64,000 nt of DNA from assembly GCA_019752595.1 (NCBI GenBank), contig JAIELV010000001.1, positions 56,486-120,485 of the forward strand. Direction: 5' to 3'. Position numbers and translations under genes: made by a program. A model generated the notes under the pieces. The model ran no database searches, was not told where the DNA came from, and saw only the letters and a program-made list of their open reading frames with translations. Within the stretch, counting starts at the first letter, position 1. Each line of letters begins with the position of its first letter. Shown here one piece after another: positions 1-64,000 of this stretch. This stretch comes from Patescibacteria group bacterium. Lineage in GTDB: Bacteria; Patescibacteriota; Minisyncoccia; Phycocordibacterales; Phycocordibacteraceae.

Positions 1-263
1 AAAGCGTGGAGTACATTACCTTCTGCGCCAGATGCAAATCTGTATCCACTTGGATACAGTTGTTCGTCCCCATCAATATCTCTCACTCGAAACTCGTTTG
101 CCACCACCCGCACGCCGTCTGGAAACGGCTCCCTGCGCACGGCTTCTATGAGTTTGCCTTCGAGTGCAAACATTTCAGGAAACGATTTTCGGTGGCTTTG
201 TTCTCGCATGCGGCGAAGGTGAGAACGGTCGCCAAGTAGGTCAATTATTTTTTCTCTTTTCAT
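1..263 (-). CDS. hypothetical protein, 3' end beyond window edge
   Basis: Minus-strand ORF from ATG (cat at 261-263), reading MKREKIIDLLGDRSHLRRMREQSHRKSFPEMFALEGKLIEAVRREPFPDGVRVVANEFRVRDIDGDEQLYPSGYRF... with no stop before position 1. Absent from the supplied track because it is open-ended. Lies downstream of dnaE after a terminator. No motif recognised. Confidence 0.3.
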   Translation of the reverse strand, partial: MKREKIIDLLGDRSHLRRMREQSHRKSFPEMFALEGKLIEAVRREPFPDGVRVVANEFRVRDIDGDEQLYPSGYRFASGAEGNVLHA

Positions 264-283
264 GTTGTTTTTTGATTCAGATA

Positions 284-311
284 AAGAAAAACCCCCTTCG
301 GGAGAAGGGGG
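284..311 (-). terminator. intrinsic terminator downstream of dnaE
   Basis: GC hairpin cccccttc-ggga-gaaggggg with an A-run on the plus strand before it, which gives a U-run after the hairpin on the minus strand. Confidence 0.5.
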
Positions 312-438
312 TGTATGGGGCACGAAATGTTTTTTACTTCACGCCACAATAACCGCCTCCTCCGAGGTGGTAGTTGTAGTCGTGGTTGTGTTTGATCGGT
401 AACTCACTTTTTTACCGTATCGTATTGCAGGCAAAGGG

Positions 439-3400
439 TCAAGTCTTCGAATCGGTTAGATTTTTTATTTTCTCAATCAACAACGATGGTGTACCGTTTC
501 TTCTGGTTATTTTTCCTTTCAGCAATACACACGTACCAGGGGTGAGCGCAGTTTGATATGTTTTAAATACTTCAGGAAATGCCACACCCTCAAGAGATGC
601 TTCTTTGTCAGCAACGGTGACGAATGCCATACGGTCGCCCTTTTTTGTGAAAATTGTTTTGACTGTCTCCACAACGCCCGCCACCGCAAGTGGGAAATTA
701 TTTCGCTCTTCAGCGCGAGCCACTTTTATTGACCCCTTAAAATCGCGAAGCGCAATCGCGAATTGATCCAAGGGATGCCCCGATACGTAAATTCCCAAAA
801 GTTCTTTTTCCCACGTCAGCATGTCCATTCTCGGCGCTTCAGGGGCGGGGAGGAGGCGTATCTCAGCGGATGCCGTGGGGAGTGCAAAAAGCATTGATTG
901 ATTTTTGGGCCCCGCCGATGAATCTTTGGCATACGCAAGCATGTGTTCTATGTTTCCAAGAAGTACTCCGCGCGTGCCAAATGCATCAAAGACTCCCGTT
1001 TTAATTAAGGCTTCAAGTGCGCGCTTGTTTGCCATGGAGCCCGACATACGGGTTAAAAAGTCCGACAGAGATTTGAATTTTCCGTTTTTTTCACGCTCAT
1101 CAATGATATTTTTTGCAGCGCCGTCACCGAAGTTTTTGATTGATGATAAACCGAAACGAATCATCCCGTGGGTGATGACGGTAAATGTTTCAAATGATTC
1201 ATTGACGTCAGGCGGCAAGACGCGAATACCAATTCGCTCGCATTCAGTCACGTGTTCTGCGATCGTCTCAACGTTGCCCGAATCCGCCGTCAAAAGTGCC
1301 GCCATGTAATCTTCTGTATGGTGCGCCTTCATGTACGCAGTCTGGTATGCCACACGGCCGTAGGATGCCGCGTGCGCTTTGTTGAATCCGTACGCGGCAA
1401 ACGGTTCAATCAACTTCCAAATTGATTCAGCTTTGTATCGCGTCAATTTCCCGTAACTGATGCAACCGTCAATGAATTTTTCTTTCTGCGCTTCCATCTC
1501 TGCGGGGATTTTCTTTCCCATGGCTTTGCGCAGGTTGTCTGCCTCAAGCCATGAGTAACCAGCTAAGGTGATTGCGGTCAAAAGCACATCGTCCTGATAG
1601 GTAATGATGCCGTAGGAGCGCTCTAGTAAGTCTTTCATGCGTGGGTCGATATGCTCAATTAACGCAGGGTTATGCTTTCTCTGAATGTAGGAGGGGATGG
1701 ATTCCATGGGGCCAGGGCGGTAGAGAGCCACCATGGCGTTAATGTCGTGAATAGAAGTGGGTTTTAGGTCTTTCAAAAAGTGGGTCACACCCGAACCACC
1801 GAGCTGAAACACGCCTTCGGTCTCACCTCGCGCGAGCATGGCGAACACTTTTTCATCATCAAGCGGAATATTTTCAATATCAACCTTTTCTCCTTTCCGT
1901 TTTTCTACACGTTCGACGGCGTCGCCTAACACAGAAAGGTTCTTGAGGCCCAGGAAGTCAAACTTCAGAAGCCCCGCGTCTTCAACTGCATGCATTTCGT
2001 ACTGCGTGATGACTGATTGTCCGTGCGGGTCGTACTGCACGGGCACGAAGTCGGTGACTGCGCTTGGCGCAATCACAATGCCCGCGGCATGAATTGAAAT
2101 GTGGCGCGCGTTACCTTCAATTTTTTTCGCAGTGTTGATAATAATTTCTGCGTCTTCGTCCGACTGATACAAATTTTTCAAATCCTCTTCGATCTCGAGT
2201 GCGCGGTCAATAGTCATCGGGAAACCTTGCGAGCCAAACGGAATCATTTTTGCGATTCTGTCACCAACGCCGTACGGATAACCGAGTGCGCGCGAAACAT
2301 CACGAACCGCGGCGCGCGCTGCCATCGTGCCGAAGGTACCGATTTGTGCGACCGCGTCGTCACCATAACGCTTCTTCGCATACGCAATCATTTCATCGCG
2401 TTTGTTGTCGGCAAAGTCCATGTCGACGTCTGGCGCTGAGGGGCGCTCGGGGTTTAAGAAACGTTCGAAGGGAAGTTTGTAAGCTATTGGGTCGACGTTC
2501 GTGATACCTGTTAAATAGGAGACCAGAGAACCTGCAGCCGAGCCTCGTGTTGTTGTCAGGATGCCGTTGTTTCTCGCGAACGAGAGCAGGTCAGACACGG
2601 TAAGAAAGTATGGGGAGTAGCCTTTTTTCGAAATAATTGAGAGTTCGTACACTAAACGTTTTTCGAAGTCTTCGTTCGGGGTAATACCGCGCCGCGTGAT
2701 TCCATCGCGCGCTGCTTTCTCCAATTCCGCGTCGTACGTTGTTCCTGAATCAATAGGGAATTTGGGAAACACCCATGCGCCCAAAGCGAGCTCAAGGTTA
2801 CAACGTTCTGCAATTTCAGCGGTGTTTTTTAATGCTTCAGGGAAATCGCGAAAGCGTTCCTCCGCAACTCCTTGGCTGATAAATGTGCGGTCGCCGTCGT
2901 CCGCCTCTGCGGATGGGTTTGCGATTTTTCGCACGATATCGCGCACGTTCTTATCTTCAGGTTTCATGTAGTACGTTGCGTCTGAGGCAACAAGAGGAAG
3001 CGAAAGTGCCTTCGCAACACCAGCGATGCGGAGCATGTGTTCGCGACCGTCATTCCAGCCTAAGCGCGCATAGACATTTTTTTTACCTAACGCAGTTCGC
3101 AATTCCTCCACGACAGCCTCGCTGCCGTGACCCAAAAGGGCAGTATCAGGAATGAGTGCAATTAATCCCGCACCGTGTTCGGTAATTATTTTCGAAGACA
3201 CGCGTGGGTTTGCCTGGTCAGATAATTGCGCTTTTGAAATTAATTTCAAGAGATTTTTGTAACCCGTTTCGTTTTCTGCGAGAAAAACAATATGGTTGTT
3301 TGCCCCTGCTATGTCGGCGTCTGCATCGACACCGAGTATCGGCTTCACCCCTGCTTTTTTTGCAGCTTTGTAAAACTCCATCGCACCATACAGGTTGTTG

Positions 3401-3525
3401 CGGTCGGTCAACGCCAACGCGGGCATACCATAGAACGCCGCCTGTTTTACCAAATCGTCTATTTGCGAAAGACCATCAAGGAGGCTGTAGTGACTGTGTG
3501 CGGATAAGTGTGAGAAGCCATTCAT
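439..3525 (-). CDS. dnaE: DNA polymerase III alpha subunit
   Basis: PHP-domain N-terminus HSHYSLLDG, followed by the polymerase core and OB-fold. The track ORF extends to 3561, but an ATG at 3525 (MNGFSHLSAHSHYSLLDG) fits the family N-terminus. Confidence 0.95.
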   Translation of the reverse strand: MNGFSHLSAHSHYSLLDGLSQIDDLVKQAAFYGMPALALTDRNNLYGAMEFYKAAKKAGVKPILGVDADADIAGANNHIVFLAENETGYKNLLKLISKAQLSDQANPRVSSKIITEHGAGLIALIPDTALLGHGSEAVVEELRTALGKKNVYARLGWNDGREHMLRIAGVAKALSLPLVASDATYYMKPEDKNVRDIVRKIANPSAEADDGDRTFISQGVAEERFRDFPEALKNTAEIAERCNLELALGAWVFPKFPIDSGTTYDAELEKAARDGITRRGITPNEDFEKRLVYELSIISKKGYSPYFLTVSDLLSFARNNGILTTTRGSAAGSLVSYLTGITNVDPIAYKLPFERFLNPERPSAPDVDMDFADNKRDEMIAYAKKRYGDDAVAQIGTFGTMAARAAVRDVSRALGYPYGVGDRIAKMIPFGSQGFPMTIDRALEIEEDLKNLYQSDEDAEIIINTAKKIEGNARHISIHAAGIVIAPSAVTDFVPVQYDPHGQSVITQYEMHAVEDAGLLKFDFLGLKNLSVLGDAVERVEKRKGEKVDIENIPLDDEKVFAMLARGETEGVFQLGGSGVTHFLKDLKPTSIHDINAMVALYRPGPMESIPSYIQRKHNPALIEHIDPRMKDLLERSYGIITYQDDVLLTAITLAGYSWLEADNLRKAMGKKIPAEMEAQKEKFIDGCISYGKLTRYKAESIWKLIEPFAAYGFNKAHAASYGRVAYQTAYMKAHHTEDYMAALLTADSGNVETIAEHVTECERIGIRVLPPDVNESFETFTVITHGMIRFGLSSIKNFGDGAAKNIIDEREKNGKFKSLSDFLTRMSGSMANKRALEALIKTGVFDAFGTRGVLLGNIEHMLAYAKDSSAGPKNQSMLFALPTASAEIRLLPAPEAPRMDMLTWEKELLGIYVSGHPLDQFAIALRDFKGSIKVARAEERNNFPLAVAGVVETVKTIFTKKGDRMAFVTVADKEASLEGVAFPEVFKTYQTALTPGTCVLLKGKITRRNGTPSLLIEKIKNLTDSKT

Positions 3526-3546
3526 TCGTACCAGTATAATGTTTGA

Positions 3547-4200
3547 GTGGCAGAAACGCATTCTTTGGGTTTCGCGCAGTCTAAGTACATCGTTGGTGTG
3601 GACGAGGTTGGTAGAGGGCCATTAGCTGGACCTGTGTCAGTCGGTATTGTCATTATTCCTGCAGCGCATGATATTTCACAGTATTTCGCGAAGCTTACTG
3701 ATTCAAAACAAATGACTGAAAAGGCGCGCGAAGCGACATGTGTTGAGGCGGAACTTTTGCAGAAGAATGGAACTATTTCATATGGTGTTTTTTCAAGCTC
3801 CGCAGAGCAGATAGATGAGTGGGGAATTGAGGCAGCAATTTCCGTTGCGATTGTAAAAGGAATTACAAAGCTCGCGCCGAAGCCTGAGGAGTGCGAAGTG
3901 TTTCTCGATGGGCGTTTGAAAGCGCCGAAGGAATACAAGCAGCAGGCAATTATTCGTGGTGATTCTTTAATTCCTGCGATTTCGCTCGCGTCCGTTGTTG
4001 CCAAAGTTTCCCGTGACCACTACATGGCAGGAATCATTCATCAGGAGTTTCCCGAATACGGATTTGATTCGCACAAGGGATACGGCACAGCCTCCCACAT
4101 ACGCGCCATCAAAGAACTTGGCCCGTCCTCAATTCACCGAAAGAGCTTTCTTTCAAATATATTGTCGAAGTCTGCAGGAGCAAGTACTATTGCTTCATGA
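3547..4200 (+). CDS. rnhB: ribonuclease HII
   Basis: VGVDEVGRGPLAGPV motif. GTG start at 3547, with TATAAT at 3535-3540 only 6 nt upstream, which suggests a leaderless or short-leader transcript. Confidence 0.9.
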   Translation: MAETHSLGFAQSKYIVGVDEVGRGPLAGPVSVGIVIIPAAHDISQYFAKLTDSKQMTEKAREATCVEAELLQKNGTISYGVFSSSAEQIDEWGIEAAISVAIVKGITKLAPKPEECEVFLDGRLKAPKEYKQQAIIRGDSLIPAISLASVVAKVSRDHYMAGIIHQEFPEYGFDSHKGYGTASHIRAIKELGPSSIHRKSFLSNILSKSAGASTIAS

Positions 4201-4574
4201 CTGATAACCAGCAGGTACCACAAGATCTTCCTGTCGACAAAGAGCTTGCCGAGCGAGTGACGTCCTTGTATGCGCAAGTAGATCAGGTGTTGGAAGAGTT
4301 GCGTGTGCCCGATGAAGAGAAGAAAGAGGTTGAAAAAAATCTGATGGAGGCAATTGCTGCAGATTTACTGGTTCGCCTTGGAGAAAAACTTTCTGATGAA
4401 GATAAACAGTCGCTCGCCTCAATAGGGGAATCGCTCCCACCAGGCTCGGAGCCCGACCTCGGTGCTGTTGCGGGGTTTTTCAGAGAGAAATTTTCTCAGG
4501 AAGAATTAGTACATGCACTTGCCGAAGCAACCGAAAGCGTCCTTGTCGAGTTTACCGAAGCTATGCGAAGGTAA
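4197..4574 (+). CDS. hypothetical acidic protein
   Basis: ATGA start/stop overlap with rnhB. 125-aa Glu/Asp-rich ORF with no recognised motif. Confidence 0.5.
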   Translation: MTDNQQVPQDLPVDKELAERVTSLYAQVDQVLEELRVPDEEKKEVEKNLMEAIAADLLVRLGEKLSDEDKQSLASIGESLPPGSEPDLGAVAGFFREKFSQEELVHALAEATESVLVEFTEAMRR

Positions 4575-4756
4575 ACGAGAAGAGTTCACGGGCTACGCAG
4601 ACGAGGGAAATACAAACATTGTATTTCCGAGGCGAGGACGCCCGTATCCTGTGCGGGTCCCGCGCAGGTTACTGAGGCAATGAGGCGCTAGACCAGCTGT
4701 TCAATACTTAGTATAGCACATTTGACAAATAGTACTTAATATGGTACTATAGGAAA

Positions 4757-4954
4757 ATGGCTATTGAAGGAGAAATAAATCCCAACTCAAATGCAGTCTC
4801 AAGCAAAGTTCTTGAGCTAGGCAAAATGCTTGCGGGCGCCGTCCTTGGCGGGGCGAGTGAAGCCGAGGAGGCTCGAATTCGTGATAGGTTTTTCGTTGCT
4901 CGATGGTACGAAACTGTCTGCTCTGAGGCAGACAAAGCACGCTGGACCAATTAA
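4757..4954 (+). CDS. hypothetical small protein (65 aa)
   Basis: Preceded by TTGACA-N17-TACTAT-like promoter elements and an AGGAAA RBS. No homology recognised. Confidence 0.3.
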   Translation: MAIEGEINPNSNAVSSKVLELGKMLAGAVLGGASEAEEARIRDRFFVARWYETVCSEADKARWTN

Positions 4955-5012
4955 GACTCCTAACCTCGCTACGCTAGACATTTCAAGGCTTTTCGGTTAG
5001 TATCTCCTGACT

Positions 5013-5291
5013 ATGGTAGTACGAATGAGGCATACGCGCGCGCATACGGCTAACCGCCGTTCGCATCACGCGCTTAAAGGCACGCGCCTTACCACCTCAA
5101 AAGAGGGCACTGTCCACCCACGTCACCGAGTCCTTTTGGATGGTTCTACATACCGCGGACGCTCAGTTATGGATGCAGGCGCAAAACGCTTGGCACGCGC
5201 TCAGAAAGCCCAGAAACAGCGTGAACGCGAAGAAGGACCAGCTGAAAAGAAGACAGAAGAGAAGGTTGTAGAGAAAAAAGAAAAAAAATAG
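5013..5291 (+). CDS. rpmF: 50S ribosomal protein L32 with K/E-rich C-terminal extension
   Basis: RRSHHALKG...HPRHRV...DGSTYRGRSV matches the L32 core. The C-terminus is lysine/glutamate-rich and low complexity. Confidence 0.85.
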   Translation: MVVRMRHTRAHTANRRSHHALKGTRLTTSKEGTVHPRHRVLLDGSTYRGRSVMDAGAKRLARAQKAQKQREREEGPAEKKTEEKVVEKKEKK

Positions 5292-5355
5292 ATATCCCCG
5301 AACCCGTTTCCAACGGGTTCTTTCTTTGATACCGTACTAGTAGAAGCTCTTTCAT

Positions 5356-6237
5356 ATGGCATCCCGACACCTATCACGCTCTGTAGTGTTGCAAACGCTC
5401 TTTGAGAGCGACATGCAAAACACCCTCTCTTTGGAGAGCGCAAAAGCCATATTGAAGAGAAACCTCGAAGAATATTCCTTGGGCGATACTGATCGTCCGT
5501 TTGCCGACGCTCTGCTTACAGGAGTTTTGGGAAAACGTGAAGAGGTAGACGCTATTATCCAAAAAGCTGCTCCGCAGTGGCCACTGGACAAAATCGCGCC
5601 TGTTGACCGCAACGTGCTTCGTATTGGCCTGTATGAGCTTTTGTTTGGGGACCGCGATGCAACACCACCAAAAGTCGCACTGAACGAAGCAATTGAACTT
5701 GGGAAATCGTACGGCGGGGATTCTTCAGGAAAATTTGTGAACGGCGTTTTGGGAGCGGTGTATCGTGAAATAGGCGAGCCAGGCAAAGCCGATGCAATAA
5801 AAGTGCCCGTACCCTTGCCACACGAAGCGCTGGGCGGTGTGGTGTTGACCGCAGTTGTTGATGGGGTGACTCACATCGCTCTGGTACACGATATTTTCGG
5901 ACGATGGACACTGCCAAAAACAAAATGCCAGGAAAATGAACTTTCAGACGCTGCCGCAACGCGTGCTTTAAAGGAAGAGCTGGGGGTCGCGAGTGTGCTT
6001 TCGGAGCCTTTGGGAGAACATGAGTACATAGCACATGAACCCACAACAGGAAGGATTGTGCGCACCGTGGGATACTTTCTTGCGAAAGTAGAAACACTTA
6101 TAAAGTTAAAGTGTAAAGAGTGCAAAGGAATCACTGAGGCGAAATGGTTTTCAGAAGAGGAAATTCCGCGCATCCCGACGTATAATGACCTCCTTCCGAT
6201 TATTGAATCCGCACTCGTGGCAGCAAAAAGAGCATGA
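5356..6237 (+). CDS. nusB: NusB transcription antitermination factor fused to a C-terminal Nudix-like domain
   Basis: N-terminal ~140 aa is NusB-like (DRNVLRIGLYELLF...PKVALNEAIELGKSYGG). C-terminal ~150 aa has the Nudix fold signature W-LPK-x-ENELSDAAATRALKEELGV, a degenerate Nudix box with RA in place of RE. One continuous frame with no internal start signal seen. Confidence 0.8.
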   Translation: MASRHLSRSVVLQTLFESDMQNTLSLESAKAILKRNLEEYSLGDTDRPFADALLTGVLGKREEVDAIIQKAAPQWPLDKIAPVDRNVLRIGLYELLFGDRDATPPKVALNEAIELGKSYGGDSSGKFVNGVLGAVYREIGEPGKADAIKVPVPLPHEALGGVVLTAVVDGVTHIALVHDIFGRWTLPKTKCQENELSDAAATRALKEELGVASVLSEPLGEHEYIAHEPTTGRIVRTVGYFLAKVETLIKLKCKECKGITEAKWFSEEEIPRIPTYNDLLPIIESALVAAKRA

Positions 6238-6959
6238 ACGCACCTCAGAAAGACATTGTTGAAAAATTTGCCGTACGTTCAGGGGTGACGTTTAAAGATG
6301 CGTCGCTTTTGGAAACTGCACTCACGCACCGCTCATACTTAAATGAAACGCGCGCCAGCGCGCGTGCGCTAGGCACGCACCGTACGCACAACGAACGTTT
6401 GGAATTTTTGGGTGACGCAGTATTGGAACTTGCGGTTACAGATTATCTCTTTCGTGCGTTCCCAGAATCTGATGAAGGTACGCTCACCAGTTACCGTGCC
6501 GCACTCGTGAACGCGGTCATGCTCGGTGGTATTGCTGAAGGTTTAGGTATAAACGAATTTTTACTTCTTTCTAAAGGTGAATCGCGTGACACAGGAAGAG
6601 CTCGCCAAACGATTCTTGCAAACGCGTTTGAAGCCGTCGTTGGTGCGGTGTATTTAGACCAAGGCTACGAGGCAGCGTATGGATTCATCGAACGCCACGT
6701 ACTTTCAAAAGTCGACGAAATGGTAAAAAGTGGAGCATGGCGCGACGCAAAGAGTGAATTTCAGGAATTGGCGCAAGCAAAGTATGGACTCACGCCGAAA
6801 TACGACACGGTGAGCGCAGACGGCCCCGATCACGACAAACGTTTCGTAATCTCGGTTTCCGTGGGTGACGTCGCTATTGCTGAAGGTGAGGGGAAATCAA
6901 AGCAGGAAGCGGAGCAGGAAGCTGCAAAAAAGGCTCTTACCGAAGAGAAAAAGAAGTAG
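6234..6959 (+). CDS. rnc: ribonuclease III
   Basis: ERLEFLGDAVLELAVTDYLF RNase III signature plus a C-terminal dsRBD. ATGA overlap with the upstream gene. Confidence 0.95.
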   Translation: MNAPQKDIVEKFAVRSGVTFKDASLLETALTHRSYLNETRASARALGTHRTHNERLEFLGDAVLELAVTDYLFRAFPESDEGTLTSYRAALVNAVMLGGIAEGLGINEFLLLSKGESRDTGRARQTILANAFEAVVGAVYLDQGYEAAYGFIERHVLSKVDEMVKSGAWRDAKSEFQELAQAKYGLTPKYDTVSADGPDHDKRFVISVSVGDVAIAEGEGKSKQEAEQEAAKKALTEEKKK

Positions 6960-6992
6960 TTCGAGTGTGGTTTCAATTGGTATAATTTCCGC

Positions 6993-7181
6993 ATGAGCAA
7001 AACGGGATTGGAGGCCATACAGCACGCTCTACTTGTTGCTAAAGGTGCATTTCTTATGAACCGTTGGATACGGAGGAGGTCTCAGGGGGAAATGACGAAG
7101 GTGCGCGGATCGGATTTGGGAGCCCTCAGCGCTTACTCTGACGTCGTTATAAATAGATTTATCAACGAAAGGGGCGAGTAA
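6993..7181 (+). CDS. hypothetical small ORF or untranslated sRNA region
   Basis: Strong extended -10 (TGgTATAAT at 6979-6987) immediately upstream. The 62-aa ORF has no support beyond the open frame. Confidence 0.2.
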   Translation: MSKTGLEAIQHALLVAKGAFLMNRWIRRRSQGEMTKVRGSDLGALSAYSDVVINRFINERGE

Positions 7182-7202
7182 AAGCTGTCCTATAATACCT
7201 CC

Positions 7203-9380
7203 ATGCATCTTGCCCGTTTGGACATTTCGGGGTTTAAGTCTTTTGCCAGAAAGACCTCTTTTGATTTTGCGACGTCGGTCGTTTCTATCGTTGGTCCGAA
7301 CGGTTCGGGTAAATCAAATGTCGCGGAGGCGATTCGTTTCGTTTTGGGCGAGCAGTCGATGAAATCTATGCGCGGAAAGCGTGGTGAAGACCTTATCTGG
7401 AACGGAAGCAACTCCGCGCCACGCGCGAATCGCGGTTCCGTATCTATTGTTTTTAATAATCAGTCTCGCTTTTTGGATGTTGATTTTGATGAGGTAAATA
7501 TTGAGCGCGTGGTGAACCGCGATGGTACGAATGAGTACCGTTTGAACGGCTCTACGGTTCGCTTAAAAGACATCTTAGAAATACTTGCAGGTGCGAACAT
7601 TGGCCAAACAGGGCACCACATTATTTCTCAAGGCGAGGCGGATAAGATTCTTTCCGCGTCTCCGCGCGAGAGAAGAGAAATGCTTGAAGACGCGCTTGGC
7701 CTCAAGGTGTACCAATACAAACTTGAAGAGTCGGAAAGGAAGCTCGAGAAGACCGAAGAGAATATGCGTCAGGTAGGCGCGCTCAGAAAAGAAATTGCTC
7801 CGCATCTACGCTTTTTGAAAAAACAGGTAGAGAAGGTGGAAAAGGCACGCGAGTTGAAAGAAGCGGCGCTTGGGCGCTTTCAGGCATACTTGAAACGCGA
7901 AGAAGCATATTTGCGTTCAAACAAAACGCGCATTGATGGTGCACTTTCCGGAAAACGCGAAGCACTGAAAACAATTGCTGAAAAAGTGCAGGATGCGAAG
8001 CGCGCGCTCCAAGGGGCGGCTGAAGATAAGCGCGGGAACGCGATTCTTGATCTCTCGCAAGCGCTTGATGAGGCACGAAGAGAGAGAGCTGATTCAGCGC
8101 GTCGTGCTGCACGCCTTGAAGGTCAGATAGAAATTGTTGAAAAGACAGCATCAGCGGCAAGCGTTTCAGCGACAGATGTTTCAAAATTAATCGAAGAAGG
8201 TGAGCAAGCACTTTCGTCGCTCTCCGCTCTTGAAACGGCACTCTCTTTTGTCCGTTCGTTTATTGAGAAATTCAAGACACTGGTGCGTTCTGCGCAAAGC
8301 AACGCAGGGGATTTGGGGGCATTAATGAAAGAGCGTGACGAGCTCTTGGCGGTAGAAAAAGAAGCAGGGAAAAAAGAGGCTGAATTGACCGCGTCTTTGG
8401 AGAGTATTCGCAAGGAACTTGAAGACGTGCGCTTGAAGGAGCGTGAAAAAGAACGAGCGCTTTTTGAATTAGCAAGCGAAGAGCGTGAGGCGAAACATGC
8501 GATTGCAACTCTCGAGGGTGAACATGAACGCCTCTCACTCGAGGAGGCCGAGTTTAAACGTGATATCGCCGAAGCAATACCGCTTATCGGCCGTGCCGTT
8601 GCTGACTACGCGAATGTCGAGGCAGAGAATGCAACACGAGAAGAACAGGAGCGCGAAAAACGCGAGCTTGAGAAAATAAAAATTCGTTTAGAGGAAATGG
8701 GTACCGCGGGTGGGGAGGAGATGATGAAAGAGTACACGGAAGCAACGGAGCGAGAGGCATTCTTAGAGAAAGAATTGACAGACTTGGAGTCGGCTGCAAC
8801 GTCGCTGCGCGCTCTTATTGTTGATTTAGAGAAAGAGCTTTCAGTGAAATTTAAAGAAGGCCTTGATTCAATTAACGATCAGTTCACGAAGTATTTTGCA
8901 CTTATGTTCGACGGTGGCTCAGCCTCTTTGGTGCGTGTGCAGGAACCTGTACGTGGGCGCGCGCCAAAAGTGGACGAAGACGGTGATGATGAGGAAGAGG
9001 AAATTGTAGAGAAAGAAGAATTCGTGGAAGGTATCGATATCGCGCTTTCTATTCCTAGAAAGCGCGTGAAATCACTCGTGATGCTTTCAGGGGGCGAGCG
9101 CGCACTAACCTCTATTGCGCTTATTTTTGCGATGTCGTCGGTGAACCCACCACCATTTCTAGTTCTCGATGAAACCGATGCAGCCTTGGACGAGTCAAAT
9201 AGCCGTCGCTATGGCGACATGGTGGAGGCGCTCTCAAAGAAATCGCAGCTTATCGTTATTACACACAACCGCGAAACGATGAGTAGGGCAGGGATTCTAT
9301 ACGGCGTCACGATGGGGAACGATGGTGTTTCGAAGGTGCTCTCGGTTAAATTAGAAGAAGCGGTGAAGGTTGCAAAATAG
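7203..9380 (+). CDS. smc: SMC-family chromosome condensation ATPase, unusually short (725 aa)
   Basis: N-terminal Walker A head GPNGSGKSNVAEAIRFVLGEQS. C-terminal signature/Walker B LSGGERALTSIALIFAM...LVLDETDAALD and GVTM..GVSKV. The middle is coiled-coil-like with no glycine-rich hinge recognisable. TATAAT at 7191-7196 sits 6 nt before the ATG. Confidence 0.8.
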   Translation: MHLARLDISGFKSFARKTSFDFATSVVSIVGPNGSGKSNVAEAIRFVLGEQSMKSMRGKRGEDLIWNGSNSAPRANRGSVSIVFNNQSRFLDVDFDEVNIERVVNRDGTNEYRLNGSTVRLKDILEILAGANIGQTGHHIISQGEADKILSASPRERREMLEDALGLKVYQYKLEESERKLEKTEENMRQVGALRKEIAPHLRFLKKQVEKVEKARELKEAALGRFQAYLKREEAYLRSNKTRIDGALSGKREALKTIAEKVQDAKRALQGAAEDKRGNAILDLSQALDEARRERADSARRAARLEGQIEIVEKTASAASVSATDVSKLIEEGEQALSSLSALETALSFVRSFIEKFKTLVRSAQSNAGDLGALMKERDELLAVEKEAGKKEAELTASLESIRKELEDVRLKEREKERALFELASEEREAKHAIATLEGEHERLSLEEAEFKRDIAEAIPLIGRAVADYANVEAENATREEQEREKRELEKIKIRLEEMGTAGGEEMMKEYTEATEREAFLEKELTDLESAATSLRALIVDLEKELSVKFKEGLDSINDQFTKYFALMFDGGSASLVRVQEPVRGRAPKVDEDGDDEEEEIVEKEEFVEGIDIALSIPRKRVKSLVMLSGGERALTSIALIFAMSSVNPPPFLVLDETDAALDESNSRRYGDMVEALSKKSQLIVITHNRETMSRAGILYGVTMGNDGVSKVLSVKLEEAVKVAK

Positions 9381-9529
9381 GGTAGAATAGCGACATCCCA
9401 TTTAAGCGGATTTTTATTTTTATGCACGCCCCGACACTAACTTTGCCGTCATTGCTTTCTGGTTTTTGTACATTGTATTTTTAAATTTAATATACTCGTA
9501 TAACATGTACGCATGCTTTCAATTTCATT

Positions 9530-10825
9530 ATGAGCAATAAAAAACCAACGGCAAAGTTAGTGTATAGGCACGCATTTGATCAATACAAAGCACGTTTGAA
9601 AGAGACCGCAGAGATTTTAAAACTAACCCCAGAGGAGGTAACCAATTTCGAAACCCCTGAAAAAATATTAGAGAAGAAGCTTAAAGTTACCCTCGGTGGC
9701 GCAGCTGTTGAACTTCCTGCGTATCGCGTGCAATTTTCAAGCGCACGCGGTCCGTACAAGGGAGGTATTCGTTTCCACCCCGCAGCAGATTTGGATGAAG
9801 TAAAAGCTCTGGCTGCGATGATGGCCATAAAGTGTGCCGTCGTCGATATTCCGATGGGAGGAGGCAAGGGCGGAGTAACGTTTGACCCAAAACAAGCAAC
9901 GAAAGAAGAAATTTTTGAAGTATCGCGTGCATGGGCGCGCGCATTTGCGAATGATATCGGACCTGACAAAGACATTCCCGCACCAGACGTGTACACAAAC
10001 GGAGAAATTATGTCAGTGATGCTTGATGAGTATGAAAAAGTTACTGGTGGAAAAGCGCCCGCTACTTTTACAGGCAAACCTGTTTCAAACGGCGGCATTG
10101 AAGGCAGGGATACTGCGACCGCGATGGGTGGTGTATTTGTTCTTGAAGCATACGTTGCCGAGAAAGGCTGGGTGCCTTCCGACTTGCGCGTTGCAGTGCA
10201 CGGATTCGGAAACGCTGGAGCAACCGCAGCCCAGCTTCTATATGAGCGCGGGTACAAAATTGTTGGCCTCGCTGATTCCAAAGGCGCTGTCATGAGTATG
10301 AGGGGGCTCGATCCGATGAAATTCCAGGAGGTCAAGAATCAAAATAAGTCGATTAAGGAAATGTACTGCCATGGCTCGGTGTGCGATGAAGGCATGATGG
10401 AGAAAGACAGTGTGGTGGTGGGAGATCCGAATTCGGTATTGACCATGGATGCAGATATTTTGATTCCCGCGGCTTTGGACGGAGTTATTACTCCAGATGT
10501 TGCTCGCCAGATGAAAGCAAAGGTAGTTTTGGAACTTGCGAATGGTCCGACATTGGCGGAAGCAGATGCGATTTTAGAAGAGAGAAAGATAGACGTTATT
10601 CCCGACGTTCTAGCAAACGCAGGAGGAGTGACGGTTTCATATTTTGAATGGGATCAAAATCTAAAAGGCACTACGCACACTCGTGAAGACGTGAACGCGC
10701 GCCTCAAAAAAGTTATGAGTAAGGCGTGGATGGGTGTTTCTGAGTTTGCAAAAAAACACTCGGTCACATTCCGCAAAGCTGCGTTCGCACTTGCCGTTGA
10801 GCGTATCCGAATGGCAAAGAAGTGA
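9530..10825 (+). CDS. gdhA: NAD(P)-dependent glutamate dehydrogenase
   Basis: KGGIRFHPAADLDEVKALAAMMAIKCAVVDIPMGGGKGGV Glu/Leu/Phe/Val dehydrogenase signature. Confidence 0.9.
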   Translation: MSNKKPTAKLVYRHAFDQYKARLKETAEILKLTPEEVTNFETPEKILEKKLKVTLGGAAVELPAYRVQFSSARGPYKGGIRFHPAADLDEVKALAAMMAIKCAVVDIPMGGGKGGVTFDPKQATKEEIFEVSRAWARAFANDIGPDKDIPAPDVYTNGEIMSVMLDEYEKVTGGKAPATFTGKPVSNGGIEGRDTATAMGGVFVLEAYVAEKGWVPSDLRVAVHGFGNAGATAAQLLYERGYKIVGLADSKGAVMSMRGLDPMKFQEVKNQNKSIKEMYCHGSVCDEGMMEKDSVVVGDPNSVLTMDADILIPAALDGVITPDVARQMKAKVVLELANGPTLAEADAILEERKIDVIPDVLANAGGVTVSYFEWDQNLKGTTHTREDVNARLKKVMSKAWMGVSEFAKKHSVTFRKAAFALAVERIRMAKK

Positions 10826-10864
10826 AATTGACCCCCCGTGATTTCAGGCGTACTCTGAAACAGT

Positions 10865-11092
10865 ATGACAGGCTCTATATCGGAAAGATTGCACAGTGCC
10901 CCCGTAGGAAGTAAGGAATACTTTAAGGCTCTACGAGATGATGCGCTCTCAGCAGCGGGGTTGGCTCATGCAAAAGGAATGGTTGAAACACGCCGAGATT
11001 GGCTTCATACGGCGAGACGGCACACGAAACTTCTAAAAACCATAACAGACAACGAAACTTGGGAAAAAGAACATAGACAAAGGTCTTCTTGA
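10865..11092 (+). CDS. hypothetical small protein, possible diverged paralogue of the 19634 ORF
   Basis: 75 aa. Weak resemblance (MTG start, AGLAHAKGMVETRRD versus AGLSKEIATLDPETQR) to the ORF at 19634-19903. Confidence 0.3.
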   Translation: MTGSISERLHSAPVGSKEYFKALRDDALSAAGLAHAKGMVETRRDWLHTARRHTKLLKTITDNETWEKEHRQRSS

Positions 11093-11253
11093 CCAAACAG
11101 AAGACTTTGATATTCTTAGAGTAATGACAAACACGTTACAGATGGTCTCGTCTGTTACCCGCATGGGCGGCGTGTTTTCTTTCTTCTATTTCTGGGCATA
11201 GCGCCCAGATTTTTCACATTACCGTTATAGCTCCGCATTCTCCCTGTTTTTAG

Positions 11254-11535
11254 GTGTTTACACATAACGTACAGATTCCTAAAACGCATGAATGCGCCCT
11301 GCATTTTTTATTTTTTTCACCAATTACACATATGTCACCCAGAGAAAAAAGACACCGCTCGTACTTTGTATCAGGCGGTGCCGTTGAACAAAAGCGGCCT
11401 AAAGTCGTCATGGCTCCAGTTATTGTCGTAGAGAACCCTCCAGTCGAGAATTGTCGGCACGGTTTACCGATCGGAAGATTCTGTCTGCCGTGCGCTGACG
11501 AAAGTTCATTGCGTGACCGTATTGATGTTGTATAA
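11254..11535 (+). CDS. hypothetical small protein with C-terminal NCRHG motif (family fragment)
   Basis: C-terminus ENPPVENCRHGLPIGRFCLPC resembles the C-termini of the 12113 ORF (QPPNPNCLRHGRRN) and the 18589 ORF (TTGCPIRHARG). True start uncertain; internal ATGs lie at 11332 and 11410. Confidence 0.3.
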   Translation: MFTHNVQIPKTHECALHFLFFSPITHMSPREKRHRSYFVSGGAVEQKRPKVVMAPVIVVENPPVENCRHGLPIGRFCLPCADESSLRDRIDVV

Positions 11536-11757
11536 AAAAGCATCTTAAAAACCACTAAGTACTATGAGTAACGAAACATTCAATCTAAAGGAAGCACATA
11601 AGGTCTGCGTTATTTGCGGGTCGCCACGGGCGGTACGCGTAATTAAAAGAGGCAACGTTCGCCTTTATTGACCGAACCGCATACTGCGCTTTCCATCTCG
11701 CCCGAGCGGAAAAAATGCTTGAAATCGTCGGATGGATAGGCTGGAACTAAAAAACAT

Positions 11758-11982
11758 ATGATGTTTGAAAAGTTCAAAAGTTCACTGACCGAACTCAATC
11801 CCGCAGAAATGCAGGCGTTTTATGCAGAAATGCATGCGCGTTTAGAAAAACAATATGCGGGGCATGTGTCGTGGTTTGACGGTCCGCCTGCCTGCACATG
11901 TGAAAGAACCTATCACAACGGATATATCCGTTCCTACAAATACTTACCAACATGCAAACGATGCCCCGACAAATCAAAATAA
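11758..11982 (+). CDS. hypothetical small Cys-motif protein, truncated paralogue of the 18589 gene family
   Basis: LTELNPAEMQAFYAEMHARL aligns with LAEHNPELQTAFNAYSPLMEMYQV in the 18589 ORF. The PACTCERTY motif aligns with YTCTYTTAEG in the 12113 ORF. Confidence 0.4.
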   Translation: MMFEKFKSSLTELNPAEMQAFYAEMHARLEKQYAGHVSWFDGPPACTCERTYHNGYIRSYKYLPTCKRCPDKSK

Positions 11983-12112
11983 ACCGCTTTTCAAAAATGA
12001 TTTCGTACCGTATACGAGAGCGGTTTCCTTTTCATATTTTCCCAAATCTCTGGGCCTAGGCCCACTCCACTTTTTAGAGAATTGTGTTTATTAAATTTTA
12101 AGTTTTTCATGT

Positions 12113-12634
12113 ATGGTCAAAAAAGAAATCGTATTACAGGGTAGAAATCCGTTTCTAGGCGAGACAGAACGTATGCACATGCATACGCGTCTCGCAGCGC
12201 TTCACGGTAGTCGGGAGGCAATGCTTCAGGAACTCCAAGGATACAGAGCGCCTGAGGTGTACGCGCGGAATAAGGAGCGTGCAGACGCTTTGATGCAGCT
12301 CATTATCCAAGCTGAAGCGGAAATGCGAGTTATTGCGTATGAACTATCGGATAAACGACGGACAGTACTCGGCAGATTCAGCGTTGATGAAGTTGAAGCG
12401 TACGGATATACCTGTACGTATACAACCGCGGAAGGCAGATGCGGAAAGAGCGCAACGCACTGCGAGGGTATGCGTGTACGTTGTGACGAACATCCTGTCT
12501 CGGTTGAGTCGCCAGTTAAGGGGCCGAAGTCGTTCCATTCTCATGTCGGATTCGGTAACCCCGATCTTCCATGCACGTGCGTCGTAGGACAACCGCCAAA
12601 TCCGAACTGCCTTCGTCATGGCAGAAGAAATTAA
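12113..12634 (+). CDS. hypothetical Cys-rich protein, compressed paralogue of the 18589 gene
   Basis: Three colinear blocks shared with the 18589 ORF: VLQGRNP versus VHQLRNP; AYGYTCTY...DEHPVSVESP versus GTGYTLGF...LEHPLGGP; NPNCLRHGRRN versus TTGCPIRHARG. Confidence 0.5.
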   Translation: MVKKEIVLQGRNPFLGETERMHMHTRLAALHGSREAMLQELQGYRAPEVYARNKERADALMQLIIQAEAEMRVIAYELSDKRRTVLGRFSVDEVEAYGYTCTYTTAEGRCGKSATHCEGMRVRCDEHPVSVESPVKGPKSFHSHVGFGNPDLPCTCVVGQPPNPNCLRHGRRN

Positions 12635-12652
12635 CATGATTAATGTACTCTT

Positions 12653-12886
12653 ATGCAACACGAGAAAACAAAACGGCCGACGCACGGTATGCGCCGTGAA
12701 GAACGCCTCGCTCTTTTCAGGAAGAATCTGATTCAGGCGCTCCCTCGACTTGCGCAAAGAAGGGCGGGGGAAATCCGCGAAGGCGGCAGAGCCCCTGATA
12801 AAAGTGTTCGTCTCAAAATAGGACGGGTGGTTCAGACTATCCGTTCGATCTCAAAGGAGATAGGTCCTGTTCGAGACGGACTCTGA
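12653..12886 (+). CDS. hypothetical basic small protein, paralogue of the 19634 ORF
   Basis: QTIRSISKEIGPVRD aligns with TQRILAGLSKEIATLD of the 19634 ORF. Followed by an intrinsic terminator. Gene order (large-family member then small-family member) mirrors 18589 followed by 19634. Confidence 0.4.
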   Translation: MQHEKTKRPTHGMRREERLALFRKNLIQALPRLAQRRAGEIREGGRAPDKSVRLKIGRVVQTIRSISKEIGPVRDGL

Positions 12887-12893
12887 AAGTTCG

Positions 12894-12925
12894 AAAAAAC
12901 CGCCCTTGGTCGAGGGGCGGTTTTG
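12894..12925 (+). terminator. intrinsic terminator
   Basis: A-run, then the ccgccc-ttggtcga-ggggcgg hairpin, then TTTTG. Confidence 0.6.
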
Positions 12926-13261
12926 TCTTTGGCTAGCGACGTAGGGTGAGCGTAATAAGATTTATTTTTCATTACCGAACCAAGGAGCTAGAAAGGTGAC
13001 AGCGGGTACCCCCCGTGCACACCTTTACAAGTATTTAATTTTCCTTACAGTGTATAAGTAATAAATAATCTATCGTATATGGCAACATCGCCTACACCTG
13101 ATAGTGCTATACGTACTCCTCGCAGAGAAGAGCGCGTTGTTACTTCTCGTACGCCACGCGCTGTCGAAACTGCACAGCCTGTGGACCAAGAGGCTCTCGC
13201 TCGGGTTCGCCAAGAGGAATTGGACGAACAGTGGAGGAACGGGGGCAGATTTGAATAAACG

Positions 13262-15163
13262 CTACGGTAATAGAGAAAAATCCAGAGTTCTATCTTCCAG
13301 ATTAGCTTTCTCTACACGATAACGAACCGGGTCACCTAAACGGATGACCCGTTTTGTTTTAGCACCGATTGCAGCAAATTTCTTCGGGTCGTAATCGTAA
13401 TTGTCATCCGTTAACGACATAAGGCGCGCCATGCCTTCAGTGCCCGTCTCTGTATCTTCAACGTACAACCCCCATTCGGTAACTCCAGAAATAACTCCCG
13501 CACGCTCTTCTCCGATAAGGTTTGCAAAGTATTCCACCTGCTTCATCTTTACCGATTCACGCTCTGCCTGCGCCGCATACACTTCACGTTCAGACGCATG
13601 TACTGCTTTTTCCTGAATGCGCGCAGGGTCCTCGGTAATTTTCTTCCCCGAAAGAATATCAAACAGCGTGCGATGCACCATCACATCAGGGTAGCGACGA
13701 ATAGGTGAGGTGAAGTGCGCGTAGTTCTCAAACGCCAGTCCATAGTGGCCAATGTTTTTTGTCGTGTAGACCGCTTTAGCCATCGAACGGATGGTAGCGG
13801 TTGTTATCAGACGTTCCTCAGGTTTTCCTTTCACGTTCTCTAGCAAACGGTTTAAGTCTTTTTGCGTTGCTCCGCCTTTTTGCAGCGTAAGTTCATACCC
13901 GATAGCGCGGAGAAAAACTGCCAATTCCTGAATTTTTTCTTGGTTCGGCACATCGTGAATGCGATACACAAACACACGGTTTTTAGCACCCAATTTTTCC
14001 GATACCATGCCAGCGACTTCACGGTTTGCAAGAAGCATCAATTCCTCAATCAGCTGATGACTCTCTGTATATTTTGTCCGCTTGAAACCAGTAGTCTTTC
14101 CTTCTTTATCGACGACAGGTTTTATCTCGTCCGTCTCGAACATAATTGCCCCTTCCAGAAACCGCTTCTTTCGGAGGTACGACGCAAACCCCCATATTTC
14201 AGAAAGTTCTTTATGCAAGGGAAGCGAGGCGTCTTTTAAGGTTTCGTCTGCCTCTTCATAGGTGAATCGTTTTGCCGATCTAATAATTGATCTTCCGAAC
14301 CAGCGTTCTTCTACTTTGTTATTTCGTATCGTGAAAACTGCTGAAAAGGTTAGACGATCAACGTTTGGTTTCAGGCTGCACAAATCTTCGGAAAGTTCAG
14401 GTGGGAGCATCGGAATCGTGCGGTCTACCAAATAGACAGATGTCGCGCGTTTGTACGCTTCCTTATCGAGAATAGAGCCAGGGCGCATGAAGTGTGTGAC
14501 GTCGGCAATGTGGACACCGATTTCAAGTGCACCATCCTCAAGTTTTTTGTATGAAATTGCGTCGTCAAAATCCTTTGCGGTTTCAGGGTCAATAGTAATG
14601 GTAAGGGTGTCTCTGAAATCCTTACGTTCCACTACGTCCTTTTCATCCCATGCTTTTTCGTACAGTCGTTCTGCCTCTTCGACAACTGCTTTCGGGAAGT
14701 CGCTTTCAAATCCTTTCGAGGCAATAATCGCCCGCATTTCCGTTTCGTGCACACCTGCTTTACCTAGAACACTGCGTACTTTTGCTTTCGGGGGATGATC
14801 GTCCCACTCAACAACGTCCGCAACCACTTTGTGTCCGACAGGTGCGCCTGAGACCCCGACAATCAGAAAGTCCATATACACACGCGGGTCGTCTGCTTTC
14901 AACATGACTCCCGTCGGGGTTTTGATGAGCTCGCCAACAAATGTATTTGTCTTTCTCTCAAGGACTGAAATGACGCGACCTATTTTCTCACTCTTACCTT
15001 GAGTAACGAGTATTTCAACCACGTCACCCGAAAACGCACCATTCAAACGGTCGCGGGGGACAGGGATGTCGCCATCAGGATTTAAAAAGAAACCCTTACC
15101 GCTTCGGGTGACGTCCAGCACACCTTTGATTCGCGAGCTTTCCTCAGCTCGTTTTTTTTGCAT
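13262..15163 (-). CDS. rnr: ribonuclease R / RNase II family 3'-5' exoribonuclease
   Basis: N-terminal cold-shock-like domains, an RNB catalytic domain and a C-terminal S1 domain (GVISGVTEWGLYVED). 633 aa. Confidence 0.9.
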   Translation of the reverse strand: MQKKRAEESSRIKGVLDVTRSGKGFFLNPDGDIPVPRDRLNGAFSGDVVEILVTQGKSEKIGRVISVLERKTNTFVGELIKTPTGVMLKADDPRVYMDFLIVGVSGAPVGHKVVADVVEWDDHPPKAKVRSVLGKAGVHETEMRAIIASKGFESDFPKAVVEEAERLYEKAWDEKDVVERKDFRDTLTITIDPETAKDFDDAISYKKLEDGALEIGVHIADVTHFMRPGSILDKEAYKRATSVYLVDRTIPMLPPELSEDLCSLKPNVDRLTFSAVFTIRNNKVEERWFGRSIIRSAKRFTYEEADETLKDASLPLHKELSEIWGFASYLRKKRFLEGAIMFETDEIKPVVDKEGKTTGFKRTKYTESHQLIEELMLLANREVAGMVSEKLGAKNRVFVYRIHDVPNQEKIQELAVFLRAIGYELTLQKGGATQKDLNRLLENVKGKPEERLITTATIRSMAKAVYTTKNIGHYGLAFENYAHFTSPIRRYPDVMVHRTLFDILSGKKITEDPARIQEKAVHASEREVYAAQAERESVKMKQVEYFANLIGEERAGVISGVTEWGLYVEDTETGTEGMARLMSLTDDNYDYDPKKFAAIGAKTKRVIRLGDPVRYRVEKANLEDRTLDFSLLP

Positions 15164-15184
15164 AGTGAGACTGTACCATAAAGG

Positions 15185-15739
15185 GTGCGAAATTTGATTT
15201 CTTTTATTTTCGTGTTATTAAATATGTGTATGGATGACGGCAAAGAAAAAAGACCAAAGACAGTCATAGCTGATCCCGATACTGTTGCGTATGCAGACGA
15301 GACCCAGACAGTTTTTACTGACGGGCGAGTGGTGCAGCATGAAGAAAAGGGGAACATGGAGACTTTCACAAATGAGGAACTCGCGGCAGTCGGTACAATA
15401 ATAGGTCCGCTTTTACATTCACTACGCCCGCTTGAGGATGAGCTCCGTTCTATTTTTCCAAAACAAGCAACCAATAAAGAACAAATTTCGCGCACGTTCT
15501 CCGTCCCAATTACTGAAGCACAAAGCAAGATTCTATTGTCCGGTAGAAATTCAATGGTGGCACAGGTAGGTATAGTCTTTTGGCTCGGCATGATTCCAGG
15601 TGATTCTCTTCCAGATGAACTGCTTGAAATAGGAGATATATGTGAAAGATACGGGTATCACGTCGCACCTCGGCTGTCGATTGGGAGCACATCTCTCACT
15701 CTTCAGCTTGATTTCAAGCCCAAAGCGGTCCGAAACTAA
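15185..15739 (+). CDS. hypothetical protein
   Basis: GTG at 15185; ATG alternatives at 15234 and 15244. No motif recognised. Divergent from rnr. Confidence 0.45.
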   Translation: MRNLISFIFVLLNMCMDDGKEKRPKTVIADPDTVAYADETQTVFTDGRVVQHEEKGNMETFTNEELAAVGTIIGPLLHSLRPLEDELRSIFPKQATNKEQISRTFSVPITEAQSKILLSGRNSMVAQVGIVFWLGMIPGDSLPDELLEIGDICERYGYHVAPRLSIGSTSLTLQLDFKPKAVRN

Positions 15740-15779
15740 GACTTTACTGCTCGTTTATTCTTTGCTACAGTAGCCCCTC

Positions 15780-16124
15780 ATGCTAGCCATCAGATTACAG
15801 AGGAGAGGACGCAAGAACGACCCGTCGTTCCGCATTGTTGTATTGGAGAAAGCACGAAGCCCGAAGGCGGGAAACCCTTTGGAAGTTGTTGGTTCATACC
15901 ACCCAAAGACGAAACACACCGTTATTGACGGAGATAAGGTGAAATTCTGGATTTCAAAAGGCGCACAAGTGTCTGGAACGTTGAATAACCTCCTTGTTAC
16001 GAAAGGTATTATTCAGGGAAAGAAAGTGAACGTTCTCGGGAAGAAAACACCTATAAAGAAAGATGAGCCCGCGAAAGAGGAAGCAAAAACTGAAGCACCT
16101 GCAGAAGCGCCAGCAGCTGAATAA
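15780..16124 (+). CDS. rpsP: 30S ribosomal protein S16 with C-terminal K/E/A-rich extension
   Basis: MLAIRLQRRGRKNDPSFRIVV...KVKFWISKGAQ matches the S16 core. Confidence 0.95.
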   Translation: MLAIRLQRRGRKNDPSFRIVVLEKARSPKAGNPLEVVGSYHPKTKHTVIDGDKVKFWISKGAQVSGTLNNLLVTKGIIQGKKVNVLGKKTPIKKDEPAKEEAKTEAPAEAPAAE

Positions 16125-16146
16125 TCAAAGCAAAGACCGTAAACAC

Positions 16147-16175
16147 CGCCCCCGTTGCCAGGGGCGTTTTTTTTT
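16147..16175 (+). terminator. intrinsic terminator after rpsP
   Basis: cgcccc-cgttgcca-ggggcg hairpin followed by a T9 run. Confidence 0.7.
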
Positions 16176-16240
16176 GGCATATTGAAATGAACAGCCAAGT
16201 AATAGAATCGGCTGAATTAGATACAACTTAATATACTGAT

Positions 16241-16636
16241 ATGCAGAATAATCAGGACCAGGACTTTCTAGAGTACGTGATTAAAATGCTCGTCGACAAT
16301 CCCGACGATGTTAAGGTTGCACGCCAGGTAGACGAGATGGGCGTCCTTCTGACATTGGATGTTAATCCAGCGGATATGGGCAAGGTTATCGGAAGAAGTG
16401 GTAACACGGCAAAGGCAATTCGCATTTTGCTCCGCGTTGTCGGTATGAAAAATAACGCGCGCGTTAACCTCAAGATTAATGAACCTGCAGGTTCTACTCG
16501 TGGTATGGGTATGGGAGGAGGTCAAAATGGCGGTATGAGTCCGTCGTACGGCTCCACCGTTTCCATGAACGGAGGATCTGAGCAGGGTTCGGTATCCCGC
16601 GGTATCGATGAAGCTCTTGAAGATTTGAAACTCTAA
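16241..16636 (+). CDS. KH-domain RNA-binding protein (YlqC/UPF0109-like) with Gly-rich tail
   Basis: MGKVIGRSGNTAKAIRILLRVVG KH GXXG motif. In the position where ylqC is typically found after rpsP. Confidence 0.8.
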   Translation: MQNNQDQDFLEYVIKMLVDNPDDVKVARQVDEMGVLLTLDVNPADMGKVIGRSGNTAKAIRILLRVVGMKNNARVNLKINEPAGSTRGMGMGGGQNGGMSPSYGSTVSMNGGSEQGSVSRGIDEALEDLKL

Positions 16637-16645
16637 ACTGAAATT

Positions 16646-16683
16646 TAAAAACCCCGCCCTCTTAGAGAGGGCGGGGTTTTTTG
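16646..16683 (+). terminator. intrinsic terminator
   Basis: ccccgccctc-ttaga-gagggcgggg hairpin followed by a T-run. Confidence 0.75.
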
Positions 16684-16696
16684 TTCTTTTACAAAC

Positions 16697-17341
16697 TTGT
16701 ATAATTACTCATTGTGTGTTATAATATATATAATGAATCCGAGACGAGAAAGACAATTCGCGCACACCATTCCCGAGCGCGACAGGCGTAGTGCGGAAGT
16801 TTCCGAAGAAGGTTTTTTTACGCCGCGTGCTGAAGTGCGTGAAAATTTTGAAACTGTACATATGGCTGGCGGGCCTGATCATCGAGATGCCATAAGAGTT
16901 CTAGGAAAAAAAGCAGGTAGATGGGAATTTCCTGAAGGTTGGGAGAATGACCCAAGAAATAAACCTGCACAAGAACTGCGCGAAAAAAGAGCGCATACGG
17001 TACGAACGATACAAAGTATCTGTGCCTATCTTACTGGCGCGGGTCTTATGAATTTGTTTCAAGTTGAGGGAGCGCGTTTCGCGAATAATGCATTCGCTCC
17101 GTTTGCCCCGTATGCCGCATTCTTTCTCATGGGTGTTGCACTGTCGCGCTTCGAGTCAACTATACACACAAAAGGCCCCATCGGATTTTTGGGCACTATG
17201 TTTTCTGGTTTTGCGGGTCTTGCTGGGGTGCTTACAACGCTGGTCGCTGGGCTTTCGACCCTAACAGGGGCACCAACGCTCGTTGGTGAGGCAGCGGCAT
17301 TTTGGGCAGGTTTTTATGCAGGAAAAAAGTGGAAAGGGTAA
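16697..17341 (+). CDS. hypothetical membrane protein
   Basis: Probable start ATG at 16733 (MNPRRE...), with TATAAT 6 nt upstream. The C-terminal half has hydrophobic Gly/Ala-rich TM segments. Confidence 0.5.
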   Translation: MYNYSLCVIIYIMNPRRERQFAHTIPERDRRSAEVSEEGFFTPRAEVRENFETVHMAGGPDHRDAIRVLGKKAGRWEFPEGWENDPRNKPAQELREKRAHTVRTIQSICAYLTGAGLMNLFQVEGARFANNAFAPFAPYAAFFLMGVALSRFESTIHTKGPIGFLGTMFSGFAGLAGVLTTLVAGLSTLTGAPTLVGEAAAFWAGFYAGKKWKG

Positions 17342-17602
17342 TTTTATTTCGTGTACAATTTTTACTATGATTAGAATCGGAGGAGGTGATGGACCAAGAA
17401 GAGTGAATCCCATTGAGCCTGGCGGTAGGGCAGGCGACAAAAAAAGAGATGAGCCAGTTCGCGCTCCTGTGCCTGCGAAAAAACCTGAAGGTGAAGAGGC
17501 TGTTGAGCCACGTCCGCGTCGATTACCTGACCCTGGCACAGGCGAAAATATCGATATAGAGGTGTAGTTGAATTTTCTATAAAAACGTTGCATAGTCCAT
17601 AG

Positions 17603-17935
17603 ATGGCGCGAGAAAGAGAAAGGGGCTATAGGCCATCTTGGGACGTTCTCGGAACTGCAGCTGGCGTTACACTCGCTACGTGGGCATTTCGGGACCAAGG
17701 TGCGGCGGTATGGGTTGGTGTTTCCACTTTACCTGCAGTCGTCGCTGGCTTACTGAACAAAAGGAAATTCGCCTATTCCGTTCTGATCGGTTCTGGTGGT
17801 TCCGCAGTTACAGGCGATGGATTGGCATATTTTGCTATGTCATGTGTAGCTGCTTTTTTTGGAAGTGTTGCGTACGTAAACCGAACAAAACATACAAATT
17901 ACGATCATCGTGATGACGGAGAGGATATACACTAG
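17603..17935 (+). CDS. hypothetical small membrane protein
   Basis: Three predicted hydrophobic segments. No motif recognised. Confidence 0.45.
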   Translation: MARERERGYRPSWDVLGTAAGVTLATWAFRDQGAAVWVGVSTLPAVVAGLLNKRKFAYSVLIGSGGSAVTGDGLAYFAMSCVAAFFGSVAYVNRTKHTNYDHRDDGEDIH

Positions 17936-17940
17936 GTTTT

Positions 17941-18585
17941 ATGAACTTCCACGTCGTTACACTTTTTCCCGAGTCGTTTGATTCTTACATCAACGCTTCC
18001 ATTATTGGACGCGCGGTTCGTGAAAAGAAAATAAAAGTTAAGTTCTACAATCCGCGTGATTTCACGGCTGATAAATTTCAACGTGTTGATCGCCGTCCGT
18101 ACGGAGGTGGCCCAGGAATGGTTCTTGAGCCTGAATCAATACTGAAAGCAGTTCAGAAAGCGCTCGGAAAAAAGAAAGGTGTTGTGTATTTTTTTGATAC
18201 TTCAGGAAAACAATTTACAAATATTGAGGCACGCTCGCTCGCGAAGAAAACGAAAGATATCGTTTTCATTTGCGGTCACTATGAAGGCGTTGACGCTCGC
18301 GTGCAGAAGATACTCAAGGCAAAGAAAATTTCCGTGGGTCCGTATACGCTGACGGGAGGAGAATTACCCGCAATGCTCGTTATTGATGCGGTATCACGCC
18401 AGATCCCTGGAGTTCTGGGAAAGTTTGAGTCAGTAGAAGAGGAGCGTGTTGCAAGTGCCGAAGTGTATACGCGTCCAGAAATTTTTGTGTGGAAAGGGAA
18501 GAAATATCGCGTACCGAAAGTGCTTCTCTCAGGAAATCACGCAAAAATTGATGAGTGGAAAACGAGGGCTCGTAAAAACGTATAA
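17941..18585 (+). CDS. trmD: tRNA (guanine37-N1)-methyltransferase
   Basis: MNFHVVTLFPE...RRPYGGGPGMVL TrmD signature. Short form, 214 aa. Confidence 0.95.
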   Translation: MNFHVVTLFPESFDSYINASIIGRAVREKKIKVKFYNPRDFTADKFQRVDRRPYGGGPGMVLEPESILKAVQKALGKKKGVVYFFDTSGKQFTNIEARSLAKKTKDIVFICGHYEGVDARVQKILKAKKISVGPYTLTGGELPAMLVIDAVSRQIPGVLGKFESVEEERVASAEVYTRPEIFVWKGKKYRVPKVLLSGNHAKIDEWKTRARKNV

Positions 18586-18588
18586 CGT

Positions 18589-19557
18589 ATGTCAAAGTCA
18601 TTCACCCCAGAATCAATTCGTCCTCCTGAAGATATACGCTGGCATCTCGCAAAACGAACGGACATAAGTCCAATCGTACGGAGAGTAAAGCGAGGAGAAA
18701 AAATTCTTGAAACTCGCTCCGTTCATCCTGAGGATAGGTCTGAGGCTCGACGTATTTGGGATGCTGTAAAACCCCAGCGCTCTGCATTTCACGCGCTCTT
18801 CATAGAAGAGGCATTTGCAATGATGAAGCTTGAAAATAATGCAGGTGAAGTCCCTGAAGACCCCCGCCAGGCGCTCAGGGCATTGAAAAGTTTTACGGGA
18901 GGTATACTGTATTCAAGTTTTACTCGTCTCGTACATCAATTACGAAATCCTGAGCGACCGCTTGCGGAACATAATCCCGAATTGCAGACGGCCTTTAACG
19001 CATATTCTCCTTTAATGGAGATGTATCAAGTTTATTTGGCAGACGAACGGGCGCAGGTACGTACCGCAGAGCTTTTACTTCTCGGTTCAGGTGTAAAGAC
19101 GGGGATAGAGATGACCTGGGCAACCGTTGAGGCGTTACCCATTCTTGCGAAACAGCAAGGAATTACTCTCACGGTTACGGAAGCGCGCGCGTGCCTGGAG
19201 CCCGCGTTACGAGCCACAGCTCTTACAGGAACGGGATTTAATCTCGAGCACATGGGAGAAATCTTGAAGCACATGTTCATTCAAGACAGGACAACCGGGG
19301 AGCACTCAGTAGACCCTACATTTTTTATTTTGCAGAAGACGGGCACAGGATACACGCTCGGTTTTAACTGGCAGAAAATACGTTCCCTCGAGCATCCGCT
19401 CGGAGGTCCGCTTTTTTCTACTGATGCTCAGACAGTCACTACGGGGTGCCCCATACGTCATGCGAGAGGAAGTGACGGTAGGGAAGTTCTCCATTCGTAT
19501 TTTGAGTGGGTTTTGGATTTAGCGGAAAAATCATTTCTCCCCAAGGTCTGCGCATAG
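18589..19557 (+). CDS. hypothetical protein, full-length founder of a paralogous family (truncated copies at 11.2-12.7 kb)
   Basis: 322 aa, soluble, no known motif recognised. Occupies the position where rplS usually follows trmD. Blocks conserved with the 11758, 12113 and 11254 ORFs are listed under those features. Confidence 0.6.
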   Translation: MSKSFTPESIRPPEDIRWHLAKRTDISPIVRRVKRGEKILETRSVHPEDRSEARRIWDAVKPQRSAFHALFIEEAFAMMKLENNAGEVPEDPRQALRALKSFTGGILYSSFTRLVHQLRNPERPLAEHNPELQTAFNAYSPLMEMYQVYLADERAQVRTAELLLLGSGVKTGIEMTWATVEALPILAKQQGITLTVTEARACLEPALRATALTGTGFNLEHMGEILKHMFIQDRTTGEHSVDPTFFILQKTGTGYTLGFNWQKIRSLEHPLGGPLFSTDAQTVTTGCPIRHARGSDGREVLHSYFEWVLDLAEKSFLPKVCA

Positions 19558-19633
19558 CTTACTGATGTGATTCCTCAAGTCAAAAAAATAAAAAAATTTG
19601 CGAAATGAATTCTGATGCGGTAGTGTCAGAGTA

Positions 19634-19903
19634 ATGACAGGAAAAGACAGACGCGTTACAGGGTTCCCGCTTATACCGCGTGAGATACCCGAACACAAAA
19701 TGCCTTTTGTCGAGACGTTTACCCAAAGAATCTTGGCGGGGCTCTCAAAAGAGATAGCAACACTAGATCCTGAAACGCAGAGGGCGGAGGTGGGTAACAT
19801 TATCTATCACGATCTTCACGATGAGGGTTTTGACGACAGGCTGATAATCACCGTACGAGAACTAATTGTGGCTGAATTGAGGCAGCCTAAAAGAGGGGAA
19901 TAA
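19634..19903 (+). CDS. hypothetical small protein (89 aa), partner gene of the 18589 family
   Basis: Its 5' region AGAGTAATGACA...CGTTACAG is duplicated at nucleotide level at 11116-11150. The protein resembles the 12653 ORF. Confidence 0.5.
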   Translation: MTGKDRRVTGFPLIPREIPEHKMPFVETFTQRILAGLSKEIATLDPETQRAEVGNIIYHDLHDEGFDDRLIITVRELIVAELRQPKRGE

Positions 19904-19908
19904 CCCAG

Positions 19909-19938
19909 TTGACGCGCCGTACGCATCGGGGGTATACT
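19909..19938 (+). promoter_or_regulatory. sigma-70-type promoter for the rpoBC leader
   Basis: TTGACG-N18-TATACT, with a ~210-nt untranslated leader before the rpoB ATG. Confidence 0.45.
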
Positions 19939-20150
19939 CCTGTGTAACCACTTTTGATTGTGTTTTGAGGGGCGGTGGCGTTTAAATAATCAAGTCCGAG
20001 AAAGCGAGACGCGCTTTTTGTGCGTTTCGTTGGCATCTTGTCTGAACAACAAATGCACTTGGATTTTCTAAAACGGGATACCGTTAAGAAAATCTCGGCG
20101 TGTGTTTTTTTATCAGCGTCTATTACCAATAGCACTCTTAATTAACAGTC

Positions 20151-23100
20151 ATGCAAAAGCCACTCCCTCAGAAGCGTTTCTCCAGACACCGCGAGCCCAT
20201 GGTCCCCATGCCGGACTTGGTCGCGCCACAGGTCGCCAGCTTCCGCGCATTCATTGCGGACGGACTGAAAGACCTCTTCAAAGAATTTTCACCTATCGTC
20301 GATTATTCGAAAAAGAAATTTGAACTCGAGTTCGTTTCTTTCGAAATCGGAGAGCCGAAGGTAGATGAATACGGAGCAAAGGAAAATAAACTGACTTATG
20401 ACGCACCCTTGAAGGCGCAGATTCGCCTCACGAACAAAACTGCAGGCACGAAAAAAGAGCAAACTATTTTCCTTGCAGATTTCCCGATAATGACCGAGCA
20501 CGGTACGTTCGTGATAAACGGCGTAGAGCGCGTCATTGTTCCTCAGCTCGCACGTTCATTCGGTGTCTTTTTCGCTGCAGGTGAATCACGAAACAAGATT
20601 TGTTTCGGTGCAAAAGTGATTCCTGCTCGTGGCGCATGGATTGAAATCGATTCAGAGTCGGACGGTGCTATCTACGTAAAAATTGACCGCAAGCGCAAAT
20701 TCCCAATCACTACACTCCTCCGCATTTTGGGCGCATCTTTTGACCGCGACATGCTCACGTTGTTTGAGCGCATTCCAGGAGGTAAAGCGTCGATTCAGGC
20801 ATCACTTGAAAAGGATTCCGCAAAGACGATTGAACAGGCATATATAGAGATATACCGCCGCCTCCGCGACGGCGACTTGGCAACCCCTGATACCGCACGT
20901 GAATACGTTAAGGGCATTTTCTCAGGCGAGCGCTACGACCTCTCATACCCTGGTCGTCACCGATTCAATCAGCGCTTCAACCGTTCGATGGACAAAAAGG
21001 ACCTCGAAGAGCGCACGCTTTCTTTGGACGACATCGTTCTTATTGTTTCTCACATCATTGAGCTCAACAACACTCCTGGTGCTGAAGGCGATGACATCGA
21101 CCACCTCGGTTTCCGCCGCGTGAGACAGGTGGGTGAACTTTTGGAAGCACGCGTTCGCGTTGGTCTTTCTCGTATGAAGAGAAATATCCAGGACAAGATG
21201 TCGACGATTGATATCGAAACCCAACTTCCAACTGCGTTGGTGAACCCGCGCCCTCTTGCCGCTGCAATCAAAGAATTCTTTACTGCAAACCAGCTGTCAC
21301 AGCTCGCGGCGCAGCAAAACATTTTGGACGAGCTTGAAAACCTGCGCACCGTATCAGCGCTCGGTCCTGGCGGTCTTACGCGCGAACGTGCAGGCTTTGA
21401 AGTCCGCGACGTGCACACCAGCCACTACGGCCGTTTGTGCCCAATTCAAACTCCTGAAGGACAGAACATCGGTCTTATTTTGCGTCTCGCAACATACGCT
21501 CGTATCAACGATTTCGGATTGATTGAAACGCCATACGCAAAAGTCGTGAACGGCAAAGTGACGGACGACATTGTCTACTTGAATGCATTCGAAGAAGAAC
21601 AGCATCCGATTGCGCATGCTGCTGTGAAAATTTCACCTGACGGAAAATTGCTTGATGCATACGTTGAGTGCCGCTTGAGAGGTGAACCAGTTCTTACGGA
21701 GCCGAATGAAGTGAAGTACATGGACATCGCTACCAATCAGATGTTCTCAATCGCAACATCAATGATTCCGTTCGTTGAGAATGACGATGCAAACCGCGCA
21801 TTGATGGGTTCAAACATGCAGAAGCAGGCAACGCCGTGCGTTGTGCCTGAAGTACCGATTGTTGCAACGGGTATTGAAGAAATGGCAGCTAGGGACACGG
21901 GGCGCTTGCTCTACGCAAAGGAAGCAGGAACCGTTACCGCAGTCGACTCGAAGAAAATTGTAGTCACGGATGACAAAGGCAAGAAGCACGAGTACACGCT
22001 TGTGCCTCTTTCGATGACGAACGAATTTTCAGCATTCAATCATCGCCCCGCAGTAAATCTTGGTAAGAAGGTGAAGCGCGGAGATTTGCTCGCAGACACA
22101 TCATCAACCGCAAACGGACAGTTGGCCTTGGGTCAGAACGTGCGCGTGGCGTTCATGTCATGGAGCGGTGCAAACTACGAAGACGCAATCATCATCTCGG
22201 AGCGATTGGTGCAGAACAACAAGTTCTCAACTATCCACATTGAAGAATTCGAAGTTGCGGTTCGCGACACAAAGCTTGGTCCCGAGGTGACGACGCCTGA
22301 CATACCAAACGTTTCAGAAACGAAACTCAGAAACCTTGATGAAGAGGGTGTTATTCGCGTTGGTGCGGAGGTCCGCCCTGGCGACATTCTTGTCGGTAAA
22401 GTAACGCCAAAAGGTGAAACACAGCTCACGCCTGAAGAACGTCTCTTGCGCTCTATCTTCGGCGATAAAGCTAAGGACGTGAAAGACACATCGCTTCGCA
22501 TGGAAGGAGGAAAGCGCGGTCGCGTTATTGGCGTGCGCGTATTTTCACGCGAGCGTGGTGACACATTGGAATCTGGAACGATAAAGAAAATTTACATTAC
22601 GATTGCACAGCTTCGAAACGTATCAGTGGGCGACAAGCTTGCAGGACGTCACGGAAACAAGGGTGTTATTTCACGCGTGCTTCCAGTTGAAGACATGCCG
22701 TACTCAGAAGACGGTCAGCCCATTGATGTCATTTTGACTCCTTTGGGCGTTCCGAGCCGTATGAACTTGGGCCAGATATTGGAGATGCACTTGGGTCTTG
22801 CAGCACACACGCTTGGGTATCAAGCAATCATTCCTCCGTTTACAGGTGCAACAGAAGCTGAAATTCGTTCTGAACTCGAGACTGCAGGTTTTCCTCCATC
22901 AGGCACGATGAATTTGTTTGACGGAAGAACGGGAGAAAGATTTGAGCAACAGATTGCGGTCGGGTACATGTACATCTTGAAATTGCACCACATGGTGGAA
23001 GACAAGATACACATGCGCTCAATCGGTCCGTACTCTCTTATTACGCAACAGCCACTTGGAGGAAAAGCACAAAACGGAGGTCAGCGATTCGGAGAGATGG

Positions 23101-23360
23101 AAGTGTGGGCACTTCTGGGTTACGGGGCAGCATACACGCTTCGCGAAATGCTCACGATTAAGTCAGACGATATTCAGGGAAGAAGCGCCGCATTCGATGC
23201 CATTGTGAAACAGAAACCGATTGAACTTTCGAACACCCCTGCAGCATTCAACGTCTTGGTGAACCACTTACGAGGATTGTGTCTTGACGTCATTCTTGGA
23301 AAACCAGGAGGGGATGAAATTAGTAGCCCGCGCGGAAGGCGCTCATCAAATTCTAACTAA
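20151..23360 (+). CDS. rpoB: DNA-directed RNA polymerase beta subunit
   Basis: Conserved RpoB blocks throughout, for example GRHGNKGVISRV and NGGQRFGEMEVWAL. Compact 1069-aa form. Confidence 0.98.
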   Translation: MQKPLPQKRFSRHREPMVPMPDLVAPQVASFRAFIADGLKDLFKEFSPIVDYSKKKFELEFVSFEIGEPKVDEYGAKENKLTYDAPLKAQIRLTNKTAGTKKEQTIFLADFPIMTEHGTFVINGVERVIVPQLARSFGVFFAAGESRNKICFGAKVIPARGAWIEIDSESDGAIYVKIDRKRKFPITTLLRILGASFDRDMLTLFERIPGGKASIQASLEKDSAKTIEQAYIEIYRRLRDGDLATPDTAREYVKGIFSGERYDLSYPGRHRFNQRFNRSMDKKDLEERTLSLDDIVLIVSHIIELNNTPGAEGDDIDHLGFRRVRQVGELLEARVRVGLSRMKRNIQDKMSTIDIETQLPTALVNPRPLAAAIKEFFTANQLSQLAAQQNILDELENLRTVSALGPGGLTRERAGFEVRDVHTSHYGRLCPIQTPEGQNIGLILRLATYARINDFGLIETPYAKVVNGKVTDDIVYLNAFEEEQHPIAHAAVKISPDGKLLDAYVECRLRGEPVLTEPNEVKYMDIATNQMFSIATSMIPFVENDDANRALMGSNMQKQATPCVVPEVPIVATGIEEMAARDTGRLLYAKEAGTVTAVDSKKIVVTDDKGKKHEYTLVPLSMTNEFSAFNHRPAVNLGKKVKRGDLLADTSSTANGQLALGQNVRVAFMSWSGANYEDAIIISERLVQNNKFSTIHIEEFEVAVRDTKLGPEVTTPDIPNVSETKLRNLDEEGVIRVGAEVRPGDILVGKVTPKGETQLTPEERLLRSIFGDKAKDVKDTSLRMEGGKRGRVIGVRVFSRERGDTLESGTIKKIYITIAQLRNVSVGDKLAGRHGNKGVISRVLPVEDMPYSEDGQPIDVILTPLGVPSRMNLGQILEMHLGLAAHTLGYQAIIPPFTGATEAEIRSELETAGFPPSGTMNLFDGRTGERFEQQIAVGYMYILKLHHMVEDKIHMRSIGPYSLITQQPLGGKAQNGGQRFGEMEVWALLGYGAAYTLREMLTIKSDDIQGRSAAFDAIVKQKPIELSNTPAAFNVLVNHLRGLCLDVILGKPGGDEISSPRGRRSSNSN

Positions 23361-23365
23361 CGCGT

Positions 23366-26300
23366 ATGGATCAAAAAAAAGGAAAAATAATTGATACGTC
23401 GCGCTTTGATTGGATTGCACTCAAGGTTGCAAGTCCTGAGCGCATTTTGGATTGGTCGTGGGGCGAAATCCGCAAACCTGAAACGATTAACTATCGTACG
23501 CAACGTTCTGAAAAAGACGGTTTGTTTGATGAGCGCATTTTCGGTCCTGAGCGCGACTTCGAATGTTACTGCGGTAAATACAAAGGCCCTCGTTTCCGTG
23601 GAATTATCTGCGAGAAATGTGGTGTTGAAGTTACTCGCTCTATCGTTCGTCGTGACCGCATGGGCCACATTGAACTGGCGACCCCTGTTGCGCACATTTG
23701 GTTCTTGCGCTCGGTTCCTTCACGAATCGCACTCATTCTTGGTACCTCTGCTATTGATGCAGAAAAAGTTGTCTATTTTGCAGGCTATATCGTCACCAAA
23801 CTTCACACTGAAGAGCGCGACCGCCTCTTGCGTGAACTCGAATCCGAATACAAAGCGAAAGTAAAAGCGGTGACGAATGACAAAGCGCAGACAGAACTCA
23901 AGTCATTGATGACTGCGGCAAAAGCTGATATTGATCGCATTCGTCCTGGCGTTGTCTTGGACGAGATGGAGTACCACCGTTTCTCGGTAAAATACGGCAC
24001 ATTCTTTGAAGCAGGTATCGGCGCAGAAGCTATCTACACCATATTTAAGGGTCTCGATATGGATAAGCTCGCGAAAGAGCTTGAAACCAATCTTTTGAAG
24101 GCAGGTGCTGCAGAGCGCGAAAAATTGAACAAGCGATTGTCGCTGGTTCGTTCAATGATTAAGGCAAACGTTCGCCCTGAGTGGATGTTTCTGACACGCA
24201 TTCCTGTTACTCCTCCTGCCCTTCGTCCGATGGTTGCTCTTGAGTCAGGCCGTCACGCAACTTCAGACGTCAACGACCTCTACCGCCGCGTAATTAACCG
24301 CAACAACCGTTTGATGAAGTTGCGTGATATTTCAGCTCCTGAAGTAATTCTCCGAAACGAAAAACGCATTCTTCAGGAAGCTGTTGACGCACTTTTGGAC
24401 AACACTATCCGCCGAGGCGGTGCGGCATTCTCCGCACAAAGTCAGGCACAGCGCCGACCGCTTAAGTCTCTTGCTGACTACCTTAAATCAAAGCAAGGAT
24501 ACTTCCGCTTTAACCTTCTTGGTAAGCGTGTCGACTATTCAGGTCGCTCCGTAATTGTCGTCGGTCCTGACTTGGACTTGGACGAATGTGGTCTTCCGAA
24601 GAAAATGGCACTTGAGCTTTTCCGCCCGTTTGTTATTGCAAAACTATTGGATCGTGAACTTGCACACAACATTCGCGGTGCAGGACGATTGATTGAAGAA
24701 GGAATTCCAGAAGTGTGGGCAATTCTTGAAGAGGTGATTAAGGGTAAGCACGTTCTTTTGAACCGCGCACCGACATTGCACCGTCAGGGTATTCAGGCGT
24801 TCCGCCCGCGCCTCATTGAAGGTAACGCTATTCAGTTGCATCCGTTGGTGTGTCCTGCGTTTAACGCAGACTTCGACGGCGACCAAATGGCCGTACACGT
24901 GCCGTTGTCCGAGGAAGCTCAGATGGAAGCTGCAACGATTATGTCAGCAGCTAGAAACGTGTTGAAGCCGGGCTCAGGCCAGCCAGTTATTTTCGAGAAG
25001 CCCTTGGATATTGCTCTCGGTATTTACTGGATGACACGCGATAAATCAGGCGAGAAGGGTGAAGGTAAATTCTTCCCAAGTCCGAACGCAGCTATTCTTG
25101 CGTACGATTTCGGTGACGTTGGTATTCACGCAAAAATTTTGGTTGAACCAACTGAAGGTAATGCAAAATATGCACAGTTTAAAGGACAGCGCTTCGAGAC
25201 CACTATCGGACGCCTCTTGTTTAACTCTGCGCTTCCAAAGGATTACCCGTACATTAATTCCGAAGTCCGCAAGAAGGAGCTTTCGAAACTTGTTGATGAT
25301 GTCATCAAGGTGTACGGACTCCAGCAAACGCCAAAAATCTTGGACAAGATTAAGCACTACGGATTCCAGTTCGCGACACGCTCAGGTGTTTCATTCTCAT
25401 TCGATGACCTTGCAGTTCCTGAGGCAAAGAAGAAAATCATCCACGATGCCCGCACGGAAGCGCAAGAAATTTCTGACCAGTATGAAAACGGTCTTTTGAC
25501 TGCAGACGAGAAGCTTCGCCTTACGGTTGAAGTATGGCAGAAAGCTATCGGCGACATAGAAAAAGAAATTCTTCCTGCCTTGGATAAAAACTCATCGGTC
25601 TACACGATGGTGGTTTCAGGTGCCCGAGGTTCTGCTCGCCAGCTCTCGCAGATGGCAGGTATGAAAGGCTTGGTGACAAACACCAAAGGAGAAGTCATTG
25701 AATTCCCAGTCGTATCTTCAATGAAAGAAGGTTTGACGCCGACAGAATATTTCACCACGACTCACGGTTCACGAAAAGGTTTGACCGACACCGCGCTCAA
25801 AACTGCGCACGCAGGATACCTCACGCGCCGACTGTTCGATGTTGCGCAGGACATTACCGTTTCTGTTGATGACTGTGGTGCGAAAGCGGGTATTACGGTT
25901 CGCCGTATCCGTCCTTCAGGTATCGAAGCAGATCTTGCGAAATTGATTGTTGGTCGCGTATTGGCGCGCGAAGTTGAGGCAGGAGGAAAAACCTTTAAGA
26001 AAGGCACACTCCTCAACATTGAAGAAGCGAAAATGATTGCAGCAACTGATATTGCTGAAGTCGCAGTACGCTCGCCGATGGGTTGTATCGCTGAAAAAGG
26101 TATTTGTCAGAAATGCTATGGCGCAGACCTCGCGACGCGCGAATTGATTGATATTGGTGAAGCGGTCGGTACGATTGCCGCACAAGCTATCGGTGAACCA
26201 GGAACTCAGCTCACTATGCGTACTTTCCACACAGGAGGTGTGGCTACAATTGGCGGCGACATTACGCACGGTCTTCCGCGCGTTGAAGAGCTCTTCGATA

Positions 26301-27085
26301 AGCGTCCTCCAAAGGCAGCTGCAGTGCTCTCACGCGTCTCAGGTGAAGTCATTGAAATCAAAGAAGAGCCAGGCAAGAAAACGGTGGTGATTCTTCCTGA
26401 TGTCGGCTCGAAAGAAGTTTCAAAGACCCGCGATAAGATTGAGTACGAAGTTCCTCCGCGTCGCGTTGCATTGGTGAAAGTTGGTTCAAGGGTTGAGCGT
26501 GGCGACATGGTTACCGACGGCTCGGTGAACCTTGATGAGTTGTTTGAACTCGCTGGCCCTTCACGTTTGCAGGAGTACATGATTGACGAAGTCTCGAAGA
26601 TTTACGACCTCCAGGGTGCGTCTGTGTCGCACAAGCACATGGAAGTCATCATTCGTCAGATGTTCTCACGTGTTGAAGTGACTGATCCCGCTTCCAGTTC
26701 GCACGTGGTCGGCGAAATGCTTGAAATGGGCACTGCGCACGCACTCAATAAAGAGTTGGAAGAAGCGGGTAAAGAGCCAATTAAGTATGAGCCGTTGGTG
26801 TTGGGTATTACTGAAGTTTCATTGAACAGAAAGAGCTTCCTTTCGGCAGCATCATTCCAGCACACAACCCGCACGCTTATTACGGCCGCACTCAAAGGTA
26901 CAACCGACATGCTTACAGGGCTTAAGGAAAACGTCATCATCGGTCGTTTGATTCCTGCAGGAACAGGTTTCAAGGGTTCAAAGAAATACGAAGTTATTCA
27001 GGCCTTCCAGAAAGACCGAGCTATCAAAATGGAAGCTATGATGGCGGATGAGGAGGCACGCGAGAGAATTGCGGACATTGCCTAG
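23366..27085 (+). CDS. rpoC: DNA-directed RNA polymerase beta' subunit
   Basis: Zinc-binding CX2C...CX2C N-terminus, the NADFDGDQMAVH catalytic motif and the rest of the RpoC architecture. Confidence 0.98.
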   Translation: MDQKKGKIIDTSRFDWIALKVASPERILDWSWGEIRKPETINYRTQRSEKDGLFDERIFGPERDFECYCGKYKGPRFRGIICEKCGVEVTRSIVRRDRMGHIELATPVAHIWFLRSVPSRIALILGTSAIDAEKVVYFAGYIVTKLHTEERDRLLRELESEYKAKVKAVTNDKAQTELKSLMTAAKADIDRIRPGVVLDEMEYHRFSVKYGTFFEAGIGAEAIYTIFKGLDMDKLAKELETNLLKAGAAEREKLNKRLSLVRSMIKANVRPEWMFLTRIPVTPPALRPMVALESGRHATSDVNDLYRRVINRNNRLMKLRDISAPEVILRNEKRILQEAVDALLDNTIRRGGAAFSAQSQAQRRPLKSLADYLKSKQGYFRFNLLGKRVDYSGRSVIVVGPDLDLDECGLPKKMALELFRPFVIAKLLDRELAHNIRGAGRLIEEGIPEVWAILEEVIKGKHVLLNRAPTLHRQGIQAFRPRLIEGNAIQLHPLVCPAFNADFDGDQMAVHVPLSEEAQMEAATIMSAARNVLKPGSGQPVIFEKPLDIALGIYWMTRDKSGEKGEGKFFPSPNAAILAYDFGDVGIHAKILVEPTEGNAKYAQFKGQRFETTIGRLLFNSALPKDYPYINSEVRKKELSKLVDDVIKVYGLQQTPKILDKIKHYGFQFATRSGVSFSFDDLAVPEAKKKIIHDARTEAQEISDQYENGLLTADEKLRLTVEVWQKAIGDIEKEILPALDKNSSVYTMVVSGARGSARQLSQMAGMKGLVTNTKGEVIEFPVVSSMKEGLTPTEYFTTTHGSRKGLTDTALKTAHAGYLTRRLFDVAQDITVSVDDCGAKAGITVRRIRPSGIEADLAKLIVGRVLAREVEAGGKTFKKGTLLNIEEAKMIAATDIAEVAVRSPMGCIAEKGICQKCYGADLATRELIDIGEAVGTIAAQAIGEPGTQLTMRTFHTGGVATIGGDITHGLPRVEELFDKRPPKAAAVLSRVSGEVIEIKEEPGKKTVVILPDVGSKEVSKTRDKIEYEVPPRRVALVKVGSRVERGDMVTDGSVNLDELFELAGPSRLQEYMIDEVSKIYDLQGASVSHKHMEVIIRQMFSRVEVTDPASSSHVVGEMLEMGTAHALNKELEEAGKEPIKYEPLVLGITEVSLNRKSFLSAASFQHTTRTLITAALKGTTDMLTGLKENVIIGRLIPAGTGFKGSKKYEVIQAFQKDRAIKMEAMMADEEARERIADIA

Positions 27086-27121
27086 TTCGCACCTGCGGAC
27101 GCCGATTCGTTCTCACACTCT

Positions 27122-28840
27122 ATGAGCGACACGGTAGAAAAAATAAAAGAACGGCTCTCCATCAAGGATGTCGTGGAGCCGTATGTGAAACTAACCCGTG
27201 CCGGTAAATACTGGAAGGGTCTTTCACCATTCACGAAAGAGAAAACAGCATCGTTTTTCGTTTCTCCTGACCGTGGGCTCTACCACTGCTTCTCAACAGG
27301 GAAAGGTGGAGATATGTTTACGTTCATTCAAGAAATGGAGGGCGTGGACTTCAAGGGCTCTCTGAAAATGCTCGCGGAAAAAGCGGGCGTGCAATTGGTG
27401 TACGAATCTCCCGCAAAATCAGACGAACGCGAACAAGTCTTAAAAGCCCTTGTATCAGCAAAAGATTATTTCGTATCGCGCCTCAAAACCCATACAGACG
27501 CAGAAAAGTATCTTTTGGATCGAGGGCTTCTACAGAAAACGATAGACGAGTGGCATATCGGATATTCCGAAAACGAATGGCGCGCGCTTTCAGATGAACT
27601 ACAGAAACAGGGGATTTCGGAAGTCATACTTGAAAAGGCAGGACTGGTGAAAAAACCCGATGCGGAAACCGCAGGAAGCGAACTCAAACGCCCGTATGAT
27701 CGTTTCCGTGGGCGTGTGATGTTTCCGATTCTCGACATTTCAAACCGCGTTGTCGGTTTTTCAGGACGCGTATTGGTTGAGGATAAAAATCAACCAGGGG
27801 CAAAGTACCTGAATTCACCCGAAACGGATGTCTTTGATAAATCCCGCGCGCTCTACGGTATTCATGTTGCTCGCGACGGTATCCGCTCATTAGGCTCAGC
27901 CCTTCTTGTAGAAGGGCAATTGGATTTGCTTTTGGCACATCAGGCGGGATACAAAAACACTGTTGCTACATCAGGTACCGCGTTTACCGAAAAGCACGCT
28001 GAACTTATAAAGAGGTACACGCAAAACTTATTGATTGCCTACGATGGTGATAGGGCAGGAATTGCAGCGGCTGGGCGCGCTGCGGGGATTGCGCTTCAGG
28101 CAGGAATGAACGTGAAAATAGCGAAGTTCCCCGCAGGTATGGACCCTGCAGATTTGCTTTCAAAAACCCCTGAATTATTTAAGACAGCCGTACGAGAGGC
28201 GATGCACGTTGTTGATTTTTACATCTCTCACATAACGGATGCAAAGTATGACCAGCGCACGTTTAGGCTCGAGGTATCGCGCACTGTGCTTCCGTTTGTC
28301 GCATTGATACCAAATAAAATCGATCAAGCGCATTTTGTGAATCGTGTTGCGCAAGCGCTCTCCGTCTCTGAAGAGGCAGTGAAGGGCGAGCTTGCAAAAC
28401 TTCTGAAACCAACAGTTGGTGTCACGCATGTTGCATCAGAAAAACTTGCAGAGCCGTTTTTGTCTCGCGTCGATACCATAGAACGTTTGGTCTTTGGATT
28501 GTATCTTTTGTTTACCGAGCGTGGTGCAGTTGAAGAGAAAGAAAAAACAGAAAAAGTACTCCGCGCGACAATTGGTGACAGTCGGTTTGAAGAACTCGTG
28601 CATGCTTCTGAGAGTCATCGCGGGGCTCTGTTTGAGGCTGATTTGTTCCTTACTCGCGACAAACCAGAAGATGCGCGTGATGCTATAGCGGATGCGTACG
28701 CAGATTTGGAGCGTGAAGCACTGCACGAAATGTACCGAACAACACTTTCTGCACTTCGTATTGCGGAGAATACAAATGATTCCGAGTCGATGGAGGTGCA
28801 CATGAAGGAGTTGGCGCGCCTTGCAACACTTATCAAATAA
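27122..28840 (+). CDS. dnaG: DNA primase
   Basis: CHC2 zinc finger (YHCFSTGKGGD) and a TOPRIM domain (EGQLDLL...YDGDRAG). Confidence 0.95.
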   Translation: MSDTVEKIKERLSIKDVVEPYVKLTRAGKYWKGLSPFTKEKTASFFVSPDRGLYHCFSTGKGGDMFTFIQEMEGVDFKGSLKMLAEKAGVQLVYESPAKSDEREQVLKALVSAKDYFVSRLKTHTDAEKYLLDRGLLQKTIDEWHIGYSENEWRALSDELQKQGISEVILEKAGLVKKPDAETAGSELKRPYDRFRGRVMFPILDISNRVVGFSGRVLVEDKNQPGAKYLNSPETDVFDKSRALYGIHVARDGIRSLGSALLVEGQLDLLLAHQAGYKNTVATSGTAFTEKHAELIKRYTQNLLIAYDGDRAGIAAAGRAAGIALQAGMNVKIAKFPAGMDPADLLSKTPELFKTAVREAMHVVDFYISHITDAKYDQRTFRLEVSRTVLPFVALIPNKIDQAHFVNRVAQALSVSEEAVKGELAKLLKPTVGVTHVASEKLAEPFLSRVDTIERLVFGLYLLFTERGAVEEKEKTEKVLRATIGDSRFEELVHASESHRGALFEADLFLTRDKPEDARDAIADAYADLEREALHEMYRTTLSALRIAENTNDSESMEVHMKELARLATLIK

Positions 28841-28859
28841 AGCTAAAGTGGCTTGATAT

Positions 28860-30122
28860 ATGGCTAAAAAGAAGAAAGCAAAGAAAGTGAAGGTGGCAAA
28901 GAAAGCCAAAAAACCTCTTAAAAAGCTTGCCCGCCGAAGCCTTGGCGCAGGCGGGAAGGTTGTTCGTGTGAAGAAGGCAAAAGGGAAAAAAGCTCCCGCG
29001 AAATCGAAGAAGGTCGTTGCTAAAGTAGTAAAAAAGCCTGCAGGAAAGAAGCGTGCTCAACTTGAGGCAAAAGCTGACAAACTGGTTTTCAAAGGTAAGG
29101 AGCGTGGCTACGTAACCTATAACGAGATTTTAAAGGAATTTCCAACGATTGAGGAAGACGTAGTGTTCCTTGAAGAACTGTATGAACGCCTCTCATCTTC
29201 AGGTGTTGACGTCTTGGAGTCGGGTGGCATGCTTGAGGAAGTCCCAGATGAGGTGGTGATGCGTGGCGGTTACCGTGGCGAAGGTTCTGCGCACGATTCA
29301 ATACAGATGTACCTACGCGAAATCGGGCAATATCCGCTTTTGACCGCACAGGAAGAGCGGGATTTGGCGAAGCGTATTTCAATAGGCGAGGACGAGGCAA
29401 AAAACTTGCTCGCACGCGCAAACCTCCGCTTGGTGGTCTCTATTGCAAAAAAGTATGCGTCGCGCTCTTCCGATCTTTCGCTTCTCGACCTGATTCAAGA
29501 GGGTAACCTCGGTTTGTTCAAAGCAGTTGATAAATTCGACTTCACCAAAGGATTCAAATTCTCCACATACGCTACATGGTGGATTAGGCAGGCGATTACA
29601 CGCGCTTTGGCAGATCAATCTCGCACCATCCGCATTCCTGTGCACATGGTTGAAACGATTGCGAAGTATAAACAGATTGTTCGCCGCTTAGAGCAGGATT
29701 TGGGTCGCGACCCGATGCCTGAAGAAATTGCGGGTGAGATGGGTGTGGACGTGGAGAAGGTGTATCAGATTGAACAAATCAATCAAGAAACACTTTCATT
29801 GGAAGCGCCGATTTCATCATCAGATGACGACGACGCATCAGCGCGAGGCGATTTCGTTGCAGACCAAAGCATGCCGACCCCAGACCAAGAAACTGCACAC
29901 CGTATTTTGGTTGAGCAGCTTCATGAAATTTTGGACGACCTCACTCCAAAAGAGCGCAAAATTCTTGCTATGCGTCACGGGCTTGAAGACGGCATCTATC
30001 ATACCCTTGAAGAAGTAGGTCAGGAATTCGGTGTTACCCGCGAGCGTATTCGCCAAATTGAAGCAAAAGCGTTGGATAAAATTCGTACGCACCAAAAAGC
30101 CAAGAAGCTGAGGAGTTACTAA
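28860..30122 (+). CDS. rpoD: RNA polymerase sigma-70 factor with lysine-rich H1-like N-terminal extension
   Basis: Regions 1.2-4.2 are conserved ([32 protein letters not shown], region 4 [21 protein letters not shown]). The first ~70 aa are KAKK-rich instead of the acidic region 1.1. Confidence 0.95.
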
Positions 30123-30126
30123 TTGT

Positions 30127-30525
30127 ATGGATCGCTCTCATCAGGAGTCTGTGACTGAAACACTTGGGGAGTCAGAAGTGGAGCCTCTTTCTGTAGCGAC
30201 TTCGTTTCGGGAACGTTCGTTTCAGAGGCTTCGAACAATGTATCGAGATACAAAAAAATTTGCTGGAGATTTTAGACGAGGCTCTCTTACTACGCTTGGC
30301 GATATGTCCGATGGTGTAAATACGCTCTCGTTGTATGGTGGTGTGGGTAGTGTTGCCCTCTTTGTCACAGGAGTGGGTGCGCGTTTATTTAATCTCGATG
30401 ATGCAACTAATCTCTTTAGTGAAGCAGCCATTGTAACTGGTACTGTTGGTGGTTTTTTGTCTGTCACTACCGCGCTTGCTACGGACTCTTTTACGCGAAA
30501 TCTACGTCATATGGCGCGCCTGTGA
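30127..30525 (+). CDS. hypothetical small protein with glycine-zipper segments
   Basis: GGVGSVALFVTGVGA and TGTVGGFLSVTTALA show GxxxG-type repeats. Stop overlaps the next start (TGATG). Confidence 0.5.
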   Translation: MDRSHQESVTETLGESEVEPLSVATSFRERSFQRLRTMYRDTKKFAGDFRRGSLTTLGDMSDGVNTLSLYGGVGSVALFVTGVGARLFNLDDATNLFSEAAIVTGTVGGFLSVTTALATDSFTRNLRHMARL

Positions 30526-30782
30526 TGCATATGCATACGGAAGAGCTCTTGTTGACCAAGAAAGTGCCTCCCTCTAGAAAAATTCTTGAGCGTTTGTACA
30601 TACAAACCGCTGTTGTAGTGAATTTTGCCTCGAGCGGAGTTGCAGGAGTTGCAATTTCACGAACCCTCGAGACAGGGAATTTAGTACCAGGAGCCATAGG
30701 TGTCGGAGTTGCCGTGTTTAACGCGAAAACACTTCTTTCAATTGCAAAACATCTTGAGGATCAAAAAAGCAGAGGTGAATAA
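30525..30782 (+). CDS. hypothetical small protein with glycine-zipper segments (paralogue-like of the preceding ORF)
   Basis: SSGVAGVAISRT and PGAIGVGVAVFNA. ATG at 30525; the track gives a GTG at 30522. Confidence 0.5.
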   Translation: MHMHTEELLLTKKVPPSRKILERLYIQTAVVVNFASSGVAGVAISRTLETGNLVPGAIGVGVAVFNAKTLLSIAKHLEDQKSRGE

Positions 30783-30816
30783 TCAAAATTCCTCCTTTCG
30801 TTTATACTAAGACGTA

Positions 30817-31665
30817 GTGAGAAAAAAGAGAAAATACCCCATTAAACATTGGAGCTTTTCCTCCTTGATGTCTTTTCTGAGAAACCCGCTTGCGTGGCGC
30901 AAACGCTACGTGGAGGGGGTTTATGACATGCCTTCAACCCCCGCAGGTGTTATTGGGCGCTCTGGCCATATCGCACTTCAGCACTTTTACAGTGGTATTC
31001 CGAAAGAGGAATCAATACAACAAGGACTCGAGTATTTGAGACGTATTTCGGACACCGATATTAACTTCGGTGTCGCAAAATCAAAGCGCGCACAAAAAGA
31101 AAAACGAGCGTCAATGGAACGCGACTATATTCAAGCGGTTGGTTTCTATCTCGAACGACCACCGCGTCATAAAGTCATAGCAGTTGAAAGTGTGGGGACT
31201 GCGCATGTCCCAGGCCTCGCGCTCCCTGTGAAAGCGATTTCAGATTTAGTGGTTGAGTCAAAACTTGATCCCAAAGCCGTTGATATTGTCGACCATAAAT
31301 TTGTAGACTCATTCAGTACGCTTGGTTCCGAAAAACCTCTTTTCATTATTCAGGCAATTTTTAATTACTACACCGTACTTTCCGAATTCAAACGCCCCGT
31401 CAAAAGATTTATTTTTCAGGAGTGTAAAAAGCGGAAGAACAAGGACGGCAGTTCACAGATGAGAAAGCACATCATTCATTTTGAGGACTGCGAGGAGGAG
31501 TTTGCTGTCTTTCATCGCCTGTTATCGGACGCCACAGAAGAGATTACACGAAAACGGTTATACCTACCCAATCCTTCAGACATGTTTGAAGGCAAGAATT
31601 CCTTTGATATATATCGCCTTGGGCTAGTAGGGGATGAGGAAGAAGCTGTAGATACGGTCTCATAA
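30817..31665 (+). CDS. PD-(D/E)XK (RecB-family) nuclease-like protein
   Basis: N-terminal HWSFSSLMSFLRNPLAWRKRYV block, then GRSGHIALQHFY, motif II ISDLVV, motif III VDIVDHKF (D-x-K) and the QhxxY motif IIQAIFNYY. No Cas4-type Cys cluster. GTG start. Confidence 0.7.
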   Translation: MRKKRKYPIKHWSFSSLMSFLRNPLAWRKRYVEGVYDMPSTPAGVIGRSGHIALQHFYSGIPKEESIQQGLEYLRRISDTDINFGVAKSKRAQKEKRASMERDYIQAVGFYLERPPRHKVIAVESVGTAHVPGLALPVKAISDLVVESKLDPKAVDIVDHKFVDSFSTLGSEKPLFIIQAIFNYYTVLSEFKRPVKRFIFQECKKRKNKDGSSQMRKHIIHFEDCEEEFAVFHRLLSDATEEITRKRLYLPNPSDMFEGKNSFDIYRLGLVGDEEEAVDTVS

Positions 31666-31677
31666 TTTCTGAGTGCT

Positions 31678-31703
31678 CTCTGATATGATATATCATATCA
31701 GAG
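31678..31703. repeat. perfect 26-bp AT-rich palindrome ctcTGATATGATATATCATATCAgag (copy 1 of a recurring element)
   Basis: Perfect inverted symmetry read directly from the sequence. It shares a 22-bp core, CTGATATGATATATCATATCAG, with the element at 46350-46387. Lies between convergent genes. Confidence 0.8.
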
Positions 31704-31732
31704 CAACAATACGCTTTCACCATACGTTCAAT

Positions 31733-31759
31733 AAAAAACGCCCTCCAGGGGCGTTTTTG
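31733..31759. terminator. bidirectional intrinsic terminator
   Basis: A6-cgccct-cca-ggggcg-T5 hairpin between the convergent nuclease and dsbA-like genes. Confidence 0.65.
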
Positions 31760-31775
31760 TATTCGTCGGGAAACG

Positions 31776-32501
31776 TTAGATGTTTGCCTCAATGAGTTTG
31801 TCTATGTAGTCAAAGGGCTGTGCTCCTGGGATTTCAATGTTCTTGCCGTTTTTCAACACAAGGTTATTGAACGGAGTACCCTGGCCTCCTGAATCAACAG
31901 CGTCATTTAACTCCTTCTCAATCTTTGCCCTGAATTTCTCGCTTGTGTAGCAGGACTGGAATGCACCTGCGTTCACGCCAACCTTTGCAACGGTTGCATC
32001 AAGCTTAGCGAAGTCAAACGGTGTGTTGAGAGGGGCGACTGCAAATACCTCGTCTAGGAATTTCCAGTACACGTCGTTACCACCAAGGTCTGCTACGCAC
32101 TCTGCCGCAAGCGCGAGTTTCGGTGCATTCGGGTGCAATTGTTCGAGAGGGAAGTTTCTGATAACCCATGCCACCTTTCCGCTTGCGCCGTATTTCGCCA
32201 TAACTTCCTTCATGGTGTTATGGAATTGCTTGCAGAATGGACACTCAAGGTCAGTGTATTCAACGATAATCAATTCTGCGTTCGGGTTTCCAATGATGTG
32301 GTCATCCGCAGTTACTTTCGGAACTGGCTTTCCTGCCGCTTGGGTGCCACCTTGCTGGGCTCCTTGGTTAAATGAGTAATCACCGCTTGTGCCTGCGCTA
32401 CCTCCGCCAAAATACATTGCGGCTGCTATCAAGGCTCCCGCGATTACGATTGCTATCGGAGTGCCCATCTTTTCCATGTCTATTTTTCCTGTTTCAGTCA
32501 T
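31776..32501 (-). CDS. DsbA-family thiol:disulfide oxidoreductase, membrane-anchored
   Basis: N-terminal TM helix, then a thioredoxin fold with a CPFC active site. Confidence 0.75.
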   Translation of the reverse strand: MTETGKIDMEKMGTPIAIVIAGALIAAAMYFGGGSAGTSGDYSFNQGAQQGGTQAAGKPVPKVTADDHIIGNPNAELIIVEYTDLECPFCKQFHNTMKEVMAKYGASGKVAWVIRNFPLEQLHPNAPKLALAAECVADLGGNDVYWKFLDEVFAVAPLNTPFDFAKLDATVAKVGVNAGAFQSCYTSEKFRAKIEKELNDAVDSGGQGTPFNNLVLKNGKNIEIPGAQPFDYIDKLIEANI

Positions 32502-32561
32502 AGGTTTTAATTATTTGATACGTGTTACGATAATACCACATTCGGAAATTCGTCTATACAC

Positions 32562-33374
32562 ATGAATGAAACGCTCTCCTATGCAATTCTAGGGCTCGTA
32601 CAGGGCCTTACGGAGTTCCTCCCCGTCTCATCTTCGGGGCATTTGGTGGTCATGCGGGACCTCCTTTCGGTGTTTGAGAACGGATTGGCGGTTGACGCTG
32701 TATTCCAGCTCGCAACCGTACTCGCGGTCATTGTTTATTTTTGGAAAGATCTGCTGAACTTGTTTTACACAGCGCTCTATAAAATGACAGGGCGCGCTGT
32801 TAAACCTGAAGACGAACGGCTCCTACTTGCACTTATTATCGGCACTATTCCCGCATTTGTTGTGGGGCTCTTTCTAGAAAGCGCGATGGAGACCGCTTTC
32901 AGAAGTCCGTATCTCGTGGCGTACACGCTTCTCGTTGGTTCTCTTATCATGCTTGCTGCTGAATATGCATCGGTAAAATTTGCAACAAAAAAAGAGCTAG
33001 GAGGAACTTCGTGGAAAGACGGGCTTATTGTAGGAGTGTTCCAAGCGCTCGCGCTCGTTCCAGGTATGAGCCGTTCAGGTATGACAATTTCAGGCGGGCT
33101 TTTCTTAGGGCTTTCGCGCGAAACCGCTGCGCGGTTTGGTTTTTTGCTCGCGGTTCCGATTATCGCGGGTTCGGGCTTGAAAAAACTGCTTGAACTCTGG
33201 TGGGGTGGGGAATTGGTTGCGCTTGGTGCGCCGATACTTGTGGGGAGCGTGGTGGCATTTTTTAGCGGACTTCTGGCAATTCATTTCCTCCTGATGTTTC
33301 TCCGCAATCAACCGCTCTATATTTTCGTGGCGTACCGCGTGCTTCTTGCGGGCGTCATTCTCTTTTTCCTCTAA
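32562..33374 (+). CDS. uppP: undecaprenyl-diphosphate phosphatase
   Basis: LGLVQGLTEFLPVSSSGHL and PGMSRSGMTISGGLFLG BacA/UppP motifs. Confidence 0.9.
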   Translation: MNETLSYAILGLVQGLTEFLPVSSSGHLVVMRDLLSVFENGLAVDAVFQLATVLAVIVYFWKDLLNLFYTALYKMTGRAVKPEDERLLLALIIGTIPAFVVGLFLESAMETAFRSPYLVAYTLLVGSLIMLAAEYASVKFATKKELGGTSWKDGLIVGVFQALALVPGMSRSGMTISGGLFLGLSRETAARFGFLLAVPIIAGSGLKKLLELWWGGELVALGAPILVGSVVAFFSGLLAIHFLLMFLRNQPLYIFVAYRVLLAGVILFFL

Positions 33375-33433
33375 ACTCCTCACCAAAGATGCGTATTTGA
33401 CATTCAGTATCTTGATGTCAAAATAGAAATGTA

Positions 33434-33820
33434 GTGTACGCTACACCTTTTATGCGCAATGGAGAAAAAGTACAACTACCGTCCGATGAACGCTCTAGCA
33501 GGCGTCGCTTTGGCTTGGTTATGAGCTTCGTGGTTGGCGCTGGGGTTGCGGTTGGGGTGCCCGTTTGGAAAGAGATGAATCGGCAGATAAATGCACGAAT
33601 TGAAATGGAGGTTGCGACAAGGTTGTATCAGGCAACCAAAGAAGAACGTCGTGCCGGGTTTGTTGATGGTATCTGTGCTTCACGAGACATAGGCGTACTT
33701 GACCTCGGAACACGTCAGGGCACAAACGTTGAAGCTACGGGCTCGTATAGCACTGACGCAGAGAATGCTGGTCATGAAATAGCAATGGCCCTAGGCGAGT
33801 GCGGAAGAATTGCCGAGTAG
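33434..33820 (+). CDS. hypothetical protein with N-terminal signal anchor
   Basis: GTG at 33434; alternative ATG at 33452. Hydrophobic MSFVVGAGVAVGV segment. Confidence 0.4.
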   Translation: MYATPFMRNGEKVQLPSDERSSRRRFGLVMSFVVGAGVAVGVPVWKEMNRQINARIEMEVATRLYQATKEERRAGFVDGICASRDIGVLDLGTRQGTNVEATGSYSTDAENAGHEIAMALGECGRIAE

Positions 33821-33921
33821 ACCTAATTCGAAGGTATTGACAAAGCATATAGATATGCTATTATGAATATAACTTCGCCTCCGCCTTTAAGGAGCGGGGG
33901 AACTTAATAAAAATATATAGT

Positions 33922-34308
33922 ATGGATAAAAAATTTATGTTGTTGGCAGCTGGCGGTGCAGCACTTGCACTTTCTGCATGCGAACAGAGCCCGATAAATG
34001 CTGGCACGTCACAGTTTTGTGGTGCAGTCGGCGCAGAGCGCAACATTGCAGATAAGGCAGGGGACGCCGCAGAAATTGCCGCATTCGCAGTTGGTCAGTC
34101 AGAAGGAGGTGCCTTTCAGACCCCTCCGACGGTTGCACAACTTGCGGCTCGTACGACTACGTGTGAAGCTGGGGACTTTCAGGCAGCGTATGCACTTGCT
34201 CGTGGGGAGTATGGCTATGCGGGCGATATACAGATTGCGCAGGTATTTCGCTCACGGTTTCCCGAAGAAGTGGCTCGTGCTCAAGAAGCAGCACGTGAAG
34301 CAGAATAA
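33922..34308 (+). CDS. hypothetical lipoprotein
   Basis: Signal peptide with a lipobox (LALSAC), followed by an Ala-rich mature region. Confidence 0.5.
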   Translation: MDKKFMLLAAGGAALALSACEQSPINAGTSQFCGAVGAERNIADKAGDAAEIAAFAVGQSEGGAFQTPPTVAQLAARTTTCEAGDFQAAYALARGEYGYAGDIQIAQVFRSRFPEEVARAQEAAREAE

Positions 34309-34310
34309 TT

Positions 34311-34338
34311 TTAAACCCCGCTTCGGCGGGGTTTTTTG
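34311..34338. terminator. bidirectional intrinsic terminator
   Basis: AAA-ccccg-cttcgg-cgggg-T6 hairpin between convergent genes. Confidence 0.7.
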
Positions 34339-34351
34339 TTAGAAGGCAGGC

Positions 34352-34921
34352 TTAAAACGGAAGTGTATGCGTGAGTTTCGCTTTCTCAGCTGATTCCCAT
34401 TTTGAAGTATCAATTGGGATATCTTTTTTCTTGCCGAGGTCAGTGTAGTGAAGCTTACCGTTTTTGAGCGCGTATTCGTATACCTCCTTGGTTATCTTTA
34501 CATCCTCAATGCAGTACTTAATTACTTTCTCGTATTCACCTGCTTCCCACCATTTCACCGCATCCAATCCGCTTCCGATTTTTCCTTTACCCAAGGTTGC
34601 TTGTGCGATTGAATCAAGTTTTAGTCTGCGTCCCAGTACATTCCTCACTTCAACCAAAAGGTCGAGGCTTCGAAGTTTCGTCAAATCACCTGCGTAGTAG
34701 CGGTTCAGAATTGGTATATCGAAATGGTCGGAGTTGTACCCAATTAAAAGGTCGGCGCGCTCCAATATCTGCCAGAGTTGCGGGAGCTGTTCGACTGTAT
34801 ACGAAGAGTATTGATCAGTCTCTGAATCATGAATGCAGGCAACAGTAAGATTCATGGAGTTTGGATCGAATGCACCCAAAGTACCCGAAGTGGTTTCGAT
34901 GTCGAGAGTAATTTTTCGCAT
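34352..34921 (-). CDS. DEDD-family (RNase H-like fold) 3'-5' exonuclease, YprB/PolB-exo-like
   Basis: Exo I LDIETT, Exo II YNSDHFDIPIL and Exo III YCIEDVKITKEVY (Y-x3-D). Confidence 0.7.
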   Translation of the reverse strand: MRKITLDIETTSGTLGAFDPNSMNLTVACIHDSETDQYSSYTVEQLPQLWQILERADLLIGYNSDHFDIPILNRYYAGDLTKLRSLDLLVEVRNVLGRRLKLDSIAQATLGKGKIGSGLDAVKWWEAGEYEKVIKYCIEDVKITKEVYEYALKNGKLHYTDLGKKKDIPIDTSKWESAEKAKLTHTLPF

Positions 34922-34926
34922 GTAGT

Positions 34927-36141
34927 CTAACTTAGCAGTCTGTCCGCTACTTTGTCCATCGGGATAACTTCTTCAGCTTCAGTTGCGAGTACTTTTAATG
35001 TCACCGTGCCCGCTGTTTTTTCTTTTTCTCCGTATCCTATGAAATAGGGAATGGAAAGTTTCACCGCGTGTTTTATGTGGTCGCCGATTTTCTCATGCTT
35101 CATACCTAAAGCGACATGCACGCCGTGAGCGCGGAGTTCGTCTGCAAACTGTGCTGCGCTTTCAGCATCTTCTGGTCTTACGGGCGCAATGTAGACGTGT
35201 GTTGCAGGCGGAAGTTTCGGCAAGAGGTTGTGTGTTTCAAGGAAGTCGCGCGCAATAACGTCGCCCATGGCAAATCCGACTGCAGGCACGTTGTCAGCCG
35301 CCTGCCTGCCGTCAGGCAGGTACTGCCCAATCAGATTGTCATATCGGCCACCACCGAACATAGCGCGCGGGTTTTCAGGGTTTGTGTCGAACACTTCAAA
35401 TACAAGGCCTGTGTAGTAGTCGAAACCACGAGCGATATTTGCATCAATAACAGCATTTTCGATACCGCGCTCCTGGAGTGCTTTCTTTAGTTTTGCAAAG
35501 TATTCAAAGTTCTTGGGTTCTGCGAGGGCATCAAGAACATCCTTTCGTACGTCTGCACCTTTATCTTTAGCGTCTAAAAGGCGCGTCATTGCCTGACGTT
35601 CTTCTTTTGGAATACCCACAGCGTCGTACACGGAATCTAGAAAACCGCGATTGCCGATTTTAATGACAAAATCTGCATCATCCGCACCCATCTCTTTCAT
35701 GACGCGATACGCGAGTGCAATCGATTCAATATCCGCCTCAATACCAGAAACACCAAAGAGATCAGCATTCAACTGCCAGAACTCGCGCAGTCGGCCACGC
35801 TGGGGTCGCTCATAGCGGAAGAAGTTTTGTATACAGTAGAGGCGAAGCGGGTATCCGAGCTCGCGTTTTCGGGCAGCCACCATGCGCGCCACGGTTGGCG
35901 TCATTTCGGGACGCAGAGTGACTGAACGGTCGCCACGGTCGGTGAATGTGTACGTCTGCTCGTTCACTATCTCTTCGCTTGTTTTTGAGAGGTAGAGTTC
36001 GGTTGATTCTAAAATCGATGCGTTGTATTCCTCGTAGCCGTAACTTTCAACAGCCCTCCGCATGGCGGAGAAAATGTGATTCTGTATGCGCTGGTCTTCG
36101 GGATAAAAATCTCGGACGCCTTTGTACGGTTCTATTTTCAT
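34927..36141 (-). CDS. hisS: histidine--tRNA ligase
   Basis: Class II aaRS motifs and HisRS-specific blocks (TLRPEMTPTVARMVA, GGGRYDNL). Compact 404-aa form. Confidence 0.95.
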   Translation of the reverse strand: MKIEPYKGVRDFYPEDQRIQNHIFSAMRRAVESYGYEEYNASILESTELYLSKTSEEIVNEQTYTFTDRGDRSVTLRPEMTPTVARMVAARKRELGYPLRLYCIQNFFRYERPQRGRLREFWQLNADLFGVSGIEADIESIALAYRVMKEMGADDADFVIKIGNRGFLDSVYDAVGIPKEERQAMTRLLDAKDKGADVRKDVLDALAEPKNFEYFAKLKKALQERGIENAVIDANIARGFDYYTGLVFEVFDTNPENPRAMFGGGRYDNLIGQYLPDGRQAADNVPAVGFAMGDVIARDFLETHNLLPKLPPATHVYIAPVRPEDAESAAQFADELRAHGVHVALGMKHEKIGDHIKHAVKLSIPYFIGYGEKEKTAGTVTLKVLATEAEEVIPMDKVADRLLS

Positions 36142-36707
36142 TAGTGAAGTGACGTTGACTGTGAGCCGAACAGCTTTGCTTTTTCAGCCTGTGCCTCGCG
36201 AATAACCTGCACCACATTATTCGGGTTCGGAACATCCTGAATAATAAATTCGCGTTTTGCTGCTGCAGTTTGCACTGTCACGTTTCCAAAGTTAAGGAAC
36301 GTACCGATGACGCTTAACGTCTGCGATTCAACGTCCTGAATATGATCCAGCGTAAGAATCGTAGCCACGCTTCTTTTAAACATGCCCGCTTGGTCAATAT
36401 CAACGATGCGCCAGTTGGTGATGACCCAAATGTCGTAGTAGAAATCCGTCCATTTCGTAAATAGGAAATTCCACATCAAGAGTGCCCACAGTGAGCCGAA
36501 AAAGAGCACCACCCCACCTGAAATTTCTGGAACTGAACCCGCATCAACCGCAAGCGACCAAAACAGAGGAATCATGAAGAAGGGGAGTAAGAAAAGCACC
36601 GCAATCCCGAACACTTCTCTCACGAGCACAAACCAGTGGTGCCGAATGACCGCAACCACGCGTTCGTGTTCTTTAAAGTCTCCGATGCCGAAAGGATTAA
36701 CCGCCAT
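36141..36707 (-). CDS. membrane protein with bacterial PH domain (bPH_2 / YdbS-like)
   Basis: Two TM helices followed by a PH-like domain. Stop overlaps the hisS start. Confidence 0.7.
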   Translation of the reverse strand: MAVNPFGIGDFKEHERVVAVIRHHWFVLVREVFGIAVLFLLPFFMIPLFWSLAVDAGSVPEISGGVVLFFGSLWALLMWNFLFTKWTDFYYDIWVITNWRIVDIDQAGMFKRSVATILTLDHIQDVESQTLSVIGTFLNFGNVTVQTAAAKREFIIQDVPNPNNVVQVIREAQAEKAKLFGSQSTSLH

Positions 36708-36765
36708 AATTTTGTTATGCCGAAGGCTTTAGAAAATTACTAGTACTCGTAGAGTGCGCCATATG

Positions 36766-37026
36766 TTATAGAGAACCGATACCTGAAAGCATTGCCCCGA
36801 TAAATACTAAAACACCGACGCCGTAGACAGGCATAGCAATGAAAGAGAGTGGATACATGTAGCCGAATCGAAGCCAGTGATAGAAGAGGCTAATAGCAAA
36901 ACCTGCGGTGACGATAAATCCAAACCAAAAGAAAATCCAGAGAATAAAGGGTCCTCCTTGGGCGACTGCCTCGGGGGGGAGTGTCTGCATCAGGTCGGAA
37001 GGCAGTGCAGAAGGTAGCTGTTCCAT
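36766..37026 (-). CDS. hypothetical small membrane protein
   Basis: ATG at 37026 (MEQLPS...). Two hydrophobic helices. The track ORF extends to a GTG at 37083, which would overlap prmC. Confidence 0.4.
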   Translation of the reverse strand: MEQLPSALPSDLMQTLPPEAVAQGGPFILWIFFWFGFIVTAGFAISLFYHWLRFGYMYPLSFIAMPVYGVGVLVFIGAMLSGIGSL

Positions 37027-37033
37027 TCCCGTA

Positions 37034-37777
37034 TTATGCCACAATCGAAAGCACGGAGTAGCGAAGTACCCCGTACTGATCACTCTTGTTTTGTACCGTA
37101 AAACCCGCCTCAGTGCCCATCGAGCGCAGTCGCTCGGCCTGTTCAGGTTCGTGCTCTATCCATAACACCCCCGCAGGTGAAAGGTGCGCTTTTGCTTCTG
37201 CAATTGTTTCTTCAATAAAATGGAATCCGTTGTCGTCTGCAAATAGCGCTGTGTGTGGCTCATGGAGAAGTACAGAGTTTTGGACTCGGCCCCTCAGTTC
37301 TTTTGCAATGTACGGAGGATTGGTAAGTATGAAATCGTAACTATCCTTAATGTTGCTCCAGACATCGGTTTCGATTACTCTTGCGCGAGCATGGTCGACT
37401 TCGTAAGTCGACCATGTGTCAATATTTTTCTGAATAGTTGGTATGTGCGCAGGGTCGATTTCTCCAAAATCAACATGCGCATGAGGCGCATGTTTAAGCA
37501 CCGCAACACCTATAGCACCAGAGCCTGCAAACAAATCCAAAACTTTCGCTTTTTCTTTCTGTTGTATTACTGCGAGCGCGTCTTCAACCCAGAACTCTGT
37601 CTCAGGGCGGGGAATGAGGGGGTGTGAGTCAAGGTAAATTCGGCAGTCAAGAAAAGGAACCCAACCAATGACGTACGCCAGTGGCTCCCCGTTTTTTAGG
37701 CGTACGCAATCGGTAAAAAACTCGGATGTTTCAACCTCGTTGTATTTTTCGCGAAGAAGGCGTTCTTCGTCGGTCAT
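37034..37777 (-). CDS. prmC: release factor glutamine N5-methyltransferase
   Basis: SAM-binding VLDLFAGSGAIG and the NPPY motif (ILTNPPYI). ATG at 37777; the track gives a TTG at 37798. Confidence 0.85.
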   Translation of the reverse strand: MTDEERLLREKYNEVETSEFFTDCVRLKNGEPLAYVIGWVPFLDCRIYLDSHPLIPRPETEFWVEDALAVIQQKEKAKVLDLFAGSGAIGVAVLKHAPHAHVDFGEIDPAHIPTIQKNIDTWSTYEVDHARARVIETDVWSNIKDSYDFILTNPPYIAKELRGRVQNSVLLHEPHTALFADDNGFHFIEETIAEAKAHLSPAGVLWIEHEPEQAERLRSMGTEAGFTVQNKSDQYGVLRYSVLSIVA

Positions 37778-37778
37778 T

Positions 37779-38081
37779 TCACTGTACTTGTAGGTCAAAA
37801 TCTGGGATGTCGTTTTCTATGCGTTCCCAACCGTCAGGCACACTGCAGGTGGTAGGAAACTCCTGAATGTCGCCTGTTTCGGGATTTCGCGCAGGAGTAA
37901 TGACTTGTGCGCAAAATTCTCCCTCGTCGGCTTTTTTTAGCGGTTCAGTTTTCGTCGTGGTAGTTTTCATACTGTTCCCGACGAACGTTGCTATGTGCGC
38001 GATGTACTGATGTGAAAACCAACCGATTGCGATAAAGACAATTGCAAACAGTAACCATTTCAGTCCGCCGTGGTGCTTCAT
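37779..38081 (-). CDS. hypothetical protein with N-terminal TM anchor
   Basis: 100 aa. No motif recognised. Confidence 0.4.
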   Translation of the reverse strand: MKHHGGLKWLLFAIVFIAIGWFSHQYIAHIATFVGNSMKTTTTKTEPLKKADEGEFCAQVITPARNPETGDIQEFPTTCSVPDGWERIENDIPDFDLQVQ

Positions 38082-38095
38082 ACCTCTTTATTTTA

Positions 38096-38842
38096 TCACT
38101 TCTTATTCTGACGGATCAGGCGTCGCGCGCTTTCAAGCTCCTCCTGTGTGTTTACTTCCACGTGTTCGAAATTGCCAATGCCAACCACAATATCGTATCC
38201 ATTTTCGAGCGCACGTAGTTGTTCCAAATTTTCTGTAAGTTCAAGCGGTGTACGTTTCAGTTGTGCATACGCCGAAAGGAAGTTGGTGCGGTATCCGTAG
38301 AGACCAAAATGTTTGTAAATCGGAGTCGCTGTTTTCTCGCGCTTGAAGGGAATGCAGGAACGGGAAAAATAAAGCGCGTTGCCGTCTCCTTTGAGTGCAA
38401 CTTTGACGATGTTTGGGTCATTCAGTTCGTGCGCTTCTTTGATAGGAGCGGCAACAGTAGACATCACATTCAGTTTGTTTTTTCTCAGCAGTGTGACCAC
38501 CATGTCGATTGCTCTCGGGGGAACCAACGGTTCGTCACCTTGAATATTGAGTACCATCGTTGGTTTAAATTTTTTAAAACGCTTCACAGCTTCCGCTACG
38601 CGATCACTCCCCGTTTTTATATTTTTTGGCGTCATGATGACGTCGGCCCCGTAGGGGAGCAGGGCATCACGGATTTCTTTCGAATCCGTTGCAATTACCA
38701 CATGATCCACAGATTTTGCTTTCAGTGCCTGTTTCCACGTATGCCATACGAGCGGTTTCCCGCCGATGTCCGCCAGCATTTTTCGTTTGAGACGCGTCGA
38801 GCCGAGGCGGGCAGGAATAACTCCCAGGACTATATCTTTCAT
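38096..38842 (-). CDS. kdsB: 3-deoxy-manno-octulosonate cytidylyltransferase (CMP-Kdo synthetase) family
   Basis: GVIPARLGSTRLKRKMLADIGGKPL and NIQGDEPLV motifs. ATG at 38842. Confidence 0.8.
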   Translation of the reverse strand: MKDIVLGVIPARLGSTRLKRKMLADIGGKPLVWHTWKQALKAKSVDHVVIATDSKEIRDALLPYGADVIMTPKNIKTGSDRVAEAVKRFKKFKPTMVLNIQGDEPLVPPRAIDMVVTLLRKNKLNVMSTVAAPIKEAHELNDPNIVKVALKGDGNALYFSRSCIPFKREKTATPIYKHFGLYGYRTNFLSAYAQLKRTPLELTENLEQLRALENGYDIVVGIGNFEHVEVNTQEELESARRLIRQNKK

Positions 38843-38931
38843 GTAAGAACTGTACCGCACGATACTTAACCTGTCATTTCAAAGAGGTTTCAGAAATTGC
38901 AAATTTATAAATATATGTTATAATATAAAAT

Positions 38932-39219
38932 ATGTCCAAAGAGCTTTTGCGGCTAGCGAATGGTGCAAAGATATTTGAATACCACGCTGAACTTTCATCT
39001 GAAGAAATAGTGCTCCATTTACATTTTGATCAGGCAGTAGCACCTGAAGATTTAGTAGTGCCCGCTCTTGTGGAGCCGATTCAAAATATGTTTAGAAAAG
39101 CCATGACAGATGCAGGATGGGCGTCCGAAGAAACAACCGCACTTACTTTTACTTTAACCGCAGATGCTTTCGATGATTTCAAGAGATGGAAGTTAACTGC
39201 AACGCTTACTGAGAAATAA
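38932..39219 (+). CDS. hypothetical protein
   Basis: 95 aa. TATAAT lies 6 nt upstream of the ATG. Followed by a terminator. Confidence 0.4.
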   Translation: MSKELLRLANGAKIFEYHAELSSEEIVLHLHFDQAVAPEDLVVPALVEPIQNMFRKAMTDAGWASEETTALTFTLTADAFDDFKRWKLTATLTEK

Positions 39220-39251
39220 AAAAACCCGCGCTCGGAATGCGCGGGTTTTTC
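39217..39251. terminator. bidirectional intrinsic terminator
   Basis: A7-cccgcgc-tcggaat-gcgcggg-T5 hairpin between convergent genes. Confidence 0.7.
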
Positions 39252-39276
39252 AGTTTCTCTAAAGAGAAATAGAGGA

Positions 39277-39627
39277 CTACCAGCTCTGGCGTGAACCGCC
39301 ACCGAAACCGCCTCCGCGGTTGCCGCCTCCGCGGTTTCCACCGCCAAAGCCACCGCGACCGCCTGCGCCACCGCCGTTTTCCTGAGGACGAGCCTCTGAA
39401 ACGCGAACAACGCGACCGTCTAGTTCTTTACCGTCAAGCCCAGCAACGACAGCATCTGCCTCTTCGTCGGTCGACATTTCCACGAATCCGAATCCGCGTG
39501 AGCGGCCGGTTTCGCGGTCCATTATCACCTTTGCAGATGTAACAGTGCCGAACGGAGCGACTGCTGCTTGTAATGTGTCATCAGTGGTCGCGTACGCGAG
39601 GCCACCGAAATATAGCTTCTTTGCCAT
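39277..39627 (-). CDS. RRM-type RNA-binding protein with RGG/Gly-rich tail
   Basis: RNP2 LYFGGL and RNP1 RGFGFVEM motifs. The C-terminus is GGGAGGRGGFGGGNRGGGNRGGGFGGG. Confidence 0.85.
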   Translation of the reverse strand: MAKKLYFGGLAYATTDDTLQAAVAPFGTVTSAKVIMDRETGRSRGFGFVEMSTDEEADAVVAGLDGKELDGRVVRVSEARPQENGGGAGGRGGFGGGNRGGGNRGGGFGGGSRQSW

Positions 39628-39796
39628 TTGTTTTTCTACTATCTAATTAATTGCGAGCTTGACCTGGTCGGTTACCTTGACGTGCGTCTTCCGTAGACGC
39701 TTTGTGGGGAAACTTACAAAATCTTACTCTTACGTGAAGAGTACCACGATTAGGGGATTCCGCAACCCGCTCACCACTGGTGGGGATTACCTCTTT

Positions 39797-40405
39797 TTAA
39801 CGATTCTTACGCTTTTTTAAAAATTCCATCGCAAGCGGAATGAGCGATGCGACAACAATCGCAATCACTATAGGAATGATGTACTGGTCAATGTCAGGTA
39901 CAAAGGTCCCGAGGTAGTATCCGAGAAGCGGAAGGAGCGTTGCCCACAGTACGCCTCCGATAATGTTGTACTTCAAGAATGTGTCATAGTGCATTCCTGC
40001 AACTCCCGCAATAATCGGCGTGAATGTTCTCACCGCAGGAATAAAGCGAGCGAGAATAATTGATTTTGCTCCGTGTTTTTCAAAAAATGCGTGGGCTTGG
40101 TGGACGCGTTCTTGTGAAAACCAAAATGAATCAGGACGTTTAAAAATCATTGGACCAATTTTTTTCCCAAACCAATACCCAACAGAATCACCCGCGATTG
40201 CTGCAATGGTAGTCAGGGTTACCAGGAGCCATATATTAAAGAGTCCCTGCGAAGCTAAAAACCCCGCCGTGAAAAGCAGGGAATCGCCAGGAAGAAAGAA
40301 GCCAAAGAAAAGTCCAGATTCCGCAAATATAATTCCTGCGATACCAACATAGCCCGCTGCTCGGATAAGTTCTTCGAGGTTAAAAAGATGAAGGAAGTTT
40401 TCCAT
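39797..40405 (-). CDS. DedA-family membrane protein
   Basis: GLFFGFFLPGDSLLFTAGFLA DedA signature. Confidence 0.85.
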   Translation of the reverse strand: MENFLHLFNLEELIRAAGYVGIAGIIFAESGLFFGFFLPGDSLLFTAGFLASQGLFNIWLLVTLTTIAAIAGDSVGYWFGKKIGPMIFKRPDSFWFSQERVHQAHAFFEKHGAKSIILARFIPAVRTFTPIIAGVAGMHYDTFLKYNIIGGVLWATLLPLLGYYLGTFVPDIDQYIIPIVIAIVVASLIPLAMEFLKKRKNR

Positions 40406-40416
40406 GGAGCATTACA

Positions 40417-41193
40417 TCACTGACGGAGCCCTAAGCCAGTTTTAATCATATACCAGTTTATGCCGACTAGAATCGCAGTTAGAGCGAGAAGGACCGCGAC
40501 ACTCAATCCCAAAGAAACATCAGTGATACCGAGGAAGCCGTATCGAAAACCGTTGATGAGATAAAAAATCGGATTCAAAAATGTAAGTGAACGCCAAAGC
40601 TCTGGGAGCATTGATACTGAATAGAAAACGCCACCGAGGTATACAAGAGGGGTCAGGACGAACGTTGGAACGATAGTGATCCCGTCAAAGTTTTTTGCAT
40701 AAATACCATTGATGAGGCCTGCGAGAGAAAAAATCATGGACGAAAGTACCAGGAAGAGAATAAGGACTCCAGGGTGTTCCAGTGGTGGAAGAGCGAAGAA
40801 TAGTGACACCAGTATGACCAGTGCACCCGTTATAATTCCGCGCACCATACCTCCCGCCACATAGCCTGCAATCAGAAGCCATGGTGGCGTAGGGGAGACG
40901 AGAATTTCATCAATGTTTCGGGAGAAGAATTTTCCCGTAAAGAATGTGAATGCGACATTCGAGAATGAGTTAGTGACGACCGCAAGCATCACGAGGCCTG
41001 GAATGATGAAGTGAATGTAGGAAAATTCTCCAAAATCCTGAATGCGGTCACCAATGATTGCTCCGAATACGAGGAAGTACAAAACGGACGTTACGACCGA
41101 TGGCAAGAATGTCTGACTCCACACGCGAAACTGCCTGATGGTGTCCTTGCGAACTATTGTATAAAAGGAAATCCAAAGTTTTTCGAGAGGCAT
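40417..41193 (-). CDS. ABC-2 type transporter permease
   Basis: Six TM segments typical of ABC-2 exporters. Adjacent to the ATPase. Confidence 0.8.
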   Translation of the reverse strand: MPLEKLWISFYTIVRKDTIRQFRVWSQTFLPSVVTSVLYFLVFGAIIGDRIQDFGEFSYIHFIIPGLVMLAVVTNSFSNVAFTFFTGKFFSRNIDEILVSPTPPWLLIAGYVAGGMVRGIITGALVILVSLFFALPPLEHPGVLILFLVLSSMIFSLAGLINGIYAKNFDGITIVPTFVLTPLVYLGGVFYSVSMLPELWRSLTFLNPIFYLINGFRYGFLGITDVSLGLSVAVLLALTAILVGINWYMIKTGLGLRQ

Positions 41194-41198
41194 ATGTT

Positions 41199-41960
41199 TT
41201 ATGACTGACTGGTGAGCGCTAGGAATATTGATTCCAACTTTCCCGCTTTATATTTTCCGTGGTCTTTTTCTTGGTATGTGGCGAGTATTTCGTCCATGGT
41301 TCCTTCGGCCACTATCGCGCCCTTGTTCACAATTGCTACATGTTTTGCCAGCTGCTCCGCTTCTTCAAGATAGTGCGTCGTCAAAAGTATAGTCGTTCCT
41401 CCTCTCGTCAGATTCTGCAGATAGTCCCACATCGAACGTCGAAGTTCTACGTCAACCCCCGCAGTCGGTTCATCAAGAATTAGAAACTTCGGTTGATGTA
41501 CGAGTGCGCGCGCAATCATAAGCCGTCGCTTCATACCGCCCGAAAGTTGCATAGCGTTTTTGTCTTTCTTGTCCCACAGTCCCAAATCCTTAAGTAGTTG
41601 CTCTGTGCGCGGGATGGCAACTGAGCGGGGGATACCATAATACCCAGCTTGGTTTACGACGATGTCCATAGGCTTTTCAAACGGATTGAAGTTTACTTCC
41701 TGACCCACAAGACCTATGTATGCTTTCGCTTCTTCTAGTTCTGTGTCAATGTCGTGCCCGAATACTTTTACCTTCCCGTTCGTTTTGTTGACGAGCGAGG
41801 TAATGATGCCAATAAGGGTTGTCTTGCCTGCGCCGTTTGGACCCAACAGAGCAAAAAAATCACCCTGGGGAACAGTGAGCGTTACTCCTTTGAGGGCGTG
41901 CGTACCGCCAGTGTATGTTTTTTCGACGTTCTTTACTTCAAGTGCGGGAGTATTTTGCAT
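41199..41960 (-). CDS. ABC transporter ATP-binding protein
   Basis: Walker A GPNGAGKTT, signature LSGGMKRR and Walker B ILDEPTAGVD. ATG at 41960 preferred; the track extends to 41987. Confidence 0.9.
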   Translation of the reverse strand: MQNTPALEVKNVEKTYTGGTHALKGVTLTVPQGDFFALLGPNGAGKTTLIGIITSLVNKTNGKVKVFGHDIDTELEEAKAYIGLVGQEVNFNPFEKPMDIVVNQAGYYGIPRSVAIPRTEQLLKDLGLWDKKDKNAMQLSGGMKRRLMIARALVHQPKFLILDEPTAGVDVELRRSMWDYLQNLTRGGTTILLTTHYLEEAEQLAKHVAIVNKGAIVAEGTMDEILATYQEKDHGKYKAGKLESIFLALTSQS

Positions 41961-41987
41961 AACGGAGTTCAGGGTATCATAACGCAT

Positions 41988-42902
41988 ATGGATTCAATAC
42001 AACTGACGGCTACGGGAAGTACTGATTACGAACTTCTTGATTCAGGTGAAGAGGAGAAGTTAGAGCGTTTCGGCGCGTACATATTGCGCCGCCCCGACCC
42101 GCAGGCTTTGTGGAATAAAAAATTACCCGCTTCCGACTGGAAAAAAGCGGACGCGTGGTTTGAGCGCGAAGGAAAGCAGGGGAAGTGGCACATGAAAAAA
42201 GATATGGAAGAAGAGTGGCAGATAACCTATGGAGGTTTGCAATTTCTGATTCGACCAACTTCGTTTAAACACACAGGGCTTTTCCCCGAGCAAGCACCTA
42301 ACTGGGATTGGTCTCATTCTATAATTCTCGAGAATTATAGAATGAATCCGGAGAGGTCGGTAAAGGTTCTAAATCTTTTTGCGTACACCGGGGGGGCAAC
42401 ATTGGCGGCGGCACAGGCGGGCGCGGAAGTGGTGCATCTTGATGCGTCAAAAGTTGCCGTGACGTGGGGAAAGCAGAATGCCGAAGCATCAGGACTTCAG
42501 AATGCTCCCGTACGATGGATAGTGGATGATGCGATGCAATTTGTGAATCGCGAATTGAAACGCGGGAATATGTACGATGCAATTATTATGGACCCGCCCG
42601 CATTCGGGCATGGACCGAAAGATGAGCTCTGGAAGATAGAAGAAAATTTCCTTACGTTTGTTTCGTCCTGCAAGAAATTACTTTCAGATACACCGCTCTT
42701 TTTTCTCATCAACGGATACGCAGCAGGGTATTCGCATCACGCATTTCGTTACAATCTTGAGTCTCTTGTTTCGGAATACGGCGGGAACGTGGAGTCAGGA
42801 GAGCTGACTATCGAAGAGTCAAAAGCAGGCTCGCCCGCCGAAGCTTTAGCGAAGGAGGCACGTGTCTTGCCTGCAGGTATTTACGCGCGTTGGTCGAATT
42901 GA
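41988..42902 (+). CDS. SAM-dependent rRNA methyltransferase (RlmI/RlmK-like)
   Basis: LNLFAYTGGATLAAAQAGAEVVHLD SAM-binding motif and the DAIIMDPPAFG motif. The track ORF from 41754 is an antisense read-through over the ABC gene. Confidence 0.7.
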   Translation: MDSIQLTATGSTDYELLDSGEEEKLERFGAYILRRPDPQALWNKKLPASDWKKADAWFEREGKQGKWHMKKDMEEEWQITYGGLQFLIRPTSFKHTGLFPEQAPNWDWSHSIILENYRMNPERSVKVLNLFAYTGGATLAAAQAGAEVVHLDASKVAVTWGKQNAEASGLQNAPVRWIVDDAMQFVNRELKRGNMYDAIIMDPPAFGHGPKDELWKIEENFLTFVSSCKKLLSDTPLFFLINGYAAGYSHHAFRYNLESLVSEYGGNVESGELTIEESKAGSPAEALAKEARVLPAGIYARWSN

Positions 42903-42903
42903 A

Positions 42904-43203
42904 TCAGCTCGTCGTTTCGTCCTTCGGTTTTGCTATAGGGACGACACGAACAAGCGCTTCGTCAGACTCAATCAGTGCCTTTAAAAGAAACGCACCTCCG
43001 TTTCGTAAATCTTGTGCACGGTCCCACAGTCCGTTTGCTGCAGCTTCTCCCAACTGTTTTGCTTCAGCCTCGAGCGCGGCAATTCGTATATTTACCGCAC
43101 CTATAGCACCCAAGGTCTGCACGTTGTGTCTTCGCCACTTAAAACCGTTTCTAGTGAGCTCTGCGCGGCGCGTATCGTCAATAATTATTTTTTCAAATGC
43201 CAT
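42904..43203 (-). CDS. hypothetical protein, possibly four-helix-bundle (23S rRNA IVS-type) family
   Basis: MAFEKIII start, and AIGAVNIRIAALEAEAK / FLLKALIE blocks that weakly resemble the family consensus. Confidence 0.35.
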   Translation of the reverse strand: MAFEKIIIDDTRRAELTRNGFKWRRHNVQTLGAIGAVNIRIAALEAEAKQLGEAAANGLWDRAQDLRNGGAFLLKALIESDEALVRVVPIAKPKDETTS

Positions 43204-43317
43204 AGATGATTCAAAAATAGTAAGTAGTCCAATCCCATTCCTGTGTTTACGGTGTGTCAATACGACACAAAAATCGTAAGTGACAAGAGTATCGCTTTCA
43301 GCTATACTCGGGTTTCT

Positions 43318-44958
43318 ATGAAGGCGTCCGATTTGTTCGTCATTGCCCTTGAGGAGGAAGGGGTGAAATACATGTTCGGCGTGCCAGGCGAGGAAAACCT
43401 CGACCTTTTGGAGTCACTCCGCACATCTACTATTAAGTTCATTACCACACGCGACGAACGTTCCGCAGGTTTTATGGCGGCGACTGTCGGGAGGCTTACA
43501 GGCAAGGCTGGTGTCGCGCTCTCCACGTTGGGTCCTGGCGCAACGAACTTTGTAACTGCAACTGCGTACGCCCAGCTCGGTGCGATGCCAGCAGTTTTCA
43601 TTACAGGACAAAAACCAATCACGAAATCGCGCCAAGGCTCGTTCCAAATCATCGACACGAATGATTTATTCCTTCCGATTACGAAACTTACGAAACAGGT
43701 GAAAAGCGTGAATACGATTCCTTCAATAGTGAGGGAAACTTTTAGACGTGTGGAGGAAGAACGACCAGGCGCAGCACATATTGAACTCCCCGAAGACATT
43801 GCCGCGCAAATGGGTGAGGCGCGTATATTCCCCGTAACCGAAGTCAGAAGGCCACTGGCCGAGGAGAAAGCGATTAGAAAAGCGGTAGTCATGCTTATGG
43901 AAGCAAAGCGTCCGTTGATTCTGGTTGGTGCTGGTGCAAACAGAAATCGAACGGCGCGAATGCTCACAGGGTTAGTGGAGAAAACAGGCATCCCATTTTT
44001 CAACACGCAGATGGGAAAAGGGGTTATTGATGAGCATCATGCGCAGTATTTGGGAACGGCTGCGCTTTCAGCAGATGACTATATTCACTGTGCGATTGAT
44101 CGTGCCGATTTGGTAATCAATTTCGGACACGACATTGTAGAGAAACCACCCTTCATCATGAAGCGAAACAGCGCAAAGGTGATTCATGTAAACTTTCTTC
44201 CCGCACAGGTGGACGATGTGTACGCACCTGACCTTGAAGTCGTGGGCGATATCGCAAACGCCGCATGGCAGATATCCGAACAGCTTTCCCCGCAGTCGCA
44301 CTGGGATTTTGAACCTTTCTATAAAGTAAAGCGTGCGCTTGAAGAGGAAATTGCAACGGACTCAGCGAAGGAGGGCTTCCCGCTCATACCACAAAGAATC
44401 GTACGCGAAGTAGGAGAGGGGGTTACGAAAGATGGAATTATTTCTCTCGACAACGGCATGTACAAAATATGGTTTGCGAGAAATCATAAAGTCTCGTACC
44501 CGAACACGCTTCTTTTGGATAACGCACTTGCAACGATGGGTGCAGGTTTGCCGTCTGCGATGGCAGCAAAATTACTTCATTCTGAAAAGCAGGTGGTAGC
44601 GGTGGTGGGCGACGGAGGTTTAATGATGACGGTTGGAGAATTAGAAACCGCCAAACGCCTGAACCTCGATTTGACGGTCGTTGTGTTAAACGACAACGGC
44701 TACGGAATGATTAAGTGGAAACAGGAAGCTGAAGGTTTCAAGGATTACGGCCTTTCATTTTCCAATCCTGACTTTATTCAGCTTGCGGAAAGCTTTGGCA
44801 TGAAAGGGCATCGGGTGACGAAGGCGGGGGAATTGACCGCACTTCTAAGAAAAGCGCATGAGGAAAAGGGCTTACATTTGATTGAAGTGCCGATAGATTA
44901 TACTGAGAACGACAGAGTATTCACCAAAGGTTTGAAAACGTTGGTGTGTCCTGTCTAA
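43318..44958 (+). CDS. thiamine-diphosphate enzyme of the acetolactate synthase / 2-ketoacid decarboxylase family
   Basis: N-terminal Pyr domain (FGVPGEENLDLLESL) and a C-terminal TPP motif GDGG...x24...NDNGYGMI. ATG at 43318. Confidence 0.85.
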   Translation: MKASDLFVIALEEEGVKYMFGVPGEENLDLLESLRTSTIKFITTRDERSAGFMAATVGRLTGKAGVALSTLGPGATNFVTATAYAQLGAMPAVFITGQKPITKSRQGSFQIIDTNDLFLPITKLTKQVKSVNTIPSIVRETFRRVEEERPGAAHIELPEDIAAQMGEARIFPVTEVRRPLAEEKAIRKAVVMLMEAKRPLILVGAGANRNRTARMLTGLVEKTGIPFFNTQMGKGVIDEHHAQYLGTAALSADDYIHCAIDRADLVINFGHDIVEKPPFIMKRNSAKVIHVNFLPAQVDDVYAPDLEVVGDIANAAWQISEQLSPQSHWDFEPFYKVKRALEEEIATDSAKEGFPLIPQRIVREVGEGVTKDGIISLDNGMYKIWFARNHKVSYPNTLLLDNALATMGAGLPSAMAAKLLHSEKQVVAVVGDGGLMMTVGELETAKRLNLDLTVVVLNDNGYGMIKWKQEAEGFKDYGLSFSNPDFIQLAESFGMKGHRVTKAGELTALLRKAHEEKGLHLIEVPIDYTENDRVFTKGLKTLVCPV

Positions 44959-44961
44959 TCA

Positions 44962-46332
44962 ATGCAAATTTCACAAAATCCAGCGACAGAAGAAATACTA
45001 AAGGAAGTCCCTGAACTCACGGACGCTGAGATAGATGAAAAGCTTGCGCGCGCAGTCTTCGCTCAGAAAGCCTGGCGAGAGGTACCGTTTTCAAAACGGG
45101 CGGAGCTTTTTAAAAAACTAGCCCTCATTTTCAGAAGTGAGAAAGAAGTCATTGGAAAAATGATTGCGCTTGAGATGGGCAGACCGCTCGCGGCAGCAAT
45201 TGCTGAATCGGAGAAATCTGCCTGGGCATGCGAATACTATGCAGATAATGCAGAACGACTGCTCACTCCAGAGCCGTTTCCTGAAGGCGCAGGCGAAGGA
45301 GAGATTCGCTTTGAACCCCTGGGCGTCATTCTTGCGGTCATGCCGTGGAATTACCCCTTCTGGCAGGTGGTGCGCTTTGCAGCGCCATCGTTGATGGCGG
45401 GGAACGGGGGGCTTTTAAAGCATGCCTCAAACGTGCCCCAGTCGGCCGCGATGCTCGAGCAGTTATTTTTGAAAGCGGGTTTTCCTGAAGGGGTATTTCA
45501 GAACTTGCCAATTTCTATTCCGCAAACCGCCACAGTAATTGATGACCCACGTGTGGTGGCGGTTACGCTCACAGGAAGCGTGCGTGCAGGTACTTCTGTG
45601 GGGGAAAGAGCAGGGAGAAATTTGAAGAAAATCGTTCTTGAGCTTGGTGGCTCAGATCCGTTTATAGTCTTGAAAGATGCAGATATTACAGAGGCGGCAC
45701 GCGTGGGTGCCGTGGCGCGATTGCAGAATGCGGGGCAAACCTGTATTGCCGCAAAGCGTTTTATTGTTGAGAGGGAAATTGCTGATACGTTTTTGAATGT
45801 ACTCAAGGCAGAGTTTGAAAAATACACCGTCGGTGACCCGATGGATGCGAATGTGATGATGGGCCCTCTCGCGACCAAAAGTATTCTGGACGGCGTTTCG
45901 GAGCAGGTGAGAAAGTCTGTAGAAATGGGGGCAAAGGTGGTTATCGGCGGTACGCCTATCGAAGGAAAGGGCTTCTTCTATATGCCTACGATTCTCACGA
46001 ATTTGAAAAAAGGCATGCCTGCCTACGATGAAGAGATATTCGGCCCCGTAGCTTCCATCATCCCTGTAGAGAGTGAGGAAGAAGCACTAGCGGTTGCAAA
46101 TGATACAGAATTCGGGCTCGGCGCATCCATCTGGACGAAAGACATTGAAAAGGCAAAGAAGCTAGCGGGGAGGATTGAAGCGGGCGCGGTGTTCATTAAC
46201 GCGCAAGTGAAGTCAGATCCGCGCTTGCCGTTTGGTGGTGTAAAGAAAAGCGGTCACGGCAGAGAGCTTGGTGAATACGGCGTCAAGGAATTCGTAAACG
46301 CAAAAACAGTGGCGATTACCCGACCCGTGTAA
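44962..46332 (+). CDS. NAD(P)-dependent aldehyde dehydrogenase (succinate-semialdehyde DH-like)
   Basis: ELGGSDPFIV and the catalytic Cys context GQTCIAAKRF. Confidence 0.9.
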   Translation: MQISQNPATEEILKEVPELTDAEIDEKLARAVFAQKAWREVPFSKRAELFKKLALIFRSEKEVIGKMIALEMGRPLAAAIAESEKSAWACEYYADNAERLLTPEPFPEGAGEGEIRFEPLGVILAVMPWNYPFWQVVRFAAPSLMAGNGGLLKHASNVPQSAAMLEQLFLKAGFPEGVFQNLPISIPQTATVIDDPRVVAVTLTGSVRAGTSVGERAGRNLKKIVLELGGSDPFIVLKDADITEAARVGAVARLQNAGQTCIAAKRFIVEREIADTFLNVLKAEFEKYTVGDPMDANVMMGPLATKSILDGVSEQVRKSVEMGAKVVIGGTPIEGKGFFYMPTILTNLKKGMPAYDEEIFGPVASIIPVESEEEALAVANDTEFGLGASIWTKDIEKAKKLAGRIEAGAVFINAQVKSDPRLPFGGVKKSGHGRELGEYGVKEFVNAKTVAITRPV

Positions 46333-46349
46333 CGTACGCAGAAGAGACT

Positions 46350-46387
46350 CACGATAACTGATATGATATATCATATCAGTTATCGTG
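46350..46387. repeat. perfect 38-bp palindrome cacgataaCTGATATGATATATCATATCAGttatcgtg (copy 2 of the recurring element)
   Basis: Perfect inverted symmetry. Shares the 22-bp core with 31678-31703. It is the only hairpin between the convergent aldehyde DH and purF. Confidence 0.8.
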
Positions 46388-46411
46388 GCGGTCTAGATTA
46401 GAAAAATAGAA

Positions 46412-47851
46412 TTAAAACAACTTGCTGGTTTCCAGTTGTTTGAATTCTTTTGCGCGCTCTTTAATATCAATCGGATATTCGCCTGTAAAACATGAGGTCG
46501 AGAACACTTCGACAGGAAGCCCTGTTGCGCGCACCATGCCTTCAAAGGATAAATAGTGGAGGGAAGTGGCGCCCAGGTATTCGCGGATGTCTTCAGGGGA
46601 TTTACGAGCAGCAATCAAATCTTTTTGGTCAGGAGTATCGATGCCATAGAAATCAGGGTAGCGAACTGGAGGAGATGAGACCAAGAAATGCACTTCCTGT
46701 GCGCCCGCGTCTTTCAGCATTTGTACTAACTGTTTGGAGGTCGTTCCTCGAACAATAGAATCGTCCATAACAACCACTTTTTTCCCACGAATCACTTCGA
46801 CAATTGGTGTGAGTTTTATTTTGACACCCTGTTCACGTATGTGCTGTTCAGGCTGAATGAAGGTACGGTGAATGTAGCGGTTTTTATTCAAACCCATTTC
46901 CATTGGGATACCCAGCGCTTGCGAGTAACCGATAGCAACGGGAAGCGATGTTTCAGGAATCGGGATAATGACGTCCGCCTTGACAGGGTATTCCTTTGCG
47001 AGTTCTTTGCCAAAGTTTTTACGCACTTCGTACACCGATTTGCCTAGTAGCTGTGAATCAGGGCGGGCAAAATACACGAACTCAAAAATATCCAATTTTT
47101 GCGTACCCCACGCTACTTTTACCGAACGCAAACCGCTTTCGTTCACCACCACCATTTCTCCAGGCTCAACGTCGCGAAGGTGTGTAGCGCCTATCGGATG
47201 AAACGCGCAAGTTTCCGAAGCGAAAATGTATCCACCGTTTAATGTACCGATTGAAAGCGGGCGCACGCCATAGGAGTCGCGAATCGCGACTATGGAGTGC
47301 TTGTCCATCATCAAAATTGAAAACGCCCCAGTCATGATGGGGAATACTTTTTGTACTGCTTCTTCAAGATGCACGCCTTCGCGTAAATAAACCGCAACCG
47401 CTTCCGCAATCATCTCTGAATCCGAAAGCATTTTGTACGAAATGTTTTTGGAAGCAAGAAATTCTTGAAGGAGAGTGGTGGAGGGCAAATTGCCGTTATG
47501 GACGAGCGACAAACCAACATCTTCAATCACTGCAGGCTGTGCGTGCTTTACCGATGAGCTCTTTGAGGTTGAGTAGCGGTTGTGTCCGACCGCAATAGAT
47601 CCAGGCAATTTAAGAATGTCTTTTTCTGCGAATACTTGGGCGACAAGCCCCATCTTTTTATGAGTGTAAATCTTTTCGCCGTCGGTCGAGGAAATGCCAG
47701 AAGATTCCTGTCCGCGATGCTGGAGTGCGTACAGGCCGAAGAAGGTAAGGCGCGCCGCGTCCATGCCTTTCCCATAGACGCCGAAAACACCACACTTTTC
47801 GCCGAGGTCAGCCATTACGATGAGTATAGCAAATACTCCGCGTATGCGCAT
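46412..47851 (-). CDS. purF: amidophosphoribosyltransferase
   Basis: N-terminal CGVFGVYG Ntn-glutaminase motif and a PRTase domain. An alternative start at 47815 gives a short propeptide MADLGEKC. Confidence 0.95.
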   Translation of the reverse strand: MRIRGVFAILIVMADLGEKCGVFGVYGKGMDAARLTFFGLYALQHRGQESSGISSTDGEKIYTHKKMGLVAQVFAEKDILKLPGSIAVGHNRYSTSKSSSVKHAQPAVIEDVGLSLVHNGNLPSTTLLQEFLASKNISYKMLSDSEMIAEAVAVYLREGVHLEEAVQKVFPIMTGAFSILMMDKHSIVAIRDSYGVRPLSIGTLNGGYIFASETCAFHPIGATHLRDVEPGEMVVVNESGLRSVKVAWGTQKLDIFEFVYFARPDSQLLGKSVYEVRKNFGKELAKEYPVKADVIIPIPETSLPVAIGYSQALGIPMEMGLNKNRYIHRTFIQPEQHIREQGVKIKLTPIVEVIRGKKVVVMDDSIVRGTTSKQLVQMLKDAGAQEVHFLVSSPPVRYPDFYGIDTPDQKDLIAARKSPEDIREYLGATSLHYLSFEGMVRATGLPVEVFSTSCFTGEYPIDIKERAKEFKQLETSKLF

Positions 47852-47934
47852 TTGTATCTACGCAGATACTGCTCTTGCGAGGTACAATGCACATAGCGAG
47901 GTACGTGGTACGCACTACCGAACGTGTTTTCATA

Positions 47935-48657
47935 ATGCGCACGAGCTTTATCATTCCTGCATATAACGAAGAAAAATATCTTCCCGCTGTTCTCTCAACG
48001 CTCACGGAAGAAATAGCACGGCAGGGCAGTGATTTTGAATGTGAAATTATTGTGGTTGATAACGCCTCTACTGACCGCACGCGTGAAGTGGCAGAATCGT
48101 TTCCGAATGTACACCTGACAGTCGAATCAAAAAAAGGTTCAAGTTTTGCTCGTCAAACGGGATTTCAAAAAGCTTCAGGGGAGATTTTGGTATTTTTTGA
48201 CGCTGATGTACGAGTGCCAGCGGGTTGGATCAGTACCATGCTTTCTGAAATAAAAAAACCAAGCGTTGTAGCGGTGAGTGGTCCCTACATATATTACGAT
48301 CTACCCTCACCATGGCGCTCGGTTGCCTGGCCATACGCGGTCATTCTGGGAAACATCGCACATATGGCAACGGGCTACTGCGTTGCGGGCGGGAATTTGG
48401 TGATTAAGAAAAGCGCACTTGAAGCAATCGGCGGTTTTGATACATCCGTTCTTTTTTACGGAGATGATTTGGACGTCGCGCGTAGGTTGAACGCAGTCGG
48501 CAAAGTGGTGTATACAAAAAAGCTTCCTGTCGAAGCCTCAGCTCGCCGCTTTAACGCGCGCGGAGTGGTAAAGACGACAGGCATTTACGCAGCGAATTTC
48601 CTCTCGGTCGCGCTTCGCAAACGACCGATACGCGCAGAATTTCACGATGTTCGGTAA
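47935..48657 (+). CDS. family 2 glycosyltransferase
   Basis: SFIIPAYNEE...VVDNASTDRT...FFDADV. ATG at 47935; the track gives a TTG at 47875. Confidence 0.8.
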   Translation: MRTSFIIPAYNEEKYLPAVLSTLTEEIARQGSDFECEIIVVDNASTDRTREVAESFPNVHLTVESKKGSSFARQTGFQKASGEILVFFDADVRVPAGWISTMLSEIKKPSVVAVSGPYIYYDLPSPWRSVAWPYAVILGNIAHMATGYCVAGGNLVIKKSALEAIGGFDTSVLFYGDDLDVARRLNAVGKVVYTKKLPVEASARRFNARGVVKTTGIYAANFLSVALRKRPIRAEFHDVR

Positions 48658-49284
48658 TTAGGTGCGCGGGTTTGAGCGAAGCCACTCAATTTGGTTCGCC
48701 GCATCGCGTTCTATCTTTGTCGCGTTTCGTATAAATTTCTTTTGCGAGGGTGAGTAAATCCGATGGTGCGGTGTTTTTGCAAGTAACGTGTCCACGTCCC
48801 ATAAATTCTTCTCAGATGTCACCCAGCCTTTGTCGAACTTTTTTAGATTTACAGGGTCAGAGTAGGAGATAAGAGTTTTTTCGCCACTGACATAGAAGAA
48901 CCATTCGTGAAAGTAGGAGAGCGCGAGTTCACGCGGTGTTTTGTATACGGGGTCGCGGAAACGCAGGCCAGGGTGGTTTGTTTTTGAAATCGCGCCCCAG
49001 TATCCGTTCTTTTTGTAGAGCGCGATTACGTGGTCGTCGTCCTGCACGTGTGACACGAGGTCCATCAAAAGCGGTTGTTCGCCGTGGTACCAAAAAATCG
49101 CAGCCGCGAGCATTGCGCCCTCGATGCACTGAGCTTTCTTTTTACGAAGAACCTTTCGCGGGGAATAGTGGGTGTGTCCGCTCTTCTCGTGGTTCATCGG
49201 AAGCTTATCCAAAAAGTTTTGAACCTTTATAGGCGTGTTCAGACTTTTAAAAACCTTCTCCTCGTCAGGCGTTAAATCGAACAT
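48658..49284 (-). CDS. hypothetical protein, possible transglutaminase-like cysteine peptidase fold
   Basis: Cys in QCIEGAMLAAAIF, then DDDHVIALYKKNGYW, resembles the BTLCP C/H/D arrangement. ATG at 49284 avoids overlap with the riboswitch; the track extends to 49419. Confidence 0.4.
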   Translation of the reverse strand: MFDLTPDEEKVFKSLNTPIKVQNFLDKLPMNHEKSGHTHYSPRKVLRKKKAQCIEGAMLAAAIFWYHGEQPLLMDLVSHVQDDDHVIALYKKNGYWGAISKTNHPGLRFRDPVYKTPRELALSYFHEWFFYVSGEKTLISYSDPVNLKKFDKGWVTSEKNLWDVDTLLAKTPHHRIYSPSQKKFIRNATKIERDAANQIEWLRSNPRT

Positions 49285-49362
49285 ACGGATATCATAATCC
49301 ACAAAATGAATATCTTTACCGCTCCTAACCCTGTGGTACAGTAAGCGGGCGCGGAAACGCGT

Positions 49363-49545
49363 ACTATTTATCAAGAGTTGCGGGGAGGGAATTGGCCCGA
49401 TAATCCGCACGGCAACCATCTGGAAACACAGAAAGGTGCCACTTCCAACCCTTACCCAGCCTACGCGAAAGCTTTGGCGGGCAGAGAGGGAAAGATATCC
49501 GATGACTTTCGTCTGACGTATCTTTCCGCAAGGAAAGATTTTTTA
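49363..49545 (+). promoter_or_regulatory. SAM-I (S-box) riboswitch with terminator, in the metK leader
   Basis: TATCAAGAG..GGGGAGGGAATTGGCCCGATAATCCGCACGGCAACC..GGTGCCACTTCC matches the conserved S-box blocks. An expression-platform terminator, tctttcc-gcaa-ggaaaga plus T6, lies at 49521-49545, ending 12 nt before the metK ATG. Confidence 0.85.
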
Positions 49546-49556
49546 ATTAAATCACT

Positions 49557-50537
49557 ATGATAAGAACAGCAGAATCAGTTACGCAGTCGCATCCCGACAA
49601 AGTGTGCGACCAAATATCAGACGCAATTTTAGACGCGTGTCTTAAGGATGACCCGACGTCACGCGTTGCGGTTGAAACTATGGGCGGCCACGGCATTATT
49701 TCAATTACAGGCGAGCTGACAACGAAAACGTACGTCAACATGCGCGCGATTGCTCAGCAGGTGTACAAAGACTGCGGATATGGAGAAAACATAGGCGTCA
49801 ACGTGAACGTCGTTGAGCAGAGCCCTGAAATTGCCGCAGGTGTGAACCAGGACGGCGCAGGTGACCAAGGAATCATGGTTGGCTACGCAACTGCAGAGAC
49901 TCCAGAAATGCTTCCTTTAGAAGTAATGCTCTCGCGCCATTTGGCGCGCGCTATGGGGCCTCGCGACGGAAAATCACAGGTCACGGTACAGGACGGGAAA
50001 GTGCTTTCGTTTATCACTTCAGTCTGTGCGCCAGATGCGGCATCGGAAGCTGCGCTTGAGAAAGCGGTGAATGATCACATTGTGCCAATTCTCGCGCCTG
50101 GTGTTGATTTGAAAAAAGCATGGCTTCGAAACCCGAACGGAAAGTGGGACATCGGCGGTTTTGCCGCGGACACGGGACTTACGGGAAGAAAACTTGCAGT
50201 CGACAATTATGGTCCGTCCATTCCTTTGGGTGGCGGATGTTTCTCAGGTAAGGACGCGACAAAAGTAGACCGCTCGGCTGCGTACATGGCGCGAAGAATT
50301 GCGGTTGATTACCTCAAAAAGAAAGGTGCGAAAGAGGTGTATGTACATGTTGCATACGCAATCGGTGTCGCCGATCCTTTGATGGCAGTAGTAACTGTTG
50401 ATGGCGTACAGGAAAACATCAGCGGATACGATTTGCGTCCGAAGGCGATTATTGATTTCTTGGACCTTAGGAAGCCTCAGTTCAGAGTGACGTCACAATA
50501 CGGTCACTTTGGAAACGGCTTTACCTGGGACCGCTAA
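49557..50537 (+). CDS. metK: S-adenosylmethionine synthetase (compact 326-aa form)
   Basis: ESVTQSHPDKVCDQISDAILDA, GAGDQG and DRSAAYMARRIA motifs. Confidence 0.95.
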   Translation: MIRTAESVTQSHPDKVCDQISDAILDACLKDDPTSRVAVETMGGHGIISITGELTTKTYVNMRAIAQQVYKDCGYGENIGVNVNVVEQSPEIAAGVNQDGAGDQGIMVGYATAETPEMLPLEVMLSRHLARAMGPRDGKSQVTVQDGKVLSFITSVCAPDAASEAALEKAVNDHIVPILAPGVDLKKAWLRNPNGKWDIGGFAADTGLTGRKLAVDNYGPSIPLGGGCFSGKDATKVDRSAAYMARRIAVDYLKKKGAKEVYVHVAYAIGVADPLMAVVTVDGVQENISGYDLRPKAIIDFLDLRKPQFRVTSQYGHFGNGFTWDR

Positions 50538-50568
50538 AGGCAGAAATGTTATACTTTGTAACTCAACG

Positions 50569-51579
50569 ATGAAAATCGCGATTGTGACAGATGCCTGGTT
50601 TCCGCACGTCTCTGGCGTAGCGACCACCATAAAGGCAACAAAAGACGAGCTCGAGAAAATGGGGCATACGGTCCTCGTTATCGGTCCCGCCGATTTCGAT
50701 TTCCGCGTTCCTCTGCCAACGTACTCAGAAATCAAGCTCGCGCTTTTTGCGGACAGCAAGCTTGCGAAGATGCTCGACGGATTCCGTCCTGACGCAATTC
50801 ACATTTCTGTTGAAGGGCCGTTGGGAATGGCAGCGCGCGGATACTGCAACAAAAGGAAACTTCCATACACGACTGCGTATCACACGATGTTTCCTGAATA
50901 CGTGAATCTCCGAACAGGTATTCCTGTGTCATGGATTTATGTATTTGCTCGCTGGTTCCATTCTGGCGCAGTACGGACAATGGTTGCCACACCGCCCCTT
51001 ATGGAGACTCTCACAAAACGCGGATTCAAGAACCTCGCGTTCTGGAACAGAGGAGTCGATACCACCATCTTCAACACGGAAGATCCGCTTCCACTTCCAG
51101 GCACGAAACCAATCTTCATGTACATGGGGCGCGTAGCAGTTGAAAAAAACATCGAGGCGTTTTTGAAGTTAGATTTGCCAGGAACAAAATATATTGTTGG
51201 TGACGGTCCTGCTCGAAAAGCACTTGAATCGAAATATCCAGAAGTAACGTTTACGGGCTACAAATTCGGACGTGAATTGGCACGCCACGTAGCTGCAGCT
51301 GACGTCTTTGTGTTTCCGTCATTGACGGATACGTTAGGTCTCGTGATGCTCGAAGGAAACGCCTGCGGAGTGCCTGTCGCTGCGCTTCCATCTGAAGCTA
51401 CAAATACCGTTGTGAAGCAGGGAGTAAACGGAGTTGTTTCTGCCGACTTGAAACAAGCGTGTCTTGATGCATTGAAGCTTGATCGTGCAAAGGTGCGCGA
51501 ATATGCGCTTGAATTTGGTTGGAAAAAACCAACTGAGCTGTTCCTTGCGAACCTCGAAGCTTCTCCTGAAGCGAAGTAA
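50569..51579 (+). CDS. family 4 (GT-B) glycosyltransferase
   Basis: MKIAIVTDAWFPHVSGVAT N-terminus and a C-terminal E-x7-E region (GLVMLEGNACGVPV). Confidence 0.8.
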   Translation: MKIAIVTDAWFPHVSGVATTIKATKDELEKMGHTVLVIGPADFDFRVPLPTYSEIKLALFADSKLAKMLDGFRPDAIHISVEGPLGMAARGYCNKRKLPYTTAYHTMFPEYVNLRTGIPVSWIYVFARWFHSGAVRTMVATPPLMETLTKRGFKNLAFWNRGVDTTIFNTEDPLPLPGTKPIFMYMGRVAVEKNIEAFLKLDLPGTKYIVGDGPARKALESKYPEVTFTGYKFGRELARHVAAADVFVFPSLTDTLGLVMLEGNACGVPVAALPSEATNTVVKQGVNGVVSADLKQACLDALKLDRAKVREYALEFGWKKPTELFLANLEASPEAK

Positions 51580-51588
51580 GACACAGTC

Positions 51589-52194
51589 ATGGCATTAGAT
51601 GGTGGCATAGAACGTCTGAACACAAGCGCTCCTTTTACGTACGAAGCTTTTGTTGCCTTGGTTCAACAGGAAGCACGAGCACTTCATGCGTTTGCGTTGT
51701 CTTTGACGAAGAACCTTGCTGGCGCAGATGATCTTATCCAAGAAACTCTTGAGTCAGCTTTAAAAAAGTGGCGCACGTTTGACTCGAGCCTCACTATGGG
51801 GCCGTGGCTTAAAGGAATAATGAGGAATCGATTTATTGATAGTTACCGTAGAGTTCTCGTACGGAAGGAAATACCCTTATCTGACGTTCATGAAGCGTTT
51901 CTCGGCGCCACGTCGGCACTCGCCCAATTTAACGCACCTTCAAAAAGTGAAGAACAAAAAATTACCATAACAAACGCTCACACTCTTGCGCGGGAGTTAC
52001 TTGCGACCTTGCCAGAAGAGCAACGCAGAGTCGTACTTATGGAACAAGATGCTGATATGACGAATGAAGATATAGCGTATGTTTTAAATATTCCACTAGG
52101 TACGGTAAAAAGTCGCCTGCGTTTAGCAAAAGAGAAATTACAGAGGGAACTTGTGAAAAGAGGTATTACTGTTGAAACACTCTTCGTCACATGA
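51589..52194 (+). CDS. ECF-type RNA polymerase sigma factor
   Basis: Region 2 (DLIQETLESALKKW) and region 4 HTH (DIAYVLNIPLGTVKSRLRLAKEKL). Confidence 0.85.
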   Translation: MALDGGIERLNTSAPFTYEAFVALVQQEARALHAFALSLTKNLAGADDLIQETLESALKKWRTFDSSLTMGPWLKGIMRNRFIDSYRRVLVRKEIPLSDVHEAFLGATSALAQFNAPSKSEEQKITITNAHTLARELLATLPEEQRRVVLMEQDADMTNEDIAYVLNIPLGTVKSRLRLAKEKLQRELVKRGITVETLFVT

Positions 52195-52910
52195 AATTTA
52201 TTGCACTCTTTCTTGGTCTCGCCGCACTCCTTATACTCGGTCACGAGGCATACCGCGTGTATCGTGCGTTTGCACTTGCGCGCCCAATAATCGATGCAGC
52301 GGTTCCGTACACGCAGGAGGGTAATGGCACGCGCGTGTTGTTTGCAGGGGAATCAACAGGCGTCGGTACGGGCGCATCACGCCCACAGGAATCAGTAGCG
52401 GGGCGTTTGGGCGCTGACACGCTCGACGCTACGATTGAGAACATTAGTAAAAACGGTGCGCGCATGAGTGATTTACTTTCGGCGTTGCGCTCACTTCCTG
52501 AAGAAAAAACATACGACGTCGTTGTTCTTCAAATTGGCGGAAATGACATACTGAATTTCACCTCACCCGAAAACGTTCGTACGGAATTGCGGTCGGCTCT
52601 CACAGAGGCGACAAAGAGGGGAAAGCGCGTCTACCTCATGACCACGGGTGACGTGGGGAATGCGCCAGCGTTTGGGCCTCTGCTTTCGCGATTGTATACC
52701 GCCCGTACGAATGAGCTCGCGCCCCTGTTCATTGAAGAAGCAAAAAACGCAGGGGCTACGTATGTTGATTTATTTGAACCGAGAGTAAGTGATCCGTTTT
52801 ACCTTGAACCGTTAAAATATCACGCGAAAGACGGCGTACACCCCTCGAGTGACGGGTACGCCATTTGGTATGGAAAACTTAAGAGTGCGATGAAATCAGA
52901 GGTACCATAG
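52191..52910 (+). CDS. membrane-anchored SGNH/GDSL hydrolase
   Basis: N-terminal TM helix; block I VLFAGESTG (Ser nucleophile), GGND, and a DGVHP catalytic His. ATGA overlap with the sigma factor. Confidence 0.75.
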   Translation: MKFIALFLGLAALLILGHEAYRVYRAFALARPIIDAAVPYTQEGNGTRVLFAGESTGVGTGASRPQESVAGRLGADTLDATIENISKNGARMSDLLSALRSLPEEKTYDVVVLQIGGNDILNFTSPENVRTELRSALTEATKRGKRVYLMTTGDVGNAPAFGPLLSRLYTARTNELAPLFIEEAKNAGATYVDLFEPRVSDPFYLEPLKYHAKDGVHPSSDGYAIWYGKLKSAMKSEVP

Positions 52911-52914
52911 ACGT

Positions 52915-53040
52915 ATGGATTTTATACAAGCAGTTATCGCGTTTGCCGTGCAAATCTTTCAGCTCATACTGCAACTGATTATTCAGGTTTTGAGTTTTAT
53001 TCTCTACATATTTCAGTGGATTGTGGGTTTGTTCTCTTGA
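52915..53040 (+). CDS. hypothetical 41-aa hydrophobic peptide
   Basis: MDFIQAVIAFAVQIFQLILQLIIQVLSFILYIFQWIVGLFS starts 5 nt after the SGNH stop. Below the track length cut-off. No RBS seen. Confidence 0.25.
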   Translation: MDFIQAVIAFAVQIFQLILQLIIQVLSFILYIFQWIVGLFS

Positions 53041-53050
53041 GTCGTGTAAT

Positions 53051-53082
53051 AAAAAATCCCCGACGTACGTCGGGGATTTTTT
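53051..53082. terminator. bidirectional intrinsic terminator
   Basis: A6-tccccgacg-ta-cgtcgggga-T7 hairpin between convergent genes. Confidence 0.75.
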
Positions 53083-53093
53083 GAATGAGAAGC

Positions 53094-53420
53094 TTAGAAA
53101 TTGAAGTGTTTAGCGAAAGAGCCTACCAACGGCAATTCTTGCTCTTTCTTGTTTACGGCGTTGATGATGCCCATAATCGCAAAGACCAATACTACGAGGT
53201 TGATAAGGCCCATGAAAGGAATAAATGCCCACAACATACCTCCTAAAAACCAGAGTGCGACTTCAATCACCAAAAGCACTAAGCCCTGCTTTATGTGAAA
53301 TTTTACAAATGGAGTATCTTTCGCAACGATGTACGAAACTATAACCAATGGACCGATGTAGGCGAGGGCTGCCATCACTGTACTGTTGTCGGGTTCAGAT
53401 TTTTTTGCTTCTTCAGTCAT
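53094..53420 (-). CDS. DUF4870-family small membrane protein
   Basis: AALAYIGPL...FVKFHIKQGL motif and three TM helices. ATG at 53420; the track extends upstream through non-coding sequence. Confidence 0.6.
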   Translation of the reverse strand: MTEEAKKSEPDNSTVMAALAYIGPLVIVSYIVAKDTPFVKFHIKQGLVLLVIEVALWFLGGMLWAFIPFMGLINLVVLVFAIMGIINAVNKKEQELPLVGSFAKHFNF

Positions 53421-53432
53421 ATAAAAAATGAA

Positions 53433-53456
53433 ACTAGTATACGCACTAGTATACGC
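53433..53456. repeat. tandem 12-bp direct repeat ACTAGTATACGC x2
   Basis: Exact tandem duplication. Each copy carries TATACT on the coding strand of the downstream minus-strand gene. Probable promoter region. Confidence 0.6.
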
Positions 53457-53471
53457 CCCTAAACTAGCGAA

Positions 53472-53494
53472 AGTGCTATACTTAGTATAGCACT
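53472..53494. repeat. 23-bp palindrome AGTGCTATACTTAGTATAGCACT nested in a cccctaaa/tttagggg outer stem
   Basis: Near-identical element at 63791-63813; half-site at 4706-4719. Lies ~55 nt upstream of the DUF4870 gene start and just downstream of the capA-like stop. Confidence 0.7.
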
Positions 53495-53508
53495 TTAGGG
53501 GCGTGGAT

Positions 53509-54471
53509 TTACTGCGGATAGTACGGTACGCCCTCGCACACACGGCCGTCAGTTTGGGCTATGGTTGAGTACTCTGTTATGGATATTTTCCTGTCTGTTT
53601 CAACTGGAATATGGAGCAAAACAGCGCGTCCGTGAGAAACATCATCGTTCCAGTACTGGTCAAAAATAAAATTTCCAAGAGAGTAATAGACAACGGTATT
53701 TCCAATATCTTCGCGCTCAAGCACTACGTGTGGGTGAGAGCCAATAATTGCACGTGCGCCTGCTTCTGCAAATAATTTCGCCGACACTTTCATCTGAGGG
53801 GTGGTTGAGGAATATTCTTCTCCCCAGTGTGCGTATACGAGAACCGTGCGACCGACTGATTTTTCAAGACGAATGACATCTGCAACATCTGTGTCTGAGG
53901 AACCGCCAAACTGGTTGTAACTTACAAATGAGAGGGGAATACCATGCGCATCTTTTCGATACACAGGCTCGTCGCCCGAAAGGCCCCCGAAATATGCGAC
54001 ACCTGATGCATCCAGATACTCCTTTGTTCTCTGTATTCCTTCACGACCAAAATTCGCAATGTGATTATTGCCGAGAGAAACCACGCTGATATTATTTCGC
54101 TTCAGTGATTCAGCCACCGAGGGTGGGAAGGTAAAGCGAAAATGGTCCAGGTTTTCAGGGGTTGTACCACTCGAAACCGATGCGTTGTCTGTTATTGGTC
54201 CTTCCAAGTTTCCGACGACAAAGTCAGCGCGGGACAATAACGGGTAGATACAGGAGAATACAAAATCCGCTCCGACGGTTTCAATAGTCTTTCGTATGTG
54301 TCGATCGAAAAACATGTCGCCGACGAAGAGAATGTTCGCGTCTGCGATATTTTTTTCTGAATCAGGCGTAAAGGGTATGGTCCGTGGGTTACCAGGTATC
54401 AGATACAGGTAAGCGAGAATTACTACACATACGGCTATCGCGGTTACAGCACCTATGAGAATACGTTTCAT
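53509..54471 (-). CDS. CapA/PGA_cap family metallophosphatase-like protein
   Basis: ILFVGDMFFDRHI...VVGNLEGP...LGNNH blocks. N-terminal TM helix. Confidence 0.8.
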   Translation of the reverse strand: MKRILIGAVTAIAVCVVILAYLYLIPGNPRTIPFTPDSEKNIADANILFVGDMFFDRHIRKTIETVGADFVFSCIYPLLSRADFVVGNLEGPITDNASVSSGTTPENLDHFRFTFPPSVAESLKRNNISVVSLGNNHIANFGREGIQRTKEYLDASGVAYFGGLSGDEPVYRKDAHGIPLSFVSYNQFGGSSDTDVADVIRLEKSVGRTVLVYAHWGEEYSSTTPQMKVSAKLFAEAGARAIIGSHPHVVLEREDIGNTVVYYSLGNFIFDQYWNDDVSHGRAVLLHIPVETDRKISITEYSTIAQTDGRVCEGVPYYPQ

Positions 54472-55250
54472 TTCATTTTTCTTGGAAAGAATGGAAGGAA
54501 GGCGCTCGTTGTTTTTTTGTATTCTTCAAACTCAGGATTTCCTTCAAATGTTTTCTCGAGCATTGGAATGCCAGAGACTTTGAGAATGAGGAAGGTAATC
54601 ATCAACGGGCTGATAACTGCAAAGATGCCGAACGGTATCTCAAGAAGAATAATAAAAATACCCCACCACATGGTGACTTCGCCGAAGTAATTTGGGTGTC
54701 GTGAATATTTCCACAATCCGTAACGCATTATTTTTCCTTTGTTCTCGGGTTTTTTCAAGAACGCATCAAGCTGAGAATCACCAATAGCTTCAAACAGAAA
54801 ACCAATAACCCATACTACGAGTCCAAGAAGGGCAAGGAGTCCGACGCCACCTGTGTCGTACACGCTCGCATGGATAAACGGATACCCAATAACAATCATT
54901 AACGCGCCTTGGAGAAGAAACACCTGCAGGTAGCGAATAAGCAAAGTCCACTTTCCCCACTTTTCTGAAAGGAGCGTGTAGCGCGGGTCTTCTTTTTTAT
55001 TTTTGTTCTTTAGATAAATTCGAGCAGAGAGTCGAATACCCCAGATAGCAACGAGAAGTAAAAGAAGTGTCATGCGCTCGGTGGCTGTCGTTTGCAAAAG
55101 GGACGCAACGAGCCCGACAAGTGCAATTCCTAGCCCCCAGGCAATATCCGCAACGTCGCTCCGTTTGAGGGCGTACGATATACCGAACCAAATCGTGACG
55201 TACACAAAAACTGTACTCGCGACAGCAGTAAGTACTGAAAGTATTTCCAT
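54468..55250 (-). CDS. DUF1295 / ICMT-PEMT-like membrane methyltransferase-fold protein
   Basis: LWKYSRHPNYFGEVTMWWG signature. Multi-TM. ATGA overlap with the capA-like gene. Confidence 0.7.
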   Translation of the reverse strand: MEILSVLTAVASTVFVYVTIWFGISYALKRSDVADIAWGLGIALVGLVASLLQTTATERMTLLLLLVAIWGIRLSARIYLKNKNKKEDPRYTLLSEKWGKWTLLIRYLQVFLLQGALMIVIGYPFIHASVYDTGGVGLLALLGLVVWVIGFLFEAIGDSQLDAFLKKPENKGKIMRYGLWKYSRHPNYFGEVTMWWGIFIILLEIPFGIFAVISPLMITFLILKVSGIPMLEKTFEGNPEFEEYKKTTSAFLPFFPRKMK

Positions 55251-55253
55251 GTG

Positions 55254-55661
55254 TTACGAGAAAAGTGACTTACCAATGAAGTAACTTGCAGTTGCGACAG
55301 AACCTGAAAGCACCGCACCCCACGCCATGTCGATAAGTGTCACCGATAGTGGCCAGTTTTTTAGTGTTGCGAGGTTGGTGAGATCGTATGTAGCGTATGC
55401 CATAAATCCGAAGAGGGCTCCGAGCATGACTGCTTTCATGGCGCTTTTTGCCTCAAGAGCGGGGAGGACGGCAAACACCAAAATACCGACGATAAAAATC
55501 AGGTAAAAGATAATAGCTGCAGGCCAGTTCACGGGTCCTAAAAAGCCCGCCAACTGTTTCTGATACAGATCTTTCGCGACAACTCCAATCCAAAGCATAT
55601 CAATTGCAAAAAAGACGGGAACAGTGAGGAGGTAAAGGTAAATGTGTTGTAGAAATGTCAT
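55254..55661 (-). CDS. DUF2177-like small membrane protein
   Basis: Four TM helices. Assignment from general resemblance only. Confidence 0.5.
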   Translation of the reverse strand: MTFLQHIYLYLLTVPVFFAIDMLWIGVVAKDLYQKQLAGFLGPVNWPAAIIFYLIFIVGILVFAVLPALEAKSAMKAVMLGALFGFMAYATYDLTNLATLKNWPLSVTLIDMAWGAVLSGSVATASYFIGKSLFS

Positions 55662-55670
55662 AGGTGATAC

Positions 55671-56900
55671 TTAGTTACTCGTGGTTGTTAAAGGTTCTGT
55701 ATACAGTATGCGATAGATAACTCCCGCACGGTCGTCGGACACAAACATGGTGCCACCTGGTTCGACAAGAATATCAACTGGTCGACCGAGCGCCTCCCCG
55801 TCACTATTCAGAAATCCCGTCATGAAATCAATCTCTTCCCCGAGATAGTTTCTCGAGTAGCTGTAGTCGAAGCGTACGATTTTGTACCCTGTCGGGACAC
55901 TTCGATTCCATGAGCCATGGTAGGCAACCAAAATATCACCGCGATACATTTCAGGCCAGCCTTCCTCGGGAATAAACGCGATTCCTAAAGGTGCAGAATG
56001 TGCCTGGAGTGCGATTTTTGCGGGAGTTTCAAACGGCTTCATACAAGGATTTCTGATATACGTGTTTTTATCAAAATCAGTGTCATGCATGTTCATCCCG
56101 AAACAAGTAGGCCAGCCGTAATTTCCGTTTTCTGTTATCACATTTACCTCATCGGGCGGTATATCGTCACCCAAAAGATCCCGACCCATGTCTGTGCCCC
56201 AGATAGAACCGTCATACGGGTTCGTTTCCATAAACACGGTATTGCGTAATCCGCGTGCGTAGATTGAAACTTTTTTTGTTTCCAAGTCTAGCGCAAGTAT
56301 CGCAGCACGGCGTTCGTCATCCTCGTTGCAGACGTTGCAGGATGAGCCGACAGATACTAAAAGACGTTTGCCATCGGGGTGCAGATGTAGTGTGCGTGTG
56401 AAGTGTTGCCCACCTCCAGCGGAAGGCAATTCCATAACCTTTTCTGCAAATTTTGCCTTAAGGGTTTCTGGGTTGTATGAAAATCGGGATACAGATTTTT
56501 CCTCAGCAACATAGAGAGAGCAAGATGATTCTTCGTTACAGAGAAAGAGAATGCCGTGAGGTTTTTGCAGGTTGTCTGCAATAACAATCATTTCATCTGA
56601 AAGACCATCATTGTTGTTGTCAGGAAATGCTCCAATAACACCCTCTGATGTCAGCGAGGCGATAAGCACACCGCTAGGGTCGCGAGTCAAAACGCGTACT
56701 CCTGGCGCATTGAATGCGTACAAGTGTGCTGAAAAACCTTCAGGTAAGGAAAAAGGCAGAGCGGTGTCTGCCACCATTCTGGGTACATCATTCAATATAG
56801 GTGAGAGCCCCGCAGTAAGTTTCGATATATATGGGTAGGCGAGTACTCCAAGTACACCTATGGTAATGAGCATGCTCAAAGGACCAAGAATTTTCTGCAT
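55671..56900 (-). CDS. beta-propeller protein of the soluble glucose/sorbosone dehydrogenase (PQQ-type) family
   Basis: N-terminal TM helix and repeated propeller blades. C-terminal GRPVDILVEPGGTMFVSDDRAGVIYRI motif. Confidence 0.6.
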   Translation of the reverse strand: MQKILGPLSMLITIGVLGVLAYPYISKLTAGLSPILNDVPRMVADTALPFSLPEGFSAHLYAFNAPGVRVLTRDPSGVLIASLTSEGVIGAFPDNNNDGLSDEMIVIADNLQKPHGILFLCNEESSCSLYVAEEKSVSRFSYNPETLKAKFAEKVMELPSAGGGQHFTRTLHLHPDGKRLLVSVGSSCNVCNEDDERRAAILALDLETKKVSIYARGLRNTVFMETNPYDGSIWGTDMGRDLLGDDIPPDEVNVITENGNYGWPTCFGMNMHDTDFDKNTYIRNPCMKPFETPAKIALQAHSAPLGIAFIPEEGWPEMYRGDILVAYHGSWNRSVPTGYKIVRFDYSYSRNYLGEEIDFMTGFLNSDGEALGRPVDILVEPGGTMFVSDDRAGVIYRILYTEPLTTTSN

Positions 56901-56935
56901 CAGGTACAGTATACAAAACTCTGTGTCGGGGTATC

Positions 56936-57481
56936 ATGATGTCTATGCAAGAAGAACAAAAAATGCCTGCTCCCGACGCGGCGAAAAACACTGGAGCTCT
57001 ATGGGCAGTAGGGCTTTCGTTTGTCGTTATTATTATTCTCGCAGTTCTTTTATTCGTTATTCCTAGTCCCGCTAAAAATACTACTGACACAGCGACCACT
57101 ACCGAAGAAGTAGTGGGTGATACTGCAACCCCAGTAAAACCAACAAGCACGGAAACTGCTTCGTACCCAGCAGCAGGCTCACGCCTTATGCAAAACGGTG
57201 TATATGTCACCGTTATTCATTTCACTGGAAAAGCATTTAACCCAGCGTCAGTCACTATCACCCACGGCGAAGAAGTGCGATTTATCAATACGTCGAATCT
57301 GACCATGGACATTGGTCCTCAGCAGCCGAACGCTTCAAGCCCGAGTTATTCTGCGCTCAATCAGGCAAGCGCCAAAGGAAAGGGTGGCATCTATCAGGTA
57401 GGCTTGACCGACATTGGTGTATGGGCGTATGCGAACCTCACGAGCAACCCTCCAATAAAAGGCATTGTAAACGTCAAATAG
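56936..57481 (+). CDS. membrane-anchored cupredoxin-like fold protein lacking canonical copper ligands
   Basis: TM helix, a Thr-rich linker, then FNPASVTITHGEEVRFINTS, a cupredoxin-like beta-sandwich signature, with no Cys/His/Met ligand set. Confidence 0.45.
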   Translation: MMSMQEEQKMPAPDAAKNTGALWAVGLSFVVIIILAVLLFVIPSPAKNTTDTATTTEEVVGDTATPVKPTSTETASYPAAGSRLMQNGVYVTVIHFTGKAFNPASVTITHGEEVRFINTSNLTMDIGPQQPNASSPSYSALNQASAKGKGGIYQVGLTDIGVWAYANLTSNPPIKGIVNVK

Positions 57482-57487
57482 AAAAAA

Positions 57488-58012
57488 CTATTCGCTTGCC
57501 TCAACCTTCTTTTGAATATCCGATATATCGATCTTTTTCTCCATGCGATTTAATTCAGAGTCCTTTTTTCTAATTCCTAAGTGCTCTTGAATCTCAGAAA
57601 GCATTTTGAGTATTTTGGTGATTTCGTCTTCAGCGCGTACGTCGACTTCGAAATTCACGCGCTGTCTGATGTCGGCGATTTTACTCTGCCTGTTTTGCGA
57701 GATAAGCACAATAATTGAAAGGAAGATTGCTTCAAGGGAAACCGCCATCGTCAGCAACCCGAAAGGGAAAGGGTCAAATGGTACAAACCCGAATTCTGGA
57801 ATGTTGATGATAATCCATCCAACAAACAAAAGTGCGTTTATAAGGAGAAACCACACAGACCCGAAAACGCTGGTGCAAAAATCTGCGATTTCGTCCATCC
57901 ATGTTTTTTCAAACTTGATTTGCGAACGTAATACCTCATTCAACACCTGACGTGTAATCTTTTGTTTCTGCTCCGATATCGGTTCAGGTGTTTGTTTTTT
58001 TGAAAAAAACAT
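57488..58012 (-). CDS. DUF1003-family membrane protein
   Basis: FGSVWFLLINA...FDPFPFGLL...EAIFLSIIVLISQNR motif blocks. Confidence 0.65.
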   Translation of the reverse strand: MFFSKKQTPEPISEQKQKITRQVLNEVLRSQIKFEKTWMDEIADFCTSVFGSVWFLLINALLFVGWIIINIPEFGFVPFDPFPFGLLTMAVSLEAIFLSIIVLISQNRQSKIADIRQRVNFEVDVRAEDEITKILKMLSEIQEHLGIRKKDSELNRMEKKIDISDIQKKVEASE

Positions 58013-58041
58013 AATGTTTCTGAGTCCTATCTTAAGGTAGC

Positions 58042-59181
58042 TTACTGTGGATTGTAGGACGACATTCCTATTTCTACTAACTCGTAGGGAATAGTGTGCC
58101 CGTCAAACATCCATGAGCGGACGCTTTCGATCTCTTCTTTTGTAAGAGATTTTGCAAGGACGTCAAAGAAATTTTCATTCGTTCTGTGAATTTCAGTAAG
58201 GAGTGTCTCTAAAGAAGTTCCGTTGTCTACAAGCAGTCCTTCAATCGCAAGCATCGCCAATGGAGCAAGAATATAGTGCGTGTATTGCGCCTCGAGGAAA
58301 GAGGCATCGCGTTTTAAAATAACACTCGGACGTATTGCTTCAAATTCCTGCTTGTTGCTGTTGAAGGGGTACGAAGACACAAGAGAAAAATCTTTTGTCT
58401 GTACAGCAGTATGCACGTTGTAGAGGTAGCGCACTCTGAATTCCCGTCCTGCGGGTGAGGTACGGTATTTTATTTCTGACCACGAAGCCTCTAACTCTTG
58501 AAAATCTTCTGCGGGAATAGGATTCTGATTTTCTTGATAGATGCGCATATCACCGCGCTGTCTGTTGTAGAGGTGGGCGATGGCGTGTATGAGGAGTTCT
58601 TCACCGCGAATGCTCGTGGGGGGTTGCACATAGATTGAAAGGGTATCGCGAGGATCTGGATACACAGGGACCGTTTTCCCGTCATTTCGCGCAATGCCTA
58701 CAGTGACGAGTACGCTGTGCATGCGTTTTTTGTTTTCTTTCGAATCGTTAAATAGTTTTCCAATACGTTCAAATGCATTTCGTATGCTTGCCTCATACAG
58801 CTCTTGTTCACTCGGCGGTGTGTTTTTTGGGTACACGAGCGCTACATCGTATGCGCTAAATACAAATGCAAGTTTCTTCTCTTCGAAATCCTCCGAGCGT
58901 ATGAGCACTCCCGTTACATTTTCTTTGTAACGTACCCACCCGTTTCCTGATTCTGTTTCTCCGAGCGGTTTCCATCCCTTCTCAACGCATATTTTTCTAT
59001 CTTGGTGTTCAAACGATACCAGTGAGGGTCCTGACCACGTACGGAATCCTTGAGAACCCTCTGTTGTTTCTACAGCAGAAACAGGCGAACAGCCGATGTC
59101 CGTGACGTAGTACACCAGCGCACCGCTGAAGATGGCGAGAAGGATTGCCCCCAAAAGGATAGATAGTGTTTTTAGTTTCAT
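58042..59181 (-). CDS. hypothetical secreted or membrane-anchored protein
   Basis: N-terminal signal/anchor (MKLKTLSILLGAILLAIF). 379 aa. No motif recognised. Confidence 0.45.
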   Translation of the reverse strand: MKLKTLSILLGAILLAIFSGALVYYVTDIGCSPVSAVETTEGSQGFRTWSGPSLVSFEHQDRKICVEKGWKPLGETESGNGWVRYKENVTGVLIRSEDFEEKKLAFVFSAYDVALVYPKNTPPSEQELYEASIRNAFERIGKLFNDSKENKKRMHSVLVTVGIARNDGKTVPVYPDPRDTLSIYVQPPTSIRGEELLIHAIAHLYNRQRGDMRIYQENQNPIPAEDFQELEASWSEIKYRTSPAGREFRVRYLYNVHTAVQTKDFSLVSSYPFNSNKQEFEAIRPSVILKRDASFLEAQYTHYILAPLAMLAIEGLLVDNGTSLETLLTEIHRTNENFFDVLAKSLTKEEIESVRSWMFDGHTIPYELVEIGMSSYNPQ

Positions 59182-59199
59182 GTCGTTATGAGAATCGCG

Positions 59200-60840
59200 T
59201 TATGAAAATCGTACGTTTGGCCACTCGTCTTCGAGTTTGGAAACCAAGAAGTCGCCCGACACGCGTTCAGGGAAGATTACGTAATCGGCACCCGCTTCTT
59301 TCAGTGTTGCTTCCTGTTCAAGCTCAACACTTCGTACCACTATTTTTGCTTTCACTTTCTTTCTTCGGCACGCCTCAAGAAGAGCAAGGCTGTCGCGCAT
59401 ACCGCTTGCGGTTGAAATAATAAGGTGTGCCGTATCAAGCTGAAGGTTTGCAAGTATTTCTGAATCACTGACGTCGCCGTAGAGTGCTCGATAGCCCTCG
59501 TCGCGTAATCTACGAACGGTTTCGGGGTTGTAGTCCAAGACCAATGTTTCTATGCCTGCTTTCTTGAGGTGCTCTATCACTACATGCCCTACGCGGTCTG
59601 CACCGATAACGACCACGTGACCTGAGAGCGCAGGAACAATCGCATCAGGAAGAATTTCAAGTGCCTGTTTTTTCTCAAGACGAGCGACGAGAGGTTTCAA
59701 AAATTGGTACAGCGGTTCTGAGTAGTGAATCAACAACGACGAAATCATGATTGAGAGCACCGCGGAGCCCGCGACAATAGAAAGTGTTGATTCAGTGGCA
59801 AAACCGAATTGAAGCGCAAGGAGCGCAATGATGAGCGAAAATTCTGAAACCTGAGTCATGTTCAGCGACGTGTGGAAGAGAGTGCGTTTTCTGAACGTGA
59901 AGAAACTGAGACCAACAAGGTAGGCGAGCGGTTTCAAGAGAAGCGCGAGTGCGGAGAATGCAAAGATCATCGGGAGAAATTCTGCGATTCCACCAAGGTG
60001 CACCTGCGAGCCGATGTAGATAAAAAACAATGCGACGAAGAAGTCGCGTATGGGTTTTATTCTGCTCTGTATTTGGAATTGGTACGGAGAGTGCGCAAGT
60101 GCAACTCCTGCCAAAAAAGCGCCGATGACGACTGAGAAGCCTGCAAGAACAGCAAGAGACGTAAACACAAAACACCACGTGATTGCAGCAATAAAAAGGA
60201 GCTCGACCGATTTCGCCATAGCATTAAACAGGGGAGCGATAACAAATCGAGAGAAGAAGAATGCGATGCCGATGAGCACGGTTGCCTTAAGCGCGAAGAT
60301 ACCGAGAGGTGTGAGGAGTTCGGGGCTAAAACCGTAGGAGAAGACGTTTTCGGTAATCGCCACCATGGCAATAATCGCGATAAGGTCTTCAATCAACAGA
60401 ATACCGATAGACAGTTTTCCGTAGAGAGACGCGGTGTCGCGTTTCTCCGCGAGCGTTTTCATTATGACAATAGTCGAGGAGAAGGCGAGTGCGATACCCA
60501 AGACAAACGCTTCAGTACCTGAGAACCCAAAGTACGTTGCAAGTACGAACCCTGCTATCGATGAGATTGCAACTTGGAGAAGCGTGGCAACGATAATAGG
60601 TCTGCCGAGTGAGCGAATTTCGCTCAAATTTAATTCCATGCCGATGAGGAACAACACGAAAGCGATGCCGATTTCTGGGAGTGTGTGCAGAATGGCTGAT
60701 TCAGAAATTGCGTATCCTGAGAGCGCCACACCAGCCAGAAGGTAGGCAATAACCAAGGGGAGTTTGATGCGCATCGCGATGTAGCCGATGACGCACGCAG
60801 TCGAAAGCATCACTGCCAATTCAAAAAATGCGCTATCCAT
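59200..60840 (-). CDS. Kef-type cation:proton antiporter (CPA2) with C-terminal RCK/TrkA-N domain
   Basis: Multi-TM Na_H_exchanger core plus a Rossmann motif VVVIGADRVGHVV. ATG at 60840 (MDSAFFEL...) preferred over the track's 60945. Confidence 0.85.
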   Translation of the reverse strand: MDSAFFELAVMLSTACVIGYIAMRIKLPLVIAYLLAGVALSGYAISESAILHTLPEIGIAFVLFLIGMELNLSEIRSLGRPIIVATLLQVAISSIAGFVLATYFGFSGTEAFVLGIALAFSSTIVIMKTLAEKRDTASLYGKLSIGILLIEDLIAIIAMVAITENVFSYGFSPELLTPLGIFALKATVLIGIAFFFSRFVIAPLFNAMAKSVELLFIAAITWCFVFTSLAVLAGFSVVIGAFLAGVALAHSPYQFQIQSRIKPIRDFFVALFFIYIGSQVHLGGIAEFLPMIFAFSALALLLKPLAYLVGLSFFTFRKRTLFHTSLNMTQVSEFSLIIALLALQFGFATESTLSIVAGSAVLSIMISSLLIHYSEPLYQFLKPLVARLEKKQALEILPDAIVPALSGHVVVIGADRVGHVVIEHLKKAGIETLVLDYNPETVRRLRDEGYRALYGDVSDSEILANLQLDTAHLIISTASGMRDSLALLEACRRKKVKAKIVVRSVELEQEATLKEAGADYVIFPERVSGDFLVSKLEDEWPNVRFS

Positions 60841-60898
60841 TTCCTTTTTATTATACTCGGAGTATCGTTCTTCGTGTTGCCCGTGTACCATTGAGGAT

Positions 60899-61987
60899 AT
60901 GTCCATAGCCGATCCCGTTTTTGCCACATATATCTTCGCCGCCATTCTATTTGTCGTCTTGCTCGTATCTGCTCGTCCGCGTAAGCTTGATGGCTTTTCG
61001 CCCGAGGTGGTGCAAGAGTTAAAAGGATTTGCAATTATCGCTATTGTCCTAAGTCATATCGGATATTTTCTTGTGTCTGACCACCGATTCCTGGCACCAC
61101 TGTCAAGCCTTGCGGGGGTGGGAGTCGATCTTTTTTTGTTGGTTTCTGGTTTCGGATTGGCAGCAAGCGCATTGAAAACCGTTCGAAAACCGCTTGAGTT
61201 TTATAAACGGAGGCTTGATAAGCTTTTTACCCCACTATGGAGTGCGCTCGCGATTTTTTTCACGATGGATTTTTTCATACTCGGAAAAACATATTCTCTC
61301 GATTACATAGCCCGTTCTTTTGTAGGCCTTTTCCCGAGTGCCGACGTTTACACCGATATAAACTCTCCGCTGTGGTACATCACACTTATTTTGTTTTTCT
61401 ATCTGATATTTCCACTCCTTTTTATACACAAGCGCCCACTTGTTTCCGCTGGCCTCGTCTTTGCTACGGGGTACGCACTCACATCACTTCAGTTGCCGTT
61501 TTTCTCAGCCGTCGCACATCTTCACGAGCTTCACGTGTGGGCCTTCCCAGTCGGTATGGCGATTGCGGGTCTTCTGAAGGGGCGTGAGATAGGGAAAGAG
61601 ATAGGGACGTTGCCACCAGTGCTCTACGCGCTAAGCCTTTTGGGAACAGCAGGTGCGTTTTTTTATTTCGCAGGCCACTCGAATGTGGGCGCAGGAGTAT
61701 TTCTTGAGCAGGGAACAAGCATTACTATCGCGCTTCTTCTCTGTTTGTTTTTTGTGATTAAAAAGTTTGAAGTACGACTTCTGTATCTTTTCGGAATATT
61801 TTCATACGAAATATATCTCTTCCACTGGCCGATTATGTCTCGGTATGACATGTTCTTCAAATTTTTACCGCAGTGGCTTGCCGTGCTTTTCTACCTCGCG
61901 CTGTTCCTTGCCCTTGGGTGGCTGTTTCAGGAAATACAGAAGAGGATTTCCAAACTAAACCAAACCAAAATTAAGCATTTGACATGA
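60899..61987 (+). CDS. acyltransferase family 3 (OafA-like) membrane protein
   Basis: LDGFS...LKGFAIIAIVLSHIGY...GVGVDLFLLVSGFGL motifs. About 10 TM helices. ATG at 60899. Confidence 0.8.
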   Translation: MSIADPVFATYIFAAILFVVLLVSARPRKLDGFSPEVVQELKGFAIIAIVLSHIGYFLVSDHRFLAPLSSLAGVGVDLFLLVSGFGLAASALKTVRKPLEFYKRRLDKLFTPLWSALAIFFTMDFFILGKTYSLDYIARSFVGLFPSADVYTDINSPLWYITLILFFYLIFPLLFIHKRPLVSAGLVFATGYALTSLQLPFFSAVAHLHELHVWAFPVGMAIAGLLKGREIGKEIGTLPPVLYALSLLGTAGAFFYFAGHSNVGAGVFLEQGTSITIALLLCLFFVIKKFEVRLLYLFGIFSYEIYLFHWPIMSRYDMFFKFLPQWLAVLFYLALFLALGWLFQEIQKRISKLNQTKIKHLT

Positions 61988-62015
61988 GTCTGACCTCTTG
62001 TACAGTTCTCTTTCT

Positions 62016-62684
62016 ATGAGTGAACAACGCCTTGAAGGTGCACCTAGAGCCATCGAATGTGTGGGCAGGGAAAAGTTGGAACAGCGAATACAGGATATTA
62101 ACGAATGGGCGACACGCGAAGGTCTTACGGTGAAATATGTTTCGGGAATGGTGGCACTTCGTGGGAATCCAGAAGGCGGTTGGCCGCAAGTCTTTTTAGT
62201 GAACGGCTCAAGCAAAGGAGTGCCGAAAGAATTTTGGCAATTTCCAGGAGGGTATGTGCACCCCGACGACCCTGACCACGTCCTCGGACTTCAAAGAGAG
62301 CTTGATGAAGAGCTTGGGGTTGCTTTGCCCGAGCAAATTGCATATCTGGAAACCTATATACCGAAAATGAAACCTGGCGCTACGGAAGTGCTTGCAATAC
62401 ACGCGTTTGCCATGCCTGTCCCTGAGTGGGACGAACGCACCATGACGCTCGGTTCTGACGTCAGTCAGTTCGTATGGACTGATGATCCTTTTAGAGGTGA
62501 AGGCGAAGAGCCTCGCATTTTGACCGAGCAGGTGGACTTCATACTACGACGCGTTATTGGATATTCTGGTCCCAATAATAAGAACACCTGCGACGATGAA
62601 ATGTACAACGGTATTCCTGCATCCCTTGCAGAAATGATTCGCGAGCGCGAAGAGTCCGCGTCCCTTGTAGAGCAGGGTGCGTAG
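62016..62684 (+). CDS. Nudix hydrolase
   Basis: Nudix box GGYVHPDDPDHVLGLQRELDEELGV. ATG at 62016; the track gives a TTG at 61998. Confidence 0.75.
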   Translation: MSEQRLEGAPRAIECVGREKLEQRIQDINEWATREGLTVKYVSGMVALRGNPEGGWPQVFLVNGSSKGVPKEFWQFPGGYVHPDDPDHVLGLQRELDEELGVALPEQIAYLETYIPKMKPGATEVLAIHAFAMPVPEWDERTMTLGSDVSQFVWTDDPFRGEGEEPRILTEQVDFILRRVIGYSGPNNKNTCDDEMYNGIPASLAEMIREREESASLVEQGA

Positions 62685-62690
62685 TGCGGG

Positions 62691-63725
62691 TTATCTGTTT
62701 TTTATCTGTGAAAGGAAATTTTTTGCAGGTGCAGAATTTGGATTTGCTGAAAGTTCTGCCTCAAATGCTTTTCTTGCGAGCGCAAAATTTTCTTCCGCCA
62801 TGTGGACTTCTCCCAAACCCAAGTACCCACCGAGCGTGGGATTAATATCTGCAGATTTCTGGAATGCGTCACGCGCTTCCGCAAAACGTTTTTGATGCAA
62901 ATAAATATAGCCGAGGCCCGTGTAGACTTCGCTCTTTGGTTTTATTTTCTCTAGATAATTCTTAAATGCGATTTCTGCCAAATCGTCTTTGCCCCAACGT
63001 GTGTAGAGGTAGCCCAGACCCATGTACGCCTCGCTTTTCGGGTCGAGCGAAATCGCTTTCTTGAACATCACTTCCGATTCTTCGTAACGCTCTATCTCGC
63101 GATAAATATCTCCCATACCCGCGTAGTTAAACGCACTTGGGTTTAACTCAAGCGCTTTTTGGAAACTCTCTAACGCCAGATCCATTTTTCCAATGTCGCG
63201 ATAAAAATAGCCAAGTCCATACGAGTACAAGAGGTCGTCGGTCGGATCTATGCTGATTGCTTGTTTGAATGAAGCTTCAGCGAGATCGGGCTTCAGCCAG
63301 TTTCTGTATAATTTACCAAGCTCAACGTAGAGGTGTGCGTCGTCAGGGTTTTGCGCGATTGCTTTTTTCCAAAGAGATTCCGATTTTTCATATTCACCTC
63401 GGTATCGATACACATTTCCCAAGCTCTCAAGTACGCCTCGGTCGTTTTCGTTTAGTCGCAACGCTTTCTCGAGTGTTAATTGCGCCTCATCGTATTTTCC
63501 ATGCTTGAAATATATGTTTCCGAGTTGGGTTAACAGCGATACGTTGTCAGGGTCATTTTTCACTTGCTCTTTGAGAGCGAGCTCTTCGGGGTCGTTTGAA
63601 GTGACTGCTATATCTTCACGCCAGTCTGCGGTTTTTAAGAGCGGTGATTGGTAGAGAAACCATCCAACAAGAGCAATTGCAACGAGAATAAGTATCGCCA
63701 GATCAAATTTTTTAAACTTTGACAT
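62691..63725 (-). CDS. membrane-anchored tetratricopeptide-repeat protein
   Basis: N-terminal TM helix then at least 8 TPR units (repeated W/LG-Y-A-F-A-P patterns, for example LGNIYFKHGKYDEA). ATG at 63725. Confidence 0.75.
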   Translation of the reverse strand: MSKFKKFDLAILILVAIALVGWFLYQSPLLKTADWREDIAVTSNDPEELALKEQVKNDPDNVSLLTQLGNIYFKHGKYDEAQLTLEKALRLNENDRGVLESLGNVYRYRGEYEKSESLWKKAIAQNPDDAHLYVELGKLYRNWLKPDLAEASFKQAISIDPTDDLLYSYGLGYFYRDIGKMDLALESFQKALELNPSAFNYAGMGDIYREIERYEESEVMFKKAISLDPKSEAYMGLGYLYTRWGKDDLAEIAFKNYLEKIKPKSEVYTGLGYIYLHQKRFAEARDAFQKSADINPTLGGYLGLGEVHMAEENFALARKAFEAELSANPNSAPAKNFLSQIKNR

Positions 63726-63790
63726 GATGCTTTGTATACTATCGTGAAATAGTTTGTGAGTGTGCGAATCAGAAACGATCAAAAACCCCA

Positions 63791-63813
63791 AGTGCTATAC
63801 TAAGTGTAGCACT
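63791..63813. repeat. 23-bp palindrome AGTGCTATACTAAGTGTAGCACT (second copy, 1 mismatch)
   Basis: Lies ~65 nt upstream of the TPR gene start on the minus strand, in the same relative position as the 53472-53494 copy. Confidence 0.7.
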
Positions 63814-63868
63814 TCGGCTGGAGAGTAAATCAAAGAATAACCGCGGTTAACCCACGCGTGTGATTCTC

Positions 63869-63895
63869 AAAAAGCCCCCGTACGGGGGCTTTTTG
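63869..63895. terminator. bidirectional intrinsic terminator
   Basis: A5-gcccccg-ta-cgggggc-T5 hairpin. Confidence 0.7.
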
Positions 63896-64000
63896 GTTTC
63901 AGGTGTACCGCTGTTTTGCGGTGTCAGTTTTCTTATAGGGCGCGGGAGTGTTCGCGTGTGTTGACAAAAAATAAGCATTTAATATACTTAACCATATGGT

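Follow-up and report, generated by a model that had tools for sequence, protein, structure and literature searches.

A NusB protein fused to an ApnA-hydrolase-type Nudix domain with a decayed catalytic box in Patescibacteria

In this study, we found that one gene of the window (that is, the whole 64,000-nucleotide stretch of patescibacterial DNA analyzed here) encodes a NusB protein joined to a Nudix domain of the Ap4A/Ap6A-hydrolase type, and that the same fusion is carried by a wide range of related organisms, in which the catalytic Nudix box appears to have been lost many times. On the basis of these data, our preferred reading, to which we give a probability of about one half, is that the protein is a housekeeping NusB whose decayed Nudix domain would act within the rRNA antitermination complex as a non-catalytic binder of adenine nucleotides, dinucleoside polyphosphates or RNA 5' ends.

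The fused gene (nusB::nudix) is a single ATG-initiated ORF on the forward strand (5356..6237) that encodes 293 aa plus stop, as supported by the ORF call, Pfam, NCBIfam and the homologue search. Its NusB domain (aa 1-139; 5356..5772, forward strand) was delimited by Pfam, TIGR01951, PDB matches and Foldseek. The Pfam NusB model matched aa 7-137 (E 2.7e-33; 115.6 bits versus a cutoff of 23.1), and the NCBIfam equivalog TIGR01951 (nusB) scored 122.5 bits (cutoff 88.35) over model positions 2-130 of 131. The family alignment and the AF2 model define a linker at aa 140-155 (5773..5820, forward strand) with the motif G140-E-P142-G-K144...K149. The remainder is a Nudix-fold domain of ApnA-hydrolase type (aa 156-290; 5821..6225, forward strand), recognized by Pfam (NUDIX, PF00293, aa 169-277; E 2e-9, 38-40 bits versus a gathering score of 21.1), PDB profile matches and Foldseek. 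The AF2 model of the 293-aa protein (pLDDT 88.7, pTM 0.68) consisted of a helical NusB domain and an alpha/beta/alpha domain. G140 and P142 were invariant in the alignment of 32 family members; aa 142-150 had pLDDT values below 50 and were predicted to be disordered, although the GEPGK start of the linker is conserved. The earlier note had proposed a complete NusB domain and a C-terminal Nudix domain within one 293-aa ORF, and both Pfam and TIGR01951 agreed with it. The profile searches that it had suggested placed the C-terminal half in the Nudix family, and this check did not refute the earlier reading.

It should be noted that a fusion of this kind could be only a frameshift, a mis-join or two neighboring genes read as one. 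A protein search identified at least 120 protein clusters with the fused architecture (51-97% identity), derived from several assembly origins. Nearly all of them were 281-311 aa long (a few were shorter and apparently incomplete); NusB was present in all of the clusters listed, and a precomputed NUDIX match in 118 of the 120. The median length was 297 aa among 239 full-length fused proteins. In addition, a scan of one genome per species for the family motif D[VAI]Fx[RHK]WTL[PS]K detected at least 599 stretches, 597 of which were confirmed by tblastn. Among the best 80 of these loci, NusB and Nudix lay within one ORF in 78, and the other two ended at a contig edge. Gene order was almost invariant in the same 80 loci, namely dnaE (reverse strand), rnhB, rpmF, nusB::nudix, rnc and smc, and the window has this order too. 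Matching 293-aa proteins were found in independent assemblies (Logan, JGI) at 97%, 94% and 88% identity, and neither a stop nor a frameshift between the two domains was seen there; the survey of NusB lengths in relatives likewise recovered the long fused form. Both checks had been suggested beforehand. We found no support for an artefact, and the only apparent stand-alone close copy that was checked (P0124) proved to be a contig-end fragment. The artefact explanation is left with practically no probability, given that hundreds of independent assemblies of several origins contain this ORF undivided and that the linker itself is conserved. Thus, the fusion is real and ancient. Gene fission, with a stand-alone Nudix gene beside nusB, was also considered and rejected, as its best candidate was the same contig-end fragment P0124, which is followed by rnc. 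True stand-alone Nudix relatives do exist, and they are located elsewhere than beside nusB: P0141 is on a 1-kb contig, and P0143 lies among integrase, methylase and phage-replication-like genes.

The fusion is very common in public genomes of Patescibacteria of the Paceibacteria/Parcubacteria type; its carriers include Kaiser-, Zambryski-, Nomura-, Wolfe- and Lloydbacteria, Paceibacterota and Parcubacteria. The source names of the fused clusters were only variants of 'NusB', all from Patescibacteria, Paceibacterota or Minisyncoccia, so that the Nudix half has been ignored in annotation and every source name seen was plain 'NusB'. The earlier note knew of no described NusB-Nudix fusion. We likewise found no paper on it in the searchable literature, where the two terms gave only irrelevant co-occurrences; nor was it reported there that the architecture is conserved lineage-wide, that the gene is coupled to rnc or that the box has decayed repeatedly. 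Both domain families, pseudo-Nudix modules and NusB-like fusions such as RsmB are already known.

The NusB half resembles characterized NusB proteins in sequence and fold. It matched solved NusB structures in the PDB with E values of 2e-17 to 2e-12, and Foldseek aligned it with Thermotoga maritima NusB (1tzv/1tzt) at a TM score of 0.83 normalized to the target and an rmsd of 2.0 A; helices cover aa 4-139 in the AF2 model, giving an all-helical NusB fold. F16 aligned with Escherichia coli Y18 and F127 with E. coli F122, and both were invariant in the 32 family members. Y18 is buried in the NusB-NusE interface, and F122 was reported to be important for antitermination (Stagno et al., PMC3177189). 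Mean pairwise identity among the fused proteins was 58% in the NusB domain versus 42% in the Nudix domain, and 41 of the 139 NusB columns were at least 90% identical versus 21 Nudix columns. Because the TIGR01951 cutoff is passed, 41 of 139 columns are this strongly conserved and the equivalents of Y18 and F122 are retained, the NusB half looks fully functional, and it most likely represents the functional, housekeeping NusB of these organisms. The N-terminal 139 aa thus share the full-length match, the helical fold and the two aromatic residues with known NusB proteins (T. maritima 1TZT, E. coli 1EY1/3D3B and Aquifex aeolicus 3R2C), and the gene is, like known nusB genes, located among translation and RNA-processing genes. 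Unlike them, the fused protein has ∼150 extra C-terminal residues (linker plus Nudix), and its gene is directly coupled to rnc. RsmB/Sun, the 16S rRNA m5C967 methyltransferase, also combines an N-terminal NusB-type RNA-binding domain with an enzyme domain acting on rRNA. However, the best RsmB model reached only 59.2 bits (cutoff 319) and only over the N-terminal domain, and the C-terminal domain here is Nudix rather than methyltransferase.

To place the Nudix half, a profile built from 30 of the C-terminal domains was searched against the PDB. The matches were, in order, Chlamydia trachomatis CT771 (4.8e-14), the A. aeolicus Ap4A hydrolase aq_158 (8.7e-12), the Thermus thermophilus Ap6A hydrolase Ndx1 (1.7e-11), Mycobacterium tuberculosis Rv2985 (MutT1; 1.5e-10) and human NUDT2 (6e-10), and worm Ap4A hydrolase was also present beside the human one. 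Foldseek aligned the domain with Aquifex aq_158 (3i7u) at TM scores of 0.85-0.88 normalized to the target. Ap4A/Ap6A hydrolases (aq_158 3I7U, Ndx1 1VC8, CT771 4ILQ, NUDT2 1XSC and the N-terminal domain of MutT1/Rv2985) were therefore the best matches in both sequence and fold, and the domain belongs to this ApnA-hydrolase branch. W184 and K188 aligned with the W-x3-K of the 'WxxPKG' motif, and NUDT2, aq_158 and CT771 have an aromatic residue at the position of Y276. Y224 (codon 6025..6027, forward strand) aligned with Tyr82 of NUDT2 (Tyr87 in 1XSC numbering) and with the corresponding Tyr of aq_158, Ndx1 and CT771. This is the conserved specificity Tyr of ApnA hydrolases, which contacts the adenine ring (PMC5389931). 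The window domain thus has W-x3-K, the X-loop Tyr, the C-terminal aromatic residue and the alpha/beta/alpha fold in common with ApnA hydrolases; it differs from them in the replacement of the box Gly and the RE Glu (T189, A204), in the fused NusB and in the variability of the box across the fused family. The Nudix domains are acidic (median pI 5.2, net charge -6), and a general RNA-binding surface on this domain was not supported for this reason.

The Nudix box of the window protein (TKCQENELSDAAATRALKEELGV, aa 189-211; 5920..5988, forward strand) is degenerate. Alignment with GX5EX7REUXEEXGU gave T189-x5-E195-x7-R203-A204-L-K-E207-E208-L-G210-V211, in which the Gly is replaced by T189 and the RE Glu by A204 (codon GCT, 5965-5967, forward strand), in accordance with what had been read from the sequence earlier. 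Residues E195, R203, E207, E208 and G210 are retained, and four of the six polar box residues are kept. In MutT and Ndx1, mutation of the corresponding Glu reduces kcat by several orders of magnitude. Because the metal-binding RE Glu and the box Gly are lost and the next Glu varies in close relatives, the domain of the window protein is most likely a poor or inactive pyrophosphohydrolase; since the five residues listed above are present, residual or altered activity is possible.

To examine how general this decay is, 1.84 billion representatives were searched with a profile of the Nudix domain, and the matches were sorted by the presence or absence of a NusB domain. A full canonical box was found in 85% of stand-alone relatives (n=48) versus 16% of fused proteins among 50%-identity representatives (n=44), 33% among fused loci from species-representative genomes (n=75) and 6% among fused close relatives of the window protein (n=118). 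The RE Glu was the most affected position (Glu in 8-37% of fused versus 88% of stand-alone proteins), with A, V, K, I, G, S or T as replacements in fused proteins. On a neighbor-joining tree built without the box columns, position 204 changed state ∼25 times; as this tree is rough (∼130 columns), the count indicates only that the Glu appears to have been lost repeatedly. Within the window's own clade, the position of E207 was occupied by E, D, N, R, Q, L, T, H or K. Deep branches have an unrecognizable box. That of P0241, for example, reads GGDGNEN (G for E195, D for R203, G for E204, N for E207 and N for G210), and the gene still lies between rnhB and rnc in the order dnaE-rnhB-nusB::nudix-rnc. 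As 6-33% of the fused homologues have a perfect box, catalysis was probably a property of the ancestral fusion, and it may persist in some lineages.

A different pattern was observed outside the box. D179, W184, K188, Y224, W264 and Y276 were 91-100% conserved in all samples, even where the box was unrecognizable, and K188, Y224 and Y276 were at least 95% conserved. The fact that the catalytic positions drift while these residues stay suggests that selection keeps the fold and the nucleotide-contacting face rather than the metal-binding triad. For W184 and W264, conservation may reflect the fold core rather than ligand contact. Another six residues (A175, V177, F181, A226, F265 and D278) were conserved in fused proteins and not in stand-alone relatives.

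Two kinds of enzymatic or nucleotide-binding role had been suggested before the comparative data were available. For the window protein and its clade, an inactive nucleotide-binding module is now favored over an active hydrolase, because fused proteins show free drift at the catalytic positions and near invariance at the nucleotide-contacting ones; the active reading could still apply to the 6-33% with a canonical box. In its fullest form, this reading holds that NusB brings a working Nudix enzyme to the boxA-bearing pre-rRNA leader, where it removes the 5'-triphosphate or Np4A- or NAD-type caps, or degrades Ap4A locally, so that the leader is primed for decay once RNase III has cut it. The closest relatives are indeed true ApnA hydrolases, the window protein has kept E195, R203, E207 and E208, and 16-33% of the diverse fused homologues have a canonical box. 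Decapping of Np4A-capped RNA by RppH-type Nudix enzymes occurs in E. coli (PMC7705103), RsmB shows that an rRNA-modifying enzyme can carry a NusB-like domain, and non-canonical boxes work in some Nudix enzymes, such as the GDP-mannose glycosyl hydrolases (RLx2AE), whose chemistry is changed (PMC5389931). However, the RE Glu is missing in the window protein and in 63-92% of the fused proteins, and this loss, the variation at E207 and the erasure of the whole box in deep branches that retain the syntenic order form a pattern consistent with a relaxation of selection for catalytic activity. For the canonical-box minority, tethered decapping or Ap4A hydrolysis is a plausible function, and it is conceivable for the window protein, with its four of six polar box residues; overall, we consider the active reading rather unlikely.

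According to the preferred reading, that of a non-catalytic binding module, the Nudix domain would have descended from an Ap4A/Ap6A-hydrolase-type enzyme and would be carried permanently by NusB through the conserved flexible linker. The residues with which ApnA hydrolases hold the nucleotide, K188 of W-x3-K, Y224 of the X-loop and the C-terminal aromatic Y276, would have been retained for binding. The bound module would then stabilize or regulate NusB on the pre-rRNA leader, and the fused protein would work together with co-expressed RNase III on pre-rRNA. A degenerate box combined with retained ligand residues, as found here, is also what distinguishes the known non-catalytic Nudix modules (CFIm25/NUDT21, NrtR and the NUDT9H domain of TRPM2), which form a functional class and not a homology family.

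In the transcription factor NrtR, ligand sensing is the task of a Nudix domain with impaired catalysis. The NrtR Nudix domain of Shewanella oneidensis (3GZ8) ranked high in Foldseek (E 2.3e-8), but its partner is a winged-helix DNA-binding domain and it senses ADP-ribose, whereas the window Nudix is ApnA-type and its partner is an RNA-binding antitermination factor. CFIm25 is dimeric and recognizes RNA itself. It binds ATP and Ap4A without hydrolysis and acts in pre-mRNA 3' processing (PMC2425470), and its box is a natural non-catalytic variant (RLx2EI; PMC5389931). It is thus a functional analogue of the window domain, that is, a Nudix fold with a replaced RE Glu inside a transcription-coupled RNA-processing complex (PMC2425470, PMC5389931); however, CFIm25 is a eukaryotic, stand-alone subunit and did not appear among the best matches by sequence or fold, so that a working principle is shared and not a family.

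The genomic context also bears on function. The stop codon of nusB::nudix overlaps the start codon of rnc, which encodes RNase III (6234..6959, forward strand; ATGA at 6234-6237), and the two genes are probably co-transcribed and translationally coupled because of this overlap. Upstream lies the conserved neighbor rpmF (ribosomal protein L32; 5013..5291, forward strand), which is separated from nusB::nudix by a terminator-like hairpin with a 9 bp stem and a 3-nt loop (5300-5320) plus a T-run (the whole element at 5300..5327, forward strand). A boxA-like sequence (GCTCTTTCATA; 5346..5356, forward strand) has the A of the start codon as its last base and matches GYTCTTTAANA at 10 of 11 positions. 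This consensus was used by Baniulyte et al., who showed autoregulation of Nus factors via translational repression (PMC5725501). Of 71 related loci, 27 had TCTTT no more than 16 nt from the nusB::nudix start, versus 2.6% of random 16-mers from the same loci. The possibility that TCTTT is a generic translation-start feature of this organism was ruled out, as only 2 of 53 other gene starts in the window have it nearby. The element at 5346-5356 is a candidate boxA and a possible NusB/NusE autoregulatory site.

A further comparison is offered by SuhB. In E. coli, NusB/E binds the rRNA leader only transiently before SuhB joins (bioRxiv 10.64898/2026.03.17.712431; see also PMC4807359), and the stable SuhB complex then retains the leader at the polymerase and enhances co-transcriptional cleavage by RNase III (bioRxiv 10.64898/2026.03.17.712431). 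SuhB is, like the module considered here, a protein of an enzyme family (inositol monophosphatase), and it serves as an accessory that stabilizes NusB/E and promotes RNase III processing (bioRxiv 10.64898/2026.03.17.712431; PMC4807359). Unlike the window Nudix, it has an unrelated fold and is a separate polypeptide. On the other hand, SuhB is equally a precedent for another explanation, in which the Nudix fold is a purely structural or protein-docking module without any small-molecule ligand, a built-in SuhB-like stabilizer that contacts NusA, NusG, S10, S4 or RNA polymerase. The six residues conserved specifically in fused proteins, the conservation of GEPGK despite predicted disorder and the acidic surface are consistent with such docking, and Nudix-clan members with protein-interaction roles are known. 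However, the most invariant residues include the ApnA nucleotide contacts K188, Y224 and Y276, which docking would not obviously need, and we regard a ligand-free module as unlikely.

The non-catalytic binding reading can also be extended to a more specific proposal for Paceibacteria, in which the decayed Nudix domain would serve the rRNA antitermination complex as an integral sensor or anchor. Its ligand would be either an alarmone of the Ap4A type or the 5' end of nascent pre-rRNA, Np4-capped or triphosphorylated, and by binding it the domain would clamp the leader to RNA polymerase, a task that falls to SuhB in E. coli. In these minimal-genome bacteria, rRNA transcription and RNase III processing would thereby become linked to signals of nucleotide stress. 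We consider this proposal improbable.

NusB is universal and well studied, and a permanent, lineage-wide addition to it is unusual. The organisms concerned, Patescibacteria, combine very small genomes with non-standard ribosome biogenesis, and the fused family provides a testable entry to the question of a possible control of their rRNA synthesis by dinucleoside polyphosphates or RNA 5' ends. As canonical and decayed boxes occur on the same scaffold, the family also offers a view of the transition from an enzyme to a regulatory pseudo-enzyme.

Finally, among the scanned portion of the ORFs in the window, ApaH, YqeK, RppH and SuhB were not seen. A second Nudix gene had been placed by the earlier note at 62016-62684 and described as canonical. 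This gene is present, at 61998-62684, and its REx2EE is intact; its box (G-x5-D-x8-RELDEELGV) is only near-canonical.

The start of nusB::nudix, the gene in which a NusB domain is joined through a linker to a degenerate Nudix domain, overlaps a boxA-like sequence on the forward strand (GCTCTTTCATA, 5346-5356), which agrees with the consensus GYTCTTTAANA (PMC5725501) at 10 of 11 positions and whose last base is the A of the start codon. Of 71 related loci, 27 have a TCTTT core no more than 16 nt from the start of nusB::nudix; the rate is 2.6% for random 16-mers, and 2 of 53 for other genes of the window. Autoregulation of the gene through Nus factors is possible. A strong terminator-like hairpin followed by a T-run (GAACCCGTT-TCC-AACGGGTTC, 5300-5327, forward strand) lies in the intergenic region between rpmF and nusB::nudix, and no consensus promoter could be detected from this hairpin to the start codon. 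A TATACT-like -10 element precedes the ATG by approximately 20-25 nt in many related loci and is suggestive of a very short leader.

The linker between the two domains (residues 140-155; 5773-5820, forward strand) begins with a conserved motif, in which G140 and P142 were invariant and K144 and K149 nearly invariant. Since this conservation is seen despite disorder predicted by AF2 for residues 142-150 (pLDDT < 50), the linker may serve as a partner-binding motif.

The same Nudix subfamily also occurs in other settings. The long paralogue P0191 (577 aa; L084, 3605-5338) consists of approximately 330 unassigned N-terminal residues, a NusB-like domain and a Nudix domain with the box GERIREG. Its gene adjoins genes for an NB-ARC/STAND NTPase, a DDE transposase and HEPN_Swt1, a setting that looks like a defence island rather than the housekeeping locus. 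One of the nearest relatives of the fused domain that truly stand alone is P0143 (150 aa; L085, 6001-6453), which has a canonical box; it appears to be encoded on a mobile element or phage, as its gene is surrounded by integrase, DNA-methylase and phage-replication-like genes. Further fusions of this subfamily are P0216 (379 aa) and P0251 (450 aa), in which, as judged by eye only, the Nudix domain is preceded by a DnaA-C-terminal-like helix-turn-helix region and a multi-pass membrane region, respectively.

The window contains a second Nudix gene (61998-62684, forward strand; 228 aa), whose product scored below the cutoff of every NCBIfam model. Its REx2EE motif is intact within the box G-x5-D-x8-RELDEELGV, where Glu is replaced by Asp and the spacer is one residue longer, resembling the NUDT16-type variant given in a review of the Nudix clan (PMC5389931).

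Between rnhB and rpmF, a 125-aa ORF without Pfam matches (4197-4574, forward strand) is conserved in the nearest relatives of this locus (L001, L003-L006 and L011), but no counterpart was detected in more remote loci. The sole Rfam match in the window was a SAM riboswitch (RF00162; 49365-49499, forward strand), which scored 48.4 bits, above the gathering score, and lies a short distance before an ORF at 49557-50537; neither tRNA nor rRNA genes were detected.
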